Positions 1 to 64,000 of a stretch of DNA of 64,000 nucleotides are shown here, piece by piece. The stretch covers positions 3,162,001-3,226,000 of the forward strand of contig OX337235.1 in the NCBI GenBank assembly GCA_946965045.2, in the 5' to 3' direction. Position 1 is the stretch's first letter. Each line of letters begins with the position of its first letter. The stretch is from Epithemia pelagica. Lineage: Eukaryota > Protista > Bacillariophyta. Position numbers and translations under genes: made by a program. A model generated the notes under the pieces. It saw only the letters and a program-made list of their open reading frames with translations. It had not been told where the DNA came from and did no database searches.

Positions 1-404
1 GTGCTTTCGCTGGAGGCAGAGGATGATGATTCAACAATCTTCGTCGCCTCGGGGATGGATGGGTCAACGTCTCCCTCGCACTGCTTAAACGCGTCAGTCT
101 CTGCCCTGGTTGTCTCACTGACTTCGGAGACTTGGAGGCTCTGCAAGTGGACGAGGTAGTTCTTGATGAGCAGAAGTTTGTACCAACTAAACTTCTTTGC
201 AAGCTGCTCTCGTCGCTTCTCGCCTTTGGTTCCGTAAAAGAAGGGGTTTTTCTCTGCAATCTCCAAGAAGCTGACCGACTGCCGTGGAAGCTTCGACCTT
301 TCGATGTCACCAACAATCTGCTTCAACTCGTATTGAGCAAAGAGTGTTTGCCTTTTCTCTTTGGCTTTTTTCTCGTTCTCTTGCTGTTCCTCTTTGGTCT
401 GCAT
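1..404 (-). CDS. Hypothetical protein, probable transposon accessory gene, open to the left window edge (MQTKEEQQENEKK...IVGDIERSKLPRQSVSFLEIAEKNPFFYGTKGEKRREQLAKKF...)
   Basis: Manual reverse-strand translation gives >=134 stop-free codons from ATG 404 to the window start (not in the ORF track because it has no stop). It is divergent from the 945 gene. The TE-accessory role is inferred from context. Confidence 0.55.
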   Translation of the reverse strand, partial: MQTKEEQQENEKKAKEKRQTLFAQYELKQIVGDIERSKLPRQSVSFLEIAEKNPFFYGTKGEKRREQLAKKFSWYKLLLIKNYLVHLQSLQVSEVSETTRAETDAFKQCEGDVDPSIPEATKIVESSSSASSES

Positions 405-695
405 TATGCTCTCGTCTTTCGTCTTGTGACAACAGAAACAATCAACCAGCATGACCGAGCCTTGCTTGCAAGTCAGAGGCGCCAAACAACAAAGACAAGG
501 ATGCCTATCTAGTTGATAAGAATCATAGAGCAATGATTGCCTAAGTCTTCTTCTATTTAAACTCTTTCTTAGGAACAAGCCCTTGACGTGCATGCTACAT
601 TCGTTTCCGTGTAGGAGACCAAATGACAGGCGTGACCCCACAACAAGTCAAAAGAGTCTCGACATGCGTCAAATGATGGATGCTTGTATATAGGG

Positions 696-900
696 AATGC
701 CGATTTGTGCCATGCATGCGAGGCAGGCTTCTGTCCATCCGCTTCCGCATGGTAGAACGAAAACACAACGACGAGTAACAAGCATCTCGGCATGCTTCGA
801 ATAATTATTGCGTGTATCTACCTAGCTAGAATGCCGATTTGTGCCATGCACGTGATCCCCGTCCGTTTCCGCATGGTTGAACGGACAAAACACAAGACTC
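696..900. repeat. Imperfect direct repeat (~75-bp units at ~696 and ~828) in the divergent promoter region
   Basis: GAATGCCGATTTGTGCCATGCA and TCCG(C/T)TTCCGCATGGT(A/T)GAACG each occur twice, about 130 bp apart. Confidence 0.75.
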
Positions 901-944
901 ATACATGTGACGGCCCCGGACGTCTCACAAAACAATCAAACACC

Positions 945-1497
945 ATGGCTCCAAGCAAGAACGACGGATGGATCAATTGGAGGTTCTGCAAGTCCAGGGA
1001 GCTGGTGATCTCGGACCTGGTGGACGGGACGATGCCCATCGATGCGACAGCTTCTGCCGCATGGGACCATTACAAGAAGACAGCTGTTTTTATCAAGGAG
1101 AAAGTTGTTTGGAGCCAGTTCGAGCAACGCTACAAGGATCACGTCAAGCAGACTCGTAAGAGCAAGTCTCTCAGTGATCAACAGATGGAGGCTCTACTGT
1201 TCGACAGGACCTGGAGAGTTGACTTTTGATCTCTCGGAAGCCAAGATGGAGTTGCGTGCTGATGTTGCGGACGGAAAGCATCTCAAGACTACACCGCTTG
1301 AGCTACAACGCACGCGACAATCCTACAAACAGTTTTCGTCCAAAAAGTTCAAGGAGCATATCTACCAGGAGCAGCGCCGCAAAAAGTTTGTTGCTGAGTT
1401 GGAACTCAAACGAGTCAACGAAAAGAAGAAGAAAGAGCAGCTACGAGGAATCAATGAGGTCCCAGTGACGGAGGATCAGGAAAACCAGCAGAGCTAG
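945..1497 (+). pseudogene. Frameshifted helical-repeat protein, probable PIF/Harbinger-type accessory (DNA-binding-like) gene
   Basis: ATG 945 (MAPSKNDGWINWRFCKSRELVISDLVDG...ALLFDR) continues in another frame near 1205-1220 (GELTFDLSEAKMELRADVADGKH...YKQFSSKKFKEHIYQEQRRKKF). Two similar W/F-x-S-x-AK/SR..D..G units. Confidence 0.6.
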
Positions 1498-1552
1498 TAA
1501 CTACTTTCTATAGTCCTTCATTCACCCTTTAAGACTCTCATTTTTTGTCGTT

Positions 1553-1742
1553 TTCACATCGTCTTCACATTTCACATCGTCTTCACATCTTCTTCACATC
1601 TTCTTCACATCGTTGATGTGAATTTTCACATATTCATGTGAATTTTCACATGAAGTGTGAATATTCCTATCGCCACTGTTTTCTTCACATCACAGATGCG
1701 AAATTTCACATCGTCGATGTGAAATTTCACATGAAGTTTCCC
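1553..1742. repeat. Array of about 14 TTCACAT/ATGTGAA motifs ending in ...GAAGTTTCCC|TTA; probable subterminal repeats and terminus of a DNA transposon
   Basis: Direct and palindromic copies (ATGTGAA-TT-TTCACAT) are visible. The array ends in CCC followed by TTA, as expected for a PIF/Harbinger end (GGG-start TIR, TWA TSD). Confidence 0.7.
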
Positions 1743-2431
1743 TTAAGTAAAATCACACGCCGTCCGGTTAGGTTACTTAGATACGAGAGAAGGCATGCGT
1801 GATAACACATAGAATACTTAGATGAGAAGTACAGTACTACCAATTTTCTAAAATGTCAACCTACAGTCCTCTGTGAAGATTTTCCGGGTGTCCCTGATGC
1901 TATGATAAGGTCACCTTCGTCCTTGCCGCAGCCCTAGTTTAACAAATTGTTCTAAATAGTTGCTTACTTGCGGAACTATGGGCCCCTTTCGAATCACCAC
2001 GACTGGTATTGCATAGTAGACTAGAGAGAGTAGCCAATACATAGATGAGATTGCAATCACATCAAGTCTCCTCTTGGTTTTTTAGAAATACAGTCTGTGG
2101 TGCGAATGAAGTAGTAAGCAGTTACCTTTAGCTCCGATCTTTTATTTCAGTTCGTCTGAAATCCGACTGACATCATGTCAGTGAATATATCACTGACGTC
2201 TGACAGAAGGAGTAAGTAACAAGGCATTACGGGTAGCTACCCACTACTTGACTTGCCCTTGTACTCCTAGAGTAGGAGTAGTACTAGAGGAGTAGTAGCT
2301 ACGTAGAAAATGCATTAGGACACATAGCATGTATGATGTCTACTAGCAGAATGATTATGGCCACTCTAGACTCTAAAGGTCGAATGGCAATCTAGCTAGA
2401 TGCAATCTCAAGTGATCTAGAGACCATGCAT

Positions 2432-3344
2432 TTAGGCGAGAGCATGGTTGTGCTGAGCGGTGATGTCGAAAGGTGCACCCCCAGTCATGATTTCTAGCTG
2501 TGTGATGACAGCAATAGGAGTAAATACAAAGCGGTGCTTGTTTCGGTCATGACGAAAAACTTGAGAGAGCGCACCGAAGTCCTTGAATCGTCCGTTGACG
2601 ATCTCATGGCGAGAGCGAGCAAGGGCCATCTCACGTGCGTGTTCGGGATTCCGAGCTTGTTGTTTGAGAATGACGGTAGGGTCTTTGTACGTTCCATCCG
2701 CTACCACACGCTCGCCAGGAAGCAAGTGGGTCTTCAAGGCCATGCGATAAATATGAAGATCCGAGTAGGTCCCGCAAGGGAAAGGGCCGTGGATCCAAAC
2801 TATCCAACCCGTGTTAATACACGTGGCTACCTCCCAACGGACACCCGGACCACGAAATTTGTGCATAAACCAACCAGGGTTAAAGCCTAGTGCCCTAGGC
2901 TCGAAGATTCTATAGTCGGTTCCATCTACGACCAGCGCTGAACGCAGGTGGGTGTCTCGCATGAAGCGGTTACCCAATCTTATCTGTGTACAGAAACAGG
3001 TAGAGAAAAAATTGGTGAGTGGGGGATTTCGTGGGGGAGTTCAAATTTCAGTGACCACAGAACTTACAAATTGCACGCGGAGTGTGGTCATTCCTTTGAG
3101 AATGAACCACACCCATTTTCGAAGTGTTTTCTCATCGACATGGAACACAGCGGCATGTTGGGCCTCTGTCCCATAGTTCTTTAGAAAAAAAAGAGACCAA
3201 AATAGATGATTAAGGACACAGCCATTCAGCTGTGTGATCCAATTCTGTAAGTGGATCCGTACCGTAGAACGATTTGAAACGACGGTACGCGTTGTCCGGA
3301 GCTCCAGCAACCCGGCCCAGCATCTCCAAGCCATGAAAGAGCAT
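2432..3344 (-). pseudogene. PIF/Harbinger (DDE_Tnp_4-type) transposase, one intron (2984-3067), frameshifted near the N-terminus
   Basis: Catalytic motifs VVDGTDY, HKF.GPG.RWEV, GPFPCG..SD, VVADGTY, RSRHEIVNGRFK; HTH-like HLFWSLFFLK.Y.TE...VDEKTLRKWVW. The GTAAGT...CACAG intron joins in frame. RRFKSFYGTDP (from ATG 3344) is in a different frame from the downstream part (shift near 3245-3260). Confidence 0.85.
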
Positions 3345-3348
3345 GTGA

Positions 3349-3373
3349 GGGGGGGGGGGGGGGGGGGGGGGGG
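3349..3373 (+). repeat. G25 homopolymer
   Basis: Directly visible; lies 4 nt beyond the transposase ATG. Confidence 0.9.
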
Positions 3374-3456
3374 AGGACTACACTTAGCTAAGGCAGAGAT
3401 ATGATTGGTCGAAAACCTCCAAAACCTATGTCGTTCCTACTATATTACTTAGACAA

Positions 3457-6190
3457 TAATAATAATAACTCATAGATTAGTTTAACGAGAAACTGCCGAA
3501 GGCTTTTACGTCGCTTGTGTACCTAGGGGAGACGAATCCCGCCCGGGCAAGTCGACCAGAATTGGAAAGGATATAGAAAGACATGCAAGAGATGGAGGGA
3601 AATATCGATATGCACACAGTCAAAACCACAATAAACAAAGAAGGGACGCTCCACTCAGGTATCCCGTGAGCGGAGGAAAAAGGAGCGAAAACATCGCTGT
3701 TGCCGTCGGAGCGCCCGAGCCGTTGCAGTGACGACCGGAGTCGAAAGGCGACGCAAGAACGCCTGTTGGATATGGGGCGGATCCTGTAGCCGGCGCTCCA
3801 ATGGACGGCGAAAGAGAAGACGGAGAAGAGGGGAGGTACGGAGAGGCCCGGAATACGCCAGTTGGATGGCCTGTTGCCGTTCAGCCTGAAGACGAAGGGC
3901 CTCATTGGCATGAAAGATCGCGTTGCGATGCTCCCACTGATCCCAAGCAGTATTCCATAACTGCTGAATCAGGGATGCTAACCAACGACGGCCTGAGTAT
4001 CGTTTGCCCAAAAATTGGTAGTGCTGCTGTTGGACGGCGGCCCAATGCAAGGACCAGAATCCCATTACGGCAGACGTCCAGCCAAGTTGTGATTGTTCCT
4101 CTAAAGCGTCGCGTAAACCCGGAACGGAAGTAAAGGGTGGGGTATAGTTGGAGTCATCCACCCAAGCGCGAAGATGGTCGAGGATCATTCTTGCCACCGA
4201 GGGTTGGGTGTGACGGAGGGCCATCCAGCGGTCGAGACGCGTCAACGACTCGTGCCAGCGATGCTTTGCCTCGGAGTGGGGACACCGTAGGACGTGATCC
4301 GCCGTTTCCACTGCCGCTCCACAGCGCGGACACCGTGGTTCGCGCCACTGCCGCCGCCGGACCATCTCGACGCCAACCGCGGACCGGTTGGCCGTATGCT
4401 TGATGACCCAGTGTCGGCGACTCTGCGGCAGTTGGAGAAGAGCATGCGCACGAGCACCCCAATCCACAATCTGCGCCGAGGCCGTACCATAGCGTTGCAG
4501 TCGCTGCCAGTGGGCCTCCAAGGGAGGGCGGAGAACATGAGAGCGGACCTGAGACGCCAACGAGGATACGATTTCAGAGTCACCAAGTCGAATGGAAGGG
4601 AGAGGAGTCGAAACAAAGCAAGGGACACAGTCAGGGGGAACACGCGAGTACACCTCAGAGGCACACCAATCCATATAAATGTTCCGACGGGCCCAGATAT
4701 CCAATTGAGAGGTAGTCTGGTCTTGATGTCCTTTTACGTGGAAAGCCTGCCACCGAACCTTAGGTAAACCATCCAACAACCACCGACAGTGGGAGAGGAG
4801 ATCCCAACTATGGTCCGCCACCGTGGCCGGAGTTGGCCGACGGAAAACGCGGCCAAGAACCGAATCGCTATCAGTAGCAAAGTGGACCGTACCCGCTAAA
4901 TCTGGAAACCACAAAGCAATGGCCCGAAGGAGAGTCGCAATCCCAATGACGCCGGCTAGTTCACTTCTGAAAGAACAATGGGCCGTGGGCGGGCCTGGAA
5001 TACGGAAACCCGCCGCCAAACTCGCCAGTTCATCAGGGGCGGTAGCGAGGCCCCAGGCACAAGTGCCAGCCTGAGATTCGAGAGCCGACCCATCAGAGAA
5101 CGCGGCCAGGGCGCCTTGTTGAAGTGCCTTGATTAACAAAGGGAGCAGATGCTCAGCTGGGTCACGAAACCACACCGGGGCCACTTGAGTCATAGCATCA
5201 CTGGCCCAATCAAAAGTACGAGGTCGAACAGGGAGAGGAGGAAAGCACATGGCCAGATCAACAGGGATCGCATCCGAATATAACAGAATAGGGGACGTTG
5301 GGGGGCCGTAGACATCGGCCGCGAAAAGCGGAGGCGAGAAGACCAAGGAGGCAACAGAGACGCGTTCCGTTGTAAGGGAGAAGACTGGCCGCCCACGACG
5401 GGTGGGGCGGGCAGCCGCCACTGTCCAGACACCATCACCAGAAGGGACAAATAACCGATTCCAATGTGGGCAGAACAGCACCAACGAGGACAACACAAAC
5501 GGGACGTTCCAGGAGCCGAGAGTCGACGACAACCGACGAAAACGCGAGTCAACACCAAAAGTACGAACCAGGGCTGCTTGCCATTCCTGCCAAGCCAGGG
5601 CAGATGGGGGAGGGGACCTTGGCCACCACTCAGTATGGGGCCTACGACTACACGGGCCAGAGCCCGTCCAAGCAGCGAGAAGGATAGAAGTGCCGTCAAC
5701 GGACGTAATGTCCGCAAGAGTAAAAGCCCGGAGGTACATCCAACAAGCATTCAAACGTGCCAACGCCGTAGGATTCCGAATACCGTGAGTCCAAAAAGAT
5801 TCCATAAGAAACACGTCCCCAGTTCGGAGAGCCGGAACCGAGGGAATGGGGGAAGGCAGGGACACAGCGTATTGGGAGCAAAAGGCCCACAGACTCGTGC
5901 ACCACGTCGGGACCGCGCAAGGAGACCACACCGAGAACTCCAGGTCAAAGGGATTACCGGGTGTGCCTAACTCCAATTGCAGAAATTCCACTGAGTTACG
6001 AAGCAGGAATCCCGTTATCGAGGTCACCGAGCGGCCAAAGCCAATGAATGCCGTCAAATGAGCTACCGCCTGTTCGACATAAAGGTCCGGAACAGCAAAT
6101 CCACCTGTTGCGGTAGGGCCGTGGACCACAGCCCGCGGCATTGAGCGCACAATATGAGAACGACTTAAGCCAATCTGGAGAAGGGGCGAG
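3457..6190 (-). mobile_element. 5'-truncated non-LTR retrotransposon (LINE) with RNase H, (TTA)4 tail and 19-bp TSD
   Basis: TACTATATTACTTAGACAA occurs at 3438-3456 and 6191-6209; (TAA)4 at 3457-3468 is the minus-strand tail; the ORF is open right up to the 5' break. Confidence 0.92.
3655..6190 (-). pseudogene. C-terminal ~840 aa of LINE ORF2 (post-RT region, RNase H, CCHC zinc knuckle); endonuclease and RT core missing
   Basis: PRAVVHGP..GG (end of RT region), RNase H motifs AFSDGSA / SFRSELAG / ATDSDSV / HVKGHQD / NIYMD, and CPRCG...ETADHVLRC. Confidence 0.88.
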
Positions 6191-6517
6191 TACTATATTA
6201 CTTAGACAAACCTTTGAAAACCTCCAAGGTTTTGAAATATTTGACTATACATTAGACTAGAGTGACGAAGTAAGACAAGGTTTCCTACCATACAAATTAA
6301 CGGAGTATCGGACTTAGGAATGGAGGGAATATGGAGGCAATTCATCATGCCGATCCATCGGCACCCAAAATGGATCGACAATGAGGGTGCCGATAGAGCG
6401 CCAAAAAACTTCCTATCACTACGGCAAACGAAAAACAACAATCAAACAAATTTGGCAATGGTCATAAACAGGGGATTATTACATGCATGGAAAAAAGCTA
6501 GCGCTTAAAAAAAAACC

Positions 6518-9500
6518 ATGGCAGGTGAAGGCCTTAATGGCAGCAGCAACAGCGCGGCCAAGAGGTTGAGCAACCCATACGTTGGATGGACACCGCAGCC
6601 ACTACCACAAGCAATCCGCAACAGCACAGAACGGAACGAAACACGTGTTCCCACCGGCTTTCCTTTAGTTTCTGACTTATTTGGAGAGAGAGGAGAGAGG
6701 AAAATGGGAGTCCAAAGCCAAAAGCGAGCTACAAACAGTAGAGCAATCCGCAGGAGACCAGAGCATCAGTACAAGTCATCAACAGCTCACAGTCGAAAGA
6801 AGGCTGACGATGAGGACCGCCCCTTTGACCCAGCTCGAGACTGCCCTGTCTGCAAGAGAGAGGCAGCAGGCAAGTCCCAACCACATCGAAAACATCACGA
6901 TCTTTGCCCTTGTAGTAGAAGCAATCGCAAAAACCAAAAAGTATGCACAAAGTACATGAAGAAACTGACGGACGTGTTTGCATCGAACCAACAACGCCAG
7001 TCTCCCCTCAAACAGAAGGAGGCCGTCCAGCAGCAAGCGATGTACACTTTCTTTGTCCCTTCTCCTGATAGGAAAAGGAAGGCAAGTGACAACGACTCGA
7101 AACCGAAAGCAAAGAAGCTGAAACCACCCCCACAGGGGCAGATGAATCTTCAACCACCACCTCCACCACAAAATGGCGGCAGTACAAATGACCCAATTGT
7201 TTTGGATGATGCAGATATGGTTCCTGTTCAGGGTGCTCCAGAAATGGATGAATCCGAAATGAACAGGAACCTCTCTGTGGATCAGATGGAAGTAAATGAG
7301 ACCGAATCTCCTCCCACTGGTCCTCCCCTTGTTGCCTCGAATGTCGCGGCTGGAGTAACAGATACAACGCTTCCACCAATGGCAATGCCAACAGGTTCCC
7401 TTCTTACCATCGTTGAAGGGAGCTTGAGTGGAGATGGCAGTAAAAAAAAGAAAGGAATCCCTGAACCCATCAGTATAGTTGCGGAGTTCATTTCAAAGAT
7501 GTCGAAAGAGGATTTGGACTTGTGGTTTCCGCCCCATAGTCTCAAGTTTGTAATCCCCAATGACAGGAGCTACGGTAGACCACTCAACCCCCTCTACCAT
7601 TCAGTCGAGGGTACGTCCCTTTATCATGTTCACTGGGAAGCCCATTTCCCCAATATCAAGATCCTTTGTCCGGATCCAACCTGCGACGGAGGGATGCTGA
7701 AACAAGATCGGACGAATTATTCCAAGAATAAGACTTTGATGCCCTTGTTTAATATGAGCGGACCGCCATCGTGGTGCATAGTGATGTCGTATGTTTGTCA
7801 GACATGTGGGAAGCGGTACAATGGCAATGATGGTCGTGTGCTTCTCACGTTACCCGAGTACGTGCGTAATGCATACCCCGTGGAGCCGAAGTATGCTGGA
7901 GCGGGCAACTGCCATCTCGACCTCGACTGCTGTCATGTTGTGCAAGAGAATATGGTAACGTACGGAAACGGCGAACAGCTTGCGCGATTGATTGCGAGCC
8001 GAGGAAGTAAGGACTACCTCCGTCGGTTCGCTGAGTATGTCTCTTTCATGAGCCATTACAATGCTCACAGCGACAACCCAGTCACCCCTGCAGAGTATCC
8101 CAGCTTTGAAGAGTTCATGCCAACCATGCCCCCAGCTGGTGATACGATTCGAGATCTGTTTGATGAAGCTTGCGCTTCGAACCTTACACCTTATAGGGTA
8201 AGCGATCATGATCGGTGTGTTCGCGAGATGCAATCAGTTGGAACCAACGCTTTCTTTGCCCAAGACCATACAATGGAGATGGTCAAGAACTACACCAAGA
8301 AGCTTGGAGCGGCGGCCGCTTGGGATACAGCAACCGAAACCGGTGAAATCGCTTCCGTTGTATTGACAGGAGGCACTGGGGTGGCTGATATTGCGCATGC
8401 CGCCGAGCAATTGGCCCGTCGACCACATTTCAATCCGGTTGCCATGTACAGTGACACGTACCCTGCTAAGGACGCGTTCTGGAAGATCTTGTTCGGTGCG
8501 GTACTGACTGGGCGACTCGGTTTGTACCATTTTCAACAAAGGATCATCAAAACGCTTCGTCAGGGCCACATCGATTATCATAGAGCTTTGCGAGAACTCT
8601 GCCATTGCATCTATGAGTGGGAGCCCGAAACGTACCAGGCATTGGTACAGGCTCTTCGTGCAGGAAATATGGGTCGAGACAAGAAACCATTGTCTGATCA
8701 AGATATCCTTGACATCGAAATGTCCAAGGATTTCCGTAAGAAGTATGGAAAGTTCCTCATGAAGAAAATCAGGCCCCCTGATGTCATTCGACAGAAGCTT
8801 GAAGAATGGTTCTGTAATTACAAGGTTGACTCTTCCGATCCCATCGAACGACCTGGTCGCGGACGCCCCGATCCCATTACAGGAAAGAAGCTTTTCACCG
8901 TCGATACCAAGACCGCCCTGGAAGAGCAGAAGAAGAATGCGGCACATATTCAGGACATTGTGCCTGTTCAGGATATGTATCGCGTTATCCCACCCACGAA
9001 GACGACTCGTCATGGTTTGGCCGAGTACAGTTTGTTGCGATGTGAATCGAAACTCGAGGGGTTCCATGATCACCTTGCTCACTTCGGTAATGTTGGAATG
9101 CGTTCTTCCTTGTGCGACAATGTCAACTTGTTAGGTACAACAATGTACAACACGAGAATCCGTCATCGGCTTCGTATGGCTGCAACACCAGTCGATGAAC
9201 GGCCGAATGTTCCAGCATATTGGGCCAATAATCCCACATTTTACAACCATTCCGAGCTCGGTTACATCAACGATCTCGCAAAGGAGTCCGGATATCCAAC
9301 AATTCCTTTCGAGTATGCTCGTGAGTTGCCTGAAGACAACGGCGAGCGGTTCTTTTCAGAGTATTGGATTCAGGAGCGAGCAAGGCAGGCTGCTTTCCAA
9401 TCGTCTCCCTTAAATGATCGTTGTTACTGTGATCAGTGTGGAAATAATCCGGTTCCTCTTGTTCATGACAAGAAGAAATCGCCATTGCTCCCAAACAAGA

Positions 9501-10051
9501 ATGGTCCATCTTCGAAGGAAGCGGACAGTGTTTGGTCCTCCCCTCTTATCGCGACACCAGTCAAATCGAAGAACGAAGAGACGCCCTCATCTGTGGATGT
9601 CGTTACGAAGGCTGTGTTTGATTCCTCCAAGAAGGCATCACCATCCAGTTCCTCCAAAAAGGCATCGTCCACACCCAGTTGCGATGATTCGTCTCCAACT
9701 TTGGTTGACCTGTCTCCTGTTCCTCTATCGCCGCAAAAACTGTCTCCTGTGAAAGCTTCCCCTGATATTCCAGGTTGGAGTAACCAGCTTTACTGCGTGC
9801 CCGCCCAGATGGAGGGTAGTCATCCGCCGTTCCTTGTTCCTCGAGGTGGTTACCCGATGTTTGGCGGACCAGCGCCTCAGTATCCACAAGCACAAGGATG
9901 GGGATGGGGAAATATTGCAGAAACGGCCCGTCCAAAGGCTCAGCATCAGGTATGCTGTCAGCCATTTCTTCAGTGGGCCTGTCGTCCCAACCGAAATGGC
10001 CGTCCACCTCATGACAAGAGTTGTCCAAAGTCGAGCAAAGCCAAAAAGTAG
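6518..10051 (+). CDS. 1177-aa putative DDE transposase (DUF6729-like / Mutator-like), intact ORF
   Basis: Cys pairs CPDPTC and YVCQTC, followed by QDHT ... YSDTYP ... RLGLYHFQQRI ... RCESKLEGFHDHL, a spacing that recalls Mutator D/D/xxH/E cores. Small C..H..C knuckles at both ends. No TIR found. Confidence 0.6.
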   Translation: MAGEGLNGSSNSAAKRLSNPYVGWTPQPLPQAIRNSTERNETRVPTGFPLVSDLFGERGERKMGVQSQKRATNSRAIRRRPEHQYKSSTAHSRKKADDEDRPFDPARDCPVCKREAAGKSQPHRKHHDLCPCSRSNRKNQKVCTKYMKKLTDVFASNQQRQSPLKQKEAVQQQAMYTFFVPSPDRKRKASDNDSKPKAKKLKPPPQGQMNLQPPPPPQNGGSTNDPIVLDDADMVPVQGAPEMDESEMNRNLSVDQMEVNETESPPTGPPLVASNVAAGVTDTTLPPMAMPTGSLLTIVEGSLSGDGSKKKKGIPEPISIVAEFISKMSKEDLDLWFPPHSLKFVIPNDRSYGRPLNPLYHSVEGTSLYHVHWEAHFPNIKILCPDPTCDGGMLKQDRTNYSKNKTLMPLFNMSGPPSWCIVMSYVCQTCGKRYNGNDGRVLLTLPEYVRNAYPVEPKYAGAGNCHLDLDCCHVVQENMVTYGNGEQLARLIASRGSKDYLRRFAEYVSFMSHYNAHSDNPVTPAEYPSFEEFMPTMPPAGDTIRDLFDEACASNLTPYRVSDHDRCVREMQSVGTNAFFAQDHTMEMVKNYTKKLGAAAAWDTATETGEIASVVLTGGTGVADIAHAAEQLARRPHFNPVAMYSDTYPAKDAFWKILFGAVLTGRLGLYHFQQRIIKTLRQGHIDYHRALRELCHCIYEWEPETYQALVQALRAGNMGRDKKPLSDQDILDIEMSKDFRKKYGKFLMKKIRPPDVIRQKLEEWFCNYKVDSSDPIERPGRGRPDPITGKKLFTVDTKTALEEQKKNAAHIQDIVPVQDMYRVIPPTKTTRHGLAEYSLLRCESKLEGFHDHLAHFGNVGMRSSLCDNVNLLGTTMYNTRIRHRLRMAATPVDERPNVPAYWANNPTFYNHSELGYINDLAKESGYPTIPFEYARELPEDNGERFFSEYWIQERARQAAFQSSPLNDRCYCDQCGNNPVPLVHDKKKSPLLPNKNGPSSKEADSVWSSPLIATPVKSKNEETPSSVDVVTKAVFDSSKKASPSSSSKKASSTPSCDDSSPTLVDLSPVPLSPQKLSPVKASPDIPGWSNQLYCVPAQMEGSHPPFLVPRGGYPMFGGPAPQYPQAQGWGWGNIAETARPKAQHQVCCQPFLQWACRPNRNGRPPHDKSCPKSSKAKK

Positions 10052-10281
10052 GAAACTGGATTACGGCCGTCTCCGCGTTGTGTTTCATGCGGTGACTGTT
10101 TGCCATTTGCGATAGTAATACGAACGATAAAAGACAGAGTAGTGTTTGCCAACATGTTCTATCATGGTTACAGTCAAGTTTCAAACTTGCCCATTAGAAG
10201 AATAGCAGAATGGAGAGACTCACTCATATCCATCGCTTAGGGAGCCGTGGGAAATGGCCATCCACGTGCATATGGTGCTTC

Positions 10282-11598
10282 TCAGTGGTGACTCCCATGA
10301 GAAGAGCGGCGGTTGGAAGGAGCTGGTGTGGCTCCCCATCCACTACCACGAGGGGGAGCAGCGGAACCACGATGGGCCGTGTTGCTGTGAACCTGAGTCG
10401 TACCGGCTCGGGAGCCCGTTTCAATGTGAGTGGGAATAGTGGGTTCCCCACCTTCTTTGAGATCGGCCATCTTTTCCGTAGCCATGCTTGTCACCCAAGC
10501 TCCGTTGATTACCACGGCGTAATGCTTTACACCTTCAGCCACAACCAACGGTGGTTTGATAAACGGTTTCGATGGTTGCGTTGGCTTCGCCGGCTCACAT
10601 TCTTGCTGTGGGACAGGGGTGAGTGAAGCCGGTTCCTCAGCGTTTTTGTCTTCCGAGGAAAGCGCCTCATCCTCCATAATGGAATTCTTCTTGGGAGATT
10701 CATCCTTTTCGGCTTCCTCTTCAGAGGACTCGGACTCGTCGCCCCATACACCTTCCTCGAGGTAGCCGTATTGGACGAGACGGTCTTCCGTCACTTCCCG
10801 GCTGATCGTTTCCTGTGCATCGTAGATCCAGTTTTGGACCACGGCAAAACCATGGAACTTGTTCGGAAGAAACTTCTTTGGGTCATCCTTGCGGCGACCA
10901 GGAGGAAGAAGTACCACAATCGGCAAGACGGGGCTTTTGTGTAGAATGTTAATGGGCTCCGTCAAGCACACCCATTGATAAAAGGGTTGTAGTGTGTGCT
11001 GGATCACGTTGTTCACGTTCTGTAGGAGGTTCAAACGATCCGCAATCTTCTTCGCTCCATGGTCGCGTAGGTTTTGGAGCTCCGGAATCATGGAGCCTCC
11101 GCCACGGTCCGCTTTGTAAAACCACAAGCAATCGTCCATTGCCGAAGCAAGCCCGAAGGCCGCTGAGCAAGTGCGTTTCACCGTAGAGGGGAAGGAAATT
11201 GTTCGGGGAATATGGCGGTCAAGGATTTTGGCAAAAACCATGTTCTTGTCGGTTGATTCGCCATCGCCTCCCTGGGAATCATCGTCGTCGATCAAAATCT
11301 CGGCAAGCTTCTGAGCTGGTTTCTTTTCTTCCTCTTTTGAGGAAAATGCCCCCGCCTTCAGTGCTTTGGATGCTTCTTCCTTCGACACTTTCCTGACGAC
11401 GCCATCAGGGGAGCGGATTTCTACGAGTCTCACGGAGGAGCCTCCAGTGTCATCCGAAGCGTCGGACTCGCGTTTCTCAACACGGGTTTTCTTCTTTTTG
11501 GGAATCGTGTCAAGGGGCTCATCCTTTTGCGTGCCATCTTCCTTAGAAGCGGCGGCAGCGGGAGGCCTTTTCGGAGCGGCTTTGCGTTCACGTGCCAT
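10282..11598 (-). CDS. Hypothetical ~438-aa charged protein convergent with the putative transposase (possible second gene of the same element)
   Basis: Long ORF from ATG 11598 (MARERKAAPKR...); basic N-terminus, globular middle, acidic stretch. No family recognised. Confidence 0.55.
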   Translation of the reverse strand: MARERKAAPKRPPAAAASKEDGTQKDEPLDTIPKKKKTRVEKRESDASDDTGGSSVRLVEIRSPDGVVRKVSKEEASKALKAGAFSSKEEEKKPAQKLAEILIDDDDSQGGDGESTDKNMVFAKILDRHIPRTISFPSTVKRTCSAAFGLASAMDDCLWFYKADRGGGSMIPELQNLRDHGAKKIADRLNLLQNVNNVIQHTLQPFYQWVCLTEPINILHKSPVLPIVVLLPPGRRKDDPKKFLPNKFHGFAVVQNWIYDAQETISREVTEDRLVQYGYLEEGVWGDESESSEEEAEKDESPKKNSIMEDEALSSEDKNAEEPASLTPVPQQECEPAKPTQPSKPFIKPPLVVAEGVKHYAVVINGAWVTSMATEKMADLKEGGEPTIPTHIETGSRAGTTQVHSNTAHRGSAAPPRGSGWGATPAPSNRRSSHGSHH

Positions 11599-12010
11599 GG
11601 TCAAGTGAACACCAGTAGGATCCAATGGGAAACACTGGTGGGTATGGGAATGGTGAGAAGTTACTTGCAACGTTGGGCGCAGTGACTCAATTTGTAAACG
11701 AACTGTGTGTGAGTGATTGCTTCCACTATTTTGTTGTGTGACAGTTCTGGTACTGGTTCACGTACCTAGGTACATACGTGATACTGGTAGGCTTTTCACG
11801 TTGAAATTAGCGATTTTCATGTAAACCTATTAGACCGGTTTGTGTCACGATTTTTATGGATGGGTTTGATTGGTTAATTTTCTATTCCTATCGTTTTTCT
11901 ATCATTTTGTTGAGTGGTTCGTAATTTTTACTATAGTCTTAATTGTACTGATTCGATTCCTTGTGCGACGTGCTGTGGGTGGCTTTGGGTTGGGAGTGAT
12001 TGGGAGTGAA

Positions 12011-12122
12011 TCTTTCCCCCTTTCCCCCCTCGCCTCTTCTTCTTTCTTTCCCCTTCCTTCCCCCCTCTTTCCCCCCTCCCTCTGCGCCTTTTCCCCCCCC
12101 CTAGCCCGGGGGGGGGGGGGGG
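12011..12122 (+). repeat. Polypyrimidine tract followed by C9-TAGCCC-G15
   Basis: Directly visible: ~90 nt of almost pure C/T, C9 at 12093-12101 and G15 at 12108-12122. Confidence 0.85.
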
Positions 12123-12867
12123 TTGACAGGAAAGGCAACACCTTGCCATGGGTGGTTGGGGACTGGTGGCATTATTTGTTAGTTGGGTCGTTGCAGCAAT
12201 CAACCTTCCTCACTGCAATGCTTTGTGCGACTCTCTCGGCATGAAAAACATTCCAGATTCCAGGAAGGTGCCTCTGCTATGAATCGTGCAATGGTGACTG
12301 GTGAGGACATGTATGTGACAATGTGACTGCAATGTGACACACTCAAAGTATCATATTGCTGTGTCTGTCATTGTTTCTGAAACAGAATGATAAAGAATGT
12401 CCGTTCAATGAGTTTCATTTAATGAAAATCTTTCACTCATTTAAATGTGATCCGGCAATCACATTGAAAGAAAGTTCTGTTTCTGAAAAGACAAAAAGTG
12501 ATTCCCGTAAAAGAAACGTCACCTCGTCATTCACCTCGTCTGTAAGGTGACTTCTAGGGTGACCCTACCATAGTTCCACCGTACTAAAAAATGACGAGTA
12601 AATGACGCCCTATGCCCTTTCTTCGTCATTTTTTTCTAAGGAGAGAATTGTTAAATAACTTCTTCGCTATTTAGTGTACTTCTCGATGACACCTTGTTCA
12701 AATACGACTGGTCACAAGGTACGGGCACGTGCGGCGTTTCACCTTGCTTGCACGCAAGGCGTGCAGCATCGTTTTCTTCCTTTTTGCGGATCGACACCAA
12801 TTCATTTTGCACCCATTCTCAACAAACACAAAAGAGGAAGATCGGAAACGACATTTGCTTTACGACC

Positions 12868-14368
12868 ATGGCACCCCGTCGAGCTCCTAATGCACAAACC
12901 CCTAGCTGTAAGTTTAATAGCTCAGGAAAGATTACAAACTGGTCGAAGGAATGGGATGAGGCGAAGCAACTTGAGCTTCTTGTCTCGCAAGGCCTGATCC
13001 CGAAGGAGTGGACAGCTTCGCAAGTGATGCGAAAGTGTCCGAACTTCGAGAAGTTCACCTGCAAGGCATTGGCCTCTGCTCTTGCCAACTGTCGAAAGAA
13101 GCACTTCAAAGAGGTGATGGATCGCTCCTCCCATGTCCCTGGAGTCGAATGTGAGTTTGATTGTTGCATTGTGGTTTTCCTTCCATCCTTGCTTCCTTCC
13201 TTGCTGTGAATTCTTCCCTCGTTGCTTCTCCACTAAATCAATCCCCTGTCTTACCTTTTCCTCTTTATATGGTTGCAGACCATGGGTTGATCCCAACAAT
13301 CCCTGAAGAAGGGGATGATCGTGCCACCATTGCTGGCGGTATGACCATTGATGGTTTTTCCATGGTTGCCTCCGTGTCTGGTCGAGGTGGGGGACAGTCA
13401 GACGACCGCTCGGTTTCCAGTCGCGCTTCTGCTACGAGTCGTGGTGGGGGGGTTCAGTCTCGAGTCGTACTATGCGCGCATCAAATGCTACTTCTTCTCG
13501 CAGTGCCTCTAGCTCCTCTAGTGTGAAGGTTGTTTTTACTACGATGACGTCGACCACCCTTAGTGCGATGCAATATTTTATGGACATATGGAAGGACCCC
13601 CAGCTCCGCAAGCGCTGTAGCTTGCAGATGGTTTTGCCTTCGGGCAATAACCCCGTCATCCGAGTACGTGTTGCAGCATCTGGTTGGGAGCTCGTCATCA
13701 CGCTTGTGATGAATACCTACATGACGTTGGCCGAGTTAGCCTTCAACTCCTACACGTTGAATAGAGACGTCGTCAAGAATGACATGAGTGGGAACACGGC
13801 GAAACTCGTTTCGGATATCATGACCATGCATCCGAAGATCATTGCCCGTCGCTCGATGCTCGAGAAGTTGAAGAAAGAGCGATCGGAGCATCTCATCGAT
13901 GAGTTCCGCTTGAAGTTGCCCTTCCCCGTTGAGAACCGCTACGTGAATGAGAGTGAAGATCCTAACTTCAATGGGATCAACATCTACTGTTATCCCGATG
14001 GGTCCAAGCACATGCACGTCGAGCTACTTGGCCGTCAACAAGGATCCTACTCCTTGACCTCTGCTGATGACATGTCTGTCAAATCTACTGCCGAAATTCC
14101 GGTCTATCCTACTGCCTCTGTCCCAGGGTCAGTTTCAATCGGTCAATTCCCTGCTTCTCCTTACAGATCGTCGTCACGCCGTCAGTCGGACAGCAATTCG
14201 ACAATCTGTTCAAATCTGTCCACGCTGTCAAACACTCCCGAGTCACGTCGTACTCGTCATGCATGCAAAACTCCACGCGGCCACGAGAACAGCGACAACA
14301 ACGACGGAGCCAACCTCAACAACGACGACGATGCAAACATGGTGGACAACTCGAACGAACAAACTTGA
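12868..14368 (+). CDS. Hypothetical protein, probable transposon accessory gene; intron 13151-13278; 1-nt frameshift in the G run near 13445
   Basis: ATG 12868; GTGAGT...TTGCAG intron. One extra G would join the frames (GGSVSSRTMRASN). The N-terminal WSKEWDEAKQLELLVSQG...FEKF...ALANCRK unit resembles the 945 protein repeat. Confidence 0.6.
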
Positions 14369-14750
14369 TCTTATAGACTACGTCGTGCTGAGACTGATAT
14401 TGGTTGAGCTTCTTTCCAAGTTTCCAATATTACTAACCTATCTCTATTAGCTTTATTCGATGAATCATAGTACTTCGAACATCTCTAGAATAGGTAAATT
14501 TCTATGACGTGGCCAAAGATCTAGGTTGAGGTGAAAGGTGACCTTTCCCGTACCTTCCTGGATTGGATCCAAATCTTTCCGAAAATGTGTGTGGTCAGTG
14601 TTCTTCTTTGAGGCGAAACGTGGTGTGGTCAGTGTTATTTGTCACGGGTAGCTATCTTTGCAAACCGAATGGTGGCCAGTGGTTCAAACGCAAGGAAAAC
14701 AGTAGTTCGTGTGCTCCCTCATGATCACTGAATAGATCCATCCAAAGGGC

Positions 14751-14827
14751 TGATCTTGACAAATGGAACCAACCCCTCTGTGGTATTGGGACCCAAGTTG
14801 ATCTTGACACATGGAACCAACCCCTCT
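14751..14827 (+). repeat. Two copies of a 29-bp direct repeat TGATCTTGACA(A/C)ATGGAACCAACCCCTCT just upstream of the copia insertion site
   Basis: Copies at 14751-14779 and 14799-14827. Confidence 0.85.
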
Positions 14828-14838
14828 TATGCAAGAAG

Positions 14839-15574
14839 TAGTAGAACTCCCACCGAAAATCATCGGTTAGGTTCGGCACCTCATCGGTTAGTCGAGTCCC
14901 GTCCACACTACATACCTAGCTTCGCGCTAGCTCAACATATATTTCGGTCGCATATACCAAAAAGTGAGAACAGATTGACGAACGTGCTACCAAGAATCAA
15001 CTTTGGTCTTGATATCCCATCAACGGACGATCATCCGTTGAACATCCGAGCCTGACCTATGCCCTAAGCGTGCGCGCCCAAATTCGTCAAGACGCGCGCA
15101 AGAACCATCCGAGCGTGGCGACCATGTATCCGACCCAACGGTCTAAATACACAAGGCACGAATCACAATCACGCGAGACCATATCATCGTTCCCACTATT
15201 TCAAGATTGCAAACAAGGACGCGCCAACAAAACTACATATACCAACTTTAGCCAAGATTCGTTGAGGCTGTACATGATATACAAGCACATATACATGTTA
15301 TATACCTCACATACATCAACTCCAACCATTCCAGTCCTATCACCGCCAAGAACCTATTTCACACGATCGACAACAAGAATGGAAACCTCACACACCAAAC
15401 CTAGTAGTAAGCTCACAATCATTAACATTACCATATCATCACGTCTTCAGTGTCCTGACTATCCCTACGATAGAACCCTTGGGTTTCCTTTGTTCTCGGA
15501 CCCGTGGAGAACCTTGGTATCAGTTGGTAATCGATTGTGGCTCTTCTACAGCGTGTACTGACGGAATTCTACTA
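14839..15574 (+). repeat. 5' LTR (736 bp), termini TAGTAGAA...TTCTACTA
   Basis: Matches 22207-22972 apart from 3 transitions and a 30-bp indel that I could see. Confidence 0.95.
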
Positions 15575-15589
15575 GATTAACAGTCTCAC
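15575..15589 (+). promoter_or_regulatory. Putative primer-binding site GATTAACAGTCTCAC, complementary to a tRNA-Asn(GUU) anticodon arm
   Basis: Immediately follows the 5' LTR. The reverse complement G-TGAGA-CT-GTT-AA-TC fits tRNA positions ~26-40. No TGG (3'-CCA-type) PBS is present. Confidence 0.6.
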
Positions 15590-15613
15590 CTGTCTCATTT
15601 CCCCGAAGTTTTC

Positions 15614-16393
15614 ATGTCCAGTGACCCCAATACTCCTGTCCGTCGGATCTACAACGCTTTCCAGCAGAGTGGTGACCCAACACAGCAGATTGCCGTCCAC
15701 CCTGGCGAATTCCTCATCGAGACGCCCTCTAACTCCCCGGAGAAGGCTAGCACGCCTAATCCGTTCCAGACTCCCGATCAAGTCGTCCCTCCGCCGTCCG
15801 ACCCGAATCGCCCACCGAACACCCTTGCACGCCGACCGAGTACACCTCCTCGCCCGAACCCAACTCGCACCCGACGTACGAGCCGTCTCATCAACGCGCA
15901 CCTCCGTTACTTCCGCGAGCCATCCGAGTATCAGAGCGACCCGGACCACATCCGTTCGACGCTTGAACACGAGGTCTCGTTCGAGTCCGCCCAACCCGTC
16001 GTCGACCTAGAGGATATCCAACGACTCCTAGACTTGCTATACCAATCTCCAAGCTACCGGTACATAGCGACGACCCTATCGACCACCTCATCAGGCTGCC
16101 TTCGGGTACGCTTCCTTACTTTCCAGCGTCCGGTCAATTACTTCCATACCATTTGGGTCGTGAACAAGACTAACCAACCTCTTCCTACCTTGACTACCCG
16201 TCTCGACGACTACGTTGGTTTCATCCACGTTATCAAGTTGCACCAGGACTTCCGTGCCACTATCTTCCCTCTACTCACCCAACCAGTGAACCACCTAGTT
16301 GAGGACCACAACGGCAACGAAGAAGCTACCTCTGTTACTGAGTCTCCGATTCAACTTGATTACCACAACGAGCCCAGAAGTGACCACGTTTAA
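15614..16393 (+). CDS. Extra 259-aa leader ORF of the copia element (unknown function)
   Basis: ATG-initiated ORF filling most of the space between the PBS and gag; Pro-rich N-half, beta-rich C-half. Confidence 0.5.
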   Translation: MSSDPNTPVRRIYNAFQQSGDPTQQIAVHPGEFLIETPSNSPEKASTPNPFQTPDQVVPPPSDPNRPPNTLARRPSTPPRPNPTRTRRTSRLINAHLRYFREPSEYQSDPDHIRSTLEHEVSFESAQPVVDLEDIQRLLDLLYQSPSYRYIATTLSTTSSGCLRVRFLTFQRPVNYFHTIWVVNKTNQPLPTLTTRLDDYVGFIHVIKLHQDFRATIFPLLTQPVNHLVEDHNGNEEATSVTESPIQLDYHNEPRSDHV

Positions 16394-16540
16394 GTATATT
16401 TAAGTAGTTTTCACACCAAACCAGAAACAAGACCGAGTTCCGCACATCCGGGTTACTTTTCGGACATCACATAACTAAAGTTTTCGACTAAGACATCACA
16501 GGACACATATCAACATATCTTATCACCAAGTCAAGCAATC

Positions 16541-18223
16541 ATGGAACCAACTACACCGACCACACCAGAGTTCAACCCCAATCAAAGTATATCTGATCAA
16601 GAAGTCTTTGATCATATTACTCAGGTGTTGTTCAACTTTTCCAAGGAAAGGGTCAATGTACTGGTGAAATGGATGCACCATCATGCTTTTGATGATATCC
16701 TTAGTATCATTGAACATATGGCGATTGACCCTGAGAAGAACATGGATAGTATGACAAAATACAAGTCAGGAAAACAAATGCACGACCTACATGTCAATAC
16801 AAGCCAGCAGATCAAGTTGCTTGCCCATTGGTTCCGACAAACGAGTATCGACATTCAGGGTATACCTTCCAAGGCAACCTGGATGAATCTGACCAAGGCA
16901 GAATTTGATCTATGGAGTATAAACACTGACTTTTGCTCTGGAAGCCCTATCACTGACCCAGTATCACCTATGAAATCTCCATCCCATTCGACGTCACCCA
17001 AATCGTTTAGTACTACTTCTGCTGCATCACAGTCCCAACTGGACCTAACCGCATTCAAGAAGGGAACCAAGCGTGACGCTATGGCATATGAAACATTCAA
17101 GGATGAACAATACTACGACACGTTCTGGAGGACTTTCAAGACCACAGCAAAAGCCCAAAGTTTATCTAATGTTCTTGACTTCCGATACAAGCCGCCAACA
17201 AATGATACGTATGCAACAGAACTTTTCCAAGAGCAACAAATCTTCCTATACTCCGTCCTTGTGCGCATCATCCAGACTGATCAAGGAAGAGCTTATGTTC
17301 GCGAACATGAACATGATGAAGACGCACGAGCAGTGTTACAGAAGCTTCACACATTGCATACGAAGTCAGACTTAGCAAAACGAGAGGTCTTACGATTAAC
17401 CAATTACATCTCCAACCTTCGCCTCGATGATACATGGCGTGGATCATCACGTCAATTCTTGCTTCATTTCCAAGACAAACTACGTTTACTCGATAACCTT
17501 GTTGATCTCTCTGATCGCATACCTGATCACACCAGGATGACGTTTCTTATGCAAGCTGTGGAGAAGGTACCTGACCTTCGCAGAGTTAAAATCTTGGACA
17601 ACGTCGTCAACACGAAGTCTGGAGCAAAGTCTTTATGTTATCAGTCGTACTTCTCCATTTTGATGGACGCAGCATATGACCATGATCAAGTCACGCAATC
17701 TTCTGCAACTGGTCGTCGTCGTAGTGTCAAGCAACACGAGCAACACGAAACACAACATGATATTGAGGGATCCCTTCAGGAAGACGATGCATATCAGATA
17801 AACAATACCAATGTCCAAGATGATAACACGGCATCTCCAAAAGCCAGTCTTCCTCGTGACCTATGGTTTAAACTTCCTGAGGATGCTCGCAAGATGATTG
17901 TTGAGTATAACAAGAACGTGCAAGCTTCTACTCCGAGTCCAAGAAAGGTACAGCAACACTCCCTTGACATTGATCCTGAACCTGATCCTGACCCTGGTCA
18001 AGATGTTTTCGATGACCTGGATAACCCCACATATCCGCAGGATGATTCCGATCCAGCCACCCATCTCATCCATCAAGCAATGACGTCAACCGACCTCAAT
18101 CACCCAGCTTCTGATTTGTCTAATGTTCTATCCAATGCCGCATCCAAGACGAGTAAGAAAGTTAGTTTCAAACAGAATGAGCACAAGCAGAAGGTCCACA
18201 TGACTCAATATATGTTCTCTTGA
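16541..18223 (+). CDS. gag: Copia gag (560 aa), ending at an in-frame TGA just before the protease
   Basis: FKKGTKRDAMAYETFKDEQYYDTFWRTF...AQ.LSNVLD..Y.P gag-like core. The frame continues after the TGA into LIDRGANGG. Confidence 0.85.
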   Translation: MEPTTPTTPEFNPNQSISDQEVFDHITQVLFNFSKERVNVLVKWMHHHAFDDILSIIEHMAIDPEKNMDSMTKYKSGKQMHDLHVNTSQQIKLLAHWFRQTSIDIQGIPSKATWMNLTKAEFDLWSINTDFCSGSPITDPVSPMKSPSHSTSPKSFSTTSAASQSQLDLTAFKKGTKRDAMAYETFKDEQYYDTFWRTFKTTAKAQSLSNVLDFRYKPPTNDTYATELFQEQQIFLYSVLVRIIQTDQGRAYVREHEHDEDARAVLQKLHTLHTKSDLAKREVLRLTNYISNLRLDDTWRGSSRQFLLHFQDKLRLLDNLVDLSDRIPDHTRMTFLMQAVEKVPDLRRVKILDNVVNTKSGAKSLCYQSYFSILMDAAYDHDQVTQSSATGRRRSVKQHEQHETQHDIEGSLQEDDAYQINNTNVQDDNTASPKASLPRDLWFKLPEDARKMIVEYNKNVQASTPSPRKVQQHSLDIDPEPDPDPGQDVFDDLDNPTYPQDDSDPATHLIHQAMTSTDLNHPASDLSNVLSNAASKTSKKVSFKQNEHKQKVHMTQYMFS

Positions 18224-21200
18224 AAGTCGACTTATACTGGGAATCAACTCATTGATCGTGGTGCCAATGGTGGTTTAGCCGTAGCTGATATGCGTATTCT
18301 TTCCAAGACAGGTCGTAACATCACGATTGTGGGAATCGACAACCATGAACTTACTGGTCTCCCCATTGTCACTTGTGCTGCCAAGTTTGAAACTAATGAT
18401 GGACCAATGGTTGGCATCTTCAACGAATATGCATACTATGGAAAAGGACAGTCTATAAATGCGCCTTGTCAATTGGAACATTATGGGCTATCTGTGGATG
18501 AACGTTCTGTCAAGGTGGATGGAAAGCAACGTATCACTACCCTTGATGGACGTGCATTACCTCTATGTATCAAGGATGGACTTGCCTTTATCCACTCATT
18601 AGGTATCCCTTCTGATGATGACATGGACCGATTGCCGCAAATCATCTTTACTTCGCCATCTACTTGGGACCCCTCTGTTCTTGACCATACTCATTCAGAT
18701 CCACAGCATGATGCTTCTACTACATGGCATCAGGTTGCGACCGATGGCAGTATGGCACGTTATCCATATGACACGTATGGGGAGTACACTGATCGTGTTG
18801 TCTGCAATCTCAATCTTCTCCTTGACCTTCCTTATGACCACGGACCCGACAACACCACATATTTCTCTATCTATGCTGATGCTAATGGTGAAGACCCAAC
18901 CCTTCAACATGCATCTGTCCATCGTCGTTATGTGGAAGAACATGATTGGAAACAATTTCGTCCCTTCTTTGGTTGGCAATCCGAGGAAGTTATTGCCGAT
19001 ACTTTCAAGCATACTACACGACATGCTAATGTGATTTTTGACTGTGACACTCTCAAGAAACATTTCAAGGCACGCAACCCTATCCTGAATCTACCACGTC
19101 GTCATGAACCCGTTGCTACCGATTTGATCTTTTCTGATACACCTGCTGTTGATCATGGTGGAAAGGTGGCTCAAATTTTTGTTGGCCGCAATACTCTTGT
19201 CACTGATATTTACGGTATCAAGTCTACCAAGCAATTTGTGAACACTCTTCAAGACAATATACGCATGCAAGGTGTTATGGAGACACTCATTAGTGATGGG
19301 GGTTCATCTCTCATTTCCCATAAGGTTAAGGATATCCTTCGCACCTTGCTCATCGGGGAGTATCGCTCTGAACCATACCACCAGCATCAGAACAAAGCCG
19401 AGAATCGTTATCAGACCGTTAAACGAATGACGAACGCTATCATGAATGCAACTGGATGCCCGGCCAATGTTTGGTTACTTTGCCTTGAATATGTCTGTGA
19501 CTTATTGAATCATTCTTCTTCACCTGCACACTCTGGACGTACTCCTATTGAGGCTCTCACCGGTCACCCTCCCGACATTTCGCACCTCCTGTTCTTTCCT
19601 TTCTGGGATGAAGTCTACTATCGTGTTGACCCCTCCGAACCGTCGTCTGGTCCCTACCCTTCTTCGACCGATGAGAAACTTGGCCATTGGGTTGGTTTTG
19701 CTCACAACGTTGGTGATGCTTTTACATGGAAGATTTTGTCTGCTGACAACCATATCCTCTACCGTTCCGCTGTTCGCCGTGTCGCTTCCACTACACCCAA
19801 CCTTCGTGTGGATCGACCTTCAGGGGAGACGTCTCCGAAAGATGACACTGATAAGCAGGCTGACACTGTCTTCATTCGCAGTAAAAGTGAAGATCCATCC
19901 AAACCAATGCCTACAATCGATTACAAAGACATGATAGGACGCACTTTCCTATGCGACACTGAAGAAAATGGGGAGCGTCATCGAGCACGCGTTGTCAAAC
20001 GAGTTGTAGATCTTAATGAAGAATCACTCAAGCAAGAAGAACGCATCAAGTACATCTACCGCAAGACAAATTCTGACGTTGATGAAATGATCTCTTATAA
20101 CCAGTTGATGGAGTATATTGAGAGGGACAATCAAGCGCAGACCTCGGGAGATATTTGTTCCGTTTCAGGGATGTTATTGCACATCAAGGCCCACTGTCTT
20201 CAACCGACCCGGACTATAAGGGGAGTAAGTATAACTTGCTTGTGGATTGGGAAACTGGGGAGACAACCTATGAACCACTCTCCCTTATTGCCAACGACGA
20301 CCCAATCACCGTTGCCATATATGGAAAGAAGCATGGGCTCCTCAACGAACCAGGATGGAAACACCTGAAACGCTACGTCAAGACGAGTAAACGCCTGATA
20401 CGTGCTGCAAAACAATCAAGGATCAAACAAGTACGTCGATCAGTCAAGTATAAGTTTGGATTCCAAGTCCCTCGAGATTACGCTGAGGCTGTCAATATTG
20501 ACAAACAAAATGGTACCACAAGGTGGCAAGACGCAACTGAATTGGAACTGTCTCAGATACAATCATATGAGACATTCAAGGACCATGGGAAGGCCATCTT
20601 CACAAATGGCAAGGTATCAAATGCACCTGAGGGATATCAAAAGATTCAAGTGCATCTCGTTTTTGATGTGAAACATGATGGTAGGCACAAGGCACGACTT
20701 GTTGCAGATGGACACTTGACAAAGGAACCTGTGGAAACGATCTACTCTGGAGTTGTTTCTATTCGCAACCTACGAATTGCTTTATTCCTTGGATCTCTGA
20801 ACGATCTAGAAGTATGGGGAGCAGACATTGGGAATGCGTGTCTTGAAGCATTGACTGGGGAGAAGTTATATATTGTGGCAGGACCCGAGTTCAAGGATCT
20901 AGAAGGTCACATCCTCATCATCTACAAGGCCATCTATGGTCTCAAATCTTCAGCAGGCGCACGATGGCATGATGTCCTTTTTGACGTCCTCACCGATATG
21001 GGTTTCTCACCAAGCAAGGCAGATCCTGACATTTGGATGAGAAAAGCACCTCGGGAGGATTGCTACGAATACATCGCCGTATATGTGGATGACTTAGCCA
21101 TCATAGCTACTGACCCTGGAAACATTTGCAAAGTCTTCAAGGAAAAGTACAACTTCAAGCTTAAGGGAGATGGACCTATTGACTATCACCTGGGATACCG

Positions 21201-22140
21201 GTACACCAAGGACCCTGACGGAACCCTAGTCTCTGATCCACGCCGATATATTAGCAAAATGATGGACACCTTCGAACGTATCTTCAAAGAGAAACCCAAG
21301 AAGGCTAAAACCCCTCTCATTGCTGGTGATCATCCGGAATTGGACGACACCGAACTCCTTGATGAAGAAGGTACACAGCACTTCCAGACCTTGATTGGAC
21401 AGCTTCAGTGGGTGATTACAATTGGTCGCTTTGATGTTTTTACTGCTACGATGACCCTTTCCAGGTTCCGCGCAGCTCCAAGACAGGGACATCTCAACAG
21501 AGCTACACGCATCTATGGATACCTTTTCAATCTTTCTGATGGTGCAATCAGATTCCGAATCGGAGAGCCCGATTTCTCAAGCATTCCAAGTCAAGACTTT
21601 GATTGGAGTTGTATGGTCTATTCAGATGCCAAGGAATACATCCCTCATGATTGCCCAGAACCACTTGGACGATATGTGACGACAATGCACTATGTTGATG
21701 CTAACCTTATGCACGACATGATCACAGGAAAGTCTGTAACAGCCATCCTGCATCTCTTGAATGGGACACCAATTGATTGGTACAGCAAACGACAGAGCAC
21801 TGTGGAAACGGCAACATATGGATCAGAATTTGTGGCAGCAAGGACAGCAGTCGACCAAATCACTGAATTACGGCATTCACTTCGTTACCTTGGAGTACCA
21901 ATCAGGGATCGCAGTTATCTGTTTGGAGACAATCGATCTGTGGTTGTTAACGCAACAATGCCTCATTCTATCTTGTCCAAGAGACATCATCTCCTTTCAT
22001 ATCACCGGGTACGAGAAGCGATAGCAGCGCAATACGTTGCATTCTATTGGAAGGATGGGAAGACCAACCCTGCCGACATCCTCAGCAAGCATTGGGAGTT
22101 TGCAACTATTTGGCCTCTACTCAAGCCCCTATTGTTTTAG
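18224..22140 (+). pseudogene. pol: Copia pol (protease, integrase, chromodomain-like segment, RT, RNase H) with a 1-nt frameshift near 20150-20156
   Basis: Protease LIDRGANGG; integrase ATDLIFSD / LISDGG / SEPYHQHQNKAENR; RT KARLVADG, DIGNA, KAIYGL, YIAVYVDD; RNase H YVDA...DN.SVV...PADILSK. Confidence 0.92.
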
Positions 22141-22198
22141 AGAGGAGAAGTTCAAGATCTCTACGAATCCAGCGATGACAAGGCTGAACCAACGAGCT

Positions 22199-22206
22199 GT
22201 GGGGAG
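22199..22206 (+). promoter_or_regulatory. Polypurine tract (GTGGGGAG)
   Basis: Directly abuts the 3' LTR start. Confidence 0.7.
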
Positions 22207-22972
22207 TAGTAGAACTCTCACCGAAAATCATCGGTTAGGTTCGGCACCTCATCGGTTAGTCGAGTCCCGTGGTTTCAAACATCACCTACATCACCTACAT
22301 CCACACTACATACCTAGCTTCGCGCTAGCTCAACATATATTTCGGTCGCATATACCAAAAAGTGAGAACAGATTGACGAACGTGCTACCAAGAATCAACT
22401 TTGGTCTTGATATCCCATCAACGGACGATCATCCGTTGAACATCCGAGCCTGACCTATGCCCTAAGCGTGCGCGCCCAAATTCGTCAAGACGCGCGCAAG
22501 AACTATCCGAGCGTGGCGACCATGTATCCGACCCAACGGTCTAAATACACAAGGCACGAATCACGATCACGCGAGACCATATCATCGTTCCCACTATTTC
22601 AAGATTGCAAACAAGGACGCGCCAACAAAACTACATATACCAACTTTAGCCAAGATTCGTTGAGGCTGTACATGATATACAAGCACATATACATGTTATA
22701 TACCTCACATACATCAACTCCAACCATTCCAGTCCTATCACCGCCAAGAACCTATTTCACACGATCGACAACAAGAATGGAAACCTCACACACCAAACCT
22801 AGTAGTAAGCTCACAATCATTAACATTACCATATCATCACGTCTTCAGTGTCCTGACTATCCCTACGATAGAACCCTTGGGTTTCCTTTGTTCTCGGACC
22901 CGTGGAGAACCTTGGTATCAGTTGGTAATCGATTGTGGCTCTTCTACAGCGTGTACTGACGGAATTCTACTA
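22207..22972 (+). repeat. 3' LTR (766 bp)
   Basis: Same as the 5' LTR plus the 30-bp insert GGTTTCAAACATCACCTACATCACCTACAT. Confidence 0.95.
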
Positions 22973-24622
22973 AGAAGATTGGGAATGATCTCTCATCAGT
23001 TTCGTGGTAGCTACGTAGATAGGACATGGTCGTCCCACGGAACATGCATCGTTCATTTCATGCGCTCCACAAACTGGCTCGTGACAAGCATTTCAGAAAC
23101 TTTGCGTCCTTCCTTGTCTTGTTCTTGGTGTTGTGTTCGTCTTGTGCACACACACCGTAAAGAGAGCGATCCAAAGCAGGATTTATCGAGAACGATGGTA
23201 TTATTGCTTGTGATGTTCCAAACGATGCCATCGTTGTTTGCTGTCGACAATGTCGGTTCACATCATGGAGGTCCCATTGTTCCACTTGGAACGATGACTG
23301 GCGTCGGCTTACTTTGTTGCGCGACGACATGACCAAACCACCATCTGTTGTGGTTCTCTTGCACACGCGCCAGAAGAGGCACTTCGCTTCTCTCGAGCTT
23401 TCATGCAATCCGCCGGAGTTTGGAGGAGCTAAAGGTTCTCGTTGTCTCGTGTTGGTTCGCATTTCAATGGAATTGAGATTTTGAGACGATAGATTGAGAG
23501 AAGAGAGAAGAGAGGGTTGAGCCCATAGTGTCTTCAGCGTACTATCTTGAGCTATACTCGTTACTCGTATGATCAATTTATATGGGAAAATGTCTGCCGG
23601 AACTTTAAAGTAGCGTTCGTGCGATAGGGGCTGTCGCCAGTGTGGACATTCTGAATAGAAAGGCTAAATTCTATTAAATATATTTAGTTTCTTTTAGTGA
23701 GACAATCAATTCTCGACTGGCTCATACTTTCTACTCCTGGAGACTAGGTACTAATTAGCTTGTGTAGCTGGACCTCAGAAGATTCATTCACACAGACGGA
23801 TGACGGTCAGACTTATATGATGGCAAGGGACTTGGTCGCAAACCACAGTTCATAGTAGAGCCCTACACTTTATTTTGATAGGCCTCACTGAAGGGCATTG
23901 TAAATTTTAGCTAACAAGTGACGTAGTATTTGCACAATGCGAACCATCATTCATCTGGCGCAATAGCACGGCTGCAGTGTTCGCTTTTTCTAGTTATGCA
24001 CAATGGCTCACCTTCTGAGACGGACATGGAGAAGACGCAGAGTTTCTGTGCTGTGACGCATGATAATTCTTTGGTCGTTCGCAGTTCGCAGTCTCACACA
24101 GAGTGCCATCTGCGCCATGATGAATGATGATAGGACGCAAGATGCAAGGAAACACAAAGGGAAATGGCGGAAGGAAAGACGTCGTTGCGAGCAACAGTCG
24201 ATGTGTCAAAAGTCTCTGCATCCCCAAAAAATCAATCGTTGCTCTCTCTCTCTCTCCCTGCAAACGAGAGTCCACAAGTACCTACCGTAGCTCATCTCAT
24301 TTGTGTTGGTTGGTGTGTCTGACCCAAACAAACAATAAATAGAGAAGGAGTCCTTGTTGTGAGCCTGTATTGAACCTTGAAAGCAATTAAGTTTGTGAGG
24401 GAAGGAAGAAGGGAGCGCCTTGGTCCCTTGCGTATCCTCGTATCGTTTGTTTTGCAGCAGCCAAACCACAAAGCAAGCAACTGAATCGAGCGAACCATAG
24501 AGGAGGAGAGAAGATACCTTGTCATCATACATCGGATCCATTGCCAAACACACACATTTCTAACTGACTTCCTTGGTTTTTGTTTGACTGGAACAGCCAA
24601 AAGCACAAGCCTGAAACCAAAC

Positions 24623-25894
24623 ATGTTCTTGTCCTCGAAACAGCGGTTCTTGCATCATTTGTCGCATCAAAATGCGCACGCCATTGCCTTGCTGTGTGCG
24701 GGCAACTATGCTGCCGCTTGTCATGTATTCACCACAGCTATAACTCTCATGGAACAAGCCTACGCGGAACCACAAGATGATGACTACGAAGAAGAAGAAG
24801 ACTCTTCCAGTGTCGACCAGGACGAGGAACTCGAAGAAGAAGAAGGCGAGAACGGATCTTCTTCCAGAATATCCACAATACCATCAACAGCAGCAACTAC
24901 AGTCGGTCCATCAAGTACTACTGCAAATCATCATCCTGCGACGCTCCATACTGAACCAAGCCTTTGGAAAGGACAGAACCTGCACGAAACATGGAATCAA
25001 GAACCTCAAGAGCCGACCAATTTGTTTGACCTCTTTTGCACAGTGCCCTTCTCATTATCATCGTCCTCTTCCTCCTGTTTCTTGTACCATCGAGCCTTGA
25101 CCATTCCATTGGCCTTGCAACCAGCCGAATTGGATTGCGATTATCACTTGCTTTCCTGCATACTATCCTACAATTGTGGCTTGAGTTGGCACTTGCATGC
25201 CTTGTCGTCGTCATTGTCGGCTCGACACACGAAACAAGAAGATGAGGCGTCCTTGGAACTGGCCTTGCTTCAATACGAACTTGCCTTGGGACTCGTCAGT
25301 GTCTTGCAAGCGCCGGATGATGACGAGGAGGAACACCAGCACATGCAAGTGGACGACGATCCGAATCCTCTGTCAGACTGTCCCAAGAGCTCGCCACATC
25401 TACAACAAGCACCACAAAAGATTTGGTGTCGTCACCATCGTACGAGTCTCAGTCACGTGTTGGAATTGGTCTTGTTGAACAATTGCAGTCACATTCACAG
25501 TACCTGTCTCGAACGACGACATGCTCATATTTGCCTGGCACGCATGGGTCAATTGTTACGGGTTTTGCTCCCGGACGCAACCCACAAAAAAGCCAGCCAC
25601 CATAGTTCTTTTTCGTTCGGGAGTTTGGCCACCCACACGGCTGCAACCACCACCAACCGCATTTGTCTACCAGCAACCACAGCCGCACTTTCTGCATCGT
25701 CGCCGCCGTCCCCAGTTTCATCATCATCATTTCGTTCCAGTCCTTCTCCGAACGACGACGACGACCACGAGGAGTCATCCTCCTCCTCCTACTCCTCGAA
25801 TGCGTCGCTGGTCGATCCAAATGAATTGTCGTGGTTTTCCTGGAACCTGGTCTACAATGCCACACAATATCTACGACCAGCTCCCATGGCTTGA
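24623..25894 (+). CDS. Hypothetical TPR-like helical protein with acidic/Ser-rich linkers
   Basis: HQNAHAIALLCAGNYAAACHVFTTAITL, LSYNCGLSWHLHA, LALLQYELAL and LVLLNNCSHIH are TPR-like helices; long intact ORF. Confidence 0.7.
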   Translation: MFLSSKQRFLHHLSHQNAHAIALLCAGNYAAACHVFTTAITLMEQAYAEPQDDDYEEEEDSSSVDQDEELEEEEGENGSSSRISTIPSTAATTVGPSSTTANHHPATLHTEPSLWKGQNLHETWNQEPQEPTNLFDLFCTVPFSLSSSSSSCFLYHRALTIPLALQPAELDCDYHLLSCILSYNCGLSWHLHALSSSLSARHTKQEDEASLELALLQYELALGLVSVLQAPDDDEEEHQHMQVDDDPNPLSDCPKSSPHLQQAPQKIWCRHHRTSLSHVLELVLLNNCSHIHSTCLERRHAHICLARMGQLLRVLLPDATHKKASHHSSFSFGSLATHTAATTTNRICLPATTAALSASSPPSPVSSSSFRSSPSPNDDDDHEESSSSSYSSNASLVDPNELSWFSWNLVYNATQYLRPAPMA

Positions 25895-26100
25895 CTCGAT
25901 CCACCGGCTTTTTGGTGTGTGCGTATGTATGTACATAGATGCTTTTTCTTCATTTCTGGCACGGCAGCAATGAGAATCTCGGTGTGAGCTCCATTTTTCT
26001 TTTTTTTCATAATCACAGTTTATAGACATGCTTCTGTTTTCTTTTGGAACCTGCACTGGGAATAGATTCTTAGTTCCGTGGGGTACCGACACCGACAATA

Positions 26101-26304
26101 ACCGTGTAGAAACAAAGTAGTACTACTAGCGATGAATGTCTCGACTACTACGTGACGTACAACAGCAGAACATTAACACCTTGCGAGCCACCACACAACA
26201 ATTGGTCGAACAAAGTGGATCTCTCTAACCGACAAGAATAATACAACCGTGTAGAAACAACCTAGATAGTACTACTAGCTAGCAATGAATCTCTCTACTA
26301 CTAC
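26101..26304. repeat. Imperfect ~55-bp direct repeat (ACCGTGTAGAAACAA...TAGTACTACTAGC...ATGAAT) at 26101 and 26246
   Basis: Directly visible, between two convergent genes. Confidence 0.7.
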
Positions 26305-26689
26305 TTAAGAAACGAGTTGACACAAACACGCCATGGGGGAGCCATCAGCACAGTGAGATTGGTCGATCGAAGGAAGTTGATCTCTGTATCATGGAACCAA
26401 TCTAGAAAAGTGACACCCAACAACCACAACACCACACTCGAACTTGACAGGGTCGATTCGACCGACAGAAAGACATATTGACATCTAGGACACATACATA
26501 CAGTCACGCCTCCACAGAGACAAAACACGGTTCAAGTTGTTGGTCGACTGGACCATTTCCTTCCAAGGTTGTTTGGTAAAACTTGTAGGGTCACACGACG
26601 GAGGCCTGCCCAATGAGGTGGCTTTTTCAAAGGTATCGGTTGCACCATTTTGGATTCTGCGGTTCTCTCGGTTGCATGAGACTTTTATG

Positions 26690-28180
26690 TTAATTGGATG
26701 GTACAGTATTGTGGTGGTTCCAAAAGCGAGACATCCACGCTCCCCGCGGGTGTGCCGGGCGTCGTGGCGATGACAGGGGGACCGCTTCTTCCGATGCCAC
26801 GACAGTGGTGGGCGATGTGGTGACGGCCACCATCCATCGCATTCGACGAAGGCTGGCCCGACGGTTCTTGGTGGTACTACTACTACGACTCGTAGTGGAA
26901 TGACAATGACTCAGGTCCCGTTCGCGTTTCAAAATTTCCTTGAGAATGCCCACTTCCAGGCGCAAGGATTCCATGTACTGCGTGGTGCGTTCCCAATCAA
27001 CGCGGCGTTGCTGGACCCGTTCCAAGGCCAATTGGGAGGAAGACGACGACAAGGACGATGACGACACGAGACGGGCTGGACCGCCTCGAGCCGCTTCCAA
27101 CAAGACGGCAATTTTTTCCTTGGCCGACAAGGAGGGTGTCATGGTCAAGAGTGAGGTGTTGTTGTTCTTGTTGTTGTTGGATGGCTTGGACGAAGTGTCG
27201 TTGGAGTTGTGAACCACCAAACTGCGAGGGGACGATTCGGCAGTTTGCGTTTGTTGTTGTGCTTGTGCTTGTTGCTGTTGCAGTTTCAATTCTTGCACTT
27301 GCTCCATCAAGGCATTCAAGACGTGTTGCTGGGCTTGCAACCCCGCGTGTAGTTCCTCTTGCAATTGTCGCAACAAGGTTTCTTCCACCGACCCATGGGT
27401 GGTGGTGCTTGTCGTTGTGGTTTGTATGCAAGTTGCGCCATGTTCGAGCAATGAGGGCGGCACGATCAATTCCAATCGAAGCGTACTACTCGAAGGATGG
27501 TTTGGATGGTCGAGCAAGGCCTGATACAAGACGGCATTGCTCGTAATGGAAACGACATCGCCCTCGCGGTCTCGGTACCGCAATCCCCAGCTGCTCGATG
27601 ATGACGACGACAACAAGGATTCGTGGAGCCGAGCGGCTGTGTGGGGGAGTCCGGCTTGGGTACAGGCCTCGACAATGGCGCGTTTCAAGGCGGACAAGGA
27701 CGGACCCTTGGCAACGGTCGTTTGGTGGACAGCAAGGTCGGCATCCTCGTCATGGTGGTCGTTGACACCACGCACGACAATCGTTGGTTCCTCGTCGCCC
27801 ACACCACAAAAGGCATCGAGCGGAATTTGAAGGACAGTGGGAGTGTCACAAAGAGTGTTGTCTGCAGTAGTGCACCCTACAAAGTTTCGAACCCCCGCAA
27901 CAAATCAATGGTATAGTTTTGGTGTGGTGTGAGCCAGTCGTACATGTCCACACAACACCAAACAAACCATAGTCCCTAGATACGTACCATCGTCCGTCTC
28001 TTTCTGCCATAATTGAGGTGGTACTTGCACTTTGCAAAATCGCATCGACAAAATGGGTGTACCAACCGAAAACGAGGAGGACGAACTCGACGTGGATTCG
28101 TCCAACGTGCATTCCGTCGTGGTGGTAGTTGGGGAGTCCATTCGATCGAGAAACCGTTTGCCATGTCGGGTCTGGTCCAT
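26690..28180 (-). CDS. PB1-domain / coiled-coil protein, 2 exons (28180-27988, 27876-26690), ~459 aa
   Basis: OPCA-like motif WGLRYRDREGDVVSITSN; Gln-rich coiled coil; the GTACGT...TTGTAG intron joins in frame. Confidence 0.75.
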
Positions 28181-28712
28181 AATGATGGTTAATTTGGGTT
28201 GTGTGGTTTTGTTGTGGTTTGTCACAGTTGAGCGTTGAGCTTGTTCTTCTTCTTCTTCTTCTTTTTGACAGCTCGGTTCCCTCCCAACGTTCGAAGAAGA
28301 GAAGGTTCGTAAAAAAGGAGAAGGCAGAGGTGATATTATCAATCGATTGATAAACCAGAACACGCAAACTCTCTCTCTCTCTCTCTCTAGAGAAAAGGAA
28401 GCCCCAACCAAACAACCGATGCACAAATGGAGCAATACGTGGGATTTGTGTCGGTAAAGCGAAAAAATGAATGAGTGAGAAACCAACGCCGGCCGTATTA
28501 GCTCTGTCGAAAGTTGGTTCGGCAAACACGGAGGGAAATGACACCGAGTTGGACCGGCGCGACTCAGCGTTAAGTAAAATGAGATGCCATCGCATTGGAT
28601 AGAAATTCGGAGCGTTTATGGTTTTGAAAGTCCGTAAGAAATTTAGATAATACCATGAATACAAACGCGGAGGCTTTCCAATCCCCCAAAGAAACCGTTA
28701 CGCAGACTCCTA

Positions 28713-28743
28713 CAAGCTGGTTCACGTTGCGGAGTGCATGAGT
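28713..28743 (+). repeat. Left terminal inverted repeat
   Basis: Reverse complement of 35653-35683 except at position 2. Confidence 0.93.
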
Positions 28744-29090
28744 TTTTCATAGTGGGAAATTGTATACTACACTTTAGCCCACAGTACCCCAGCGTTTCGG
28801 ATCACTTACGGTTTTCGTGTTCCTCACATTTTGTCACGCACATATTGAAAAATGCAAAATGCAATAACGACTAGTGACCGCTTCATGCGACGATGGCCAT
28901 TCGCCGGTCGAAATGCGAAACACCACCCAACCTAATCGATAGGATAGATATAAAAGTAGTAGAAAATCATAGGGGTGTCGCGCATTTCGACCTGTGGTTC
29001 AGTCTCCAGGAGCAGTGAAAGTAGCTACTGTCGAACATCGTGGGCAGTCCCCTCATCCTCCATCTCTCTGCCTGTGCCCGAACAGACAAA

Positions 29091-32000
29091 ATGGTTCAAT
29101 CATATACAGGGCCATACACAACCATATGCGACGAATTTGGCTTCAGATGCCATCCAATACGCTTCCTCTGGACAAACCGGTGGATTATTGACGCTGAGAT
29201 TGCCGTCTTCTTGAAGCAGTGGATTCCGGAATTATCCGACGCAACAATGATGAATCGATCTTTAATGCGCTCAGGTAGTGAATGGCGACTCCATTTCCTA
29301 TCGCAAGAGTGGAATCCCAAGGGTATCTACCGCCACGAGGTGCGACGTCGAGGTGGGAAACAAATATTCTACTATGTTTCGGCTCGTCAGACCGATCCAC
29401 CACCTCAATTCAACCACACTATTGACGAGTGGCTTAAATTCATAAGCCACAATCGGATTCGAATTGGAGGGAGGAACAAACGCAAGAAACCCACAACACC
29501 AATCAAGGATGATGAAACTGCCACAACGGCAGCGTCATCACCACCAAGCCCAGAGCAGATTTTGGAAGAGGCACTGGAAACCACCACAACAACAACAACC
29601 ACAGGCACAGGAAACGACAATGGAAACAACAACAACAACGAGCATTCCAATGCCTCCAGTGACTCTTCTGCCGTAGATTTCTTCGACCGGCCCGTTGTGA
29701 GCAAAATCTTTGGTCCGAGAGTGAATGAGGAGACAACGAGAAAGAAGCTGGAACGGTGGATTGAGTCACTTGAAATGGCGGAACAACGGTTTGATTGTTT
29801 TTTGACTCTTGTCAACAAGGGCCAAGATGAGCCACCGCCAAACTCTTGTGTCCCAAAGATGCTTATGAGGATGCGGGTGCTGAGGCTTGCGTATGAGCGA
29901 GCCCTGCACACCATGGAGGATGGTGCCACGTGGACTTCGTGTTGCAAATATGCAACCGAACGGAGTAGAATCTCAAAAAGCGGTCTGCAGAATTGGCGGA
30001 CTGTGCAAAGAGCCAACGTTGCATTCCGGGTCAGCGGCAAGTTCCCGCATCCAAACTGGTACATCCAGATTGGGAAGAAGCCGTGCCCATGCTTTCTGGC
30101 TCAATATCCAGAAGCACTCCCATTGCTGCAGAAGTGGGCGAGCCAACATCTGGAGACCCTCTCCTGCGAGATGGCAGCCATGTACATTCGAGACAGTTTG
30201 ATCCCATTGATATATAAAAAAGAGCAACAGACGGACACCGAAGATGGGGAGCCATCCACAGAGCCGCTCACGTTGGACGAGTTCCGTCAAAAAGTGAATC
30301 TCCCCAGTGTTTCAGTCGGTGCGGCATGGAAGATTCTCACATATGCTGGGTTTCGATTCTCTGAAACAAAGAAGACATACTACACGGACCGTCACGAGGA
30401 CGCCGACAATGTTCAAGCCCGGAAGCAGTTCATCTCGAAATACTTCGAGTTGGAAAAGCTTGCGCATCGATGGATTCAGATTCCATCCGACCAAGCAATC
30501 AAACTAGAAAACGGGGAGATTGAGGGTGTCTCCGAAAAGCTCATGAAGGATGTTTGGGCTTTCGAGTTTCGAGACCCTTCGACGAACCAAACAATGCGAG
30601 AATACCATGTGGATTGTTTTCCTGATGTGTTTTCATCATACATTAGAGATGAAAACAAGCTGCTGGGAGGAAATTTGTCGCATCGTTTCCCTTCTGAGCG
30701 TCGTCCTGTTGTGCTTGTTGGCCAAGATGAAGCCATTTTCAAGCAATGGTCCTTCTCGAAGAAGAGTTGGGGGGACCACAAAGGGCGTGGAGTTCTTTTG
30801 CCCAAAGACGACGGGCACGGTTTAATGCTTAGTGCATTCGTAAGTCGCGCATGGGGGTTCTATTCAGACAACTCAGGCGAAGTTGTCCTGCTCACCCCCG
30901 AGAAGCTAGAGGCAATCAATCAATCTCGTCGAGCGCAGACGTACTTGGCCGAGGACTCTGCCAGTCAAGTACTTGGTGGCAGCAGCAAGCGGATCCGGCA
31001 GATCACGGATGCCAGTGCGTTCTGCACGTATTTTGACTATGGATCCAACAATGATGGCTGGTGGAACTACGATCACATGGCCCTCCAATTTGAGGACTTG
31101 GTTGATTGTTTGATGGTCCTCTATCCATCCTTTGATTTCGCTTTTCTCTTTGACAACAGTAGCGGTCATGGACGAAAACAGAAGGATGGGCTCAACGAGA
31201 AGACCATGAACAAGGATTGGGGTGGAGTGGTACCCAAAATGCATGAGACAATTGTTGAGTGCATCGGTCCATATCCACACCCTCATCGGCTTCAGCCAGG
31301 GTCGAAGCAATCCATGGTATACACGGATGCGGACCCTGGCCCATTTGCTTATAAGGGTGTTCCTCTCACTGAGGAGCAACGACAACGAATGAAGTTCGAC
31401 CACCCAACCAATCAAACAAAGAAACACAAGCTGTCCAAGAAAGAATTGATTGGTGAGCTCATTCGCCATGACATTCAACAAGGAGCTCAACATGGCGACA
31501 GGGCACTTCAAGCCTACCATTCCAAATCCCTTGACCAGCTCCAGGCAATTTCGACAGCAAGGCAGCTACCAACCGAGGTAGACCGAGTTGTCATGGAGCA
31601 GGGCTGGCTCGGGCAACCAAAGGGTCTCTTCCAAGTTCTGGGCGAGCGTGGTTTCATTGACACCACCAAGCTCCAGGAATACCGCAAGGACATGAGTAAG
31701 ACATGGTTGGATGGTTCAGGACAGGTCCGTGAGGACAAGATGGAGGAATACAAGAAGTATTCCTTGACTTACCTGATGGGATCGTGCGAGGACTTCAAGA
31801 ATGAGAGATCAGCCCTCGAACAACTGGCGGCTGATCTCTCGCAGCGATATTCTCGCAACCTTGAAATCCTCGTCACACCAAAATACCACTGCGAACTGGC
31901 GGGTGAAGGGATCGAGTACGCATGGGGTCTTGGGAAGCGATACTTCCGACGCTTGACAAGAAACAAGAAAGGCAACAAGACGAAGTTCATGCAAGTGGTG

Positions 32001-32240
32001 AGAGACAGTATGGGGAAAGTTTCGCTGAGAACCGTTCGCAGGTTCTCAGCGAAAGCAAGGCGGTACATGCTTACCTATTTGTTGTTTGACAGCAGGAATC
32101 AAAGTGCAACAGATGACATCCTGTTTGTCGAAATCGAGAAGTATGTGAATGTGAGTATGAAGACTCACCGGTGCACGCTCGATCAAGAGCACTCGTTCAT
32201 CCAGCAAGTCTGGAAGGAGGCACAAGAAGCAGAACGCTGA
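29091..32240 (+). CDS. Intact ~1049-aa DDE transposase, IS630/Tc1/mariner superfamily, with a long D2-E insertion
   Basis: GQDEAIFKQ (D at 30726), FLFDNSSGH (D at 31152), TPKYHCELAGEGIEYAWG (E at 31914); PKDDGHGLMLSAF and GWLGQPKGLFQVLGERG motifs; first ATG at 29091. Confidence 0.88.
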   Translation: MVQSYTGPYTTICDEFGFRCHPIRFLWTNRWIIDAEIAVFLKQWIPELSDATMMNRSLMRSGSEWRLHFLSQEWNPKGIYRHEVRRRGGKQIFYYVSARQTDPPPQFNHTIDEWLKFISHNRIRIGGRNKRKKPTTPIKDDETATTAASSPPSPEQILEEALETTTTTTTTGTGNDNGNNNNNEHSNASSDSSAVDFFDRPVVSKIFGPRVNEETTRKKLERWIESLEMAEQRFDCFLTLVNKGQDEPPPNSCVPKMLMRMRVLRLAYERALHTMEDGATWTSCCKYATERSRISKSGLQNWRTVQRANVAFRVSGKFPHPNWYIQIGKKPCPCFLAQYPEALPLLQKWASQHLETLSCEMAAMYIRDSLIPLIYKKEQQTDTEDGEPSTEPLTLDEFRQKVNLPSVSVGAAWKILTYAGFRFSETKKTYYTDRHEDADNVQARKQFISKYFELEKLAHRWIQIPSDQAIKLENGEIEGVSEKLMKDVWAFEFRDPSTNQTMREYHVDCFPDVFSSYIRDENKLLGGNLSHRFPSERRPVVLVGQDEAIFKQWSFSKKSWGDHKGRGVLLPKDDGHGLMLSAFVSRAWGFYSDNSGEVVLLTPEKLEAINQSRRAQTYLAEDSASQVLGGSSKRIRQITDASAFCTYFDYGSNNDGWWNYDHMALQFEDLVDCLMVLYPSFDFAFLFDNSSGHGRKQKDGLNEKTMNKDWGGVVPKMHETIVECIGPYPHPHRLQPGSKQSMVYTDADPGPFAYKGVPLTEEQRQRMKFDHPTNQTKKHKLSKKELIGELIRHDIQQGAQHGDRALQAYHSKSLDQLQAISTARQLPTEVDRVVMEQGWLGQPKGLFQVLGERGFIDTTKLQEYRKDMSKTWLDGSGQVREDKMEEYKKYSLTYLMGSCEDFKNERSALEQLAADLSQRYSRNLEILVTPKYHCELAGEGIEYAWGLGKRYFRRLTRNKKGNKTKFMQVVRDSMGKVSLRTVRRFSAKARRYMLTYLLFDSRNQSATDDILFVEIEKYVNVSMKTHRCTLDQEHSFIQQVWKEAQEAER

Positions 32241-32509
32241 AATTCATATTGTAACACATTTACGTACCATAGAACTCCTCTTCATCTTCATACTTGTAGG
32301 CTTGTCATGCACGAGACTCTGTTTCACTTTTTCCAGAAGCAAATTTTATGAGAGAATCTTTTTTGTACGTCTCAAGTGCTGCGAAGTTCATTGGTGACAC
32401 CAAAAATAGACTGGTCCACAGTGTACAAACGACAGTCTGATGACTGTCAATGCGGTTTTCACTCTCATTCGGAAGCTCAAAGGGGTTGGCGTTTCTGCGC
32501 CTTCTCCAA

Positions 32510-32578
32510 AAAGTGCAGCAGCCCAAGTTCATAAAAGTGCAGCAGTCAGAATTTTTCGACAGCGACAAAGTGCAGCAG
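32510..32578 (+). promoter_or_regulatory. Three copies of AAAGTGCAGCAG just upstream of the SET gene ATG
   Basis: Copies at 32510, 32534 and 32567. The regulatory role is inferred from position. Confidence 0.45.
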
Positions 32579-32590
32579 CCTGCAACAGCC

Positions 32591-33676
32591 ATGGGAAAGC
32601 GACAGACACGTTCCGCTACAAAGCAACAGGCGAGTTCCGCAAGAACACGAACAAGAGCAGCAAAGCCGCCTCGTCGCATGCAGCAAAATCGAAAATACAA
32701 AATGGATGAGCTCAATCAGAAACAACGAGCGAGGAAGAAGATTGCAACAACGAGAACGCCACGGGCAGTGAAGGCGGAGAATCTCATGGCCAAGCTTGAA
32801 GGCCTGTATGGATCAGGTACTTTGGAGGAAAGAACCGAATTATATCGGTTCATTTCCTCCCACATCAAGGGCATCGTGAGCATCGAAGGTGCACAGGTCC
32901 GGAAAGCCCACGGCTCCAAGGGCAAACCTGTTGGCACAGCAATCAAACACTATGCTCCAAGTAAATACAACAAAAAGAAAGGGTCGGGAATCAACAAGAA
33001 ACACAAGAACAATCTACTTGTCGAAGGGACAATGATGGTGGACCTAAACGACAATTCACAAAAGTACGAGTGCATTGTTCGGTACGTCGACGAAGACTTG
33101 TTTGTCATCAAGCGATCAACCTTGGACAACGCTCGTCTCGGGCTTTTTGCAGCAAAGCCCTACAAAAAAGGCGAAATGCTGGGATTCTATGGTGGTAAGG
33201 TCCTTGACAAGTCTCGTCCGCCTTCTGCTTACGCTGTCCGACTGCGTACAAGGCCTTCTGTCTTCGTTGATCCATCCGCGGCAGACCTTTGGATGGGTTT
33301 GCACTTTGCAAACGATCCAAACTATGCCAAGTATCACGACAACCAACCTGTTGACCCGGACGACAAATGCTACAACGTCCAGGTCGACGGAAAGCTCAAG
33401 GCTACAGCCAAACGCAACATTAAAAAAAATCAAGAGTTGTTCTGGTGCTACAATCTGGCGTCGGGCATGAGGACTGGCAGCCAGGATGAGCAAGATGAAT
33501 CTTCAGATGGCAACGACGACGAGGAATCCGAGAAGTCGGATGATGAAGGAGATGAAGATGAGGATTCAGATTCGGATTCGGATGACGAGGAAGATGACGA
33601 AGGCAACAACAACGAGAAAGATCAGGATTCGCACGACGAAGACGAAGATGACGATGAAGAAGAAGAAAGCGACTAA
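32591..33676 (+). CDS. SET-domain protein (~361 aa) with basic N-terminus and a ~65-aa D/E-rich tail; transposon cargo
   Basis: SET motifs STLDNARLGLFAAKPYKKGEMLGFYGG, HFANDPNY, ATAKRNIKKNQELFWCYN at about 33100-33455; lies inside the TIRs. Confidence 0.85.
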   Translation: MGKRQTRSATKQQASSARTRTRAAKPPRRMQQNRKYKMDELNQKQRARKKIATTRTPRAVKAENLMAKLEGLYGSGTLEERTELYRFISSHIKGIVSIEGAQVRKAHGSKGKPVGTAIKHYAPSKYNKKKGSGINKKHKNNLLVEGTMMVDLNDNSQKYECIVRYVDEDLFVIKRSTLDNARLGLFAAKPYKKGEMLGFYGGKVLDKSRPPSAYAVRLRTRPSVFVDPSAADLWMGLHFANDPNYAKYHDNQPVDPDDKCYNVQVDGKLKATAKRNIKKNQELFWCYNLASGMRTGSQDEQDESSDGNDDEESEKSDDEGDEDEDSDSDSDDEEDDEGNNNEKDQDSHDEDEDDDEEEESD

Positions 33677-33740
33677 GGCCACGATGATGAAAGTAAAGGA
33701 CAACAATTATTCAGTATTTAGAATGGTTTATTTTACGTAA

Positions 33741-34666
33741 CTAATACTTGTAGTAGTCCTCCTGACTAAACATATTTTCCTCCTGCGTATCTTCAAATCC
33801 ATCATCAACGTGAGAGTCATACGTGGCGTCATCATCCGACGTCGTTGAAGCAGCCTCACGAAAGAGACTCGGGCTTGCACAACTGTCAGCCATGAAATGC
33901 ACAGCCCTCTCGGCCTCACGTCTCTTTTGGGCGTGCTTCTCACCAGGCGTCAAGTACTGCCAATCCACCACATTGGATTTCATGACAGTCTCCGCCTCAC
34001 CAATGGACTCCTCCTTCTTCAATGGAGTGCGAGTCTCCATCAGCATTCCACCCTCTTGTCCTGAAAACAAAATGAGGTGAGTACTACGATCGTTCCAATC
34101 AATTACAAAGGCACAATCAACTTACCATTTTCGTTGATTGTTTCATTGTTTCTGGGCTTGTGGCTACGCTCAGACTGCTTAAGCGTTTCCACAATCTCGG
34201 CAATCGAGACTTTGCCCGAATGATATTTGTGGTTTCGACCAAGCACCAGGGTCGTGGCTCCATTCTCATCACCAAGGATGAGATGCCACTGCGTTGCTTT
34301 GTTCAATGCATCCTTGAGCCTCTGCGCCTTGTCGTCGATGGCCACCGGCATCAATACCACTATGTCCTCGTTTGCTCCTCTTGGAGTCTCCCCTTCAACC
34401 ACCTTGGAAATGACAAAATCTGGAGACTGGGGTGGGGGGAGCTCCGGACTCGTCTTCTTTGTTCGACGCTTCTTGTTTGCGTTCTTCTTCGTGGAGCTCT
34501 TCTTCGGAGGGAGCTTCTTGCCCGGTGTCTTCGCTGGTGTCTTCGCTGGTGTCTTCCCTGGCGTCTTCCCTGGTGGAGGAACAGTATCTTCCTGGATGTC
34601 ATCCAGGAAGCTTGGTGTTTTGGTGCGGGTGCGACTTGGGTAGCGACGATGGCTGTTGTTGCTCAT
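33741..34666 (-). CDS. Hypothetical 286-aa cargo protein with basic KTP(G/A) repeats; intron 34061-34125
   Basis: ATG 34666 (MSNNSHRRYPSR); the GTAAGT...TTTCAG intron joins two track ORFs in frame; GKTPGKTPAKTPAKTPGKK repeat. Confidence 0.7.
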
Positions 34667-34945
34667 CTTGTTTTGTTTTTTGTGAGACGAACACACAACT
34701 GAGAGCATCGTGCTGTGTCTTGTAATGGGATGTGGAATGTACCTGCTCGCGATCTCAAGACCAAACTCAAACAACCTACTTAGATCAACGGATAGCTGAA
34801 CGGAAAGAGGTGCGCGTAAAGATCCGACCAACCCGTGTGGCTCCCACATTTTGGATGCATCCGGAAACGAAACATGCAAACACGAAACAACCCACTGCTT
34901 TGAATCGATCGAACAATCAACCTAACGTGCGGAGTTCGGAGTACG

Positions 34946-35485
34946 ATGCTACCAACACCAACAATCAACAACGGCATGGAGGACGAGGTCGAGTTCTTTT
35001 TCAACAAGGACAAGTTTGGCTCTGAAGACGATCGAAGTCGATGTAACTTTCGGACGAGCTTTTACGCGGACAGGGTCAATGTTCTCGTTGGAGACATTGT
35101 CGACAACGGCGCAGAACAAAATGGACGGAATGTTGTCGACCGTGGGCATGTTCTCCTCCAACGGGAGACAAGCACAGACTATCTTCGGTTGGCATTTTAC
35201 AAGAGGGAAGCGCGGTCCGAGTTTGCCGACCCGCTGCTTGTGCTGCCAGTTGGGTTCATTGTCAAGACAGTGATGAAGGAAGTTCTCTCACCCACGGACT
35301 CCAGCAAGAAGAAGGGCCGCATTCAATTCTACACACGGTGCACGATCGATACGAAGAGCAGCATGGACCCAATGGTCGTCACCCTCTACATGAGCCTCTT
35401 CCATATGGAAGAGCTCAAGACTGCTCTTGCCTACATGACGACAAAATACCCTACCCAGAGCCTGTTCTTTACAGCAGATGCGTAA
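34946..35485 (+). CDS. Hypothetical ~170-179-aa globular cargo protein
   Basis: Intact ORF with normal composition, ending 168 bp before the right TIR; family not recognised. Confidence 0.6.
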   Translation: MLPTPTINNGMEDEVEFFFNKDKFGSEDDRSRCNFRTSFYADRVNVLVGDIVDNGAEQNGRNVVDRGHVLLQRETSTDYLRLAFYKREARSEFADPLLVLPVGFIVKTVMKEVLSPTDSSKKKGRIQFYTRCTIDTKSSMDPMVVTLYMSLFHMEELKTALAYMTTKYPTQSLFFTADA

Positions 35486-35652
35486 TAGAACCTACTTAGT
35501 CGATTAGCAATAGTACTTGTTGTGTTTGTAGCCAGGAATGGCATCGTATTTGTCCAAACATCGATCCATCCCATTGTCATGGTTGCTGCGGATTATCCAC
35601 TGTGGAGTTTTGTGTACTGGTTTTTTTCGGGTACAGTCTTGTACACTAATAT

Positions 35653-35683
35653 ACTCATGCACTCCGCAACGTGAACCAGCTCG
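35653..35683 (-). repeat. Right terminal inverted repeat
   Basis: Reverse complement of 28713-28743; followed by TA. Confidence 0.93.
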
Positions 35684-36405
35684 TACCACGTCGGCCGATT
35701 CATTCACGAGCGTCGAACCAGCGTCCACTCGTGAACGGGACTCACGACACTGGATTGGTCGACGCAGAACACAAGGTAATCTACCATGGAAACTACTGGA
35801 AATCATCTCGCTTTGGCTGGAATCTGGAATGCGTTATGCTACCCTCCTACCTACTTTCCAAGTGTCAACCCTTACCCAGGGCTTTCTCACGGTGATGGTA
35901 AACTACAATATATGGAGTGTGCTGCGAACTTGTGTAGGCGAATGATGTTGCTATGCCTTTGAGAGGTAGACTACCTACTACCTACTCCTCGCAATTTCGC
36001 ATCTTCCTGTAAGTTTGTTCGTTGGCAACAAATGAAAAGTGAACAGATAGACGAAGCTTCGTTTTTGATCAACTGAAGACAGAATGTTTTTTGTTTTTGT
36101 GACTTTGACTTTTGCATTTCGAAAGTGTTATACCTGGATCACAATATGAGAAATTGTACAATGCAAAGTTTGGATTGACTTTAAAGTTTCCATGTTCTTG
36201 CTGTAAATTCCCTTGGATGAATCCCAACTTTCACTTGAAAGTAATTGTCCCTTAGTTAACTCCCTGCACGTTTGGTGCAAAGTCAGTCGCACTCGCAACT
36301 CGCAACTCGCAACCAAAACCCCCATTCGATGTCGACGTCATTGGGCATACCCATAAATTCTGGATTCAACGTTCCCTGTGTACTCGTAGGATCAAGACCA
36401 GGACA

Positions 36406-39988
<3,583 letters not shown>

Positions 39989-40304
39989 TATGCTGCTCCA
40001 CCTCTAGATCAGCTTCTGGATTCGCAACGACCAATATGGACGGTGATCATATGGGGAAGGATGCCTCTTGAAATGGGCTGCACGACGTTGCATGAATGTC
40101 CAACAATAATGACCAATTCATATAATGATGATTTGCTCACGAACGCAGTTGCCTTGTTTTTGTCATGAAATTGTTAGCCTATGGAGATCAAGAGAATCCA
40201 ATTTGTTTTAATCCTAGCTCAAATTAGGTCGAAAAAATGTTGCAACACGGTTGTTATCAGAAGGGGTTTGTTAGTAAGCAAATGATCATTGAAGATGCCC
40301 AAAG

Positions 40305-41604
40305 ACTGAGAGGGGCCTCGAACACAGGATTGCTATAGCTGCAGACTCCATGAGGCAACGTTTCTTCCGAACAAAGGGATCAGCACTTCTCTGGCTAGCT
40401 AAGAGAAGGAGTAGTTGGTAGAGACTGAGAGCTTCATGTGTTCGTGAAGCAAAAAGAAGGATCGGCATCACTGCTCGATGAGCAAGCGGCCTTGTGGTAA
40501 GACCCAAAGTATGGTCCCACGAGAAAGGGGAATGGAACGTAGAATACCATGGAATGGATCTTGCTGTTGTTGCTGCTGGAGCTTTAAAGATATGGTTATG
40601 CGTCGACAGTAGCAAAGATGAAATTGTTATAGTGGTACCGAACGCAGGGACTGAAATCATACTGACCTATTCGCTCCAAATGTGCTGACCAATTAGACAC
40701 GCCATTTCGCTGCAGTCGGCAAACACTTTCGACGTGTAATATCAATAATTCTGGTTCACTTTTCTCTGCTTCTTGTTGTCAACCATTTCAGTTTACAAGC
40801 GCCTTGACGTTGTTCGTTTAATACCCTTTGTTACATTCCCGTTGGAGGGAATTATCCAGATATTCATTAATGTAATGAATGGGAACATCCGTATCATGAG
40901 CGTTGGATCTTTCTCGATCTTGTTTGTTCTCGAATCCAGCACGAACGTAATACGTGTCGGTTTGCAAAAAGATTCGATCGGCTTCATGCATTAAATCCAT
41001 GGTACCAAACAAAACCACGTCTTCTTCATCAGCCGCGTCCCACATTTTCTCCAGAGCAAGGTCATACACTCGCCATCTCAGTCGACCATTGAAATGAATG
41101 TATCGAAAGTACTGAAAAATGACATGTCGTGGATCGTCATAATCCCCGATGTAAAAGTTGGGAGCAAGTTCACGAATGGCCTCCACAATCAAGTCATCGC
41201 CATCGACGACATCACGGTATTTGTTCGACACAAAGGTCTTGCCACAACCCGGAGTGGCATACACCAATTGTCCCCAGTACATGCGTGGCAAACGAGGATA
41301 ACTGTCGCTTCGAATCACCATATGAATCTCACTCTGCTGCTGACTTTTAGAGTAGGTCCTTCTTTCCTTGCATCAAAAGATATCTCAATGGGAAATGGGA
41401 AGTGGAGCCGAACAAAAGGCCTTGGCGAAAGAAAAGACGGCAACAATAAATAATAATCACTGAAGTGACGTAAGTATTTAGCGCGACCTTTAAAGCGATC
41501 GATGTGAGTATTTAGAGCGACCGTTAAAGCGATCGATCATTGAGAAAGTGTCTCCCGAGTATTTTTGTGTTGGTAGCACCATAGTCTACTTCTATTCATG
41601 GAGA
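40305..41604. repeat. Segmental direct repeat, copy A (~1.3 kb)
   Basis: Collinear with 43401-44738 from ACTGAGAGGGGCCTCGAACAC to ...TTCATGGAGA, with scattered substitutions and indels. Confidence 0.9.
40818..41321 (-). CDS. Small (167 aa) P-loop NTPase / nucleotide-kinase-like protein, copy A
   Basis: Walker A-like VYATPGCGKT followed by DVVDGDDLI, as in shikimate/gluconate/NMP-kinase-type folds; intronless. Confidence 0.75.
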   Translation of the reverse strand: MVIRSDSYPRLPRMYWGQLVYATPGCGKTFVSNKYRDVVDGDDLIVEAIRELAPNFYIGDYDDPRHVIFQYFRYIHFNGRLRWRVYDLALEKMWDAADEEDVVLFGTMDLMHEADRIFLQTDTYYVRAGFENKQDRERSNAHDTDVPIHYINEYLDNSLQRECNKGY

Positions 41605-41737
41605 CACGCATAGAGGAAATTGGAGTTTTCGTATAGGCATCGGCAAAGCAAGTCAAGCAACGAACCAAGGAAAACGTATTGTGCTTTGGTACCAATGCTC
41701 TCCAAAGAATCGTATCATAGGCTACAATCCCTCATCA

Positions 41738-43043
41738 TCATTTGCCATCATCGCCATCCTTCTCCTCGTCGTTTCCATCATCGTCATTCTCTTCTTCCTC
41801 TTCCTCCTCCTCCTTGTCGTCGTCCAAGATACCTTCGAATTGTTCCCTTAGAAATTGCAAGTCGATTGTCAAATCTTGAATGTCACCATTTGCAATGTCA
41901 TCCAGCAAATATGGGCGATTCCCACCCACTTGTCGTTCCTTCATAACTTTGTACAATATCCCTGAGAAAGGAATGGTGATCGCAGATGCTGCCACGGCAG
42001 TACCATCGTTATTCTCCCATGGCGGAGAACGGCGCCACTGGGCGAGATTGACGCCCAAGAGTCGGTCCTGACGATGCTCCGAAAAACTGTTCTTGTTTTC
42101 GTCGGACAGATCAATGGTCCCAAAGCTGACGGCATCCAAAACCGAGATCTCGTTGGAGGCAGTTCCCTTCCCCCACAAAACAATAGCCGCTTGGTAGTCT
42201 TCGACGAAACAGTCGCGTGTACCTGTTACTCATGTACCTTTTCCCCCTTTGACGAAGCTGAACCGGGTCTCTATTTTTGTATTGTACCTCCCAAACCAAT
42301 CGCGAATAGGGCAAGTTATTCTTCGCTTTATCCATGTCTCGCCCATGACGATCCCTAAATTTCTTTTTGGGAAAGATGGATCTATCCGGCTGGAAGTGTC
42401 CATAGCCACCCGAGCTTTGTCCCGTAACGAAATACTTTTGTAAAATAGGAAACTTAGCGATCCAAGCCCCAAACCAAGTAGAGAACGCCCCGTCAACACT
42501 TCCGTGTTCCGGTCCACGCATGTACGTGATGAACAGAGCAGCTCCGTTCTTGGCGTTCTTGGAGGCAACAAGTCCGGGAACAAGCAAAAATCGAGCAGGA
42601 TCCATGCACTCGTTTGGTTCCCAATCCTCGCTCACACCTGAAGCAACAAGAACTACAGAAGGTGCCATTGTGGAAGTTTTCTTTTCTGTTGCAGTAGCCT
42701 TGGCTTTTCGTCCTCTGCCTCCATAGCGATTTCCGCATTCGGAGAAAGCTTCCTGAAACTGCCTGAGGGGTACCTTGCCATTCTGTGAGACGTAAGGTTT
42801 GTAACTCGGGCCAGGTGGCAAATAAGGTGTTTTCGACCGCTCCTCTTCTTGCTGAACCCATTGTTTCGCTTCCTCTTGAAGCCCGAAGGCAACGTCCCAC
42901 GAATCTTGGATCGTAGGAGTGCAGGTCGTGCCGCTGTCGCGAGATCCATCTTCACCCCCACAGATCTGATTCTCTACCTTTTGACGCTTGTTTATGTGAA
43001 AACTCCTGTCGACGTTGGAATCTGGTTGAGCTAGCGACGTCAT
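41738..43043 (-). pseudogene. PD-(D/E)xK (Uma2/restriction-endonuclease-fold-like) protein with acidic tail; frameshift near 42200-42208
   Basis: GPEHGSV...HFQPDRSIFP...RLVWEVQYKNRD...YM motif order. After YTRLF the protein-like sequence continues in another frame (EDYQAAIVLWGKG...). Confidence 0.55.
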
Positions 43044-43400
43044 TATTGCTGCTCTTCTTGCGCTTTGCTTCTATTCCTCTATCCGTAAGGTTACTTTGCC
43101 AATCTAGCAAGAGCGGGAAAGTGCGCTCCCCGTTCTTTTTGTGGGGTTTATCTGGGAATCTCTAGGTATTCGGGGTGCGACCGCGAGGATCGCCCCGCAA
43201 TTCTGGAGCACATGGGGTAGGGGCCCCGACTGCGACCCTTTTTCTATCTACTATAGCATTTTCTTGCTCATCTATTTTCGATTTTACTTAGGTGTTTCTT
43301 TGACGATGAAGATCTCAATGGATATATGGTTAAGGCATGTTTTTTGAAGCGTTTAGTATGATTGTATGGATGATAGACGAAGCTGAGATGATTTGATAAA

Positions 43401-44738
43401 ACTGAGAGGGGCCTCGAACACTAGGATTGCTATTGTATCACTAAAGGTTCGATAACCCGACAGAGTGCAGCCATTGATGTCGTCTCACGTCTAGATGTGT
43501 TGCTGGTAGGTTTCTCGTTGCTTTCTCACTAATAGCGTGACACTGCAAGTGGTCGGCAACTTTTATTCCAAACAAAGGAATCAACGCTTCTCTGGCTAGC
43601 TAGGAGTAGGAGTAGTTGGTATAGAGATTGATAGCTTCGTGTGTTTGTGGAACAAAAAGAAGGATCGGATCACAGCTCGATGAGCAAGCGGCCTTGTGGC
43701 AAGATCCAAATCCAACGAGAGAGGAATGGAACGCAGAATACCATGGAATGGATCTTGTTGTTGTTGCTGCTGCTGGAGCTTTCGAGAGATGGTCATGCGT
43801 CGACAGTAGCAAAGTGAAAATGTTATAATGGTACCCAAAGCCGGGACTGAACACATACTGACCTATATTCACATCAAATGTGCTGACCAATTAGACACGC
43901 CATTTCGCTGCTGTCGGCAAACACTTTCGACATGTAATATCAAAAGTTCTGGTTCATTTTCTTCTGTTTCTTGTTGTCAAGCATTTCAGTTTACAAGCGC
44001 CTTGATGTTGTTTGTCTAATACCTGTTGTTGCATTCCCGTTGGAGTGAATTATCCAGATATTCATTAATGTAATGAATCGGAGCATTCGCATCTTGAGCG
44101 TTGGATTCTTCTCGATCTCGCTTGTTCTCGAATCCAGCACGGACGTAATCCGTGTCTGTTTGCAAAAAGATTCGATCGGCTTTATGCATTAAATCCATGG
44201 TACCAAACAACACCACGTCTTCTTCATCAGCCGCATCTCTCATTTTCTCGAGAGCACGGTTGTACACTCGCCATCTCAGTCGGCCATCGAAATTAATATA
44301 TCGAAAGTACTGAAAAATGACGCGTCGTGGATCGTCATAATCCTCAATGTAAAAGTTGGGAGCAAGTTCACGAATGGCCTCCACAATCAAGTCATCGCCG
44401 TCGACGACATCACGGTATTTTTTCGACACAAAGGTCTTGCCACAACCCGGAGTGGCATACACCAGTTCTCCCCAGTACATGCGTGGTAAGCGGGGATAAT
44501 TGGTGCTTCGAATCACCATAAATCTCACTCTGCTGCTGGCTTCTAGAGTAGGTCCTTCTTTCCTTGCATCAAAAGATATCTCTCAAGAGCCGAACAAAAG
44601 GCCTTGAAAGCCGATAAATGAAGTGACGTTTCTCAAGCGCGATCGGTAAGGCGATCGAAACTCGGTCGCAGATACAAGAAAACTATCCGGGTATTTTTGT
44701 GGCTGTGGTAGCGCCATAGTTACTTCTGTTCATGGAGA
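43401..44738. repeat. Segmental direct repeat, copy B
   Basis: Paralogous to 40305-41604; carries an extra ~150 bp near 43436-43580. Confidence 0.9.
44016..44519 (-). CDS. Small (167 aa) P-loop NTPase / nucleotide-kinase-like protein, copy B
   Basis: Same motifs as copy A; first ATG at 44519; frame preserved despite many substitutions. Confidence 0.75.
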   Translation of the reverse strand: MVIRSTNYPRLPRMYWGELVYATPGCGKTFVSKKYRDVVDGDDLIVEAIRELAPNFYIEDYDDPRRVIFQYFRYINFDGRLRWRVYNRALEKMRDAADEEDVVLFGTMDLMHKADRIFLQTDTDYVRAGFENKRDREESNAQDANAPIHYINEYLDNSLQRECNNRY

Positions 44739-45152
44739 ATAGGAAATGGGAAAGGAATTTGGAACGGCGACTTGCGGTTGAGAGTTGACCAAGTCGAAGA
44801 GACATGACCATCCACTGCGTATTGCTTGTGCAATCTTGGAATGCAAAGGTTCAATTGTCTGAAGTACGTGGCGGCTTTGGGTTTCTCTTCATTCTCATCT
44901 CAGGAGAACACGCACGGCCCTGCAAAGTCGTCGTAGTAACCGAACAAGTGCCTCGTTCCTTCCTTATGGAGGGAACCCGCATCTCACGTTGCGTTCAGCC
45001 GGCAGGTAATGCGCCAGTCCATGGGTCATTCGGAACTGTATCCCAGTTTAGTTGATCGATACAGGCCGCAAGGCTTCCTTGTTCTCTTGCCACAAAGTAC
45101 AGAAAACAAGATGTGAAGTTTTCACGCTGCGGAAAAGAGCTCTGGACTTTTT

Positions 45153-45824
45153 TCATTTGGACAAGGTCGTAATATTGACGTCCGTCTGACCTTGTTGCAT
45201 GGCAGCAATGGTATCTTGCCAATGGACACCATCAAAGGGTTGAATGACAAGGGTTGGAGGCGTCAATCGTTGGCCATTTTGCGTCCAATCGACGCAATGA
45301 ATGGTAATCCCATAGCCATTGGGATTGGATCGTGGTCGATACCATGGCAAAATACCACAAACCTTGCAAAAGCGACGTTGAGCCGTACCTGTACCCCATT
45401 GATACAAGGTTGTAGCCTCCTCCAATCGAGCTTGCTGAATCCTCTCGTCATTTGGATGTTGATCTTTTACGATTGTCGTCATCTGCGTGCCGTTCGAGGG
45501 TGGTTCGTTTCTACTAGGGATGCAGGAGGGGATGTTGCTCGAAGAGTTGGTCGTCGTCCTTGGGTTCTTGTCGTGCTGTGGCGGCGACGTTGCTGGCATG
45601 TCCAACCAAAAATCTCGTTCCGGGACAATCAAGTGAACATTACGACGCAGGGCACAATCGGAACAATTGCAATCCCAGGCAATCAAGGATGGCAATGTTT
45701 GGTTCTCGTCGTCATTGTTGCTTGCTGTGGAAGTAACATGACATTGAAATTTGCCTCGGACTCGACCACAGTGACACTGTACTCCAAAGATTTGCATGCC
45801 TTTGTCGTCTTCATTGTTGTTCAT
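45153..45824 (-). CDS. GFA / CENP-V family zinc protein
   Basis: CHCG...CNCSDC...HLIVP...YQWGTGTAQRRFCKVCGILPWYRPRSNP signature. Confidence 0.9.
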   Translation of the reverse strand: MNNNEDDKGMQIFGVQCHCGRVRGKFQCHVTSTASNNDDENQTLPSLIAWDCNCSDCALRRNVHLIVPERDFWLDMPATSPPQHDKNPRTTTNSSSNIPSCIPSRNEPPSNGTQMTTIVKDQHPNDERIQQARLEEATTLYQWGTGTAQRRFCKVCGILPWYRPRSNPNGYGITIHCVDWTQNGQRLTPPTLVIQPFDGVHWQDTIAAMQQGQTDVNITTLSK

Positions 45825-47432
45825 GTTTTGTCTTTGCTCATTGTCGACAGAGCATTGGGAGAGGCGGACATTCTAGTTTCAGAAGTGTCAATCTTCTCGT
45901 TTCGTCCAGTGGCTTCCAAAGGCACCGAAGACAACACAAGGCCACCACAGAACAAAGGGGTTTGATTCGAATGTTCCGACAAGACGAAATTGAGAATATC
46001 TGTCCTGTCGACAAAAAAAATGAGAGGTCTTGCGTTGAAACAAAAATGAAGGTCGCTTATGGATCGCTTTTCATCTTGCAGAGCTCTTTCGAACTTTACT
46101 CGAAACAGCACGCAGAGGCAGAGACTCGGCGTGGAGCTCGAACGAAATCCTTGGAGCCCTTTGCCATGAAAGGACGTTGATCGAAGTGACACGATCTGAA
46201 CCATTCTCGATGAGTAGTTCTTCGATCGAGCTCGATCGACGTCCCACGATTGAGAGAAAGTTCTTCGAGCGAGTTCGATAGAAATCGATAGGAACGGGAC
46301 TACTTGTACTATGACTACTCTACTCCTACAAGACAGACAATCGCTACGGCTGTTTTGGTGGACGCCATAGAGCTCGATGGAGTTCGTTTGAGCTTTTGGG
46401 ATTTGGCTCGTTAGTTTTCGAGCGAGCTCGTTCGAACTCAGAGGACTGATCTTAATGGGACTATTCGGGGCTCGCGCGCGAATGCCGAAGCCGAAACCCA
46501 TCAGAACACCGAACAGAATTTTCGGCAATCGTTCGCAGGAGGTACTGTTGGCGATACAGTGGCTTCGGAGACCCACCACTGCCTTCCTGAATGACTCACG
46601 CGACTGACACGTTCAGTCGCGTAGAGGGCCGTTGGAGTTGGAGAGGTCCACACGCACGCACGAGATCGACTACCACGTGGTGGAACTCCAGAAAGTGCAC
46701 GGTAATCTTCAATCGTTGACGTTCGCCGGCCTTGATCGCGACCGATCGCGAGCACGCCGTCGAAGGAGCCGTTTCGCGCTTCAAGTGCGACATTTTTACT
46801 TTAATCCGACGTTACAGTAGATAAGGATTGCAGCTGCAATGACGTCATACTATCCTCGATCGTCAGTTGGATCGATGCGTGGAGAACCCGGAAGCTCTGA
46901 GAATTTTGAGGAGGTTGCCCCCGCAGCGCGCGACCACACGAATCTTGTGGTGTAGAGACCGTCGGAACTTGGAACACTCTCTGTCCGTACCGAGTGGATT
47001 TGCGAAGCCCGCGGGCAAAAGCCCTAAAAAAGACAGAAGACACACCGTATAGATTACGATTATTTACGATTCCTCCTCGCTTCTTGTTTTTCCTCGCACG
47101 TTTTTTCGCTTGGTTTGGCAACCACCCAATATCAACGACCACGTTGGTTGTAGGTGACGACAAGCCATCAGCATCTCTCTTCCAATCATCCTCCAAACCA
47201 AGCACAATCATCGCTCTCTTTTTGTTGCCTTCCTTTGGTACACACCACGTGTTGCCGTCTGGTTAGACATTAATTGCAACGGAAGCAACATTCCTCACAC
47301 GGCAACGATTGCACCACCACCAAGATCGGTCGAGAGTTGGATTCTTTTCTCTTTGCTTTTTGATTTCTTGTTTGTTTCGAATCTCTCAAGACATAGCCAC
47401 CAGTCGTTCTGGTTTCTTACTTGGAAGGAAGG

Positions 47433-50400
47433 ATGGATCCAACCATGATGGACCGAAGAACCGAACCGCAAGACAATTGGCAAGCAACTTCTTCCTGGCT
47501 GGAAGATTCTTCTTCTTCTTCTCCAGGGATGCACTCTTCTTCTACTTCTCCGTTGCGAATTGTGGATGGACATGACTCGTCGGCACAACAACAGCAATTC
47601 GTTTCGGTTCTTTCCTCGCAACAACAAGAACATGAGCAACCACCGAAAAAGGAAGAACTTCCGCTTTTGGAATATCCAAATACGCTGATGGATGCTCCTA
47701 TTGCGCCCTTGAAGCACGCTGCACCAACGTCCATGGAAGGTTGTCAAGAAATCTTTGTCGGTGGTGGATGGGGAGGTGTCTACAGTTTTTATCGTCGCGT
47801 ATTGGATGGCATGGTGCACAATCAAAGTGCCTCGCAGTATTGTTTGATGGTAGAAGGGGAGCGTTTGGGAGGTCGAACCTATTCGGTAACCGTACCCCGT
47901 CGGTATACCTCCTCGGATCAATTTGTGGTGGAAGTGGGACAAGATGGGCAGTTTTCGTCCAATTTACGATTGACTCATGATTTGATTACACAGCAATTGC
48001 AACTGACCACCGCCTGTGTCCACCCCGATTGTGCGACACCCACCTGGTCCGACTTTAATCCTCTTTTGGGATATGCCAAAGAAGAAGAAGGAAGGCAGCG
48101 ACTGGCTTGGTTTTTGCAAACGACCAATTCCACGCAACTGACACCCTTTCGTCGCATTGTCGATGCTACGACTGGAGTACCCTTGGGCATGGAAACAGCC
48201 TTGGATCAAATGGTGGAAACGTGTCGTCTTTTGGGAGCACGTGTGTTTGACCATACCAAATTGGTTCAACTCCACGTGATTCGGCAACCAAGCACCCCGC
48301 AAAAGACGGTGGAACTCGTCTTTGAACATGCCAAGACGGGGCATCAAACCACCGTAACGAGTAGTAGTAGTAGTATTAGTGCTAGTCCGAGTGGCTTGGC
48401 GACCAAGAAAAAGGACTTGAAGATGACGAAGAATGCGCAAGTGGTGGTGTTGAATCTCCCTCGTTCCGACTTGTTTCAAATCCAAGGTGTGGAAAAGGCC
48501 TTGTTGAATCCTCGTACGGCCAACATTTTGAAATGCCATGTGGACGATCCACCTTCGGCCGTCGTGGGACGTGACCGTGCCGTACAATTGTGGCATCAAC
48601 ACCAACAACAATTTCACGCCACGGCCGGCAAGGCCTACTTGTATTATCCACAGGCCTGGTGGAAGACTGCTTCCTTTTCCTCGCTCATGTCATCGTCCAA
48701 CCACACAACCACTACATGGCCACTGCAAACCAATTCGGATTGGGACACAACAGCTCTGTGGGGTGGTGCCATTCAAACGCGACAAGGTGTCTTGCTCAAG
48801 GTGAATTGGCACAATGGACCGGTGGCATGTTCGGGTGATGACAATGGCCAACACTGTCATGGATTTTTGGAAATATTTTCCTCCCCCTCGAGCAATGAAA
48901 CCTTTTATTCCTCTCTTCCGGCCGCCACTTTATGGGAAACGGACGACGACGACAACAAGAAGAAGAAGGATAAAGTGGACCCCCTCGGCATGGTATGGGT
49001 ACAAGACAGTCCTCATGCCAAACAAGAATTGGGATGGATTCATGAGGCATTAATGGAATCGCTGGCACCTCTTGTTGGGACCACGGAGTGGTCACACGAA
49101 GTAGAACCACCGGTGGGCTTGGTGGTGGGCATTTGGCAACGACCCGCCGACCATGACGACGACTACAAAAACAATAACAAGGGATGGACGAATCCTACCA
49201 AGGTAATTTACGATCCCAGTCTATCGGGAACCTTGGATCAAGCCTGTGGAGTACCTGGATTGACACCGGAATCCTATCAACGGACAGCCTTGCAACCCTT
49301 TGGGTTAAGCAATGGCGACGTGGATGGACAGTTTTTGTTCTTGATTAACAATGACTTTGTCAGTACTCAAGCACAAGAGTATTATGGTGATTGGGCCGAA
49401 GAATCCTTGATTCAAGCCGAACGAGCCATGCATATCATGGGAATGTCCTTGCCCGCTTGGTTGCAAACGGATTATAATTTGAGTCCCCGACATCACTCCC
49501 ATGGTACAACCATTGTGTCCACAACACCCTCCTCCGAGGGCATGTCCGATATAGTCACCTTGCTCTTGGTGTTAAGTGTCATTGTTTCGCTCATGGCCTT
49601 TGTCATGGAAGTAACACGTCGACGAGAACCTCGTGTGGTGGATGTTCCCAAGAAACTACCCGGCAAGGATGACGCCGTCAAAAACACGGATGACGACGAT
49701 GATGATGACGCTGACAAGGTGATTGTTATGTCTTCGGCGGCTCACAAAAAGGGCTTGACATCAGGGCATGGAACAGCCATTTCCTATTTTGGTGAAGTGG
49801 ATGAAACGGATTTGAATACGGAATTCAATGCCGGATCCAAAGATGGTGGCACCGAAGAAGATGTCGACAGTGGCAGCAGCACGGAAGATCATTCGCATCG
49901 ATTGAATTTGTTTCAATTGCACAATATTGCCATTCCAGTCAGTTACTGTGTCTGTGGTACGACGGGTGGTATGTTTCGTACCTTCATGAATGTGTATCCC
50001 CTCGACATTGGGGCCAATGAAGCCCAGCAGACGACGTTCATGACCCTGGCAGCCTTGCCGGCTACCTTTAAGATTTTGTACGGTTTCACGTCCGATACAA
50101 ACCCCCTGTTTGGATATCGTCGCAAACCGTACTTGTTTTTGGGTTGGTTGACTGCGTCGGCCGGCATGTGGTGGCTGCTCATGACATCGGACTTGAGCCT
50201 ACAACGAGAAGAACAAACGATTCTTGAAATTGATGAAAATGGTGTGGAACATGAAGAGACTCATCAGGTAGTTATTGTGCCGGAGAATGCACCAAGCCTC
50301 TTTCGGTTGTGTTGCTGTTTCTTTTTGTACGGCTTTGGTATGTGGTTTGCCAATGCCATGGCCGATGCCTTGGTTGCCGAAAAGGCCAAGTTTGAACCCG

Positions 50401-51386
50401 AAGCTGTACGAGGATCCTTGCAATCGACGTGTTACCTCATGCGATTCTTTGGACTCATGGTGGCGGCTCCGGTTTCGACCTTTTTGTATTCCAAGGTGGG
50501 ACCTCAAGTGATTGTCCAATGCATTGCCGTTATTCCATGCTTTGTACTACCACTCACTTGGTGGTTGGCCGAGGTTCAAGTAGCGGTCCGACCAGTCAAG
50601 GAACAATGTATGGAAATTTGGAGAACCGTGTGTTCACGGTCCGTGTGGGAACCCATGGCCTTTTTGTACTTGTTCAATGTCTTACAAGTCAGCAATGCGG
50701 CCTGGCGTCAATTCCTGGTCACTGTCCTGGGATTTTCTCCCGCCAACCTCAATACTCTGTTGGTGGTATCCTATGTCTTGGTCTACTTGGGCACTACCTT
50801 GTACAAGTATTGCTTGCTACATACCAGTTGGAGATTGATCTATCAGTGTTGTCTGGTCTTGAATCTTATATTCTCGTCATTGCAACTCCTCCTTATTCGA
50901 GGCCACACGTTTGGTATATCTCCTTTCCTCTTTGCCTTGGGCGACGACGCCTTTGCCGAATTTCTCAATGGTATTCAATTCCTACCGGCCGTGGTCATGA
51001 TGGTATCTCTCTGTCCCACTGGGTCAGAGGGTGTCAGCTATGCCATGTTTACAACCGTCATGCATTCGTCGCATCAGATATCCAACGCTATCAGTTCCTT
51101 GTTGCTGGCCATTTGGGATGTGAGCAAGGAGACGCTATCACGAGGCGAATTGGATGGAATGTTCAATTTGTCGCTCTTGACGACCGCCATTCAGTTTTCT
51201 CCCCTCTTGTTCTTGCATTGGTTACCTCATGGACGCAAAGAATTGGAAGAGCTGTCATTGCGACCCTTTTCGGGCAGTGCCATTGGTGGAGGAGTCTTTT
51301 TGTCTGTTCTCTTTGGTTCCATGACCTTGACCGTGTTTGTTTCCGTCATGAACATTGCTCGACCGGGATGGGCGGGTGAATCATGA
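47433..51386 (+). CDS. Flavin amine-oxidase-like domain + single TM + BT1 (folate/biopterin) MFS transporter fusion, copy 1 (~1317 aa, intronless)
   Basis: IFVGGGWGG (47751) and RLGGRTYS FAD-binding motifs; GDWAEESLIQAER end motif; TM at ~49550-49612; BT1 motifs FKILYGFTSDTNPLFGYRRKPYL, ADALVAEK, FALGDD, LCPTGSEG; one uninterrupted ORF. Confidence 0.88.
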   Translation: MDPTMMDRRTEPQDNWQATSSWLEDSSSSSPGMHSSSTSPLRIVDGHDSSAQQQQFVSVLSSQQQEHEQPPKKEELPLLEYPNTLMDAPIAPLKHAAPTSMEGCQEIFVGGGWGGVYSFYRRVLDGMVHNQSASQYCLMVEGERLGGRTYSVTVPRRYTSSDQFVVEVGQDGQFSSNLRLTHDLITQQLQLTTACVHPDCATPTWSDFNPLLGYAKEEEGRQRLAWFLQTTNSTQLTPFRRIVDATTGVPLGMETALDQMVETCRLLGARVFDHTKLVQLHVIRQPSTPQKTVELVFEHAKTGHQTTVTSSSSSISASPSGLATKKKDLKMTKNAQVVVLNLPRSDLFQIQGVEKALLNPRTANILKCHVDDPPSAVVGRDRAVQLWHQHQQQFHATAGKAYLYYPQAWWKTASFSSLMSSSNHTTTTWPLQTNSDWDTTALWGGAIQTRQGVLLKVNWHNGPVACSGDDNGQHCHGFLEIFSSPSSNETFYSSLPAATLWETDDDDNKKKKDKVDPLGMVWVQDSPHAKQELGWIHEALMESLAPLVGTTEWSHEVEPPVGLVVGIWQRPADHDDDYKNNNKGWTNPTKVIYDPSLSGTLDQACGVPGLTPESYQRTALQPFGLSNGDVDGQFLFLINNDFVSTQAQEYYGDWAEESLIQAERAMHIMGMSLPAWLQTDYNLSPRHHSHGTTIVSTTPSSEGMSDIVTLLLVLSVIVSLMAFVMEVTRRREPRVVDVPKKLPGKDDAVKNTDDDDDDDADKVIVMSSAAHKKGLTSGHGTAISYFGEVDETDLNTEFNAGSKDGGTEEDVDSGSSTEDHSHRLNLFQLHNIAIPVSYCVCGTTGGMFRTFMNVYPLDIGANEAQQTTFMTLAALPATFKILYGFTSDTNPLFGYRRKPYLFLGWLTASAGMWWLLMTSDLSLQREEQTILEIDENGVEHEETHQVVIVPENAPSLFRLCCCFFLYGFGMWFANAMADALVAEKAKFEPEAVRGSLQSTCYLMRFFGLMVAAPVSTFLYSKVGPQVIVQCIAVIPCFVLPLTWWLAEVQVAVRPVKEQCMEIWRTVCSRSVWEPMAFLYLFNVLQVSNAAWRQFLVTVLGFSPANLNTLLVVSYVLVYLGTTLYKYCLLHTSWRLIYQCCLVLNLIFSSLQLLLIRGHTFGISPFLFALGDDAFAEFLNGIQFLPAVVMMVSLCPTGSEGVSYAMFTTVMHSSHQISNAISSLLLAIWDVSKETLSRGELDGMFNLSLLTTAIQFSPLLFLHWLPHGRKELEELSLRPFSGSAIGGGVFLSVLFGSMTLTVFVSVMNIARPGWAGES

Positions 51387-51982
51387 GCAACCGCAGCACT
51401 CGTGAGGGGAGACAACCGACGCGACACACACACAAGTGCCAGGCATGGCCACGGACCGCCGCAGATCCGATCCATTCTGTACAGTATACAACCAACACAG
51501 GAAACAACACCATCGCAGCTACCGCGCGCGCAAGATTTGAAACATGAAAACACACACACACACACTTACAAAAACATGGACTAGCATTTACATGAAGAAT
51601 GAAAAAGATACACGTTATGATGACAGAGCAGAATCGTTTAAGATAAGATAAAGAAAGGAGATTCCATTTGTATGCTAGGATCACAATCTATTATTTGTCA
51701 CCGTATCATTGGCGTTTCGCACATCGGACGAAGAACCAAGAAACTCGATATGGGAGTGAACGCAAACTACACAATACCTCTATCTAGACTAGCTACTCTC
51801 TATGTCGGCGTAGATTTTGAATTTTTTAAAAGTCCGGACTCTGACATCATCGACACAGCATGTCGTCGGATCTTTTGTTCGCCCCGACTGTGTCATCATT
51901 GTCATTGTCATTGTGCTCATCTCTGTGGTTACCTTCATTCAAACGTAAGACACCAATACAAGACAACCAATAGCGGAACAAC

Positions 51983-52768
51983 ATGCTGTCATCCAAGGTT
52001 TTGTTGTTCGTGATTGCGGGCTGTTCGGTCCAGTCGGCGACTTGCTTTCGGCCATCCACTGCGGGTGTCCAGCAGCCTGTCCACACTCCTGGTGTGGAAT
52101 TGTCGGCTGAGGCGGTGTCCTCTCCATCCGTGGCCAGCAGTCGAAAAGAATTTTTGAATGAAACCTCCTTGTTGTCACCGGAAACCAATACCTTTGCCAT
52201 TCCACCGGAACAGCTGGTAGAACGTGCCAAGGAAATCTTGGCCCCTCCCATTCGATTGGGAACGCAAGACGACGGGGAATGTTTGGCCGAGAATTTTGAA
52301 TTTTGTGCCGCCGTCGTGGGGCCAATTGGACGCGACGAATACATTCAAGCCTTGGCGTCGTTTCGTTTGGAGGATTGTTTTGAATTGACGCCCAACTTTT
52401 ATGGCTTTTCCGTCGATCCCTTGCAACCCAACCGTGTCTGGTTCTTTAATCGCGTCCAGGCCACACACAGCAAGGCCGCCTTTCTGGGTGCCAAACCCAC
52501 GGGCAAGGAAATTATCTGTCCCCCGCAAGTGCATCACATGGATTTGAATGAGGAAGGAAAGGTGGTGGAATATGGCTTTTATACAGCCGATCGACGACAA
52601 GGCAATACGGGCGGATTGGGTGGCGCCTTTGCCTTTATGTACGGTGTGGGCAAACCCTTGCCCATTCCCGAATGCCGACCCTACAAACGCTCGTGGCAAT
52701 TCCGAGTCTTGAATCTGTTGGGATGGTTGGGACGACGCCTCCAGAAAAACAAGGAACAAGCCAAATAA
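51983..52768 (+). CDS. Probable plastid-targeted SnoaL/NTF2-like protein (261 aa)
   Basis: Signal peptide ending ...SATC-F; LAENFEFCAAVVGPI...VDPLQPNRVWFF...PTGKEIICPPQ...GNTGGLGGAF pattern. Confidence 0.7.
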   Translation: MLSSKVLLFVIAGCSVQSATCFRPSTAGVQQPVHTPGVELSAEAVSSPSVASSRKEFLNETSLLSPETNTFAIPPEQLVERAKEILAPPIRLGTQDDGECLAENFEFCAAVVGPIGRDEYIQALASFRLEDCFELTPNFYGFSVDPLQPNRVWFFNRVQATHSKAAFLGAKPTGKEIICPPQVHHMDLNEEGKVVEYGFYTADRRQGNTGGLGGAFAFMYGVGKPLPIPECRPYKRSWQFRVLNLLGWLGRRLQKNKEQAK

Positions 52769-53619
52769 CGGAGTGTGTTTCATATAGTAGTCCAATGGAG
52801 ATCTGGTGTGGATTAAGTTAAGGACAACCACACCATTCTATAATTCATGACGCAAACAGCGACAATGATCCCATTATAGATATATGCGTTGTGAGCCTTG
52901 CACTACATTGTTCGATTCAAATACCTGGTTCAGTGTCTTTGCGTTCCCAGGGCTAGAAATGGATTTGTCCAAAGTGGTTGTAAGGCGAAATGAGCCATGC
53001 CACAAGGACAGTATGCGCTCGAACGAGAAGATTTTATGCTACCTACTCGCCATTCGGGTTTCCCGAGTGACGCATGATCATGCATGTCTCGCATGTGTCG
53101 AGGAATACTCTCCTCCAGATTTTCCTGTCATGACTACAACCTCCCATTTGCCGATCGGCTCGGAGCTTGAACTACTTTCCGATGTTATTACTGTGAAACT
53201 TGAAGTCAACTTGATTTCGTTCTTGACAATGCGTTGCGCCACGAGCAACCATTGTATCGGTAGTTCGGCTGGCACAAGAGTAGGTATTCCTTTGAATGGT
53301 GTGGTATCCCCACTAGTTGCTTGAGAGAAGGGCTTCCTACATGGCTATCGCTGAGACTGCAGTTTCTGTTCAATCTCTAGAGTGTTATGTCCTTAGTAGT
53401 GTTCTGTTTGTTTTGGTATTTGCTGTTTGTATACATGTATAGTAAATTGTTTTCGTTTCGTGTTGTTGTATGTTCGTTTGTTGGTCAGTCTGTCGATTGC
53501 GTTTCCTTGTTGTGCTCCTCCTTCATGCGTTGGGTGTATCCGTTGGCATTTGGCATGCATGCATTAGCCACCAGTGTTTCACATAGCGCGCGCGTGTGCG
53601 TAGACATGGAGCTTGTTTG

Positions 53620-56600
53620 TTAGGATCCCCCCGCCCATCCAGGACGTGTAATGTTCAATATCGATACCAGTAACGTAATGGTCATGGAACCAAAAAGGAC
53701 TGTCAAAAATATTCTTCCACCCAAGGCACTGCCAGAATAGGGCCGTGACGCCAGTTCTTCCAATTCTTTCCGACCATGAGGTAACCAATGCATAAAGCAC
53801 AAGGGAGAAAACTGGACCAATGACGTCAACAGTGACAGTTTAAACTGAAAACACATTAACAAAGCAAAGCAGACAAAAGACGACCGAAGCGTTAGAGAAA
53901 TGGCCTCCCATAGTTGGACGACACCACACCAAGCGTGGCAAGAAACGAAATCAAACAACATACCATTCCATTCAGTTTCCCTTGTTCCATAGTTTCCTTG
54001 CTCACGTCCCAAATACCCAACAATAGAGAACTGATGGAGTTGGATATCATCCATGATGAATTCATGACTGGTACATACAAGGAAGAAAACAGATCAAAAA
54101 GTGAGTGTGGGCTTCATCCAACAGTCAGTATCACAAGTGATCGGGAAGATTTACCTGTCGTGAAAGTTGCGTAGCTCACGCCTAAAACAAAAGCATTGCA
54201 AAAGTTCGTGAAGACAAGTCATAAGAACCGTGAGACGTGAATCAACATGGGAGCCAAAGATCGCACGAAATTAGTAGGTCTTCTCTCGTACCTTCAGATC
54301 CCGTTGGACACAGCGAGACCATCATGATCACGGCAGGAAGGAACTGAATCCCATTCAAAAACTCGGCAAAAGCGTCATCTCCCAAGGCAAAGAGAAAGGG
54401 TGAAATACCAAAGGTATGTCCGCGAATCAAGAGCAACTGCATGGACGACAAGATAAGATTTAACACTAAACATCCTTGATAAATCAATCGCCAACTGGTA
54501 TGAAGCAAGCAATACTTGTACAGCATGGTCCCCAAATACACCAGTACATAGGATACCACCAGAAGTGTGTTGAGATTGGCAGGTGTGAAATGCAATACCG
54601 TCACCAGGAATTGACGCCAGGCCGCATTGCTCATTTGCAACAGATTGAACAAGTACATAAAGGCCATGGGTTCCCATACCGACCGAGAACATACAGTGCG
54701 CCAAATCTCGTCACATTGCTCCTTGACGGGTTTTACAGTCACCCGCGGTTCCGCCAAGATGTACAAGAGCGGCAACACCAAACACGGTACCCATACCAAG
54801 CATTGAACAATGATTTGCGGGCCGACCCGAGAATACAAAAAGGTCGAAATGGGAGCCGAAACCATGAGTCCAAAGAAACGCATGAGGTAACAAGTCGATT
54901 GCAAGGTCCCTCGTACAGCTTCTGGTTCATACTTGGCTTTTTCGGCAACCAGTGCATCGGTCATGGCATTGGCAAACCACATGCCAAATCCAAAAAGGAA
55001 GAAGCATGTACTCAATTGCAACAAACTCGGAGCATTGTCCGGAACAATGACAATGTCACGCATGTCTTGCTCATGTTCTTGTCCTTCCATCAGTTCGCCT
55101 TCTCCTAACCCTCCGTCTGCTTCGTCTGTTACGACTCGTCGTTCTCGTACCAAGGTCAAGTCACTTGTGGCCAACAGAGACAACATTGTCATGGAGGCCA
55201 AGAACCAACCCAAAAAGAGGTAAGGTTTACGACGATATCCCATAATGGGATTGGTGTCGGAAGTGAACCCGTACAAGATTTTAAAGGCGGCCGGAAGCGC
55301 TGCCAACGTGGCACAGGTGGTCTGTTGTGCTTCATTGGCACCAATATCCAATGGATAGACATTGAGAAAAGTCCGAAACATTCCGGCCGATGTGCCTCCC
55401 ACCCAATAACTGACTGGAATGGCCAGATTCTGCCATCGCCATAAATTCAAGGCATCCTTCCGCACCGCATCGAGTTCTTCCTCACTGGGTCCCTCACCGT
55501 CCTCTTCCTCTTCTTCTGCCGTGTCGCCCTTTTCTGGTTCAGCTCCTCCCTCCACCAAGAGGTTATTCCTTGACTTTTTGGAACTACTATCATCCCGTGT
55601 CAGATCCATGCCATCAACATCACCAAAGAAGGAGACAATGGAACGACCTTGTGGCTTGATCTTTTGTGATTTGGCTTCTTGTTCCTTTTCTGTTTTTTCT
55701 TGTTGTTGTTCCTCCGGAATGGCATCGGCATTCCAGTGCAACAATTGATCTGCATCCTGTGCCGCGGCACGGCTATACTTTTTATTATTTCCCGGTCGTC
55801 GTCTCCATACTTCATAGACAAACAAACCCAGAGACAAGGCGACGATGGATCCCAAGGCTGCCACGGAGGCAATCGTCATGCCCGGTACGGGTGTTTTCCG
55901 GGTCAAGAATTGTGCGGGATGGACGACATGACGTTGATAATAGTCGGCACTTTTCAACCAGGCTGGTTTCGGTGTCCCCAACAAGTACATGGCACGTTCG
56001 GCTTGCATCAAGGATTCTTCGGCCCAATCCCCCATGGAATGACGAACATTGGTACAAACAAAGTCATTGTTGACGACAAAAATGCGCGGTGTTTCGGATA
56101 CTTGAGTGTTGGTTTTCGTCATGGTCATGAGATTGCGACGACGACGGTTCGTCGTCGTGGTGCTGTCGTCGTCGTCGGGTTCCATGACGGCCGACAATGG
56201 TTGGACATGAAAGGGTTGCAAGACGGTATGTCGATAGGTTTCTTCCGTCAATCCAGCGACACCGCCACAGGCTTGATCGGGTGGACCGGACATGGAAGGT
56301 TCATACAAGACCTTGGTGGGATCCGTCCATCCAACACCGAGTGGATGCTGGTCGTATCGAGGATTGGGACGTTGCCAAATGCCCACCACCATACCCGTGG
56401 GAGGTTCTACCAAGGACCGAGCTTGTTGCAATTCACTTGTGGCATTCCAAAGGGGTGCCAGGGATTCCATGAGAGCCGCATGGACCAATCCCAATTCCAC
56501 TCGGGCATGGGGACTGTCTTGGACCCAAACCATACCCAAGGGATCTTCGAGTTGCGGCAAACTGGTTTCATCTTGCAAATCGGTTGCTGCTGGTAGAGAA

Positions 56601-58273
56601 GAATAAAAGGTTTCATTGCTCACGGAATAATACACTTCCAAAAAGCCACGACATGTTCTTGTTGTCGTCGTCGTCGTCAAGGACGAATCGGCCGCCGTGG
56701 TCCAGGAAGACGAATCGTCTCCGGTAATATCACTCACTTCATATTCTCCCTCTTCTTCTTGGACATTGTCCTTTGGATGGGCAATGGTCGTGGTTTGACA
56801 TTGGACCGGTCCATCGTGCCATCGTACCTTGAGCAAAACACCTTGCGGCGTTTCGACGGGCGGACTCCCCAGAGCCTCGTCAAATGTACCATCTGGCACG
56901 GTGGTGGTGGTCGACGTTGATGCATTGGTGGTCGTGGTGCTAATGGACGTTTCATTCATTCCATATTGCTTGTCTGGCACGGACGACGGCGGCCAGGTTC
57001 CATGTGTCTTGTTCAAGAGGGTATGCCACCAGGCTTGGTCGTAATACAAGTAGGCCTTGCCAAAGGTGGTACGATATTGCTGTTGATCTTGCAATCGTTG
57101 CACGGCCTGTTGGCCAAACAAATCAACGGGTGTATCCCACACCATGCATTCCAAGGTTTGTACCACGGGTGGTTCCAAGGCTTCCCGCAACCCTTCGACT
57201 TGCAACAAGTGATGGCGTGGCAAATTCAAGACCAACACCTTGACCGTCGTCGGACGGTCCTCCAGTCGCGAGTCGGTAGGAGTTTTTGTCGCATTGACGG
57301 ACGTTGCATTGGGGGTATTGTGGTGAGTACGGCTCGACGGGTGATAAATCACGGGAGATCGCACCCCCGTGGCCGTATTTTCAAACACAATTTGAAACCG
57401 ATCCTTGTCGTCGTCGTCGTCCTCCACGTTGGGGTGGTCGTCTGGTTTCTTCATTTGAGGAATGTGCAGTTGAACCAATTTGGTTTGCAAAAAGACGCGA
57501 GCACCATGGTCTTGACAGGCTTGCACCATGTGTTGCAAGGCCGTATCAAAGCCGGTCGGCAAGCCGGTCGTCGGATCGACCATGCGTCGAAAGGGTGCCG
57601 TATAATTCCAATAGGATTGTTCGGGAAATTCCGAATGATCGGGCGGCGGACAGGTCGGATCGTAACAGACGGTTGGCAATTGCAAATGATGCATCATTAA
57701 ATCTCCCATGAGTTGCATATCTGGCGTAAATCGATAGGCACCGACATCCACGACAAAGTCCGTGCCGTTGGTATGACGATGCGAGACGGGGACGGAATAG
57801 GTGCGGCCACCAATCCGACTGGATTGTTCCATCAAACAATACTGGGAGGCACTTTGATTGCGGGCCACGCCATCCATGACGCGCCGATAAAAACTATAAA
57901 CACCACCCCATCCAGCACCGACAAAGATTTCTTGACATCCTTGATAGGGATTGGGATGAGGATAGTGCAATTTGGGTGTCGTTGTTGTTGTTGTAGATGC
58001 CTTGTCCGTGTCATCGGTTTGCAACAAGGGCAAGGAGATTTCCGGTCGCGATTGTGCGGCACGTCGACGTGAGTGACTTGCTGCCGCCAAAGGGCTGTGG
58101 CGAATATGGGGTGTTGTTGGAGAGGATAGCTTCTCATCCTCTTCCTTGTTTACGTTGTTGTTGTTGTTGTTATGGCTGTTGGATTCTGCTTTTGCCGCGA
58201 CGCCATTGGTGGTCCATGCCATGATGATGATGATGAGAAGGATGCCAACCAACCAAGACTTTAGTAGTAGCAA
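53620..58273 (-). CDS. Flavin amine-oxidase::BT1 transporter fusion, copy 2; exons 58273-54292, 54181-54155, 54067-53964, 53844-53620; signal-peptide-like N-terminus
   Basis: IFVGAGWGG, RIGGRTYS, VDVGAYRF, GDWAEESLMQAER; TM; BT1 motifs. Three GT-AG introns restore the C-terminus collinearly with copy 1. The ORF opens at TTG 58273; the first ATG is at 58222. Confidence 0.88.
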
Positions 58274-59200
58274 TGAGTTTGGAAGAGTGATTCTTCTTCC
58301 TTTTCTTTGTGTACAGGAAGGACGATCAAGGAGATGAGATTTGGAAGAATTGCACCAGTCTGGGCGTTGCGGGTTGTGGTGGTGTGATTCACTCTTCTTT
58401 CGCGTTCGTCGAGACGAGAACCAGAGAAAATGAGGTCAACCGTACCAACCAACCAACCAATTCTTGGAAGGATACTTTTTCCAACCACAAAGAAGAATGT
58501 GTAATGAGAACTCGGTCTTCACCAGCACCGCTGCGAAAGGATCCGTATGGTTTGTGTTGTGATCAATCTCCAACAAGTTTGTCACGAAGTTGCTTTACGA
58601 TTGATGATGAGGAAGATCTAGGTAGAGAATGGAGGAGGAAGAGGACTTGTTCTTTTTGTCTCTCTCTTTTTTCCCTTCTTCCATTTGCTGTTGTGCTGTG
58701 CAAAAAAAGAAGAGAAAAGAGGGGGAGCGGTGACAGCAGCCGCCGTCGAACATCACCAACCTATACTCCCTAGCAAATTTAAAAGAATATCTTTTGTTCC
58801 TTCTTTCTACTAAAATCCCTGACCGACTCCCTACGCATCCAATGGTACAAACAATATCGCTGGGATGTATACATTTCGGATTCGGGACCGCTGTGCCCCG
58901 CCGAAGGCCGAATGCCGAACGTGGTCCAACTGGCACTGGCGTTGTGTCGCGGATACGTCACATTTACCCACGTCAGTTTCTGAGCTACAACTGTTGAAGT
59001 TCCTCGGTACGCAGCTGTTGGTAAAGGCCTGTGTGTCGCTGTGTTTGGAACGTGATTGGTCGCGGTTGAGAGCTACGACAATGCGTCTGGGGAAGTTCCC
59101 CCGGCGCGCACAAACATAGTCACAAAGCATCTCGTCTGTCGCCTCTCGGTGGATCAATTCTCACACACCAAGACTACCCTACTACTTCTTGAGTTGTGTT

Positions 59201-59328
59201 GATTCTCCGTGTGGGTCCAAGAGCGAGATACAGCAGGAGGGATGCAAGGTGTCCCCCGAAAACGGGTGGTCTTTGGGGTGGTGGCAGCCGCTACATGTCT
59301 CCATGTCACGACCCTCATGATACAGAGA
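59201..59328 (+). pseudogene. Truncated paralogous copy of the sulfotransferase 5' end
   Basis: GTGGGTCCAA..GCGAGATACAGCAG...CCCCGAAAAC...GTGGCAGCCGCT.CATGTCTCCATGT matches about 60882-60995. Confidence 0.7.
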
Positions 59329-60918
59329 GAGAGAGAGAGAGACCATGGGGCTGTGGAACACGTTCCGTCACACGGGTTGTGCCACTCGTGATGATGAACC
59401 GAGAGGATTCTTGGTTTGTTCGTTCGGCCGACCACAAGAATTGGCACACCATATATCAGGACTATATACCTAGAATAGAAACAGCCTCCTCCTCCAGAGG
59501 CAGAGGTGGCAGACACTTGGCGTTCCATCACAGCAGCACCACCAAACCAACACGGTCCCCCTAAAGGACCAACATGGATCAATCTCTCGCTGTCGGTAGA
59601 CTCCTCAGCCAGGTTGCTGGAATCTCTGCCGACTGGCGTAGTAGTCACTCAATTTCCTCTTGGTCGTCCATCCCAATCGAGTCCAGGACGAGATGCCAGA
59701 TTGGATTGGGTTGGTATAATATTCTTGTGATTGACAGAGAGAGGCCGTGTGTGTTGGATTCGACCGTGGATCTTGTGGGGAGAATCTTGGAATGGTAGCT
59801 GTTGCCGTGGCTGGGTTTGTGGCAAGAGTGCGAGCCCCGCAAATACGATAATCGATAGATCTTGAGGAGGAATGAGGATCCATCCATTCGTGTTCATTTG
59901 TGATATCATCGAGTGTATCTTGTTCTTCCAACTGTTGTTCTTCTGGAGGAGCAGCTGGCTGTGGCTCCACACTGGACAGAATCGTTGTGACTGCTACTAC
60001 AAGGGTTTGAACCGAGAGGCAATTTGGGCAAGAGTAAATTCCAAATCGATCGTTCTTGGCAGGCTACTCTCGTGGAACACGGAATGTTGTCATTAAGGGA
60101 GAAAATCGGGCTCAGGAGGACCAGGTTCCGTCGTCACTTTTGCCATTCTTGTGTAGATTCGTCCTCAGCCGACCAAAACAATCGTAAGGTTCGGAGGAAC
60201 GTTCCATGAGAAAACAGCCTCCTCCTCCAGGCGGCGGCGGCGACGCATTTTGCGCTCCACCAAGCCGAAGAACGACTCGTGGTTGCACGGTTGGCGAAAC
60301 TGCACAGACTGTTGATGCGTTTGTGTTGGAGGGTCCCGAGTTCCTCTTTTCTACTGCGTGAACATGGCGACGCCGGTGGTGGCCACCGCTATATCGTTGC
60401 GAGACAAGGGGGATTGTATCTTCCCCAACCCCACCCCAAGGGCGTGCGACGCGTCACCGACCCTCGGCCTGACGTGACGCGTTGGAAGAATGACGAACTG
60501 GACGAAATAACGTCACCATTGACGAAATGAGATACACAAGGTACTCCTCTAGCTAGGCTTATTATGAGTACAGGAGTAAAAGGGAACAATGGAACTAACG
60601 GGTAGAAGTGACATGACGCGTTTTTCGTCAATTCAGATGACGAAATGGAATCGTGACACCGTCACAGTAGCATCCTTGGTACTCTCGTTACGGGACTGGG
60701 GGATCACGGATGGAGCGAGAGTCATTAATTCATCACTCAACACAAAAAAAACTGAAGACAAGGGGGTTCATGTTCGTTCGTAGTGTCGTTCATGTTCGTA
60801 CCGTAGTGTGGTAATCTTAGGTCTTTTAGAAAAACTGGAAGGTATAAGAGACTACTTCTTGAGCACTTTACCGTTGTTGATTGTCTGTGTGGGTCCAACA
60901 GCGAGATACAGCAGAGTG

Positions 60919-61876
60919 ATGGGTCGCCCCCGAAAACAGGTGTTCTTTGCTGTTGTGGCAGCCGCTGCATGTCTCCATGTCTCGACCTCGATCCTGTCGT
61001 CCATGGATCTCCAACCTTTTGTCGGGTCATCGCTACAGACAGATGATCCCGCACATGATGTGTCATCGATCCAGTCTTTTCCTCCGGCGCCAGTTCCTTT
61101 TACAGTGCATGGTCATTTGCACTATGCCAAAACGGGAGGTTCGACAATCAACGGTATGTTGGCGGCCAAATACGAAGCGTGTGCGGGCACAAGGGATATA
61201 GCTACGATGCTTACCAGTTCAACAAACGAGTCGAACAGGAAATGCAAAGACGGAATGTCAAAACAATTTCCGTACAAGCAGGAGGCAATGATGTCATTCG
61301 AAAATCATACACAAAGATGAATCGAGGACGAGTGCCGCAAGCAGTCATGAAAATTGTGATTACATTAGCCTGGAAGCAAATTGGACTGTTTGGAATCGAA
61401 TGGATGGCATTTGGAATTTTGAACTTCACGTTCCCTGTCGCGATCCACTCGACCACCTCCTGTCCCAGTGCAACTTCAAAAACAGATCATTTGACTGTCA
61501 AGCCGACAATGTCAGAAAGGAAATTCAATCCTGTTTTGTCAAACCCGACCGGTTTCATCCCAAGATGGTACGGAAACACCGACCACACTTCAAGAACCAT
61601 TCGGTCAAGTGCTTCAATCCGATTCCAGTGGAGCCATATATGGCTTACATGGATGAGCGTCTCCAACACAAGCGCATTCCGGCAACTTATATGCATCGAG
61701 GTACCAATAAAAAGCGTCACAAGGAAAGAGAATGTTTGTATCATGAAAACAACACTGAGATTGCCAATAAGGTTACGCAATACTTGGTACAAAAGGTTCC
61801 GTATTATCGATGGTGTCATCAATGTTTGAGGGACCCTGACATGAACTTGCTGTTTCATGTTACTACAACGGAATAA
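60919..61876 (+). pseudogene. Golgi type-II sulfotransferase-like gene with two frameshifts (near 61177 and 61352)
   Basis: N-terminal TM, 5'-PSB-like HYAKTGGSTI, then (R)VCGHKGYSYD and 3'-PB-like HVPCRDPLDHLLS, in three successive frames. Confidence 0.7.
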
Positions 61877-63056
61877 AGAATGGATATAGCGAAATTGCAG
61901 ACTACAGATGGTGGAAGGAATATATTCCAGTTTGCATGCTCGTCCACGTGTCCACCAGATCCTTGCAAAGAGAGAAAATAATGCCAACTGTTTTGGTATG
62001 TCGTGTTCTATCCTCTGGCAAATAAAATAATAATGAACTACTCCTATTGCACACTTCTAGACAGAGTCGCACACAGGTACCACAGTTCCAAAATGCATTG
62101 GCATCCCAATCCAATCCTTGGGATGCTAGAGTAGGCGTGTGTACTTGGGATGGTACTGGATGTGCTCCCGGTGCCTTCTTCTCCCGGGGTTTTCTCGTCC
62201 CATCAGTGGCTTGTGTTTTGACAGTTCCAGAACATGATCCTCAGTGCTAGGAGTTGTTGTCAGTGGGTCGTCCATCCAACTTGGTTTCGATTTGTTGGAG
62301 ACGAGCGACGTGAAATTCAAGGTTACTGTGTTGTGACGTTACACCACCACGGAAGGCAAACTAGTGCCTGTGCTTCTCAAGGTAGTAGACCATGAGAGTC
62401 TACGGTTCGAGAACCCAGGCACACAAACACGCACACGAATCCATGAATGCATTCCCCTTGCGACAATCATCACACCACCACAAAACTCACTGGATGTTGC
62501 GGCTGCCGTCGAACCACCACTGTGTAACCTTAGTACGTGTCACCTTCCGTCCTGGAGCAATTTCAAGTCCACCCCGTCACAACAACAACAACAACAACAT
62601 CAGTAGATTTGTTTCCATTGTCCCACAAACTGTGGTCGCTTCACCGTTCTTCTGGAAAGCCTTCTTTCATCAGTCTTGTTGGAAGTCAAAATGGTACACA
62701 ACAACTTTGTATTTCCCGAGTAGTATATAGGACCGCCACTTTCTCTTGTTTTTCGAGGACCGTGAGTTTTCCCTCCCCTCGTCGTGCTGGAGCATTTCCG
62801 TCCATGCAGAGAGTCTTGCAGTGTCACATCTTAGCCAAGGCATATTATTATGGTGCTTTCGTACATGTTTGGTGGGTACTGGATCACAACACACCCGTGT
62901 CTCATCCCATTTCTCTGATCGTGGTCCATGGTTGGTTGGTGTGGCACGTCCTCGGGTCGCCCCCAACTACCATCCACCGCAACCTATTCTACACGAGAGA
63001 AATTCCTGTCGTACTAACGAACTTGAACGCGTCGTTGTGGGAATACTCGCCGCCAA

Positions 63057-64000
63057 TCATTCCTCCGTTTCTGGTTCGGCGAGTGCTTGTTCTTGTTGTT
63101 CTTGTTCTTCCAGTCGTTGAAGGAGGGCCATGGCCAGGTCGGGTTTGTTGCAACACACTTGATCGACGCCCGTGTCCAACAGGGCTTGATAACAGGCGGG
63201 GCCCTCCTCGGATCCCACATCGTTATACTTTTGGGGCAAGTCTTGGACCATGCCGACGGGTCCCCGGAACCAGGCCATGCTGGTCAAATTGGCGGCGGCC
63301 ATGGCGGCGACACGGTGTCGCGTACATTCATGGTAGGGGACATGAACTTGCGTGGCTCCACACGCCCGAGCGGCCGCCACCAAGTCCTTTGGCAGAGGCG
63401 ACCCAAACAAGGCACCCGTCGGATACCGGACCGAATCGGGTCGCAAGGTTCGCAATTCCTGCAATTGGGCATGATCAAAACTACTGTACGTACACCGCGT
63501 CGTCATTTTGTTGTTGTGGTTGTCTTGGTCAAAGGATTCCACCACGTCCAAGACGGGTTGGACCGTCCGCGGTCCCTTGAGTTCAATGGTAATGGTCAAG
63601 TTCGGGTAGGGTTGCAAGGCCACCAGTACATCCTGGAGGAGGGGAATGCGGGCCCGGGCCACCTCTTCCGGGGCCAAGTGGGCAAATTCGGGATAGGTGG
63701 GATCCAATCGCAAGGCTTGGACTTGGGACCAGTCCAAGTCTTGAATGGTTCGAGTTTTGGCGTCGTTTTTCTCATGGTCGTCGTGGTCCCACAAGACTTG
63801 TCCGTAGAGGGATCCCAAGGGCAGACCGGGACTGTCATTGCCATGAAAGACCACCACGGATCCATCGCGAATCACGTACACGTCCAGTTCGACACCATGA
63901 CACTGTGTGACACAGGCGAGAAAGGAGGGAATGGTATTTTCCAAGGCGTAATGCAAGGCGCCTCGATGACCCAAAATGCGAGGCCCTTTGGTAGTAGTAC
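63057..64000 (-). CDS. Glycerophosphodiester phosphodiesterase (GDPD family), 5' end outside the window
   Basis: ILGHRGA...ENTIPSF...GVELDV...VVFH...IPLLQDVL...IELKGP...YSSFDH; the frame is open to position 64000. Confidence 0.92.
   Translation of the reverse strand, partial: TTTKGPRILGHRGALHYALENTIPSFLACVTQCHGVELDVYVIRDGSVVVFHGNDSPGLPLGSLYGQVLWDHDDHEKNDAKTRTIQDLDWSQVQALRLDPTYPEFAHLAPEEVARARIPLLQDVLVALQPYPNLTITIELKGPRTVQPVLDVVESFDQDNHNNKMTTRCTYSSFDHAQLQELRTLRPDSVRYPTGALFGSPLPKDLVAAARACGATQVHVPYHECTRHRVAAMAAANLTSMAWFRGPVGMVQDLPQKYNDVGSEEGPACYQALLDTGVDQVCCNKPDLAMALLQRLEEQEQQEQALAEPETEE

Follow-up and report, generated by a model that had tools for sequence, protein, structure and literature searches.

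The window analyzed here is a stretch of 64,000 nucleotides from the diatom Epithemia pelagica (contig OX337235.1, positions 3,162,001 to 3,226,000). It contains two neighboring genes, each with a long frame that encodes an oxidase and a transporter in one membrane protein (Table 1). Both copies have the same domain order: an N-terminal extension is followed by a flavin oxidase, one transmembrane helix (TM0), a basic RRR or RR stretch, an acidic linker and a BT1 carrier. Both frames lie at the positions given in the initial annotation of this DNA, and the GxGxxG and RxGGR motifs, the helix with its RRR, the linker and BT1 that it described were all present on translation. In copy 2 the motifs read GAGWGG, RIGGRTYS and GDWAEESLMQAER, and YEVWRRR follows the helix ahead of BT1. 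The gene at 51983-52768 between the copies was considered as a functional partner and rejected; it encodes an NTF2/SnoaL-like algal protein and is missing from the E. clementina locus.

Table 1. Features of the two oxidase-carrier genes (positions in the window)
Feature	Position	Strand	Remarks
Copy 1 CDS	47433..51386	+	complete, intronless; 1317 aa + stop
Copy 1 N-terminal extension, aa 1-98	47433..47726	+	low complexity; hydrophobic signal peptide absent
Copy 1 LAAO-like flavin domain, aa 99-681	47727..49475	+	degenerate; 10/49 family-conserved positions differ
Copy 1 GGGWGG	47760-47777	+	checked by translation
Copy 1 RLGGRTYS	47862-47885	+	checked by translation
Copy 1 Gln173	47949..47951	+	Arg of the VGAYRF motif elsewhere in the family; aligns with the LAAO carboxylate-binding Arg
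Copy 1 GDWAEESLIQAER	49386-49424	+	checked by translation
Copy 1 TM0	49551..49607	+	single TM helix; RRR follows at 49617-49625
Copy 1 acidic linker	49626..49898	+	conserved motif SYFGEVDETDL
Copy 1 BT1/MFS half, aa 823-1317	49899..51383	+	MFS motif A GFTSDTNPLFGYRRKP; extra C-terminal hydrophobic helix
Copy 2 hydrophobic stretch LLLLKSWLVGILLIIII	58223..58273	-	in frame, upstream of first ATG
Copy 2 CDS	58222-53620	-	1428 aa, four exons
Copy 2 exon 1, aa 1-1311	54292..58222	-	extension; LAAO domain 55940-57952; TM0 55817-55873; linker; BT1 from 55453
Copy 2 Arg164 in GAYRF	57731..57733	-	retained; aligns with the LAAO carboxylate-binding Arg
Copy 2 intron 1	54182..54291	-	110 nt, GT..AG, phase 1; junction in RNA run X2
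Copy 2 micro-exon (G)VSYATFTT	54155..54181	-	27 nt
Copy 2 intron 2	54068..54154	-	87 nt, GT..AG; junction in RNA run X2
Copy 2 exon 3	53964..54067	-	RNA run X2
Copy 2 intron 3	53845..53963	-	119 nt, GT..AG; junction in RNA run X2
Copy 2 last exon	53620..53844	-	ends ...PGWAGGS + TAA

Gene structure and transcription

A complete BT1 in a single frame, as initially annotated, is found in copy 1 but not in copy 2. The copy 2 ORF (54242-58273) is incomplete: the coding frame leaves it at 54292, before the ORF stop at 54242, with the final 117 codons divided among three more exons. In X2, a public RNA-like run, a contig joins exactly the three predicted introns. A pseudogene at the copy 2 C-terminus was thus rejected, the apparent frameshifts being three GT..AG introns with RNA joints. 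Exon 1 is covered by RNA contigs at 54291-56024 and 56000-58048. Contig 11 of this run shows no splice from BT1 through the linker and TM0 to oxidase codon ~733, and contig 12 overlaps it and extends to codon ~58; the break between them is no transcript end, because the DNA runs, too, are interrupted over these 25 nt. Downstream, the RNA contig extends to 53446, which marks the 3' UTR. Depth in X2 is 577-1199 within copy 2 versus 9-50 in the flank. The 3' carrier half has about twice the depth of the oxidase half, an imbalance that could reflect 3' bias or a second, carrier-only transcript.

Copy 2 is therefore transcribed as a single mRNA with a single open frame across both halves. A transcript that ends or splices between the domains, which the initial annotation had named as one observation that would undo the fusion, was not seen in copy 2 RNA, which crosses the junction unspliced. 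Together with the two paralogues and the orthologues in two other genomes, this unspliced contig also bears out the earlier view that the fusion is not an assembly chimera. For copy 1, X2 contains 86% of the sampled words, which hints weakly at expression. A pseudogene was ruled out here by the open frame and by a dN/dS of 0.093 between two alleles, the second being the 98% identical allele in L001.

Sequence family and fold of the two halves

By sequence, the oxidase half is a member of a small algal family of L-amino-acid oxidases (LAAOs) whose ancestral form was secreted. A profile built from Epithemia only retrieved 324 relatives among 1.84 billion representatives, and 40 of 44 family members match the Pfam Amino_oxidase model (PF01593; best E 6.5e-20). 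The N-domain of copy 2 scored 19.4 bits (E 7e-4), just under the gathering cut-off of 19.8, and the Pfam search gave no PF01593 match for the copy 1 oxidase domain. Against the PDB, the family profile aligned at full length with arginine oxidase (E 1.8e-40) and L-Lys oxidase (E 2.7e-37). A first structure model from 7 sequences was unusable (pLDDT 46.5) and its input was replaced by a 44-sequence alignment. The resulting AF2 model of the copy 2 oxidase domain (pLDDT 82.5, pTM 0.84) resembles 7eii, 7eih, 8jt7 and 8t8a with Z 25.3-24.3, and its best PDB matches are all LAAOs (Z 25.3-22.5, 332-371 residues aligned, identity 18-19%). The model thus predicts an LAAO fold with FAD-binding, substrate-binding and helical parts. 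Profile and fold narrow the original assignment to the MAO/LAAO family: the domain is of LAAO type, within the algal secreted family, and not MAO.

The solved LAAOs used for comparison were the Pseudomonas sp. L-arginine oxidase (8jt7/8t8a), an ancestral L-lysine oxidase (7eih/7eii), and the enzymes of Pseudoalteromonas luteoviolacea (7og2) and Rhodococcus opacus (2jae). The fusion oxidase is like them in fold (Z 22.5-25.3) and in full-length profile (E 1e-28 to 1e-40), and shares the collinear motifs GxGxxG, RxGGR, VG-x-x-R, K-x-Y-x-x-Y-x-x-x-WW and W-x-E-x-x-L-x-x-AE. Whereas the solved enzymes are soluble and stand alone, the fusion extends past the C-terminus of the oxidase with a TM helix and an entire transporter, and its oxidase domain differs in having long Thr/Ser/Asn-rich insertions, an N-extension of ~100 residues and 9-10 conserved Cys; two N-x-T sequons are also conserved. 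In the LAAO/PF01593 clan, an acidic residue at the end of beta2 binds the FAD ribose; the corresponding Glu42 occurs in 43 of the 44 family sequences, and copy 2 has it as well. The Arg of GAYRF shows 98% conservation across the family and lines up with VGGMRW in arginine oxidase 8t8a. In Calloselasma rhodostoma LAAO, Arg90 holds the alpha-carboxylate of the substrate through a salt bridge (PMC6149928); Arg164 of copy 2 was likened to it by motif position and that report, not by residue-level superposition.

The carrier half is recognized by Pfam BT1 (PF03092) with 152.6 bits in copy 1 and 122.8 bits in the first exon of copy 2 alone (cut-off 22). Aligned over 100% of its length, it shares 50-65% identity with stand-alone diatom BT1s and has the invariant residues in common with them, including MFS motif A GFTSDTNPLFGYRRKP (copy 1 aa 883-899), which is invariant among diatom orthologues. 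Hydropathy peaks, counted by eye, would fit a core of 12 helices and one more helix at the C-terminus; this additional hydrophobic helix, together with the conserved terminal PGWAGES, sets the fusion apart from the BT1/TIGR00788 family. The BT1 profile had no sequence match in the PDB. The stand-alone subfamily occurs throughout diatoms, and its Seminavis member is annotated 'Folate-biopterin transporter'. Against TIGR00788 (fbt), however, the BT1 half scores 124.5 bits, under the curated cut-off of 216.4, so that a folate or pterin substrate, as the initial name of the carrier suggests, is not implied. Known BT1 substrates are folate, pterins and S-adenosylmethionine, none of which is an LAAO product, a point against coupling of the two halves.

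Origin of the fusion and divergence of the copies

In family and BT1 searches, proteins combining the LAAO and BT1 halves were found in Rhopalodiaceae only. Three rhopalodiacean genomes carry the fusion, each in at least two tandem copies, and the frame is conserved in at least five genes. The fusions are monophyletic in the tree of each half (100/99 in each), and orthologous pairs match between the trees, which indicates a single fusion event in Rhopalodiaceae followed by duplication. It joined a TM-anchored LAAO to a second copy of the BT1 gene that the lineage already had. The sister paralogues P0006 and P0007, and also P0008, consist of an LAAO with one C-terminal TM helix and no carrier; membrane tethering is thus older than the fusion. 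A stand-alone BT1 (P0158) and the TM-only LAAOs are still present in the lineage. Two long BT1 proteins from outside Rhopalodiaceae, Nitzschia P0278 (884 aa) and P0247 (852 aa), were considered as further fusions and rejected, since an oxidase is absent; one of their N-termini is methyltransferase-like and the other of low complexity. Literature searches for the LAAO-BT1 architecture returned no description, and the E. clementina orthologues are named 'hypothetical protein'. The LAAO-BT1 fusion is a real, undescribed domain architecture, as had been suspected at the outset.

The two copies are not equivalent. At the family-conserved oxidase positions, copy 2 keeps 49/49 and copy 1 has lost 10/49, namely the carboxylate-aligned Arg and nine others. 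In the column of the beta2-end Glu, copy 1 has Val, with Glu one residue later (CLMVEGE versus CLMEQSS), which makes its FAD-ribose acidic residue doubtful. Its LAAO domain also sits on a long branch in the tree (0.98). Purifying selection nonetheless acts on both copies. Between copy 1 and the L001 allele, dN/dS is 0.093 overall, with 0.21 for the LAAO half, 0.083 for TM0 plus linker and 0.011 for the BT1 half. From these sequence comparisons, the copy 1 oxidase most likely has a binding or structural role only, on a fully conserved carrier. The pair is a natural experiment, in which one copy looks catalytically intact and the other couples a decayed oxidase to a strongly conserved carrier.

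Membrane topology and possible functions

Nearly all stand-alone algal relatives have an N-terminal signal peptide. The signal-like leader originally ascribed to copy 2 is LLLLKSWLVGILLIIII, which lies upstream of the first ATG at 58222; no in-frame ATG occurs between this start and the upstream stop at 58438-58436, so the stretch is untranslated as the sequence stands. None of the eight rhopalodiacean family members has a signal peptide after its first ATG. Screening of the 2 kb ahead of five fusion genes, and of the ORFs upstream of copy 2, for a separate signal-peptide exon turned up no convincing or conserved candidate. An outside position of the oxidase can for this reason only be inferred. 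In both copies acidic residues precede TM0 and basic residues follow it. If the carrier has the usual MFS topology, these basic residues and motif A (YRRK, TM2/TM3) would be cytoplasmic, and the oxidase domain would lie on the non-cytoplasmic face, at the cell surface or in a lumen. The signal peptides of the stand-alone relatives, the 9-10 conserved Cys and the two N-x-T sequons favor this side as well. That neither a signal peptide nor an upstream exon for one was found speaks against it, as a domain of ~700 residues would have to cross the membrane.

The relatives in Tetraselmis, Bryopsis, Chromera and Pyropia are members of the same protein family and have signal peptides, in keeping with extracellular nitrogen scavenging or H2O2 production. 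The rhopalodiacean clade differs from them in that the signal peptide is not recognizable, a TM helix has been gained and, in the fusions, a carrier as well. Chlamydomonas LAO1 is periplasmic and marine phytoplankton have cell-surface amino-acid oxidases, a likeness of function only.

To our knowledge, natural enzyme-transporter fusions are rare in eukaryotes. Such a fusion acts as a Rosetta stone that points to a functional link of its parts. The reading we tentatively put first is that each gene encodes one polypeptide that works as a coupled oxidase-carrier unit for scavenging organic nitrogen. The copy 2 oxidase would deaminate an L-amino acid to 2-oxo acid, NH4+ and H2O2 on the non-cytoplasmic face, the tether would place this chemistry at the carrier mouth, and the carrier would take up an amino-acid-derived product or the substrate itself. 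The protein may also be cleaved post-translationally in the linker. The BT1 subfamily is common to all diatoms, and the fusion offers a testable lead to amino-acid-derived substrates and to organic-nitrogen scavenging at the surface.

Rather less likely is an arrangement in which the fusion merely anchors a surface or lumenal LAAO in a membrane, which would release ammonium or supply H2O2-based defence as in other algae, next to an independent carrier with an unrelated substrate and no coupling. The TM-anchored paralogues P0006, P0007 and P0008 do without a carrier, the carrier half is nearly the same as its stand-alone orthologues, and in copy 1 the oxidase has decayed on a strongly conserved carrier (dN/dS 0.21 versus 0.011), all of which fits a mere anchor. 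However, two or more paralogues across three genomes have retained the fusion from a time before the species split, while P0158 and the TM-only LAAOs persist alongside it. The joined form should therefore have a role that the parts lack, and the conserved linker motif speaks on the same side.

We consider it improbable that the oxidase faces the cytosol as a flavoprotein module that regulates the carrier or senses redox state or amino acids for it (transceptor-like), or as a degenerate pseudo-enzyme. Every rhopalodiacean member lacks a signal peptide, as this would require, and copy 1 has neither the carboxylate-aligned Arg nor the beta2 Glu in register. Fungi, moreover, have predicted cytosolic flavoenzyme-MFS fusions, namely an FMO-like+MFS_1+Pyr_redox_2 cluster (~1000 aa) and an FAD_binding_3+MFS_1 'phenol monooxygenase' cluster (~1180 aa), which likewise join an FAD enzyme to an MFS carrier and are nearest to the whole protein in ESM-Atlas language-model features (0.75-0.76, a lead only). 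These are monooxygenases of Ascomycota with another MFS family, and have no sequence relationship to the diatom proteins beyond the superfamilies. Since a single TM helix precedes the canonical MFS core, however, a cytosolic oxidase would imply an inverted carrier, or RRR and motif A outside. The 9-10 Cys and the sequons from secreted ancestors are still invariant, and the conserved catalytic-family positions of copy 2 are intact.

The fusion could also be viewed in the setting of symbiosis, as it was found only in Rhopalodiaceae, diatoms that carry a diazoplast, where it occurs in multiple copies. This distribution makes it a candidate for the host side of symbiotic metabolite exchange. That the fusion is a host-built nitrogen-transfer interface, located in the host-derived membrane that encloses the diazoplast and with its oxidase turned toward the symbiont, is nevertheless highly improbable in our estimate. 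There the oxidase would consume O2, convert symbiont-exported amino acids, or both, and the carrier would move a cofactor or product. The high RNA depth of copy 2 and the partial loss of vitamin and cofactor pathways, folate included, from diazoplast genomes (10.64898/2026.04.23.720389) would suit such a device. Purified E. clementina diazoplasts are enriched in six host proteins (PMC12377750), but these lack recognizable domains and are thus not the BT1 fusions; a link to that set was rejected, and the diazoplast proteome does not list the fusion. The host membrane may, however, be lost in purification.

Finally, although the twofold RNA excess on the carrier half and the degenerate copy 1 oxidase could suggest that two genes are read through as one or that the locus is in decay, with only separate products used and the carrier made from an internal start or not at all, this is hardly credible for frames that stay open over 1317 and 1428 codons and are preserved in five or more genes across three genomes, with contiguous copy 2 RNA across the domain junction, a conserved linker motif and purifying selection in every segment, TM0 and linker included (dN/dS 0.083).

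Gene structures and transcript continuity

The window contains two long convergent genes (Table), whose coordinates were verified by translation. Both encode the same protein layout: a low-complexity N-terminal extension of ~90–100 residues; an oxidase domain of ~580–670 residues, spanning aa 99–681 in copy 1 and aa 91–761 in copy 2, with the motifs GxGxxG, RxGGRTYS and GDWAEESLxQAER; a single strongly hydrophobic transmembrane (TM) helix, followed by RRR in copy 1 and WRRR in copy 2; an acidic linker of ~90–120 residues; and a BT1 transporter (152.6 and 122.8 bits for the two copies against Pfam BT1, cut-off 22). The open reading frame of copy 2 stops at 54242, and homology to the C-terminus of copy 1 goes on downstream in other frames. 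Removal of three short introns, one of which bounds a 27-nt micro-exon, gives a protein ending in ...PGWAGGS, resembling copy 1. Within the linker, the motif [SF][YF]FG[DE]VDxxDL is kept in four of five fusion proteins, including copy 2; P0002 (the fusion protein that pairs with copy 1) and the stand-alone BT1 proteins lack it. The motif could serve in sorting or interaction.

Table. Coordinates of the fusion genes and associated features (window positions unless a locus is named).
Feature	Coordinates	Strand	Description
Copy 1	ATG 47433, stop 51384-51386	+	uninterrupted frame, 1317 aa
Copy 2	first ATG 58222	-	spliced CDS 4287 nt, in frame, single terminal stop, 1428 aa
Copy 2 introns	54291-54182, 54154-54068, 53963-53845	-	three short GT..AG introns, from reading the DNA
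Copy 2 TM helix	55817-55873		between oxidase domain and linker
Copy 1 linker motif	49770-49805	+	[SF][YF]FG[DE]VDxxDL
Copy 1 C-terminal helix and end	51250-51383	+	extra helix after Pfam core
Intervening gene	51983-52768	+	261-aa protein, hydrophobic N-terminus
Skewed region	36000-39400		extreme strand composition
Partial-copy region, third rhopalodiacean genome	L004:13227-15589 and L004:17700-19693	- (first interval)	reversed, carrier-only copy; adjoins two full fusion genes, beside a Copia-type (RVT_2) element
Gene fragment adjoining P0008	L003:575-1009		alanine dehydrogenase/transhydrogenase N-terminal domain

The locus is present in four public runs, three of which are DNA-like: their contigs reach hundreds of kb and show no joints at the introns. 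The fourth, X2, is RNA-like: its contigs omit exactly the three predicted introns, with CT..AC ends on the + strand, and its depth is 577–1199 over copy 2 versus 9–50 in the flank. X2 contig 11, 2263 nt long, starts in the 3' UTR at 53446, passes through the spliced exons and then continues unbroken from 54291 to 56024, spanning the whole copy 2 transporter, the linker, the TM helix and ~70 codons of the oxidase domain, and contig 12 overlaps it at 56000–56024 and extends to 58048. Since contigs from each of the four runs, whether DNA or RNA, end at these 25 bases inside copy 2, the break is a feature of the assembly graph and not a transcript end. Copy 2 RNA is contiguous across the junction, so the termination or splicing between the domains that the initial annotation had named as refuting the fusion, since it would yield separate proteins, was not observed for copy 2. 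Depth is about twofold higher over the 3' half of copy 2 than over the 5' half (1199 vs 577), which may come from 3' bias or from an additional, shorter transcript. For copy 1, 86% of sampled words were found in X2, weak evidence for its RNA.

Family identity of the two halves

Both halves come from known superfamilies. Taken alone, the window proteins barely reach Pfam Amino_oxidase (19.4 bits, cut-off 19.8). When a profile of seven Epithemia-type domains was run against 1.84 billion representative proteins, it retrieved 324 relatives. Those of full length stand alone, measure 460–650 aa and belong to eukaryotic algae, Tetraselmis, Bryopsis, Chromera and Pyropia among them; 40 of the 44 aligned family members match the Pfam model. 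This 44-sequence alignment was the basis of both a PDB profile search and an AlphaFold model of the copy 2 domain. The profile matched, over full length, Pseudomonas arginine oxidase (8t8a/8jt7, E 2e-40), an ancestral L-Lys oxidase (7eih, E 3e-37), and ancestral L-amino-acid oxidases (LAAOs) together with the Pseudoalteromonas LAAO (E 1e-27 to 1e-29). The model is confident (pLDDT 82.5, pTM 0.84), and its best matches in the PDB are all LAAOs (Z 25.3 to 22.5). From these profile and structural matches, the domain is an LAAO-type flavoenzyme and not a monoamine oxidase; the initial annotation had read its motifs as those of a joint monoamine oxidase/LAAO family, of which the flavin oxidase and the LAAO type are retained.

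Across its entire length, the BT1 half shares 50–65% identity with stand-alone BT1 proteins (500–700 aa) from all diatom groups, including Fistulifera, Seminavis, Fragilariopsis, Cyclotella, Skeletonema, Thalassiosira and E. clementina (P0158), and has invariant residues in common with them. It carries a basic MFS motif A, GFTSDTNPLFGYRRKP, and, past the end of the Pfam BT1 model, an extra hydrophobic helix followed by a conserved C-terminal PGWAGES. In this diatom BT1 subfamily, these features suggest a 13th TM helix and a C-terminus on the outside. The stand-alone diatom proteins also have the extra helix after the Pfam core and a nearly invariant PGW(A/S)GES end. Against the curated folate/biopterin subfamily the BT1 half scores 124.5 bits, below the threshold of 216.4, and no solved relative was found in the PDB.

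Distribution, origin and divergence of the copies

The architecture was sought with the whole protein, with the oxidase profile against all representative proteins of any length, and with the BT1 half against long proteins only; none of these searches found an oxidase–BT1 fusion outside rhopalodiacean diatoms. Within this group it occurs in the window's own species (also as ENA assembly ERZ21939226, gene order unchanged), in E. clementina as two tandem genes annotated 'hypothetical protein', and in a third ENA genome as two full copies plus a carrier-only fragment. An RVT_2 gene, like that beside the fragment, also lies upstream in the second assembly of the window locus (L001). The LAAO–BT1 combination was likewise absent from the literature searched and from protein collections outside these diatoms, which agrees with the initial annotation's view that the fusion was not known to be described. 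Fungi have predicted fusions that join different flavoenzymes to different MFS carriers, so the general kind of fusion is not new. The LAAO–BT1 combination supplies an orphan, diatom-wide transporter subfamily with a testable functional partner, and the confinement of the fusion to nitrogen-fixing diatoms adds to its interest.

The fusions are monophyletic in the oxidase tree (100/99), where their sister group consists of rhopalodiacean LAAOs with a C-terminal TM helix only (P0006, P0007); further out lie the TM-anchored P0008 and then algal enzymes with signal peptides. The fusions are likewise monophyletic in the carrier tree (100/99), where the stand-alone BT1 of this lineage is their sister and P0002 groups with copy 1, P0003 with copy 2. 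The simplest history is that a secreted LAAO acquired a TM anchor and was fused once to a BT1 duplicate, and that the fusion gene was duplicated before the species split. Among TM-anchored LAAOs that do not come from the named Epithemia genomes, P0008 is the closest, and its gene adjoins a gene fragment (Table).

The two copies have diverged in their oxidase domains. At 49 alignment columns where at least 85% of the family is identical, copy 2 has the consensus residue throughout and copy 1 deviates at 10. Among these changes, the Arg of the motif VGAYRF is Gln173 in copy 1 (VGQDGQF), and the invariant Glu ending the second Rossmann strand is shifted by one residue. In arginine oxidase this Arg aligns with VGGMRW, and by position it probably corresponds to Arg90 of snake-venom LAAO, which forms a salt bridge to the substrate carboxylate (PMC6149928). 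The copy 1 domain lies on a long tree branch (0.98 vs 0.22–0.35). Copy 1 is not decaying freely: its protein is 98% identical to that of L001, and the comparison gives a dN/dS of 0.093 for the whole gene (oxidase domain 0.21, TM helix and linker 0.083, carrier 0.011). The corresponding dS is 0.057 (flanks differ at ~2% of bases), and copy 2, just 2 kb away, is 99.98% identical to L001; the degree to which the two assemblies or haplotypes differ shifts sharply across the locus. Three 3' introns, including the micro-exon, are common to copy 2, both E. clementina orthologues (that of copy 1 included) and the third genome's copies, and copy 1 is intronless (47433–51386 compared with the locus L002:10001–14992 and with window 53620–54292), so the loss in copy 1 was recent. 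It was accompanied by faster evolution of the oxidase half.

Orientation, possible coupling and neighboring features

In the standard MFS topology, motif A and the N-terminus are cytoplasmic. The single extra helix ahead of the carrier is flanked by acidic residues on its N-side and RRR on its C-side, and with this topology the oxidase domain is predicted to lie on the non-cytoplasmic face. The secreted ancestry of the family fits this orientation, as do 9–10 invariant cysteines, two conserved N-x-T sequons and Thr/Ser-rich insertions. In the preferred reading, an LAAO that faces outward, with activity expected in copy 2 and not in copy 1, would release a 2-oxo acid, NH4+ and H2O2 right at the carrier entrance, and the carrier would import an amino-acid-derived compound. 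We propose this coupling tentatively, as a possibility somewhat short of even. The strongest alternative treats the carrier as a mere membrane anchor, uncoupled from the oxidase. Counting against an outside orientation, no signal peptide follows the first ATG in any of the eight rhopalodiacean family members; the signal-like leader once assigned to copy 2 is a hydrophobic stretch that precedes its first ATG, no earlier ATG lies in frame, and a search for an upstream signal exon found none. A cytosolic regulatory flavodomain is the less likely reading beside outward coupling and the anchor. Also less likely is a role at the membrane of the diazoplast, the nitrogen-fixing endosymbiont. The six host proteins found enriched when diazoplasts were purified have no recognizable domains and are thus not products of the fusion genes.

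The protein encoded between the two copies has no Pfam hit; its look-alikes, from diatoms and haptophytes, are NTF2/SnoaL/DUF2358-like. Its gene is kept in L001 and missing at the E. clementina locus. Elsewhere in the window, the skewed region (GC 0.36, GC skew -0.68, AT skew +0.75) contains overlapping ORFs of 750–960 codons in five frames and is probably a long low-complexity or tandem repeat.
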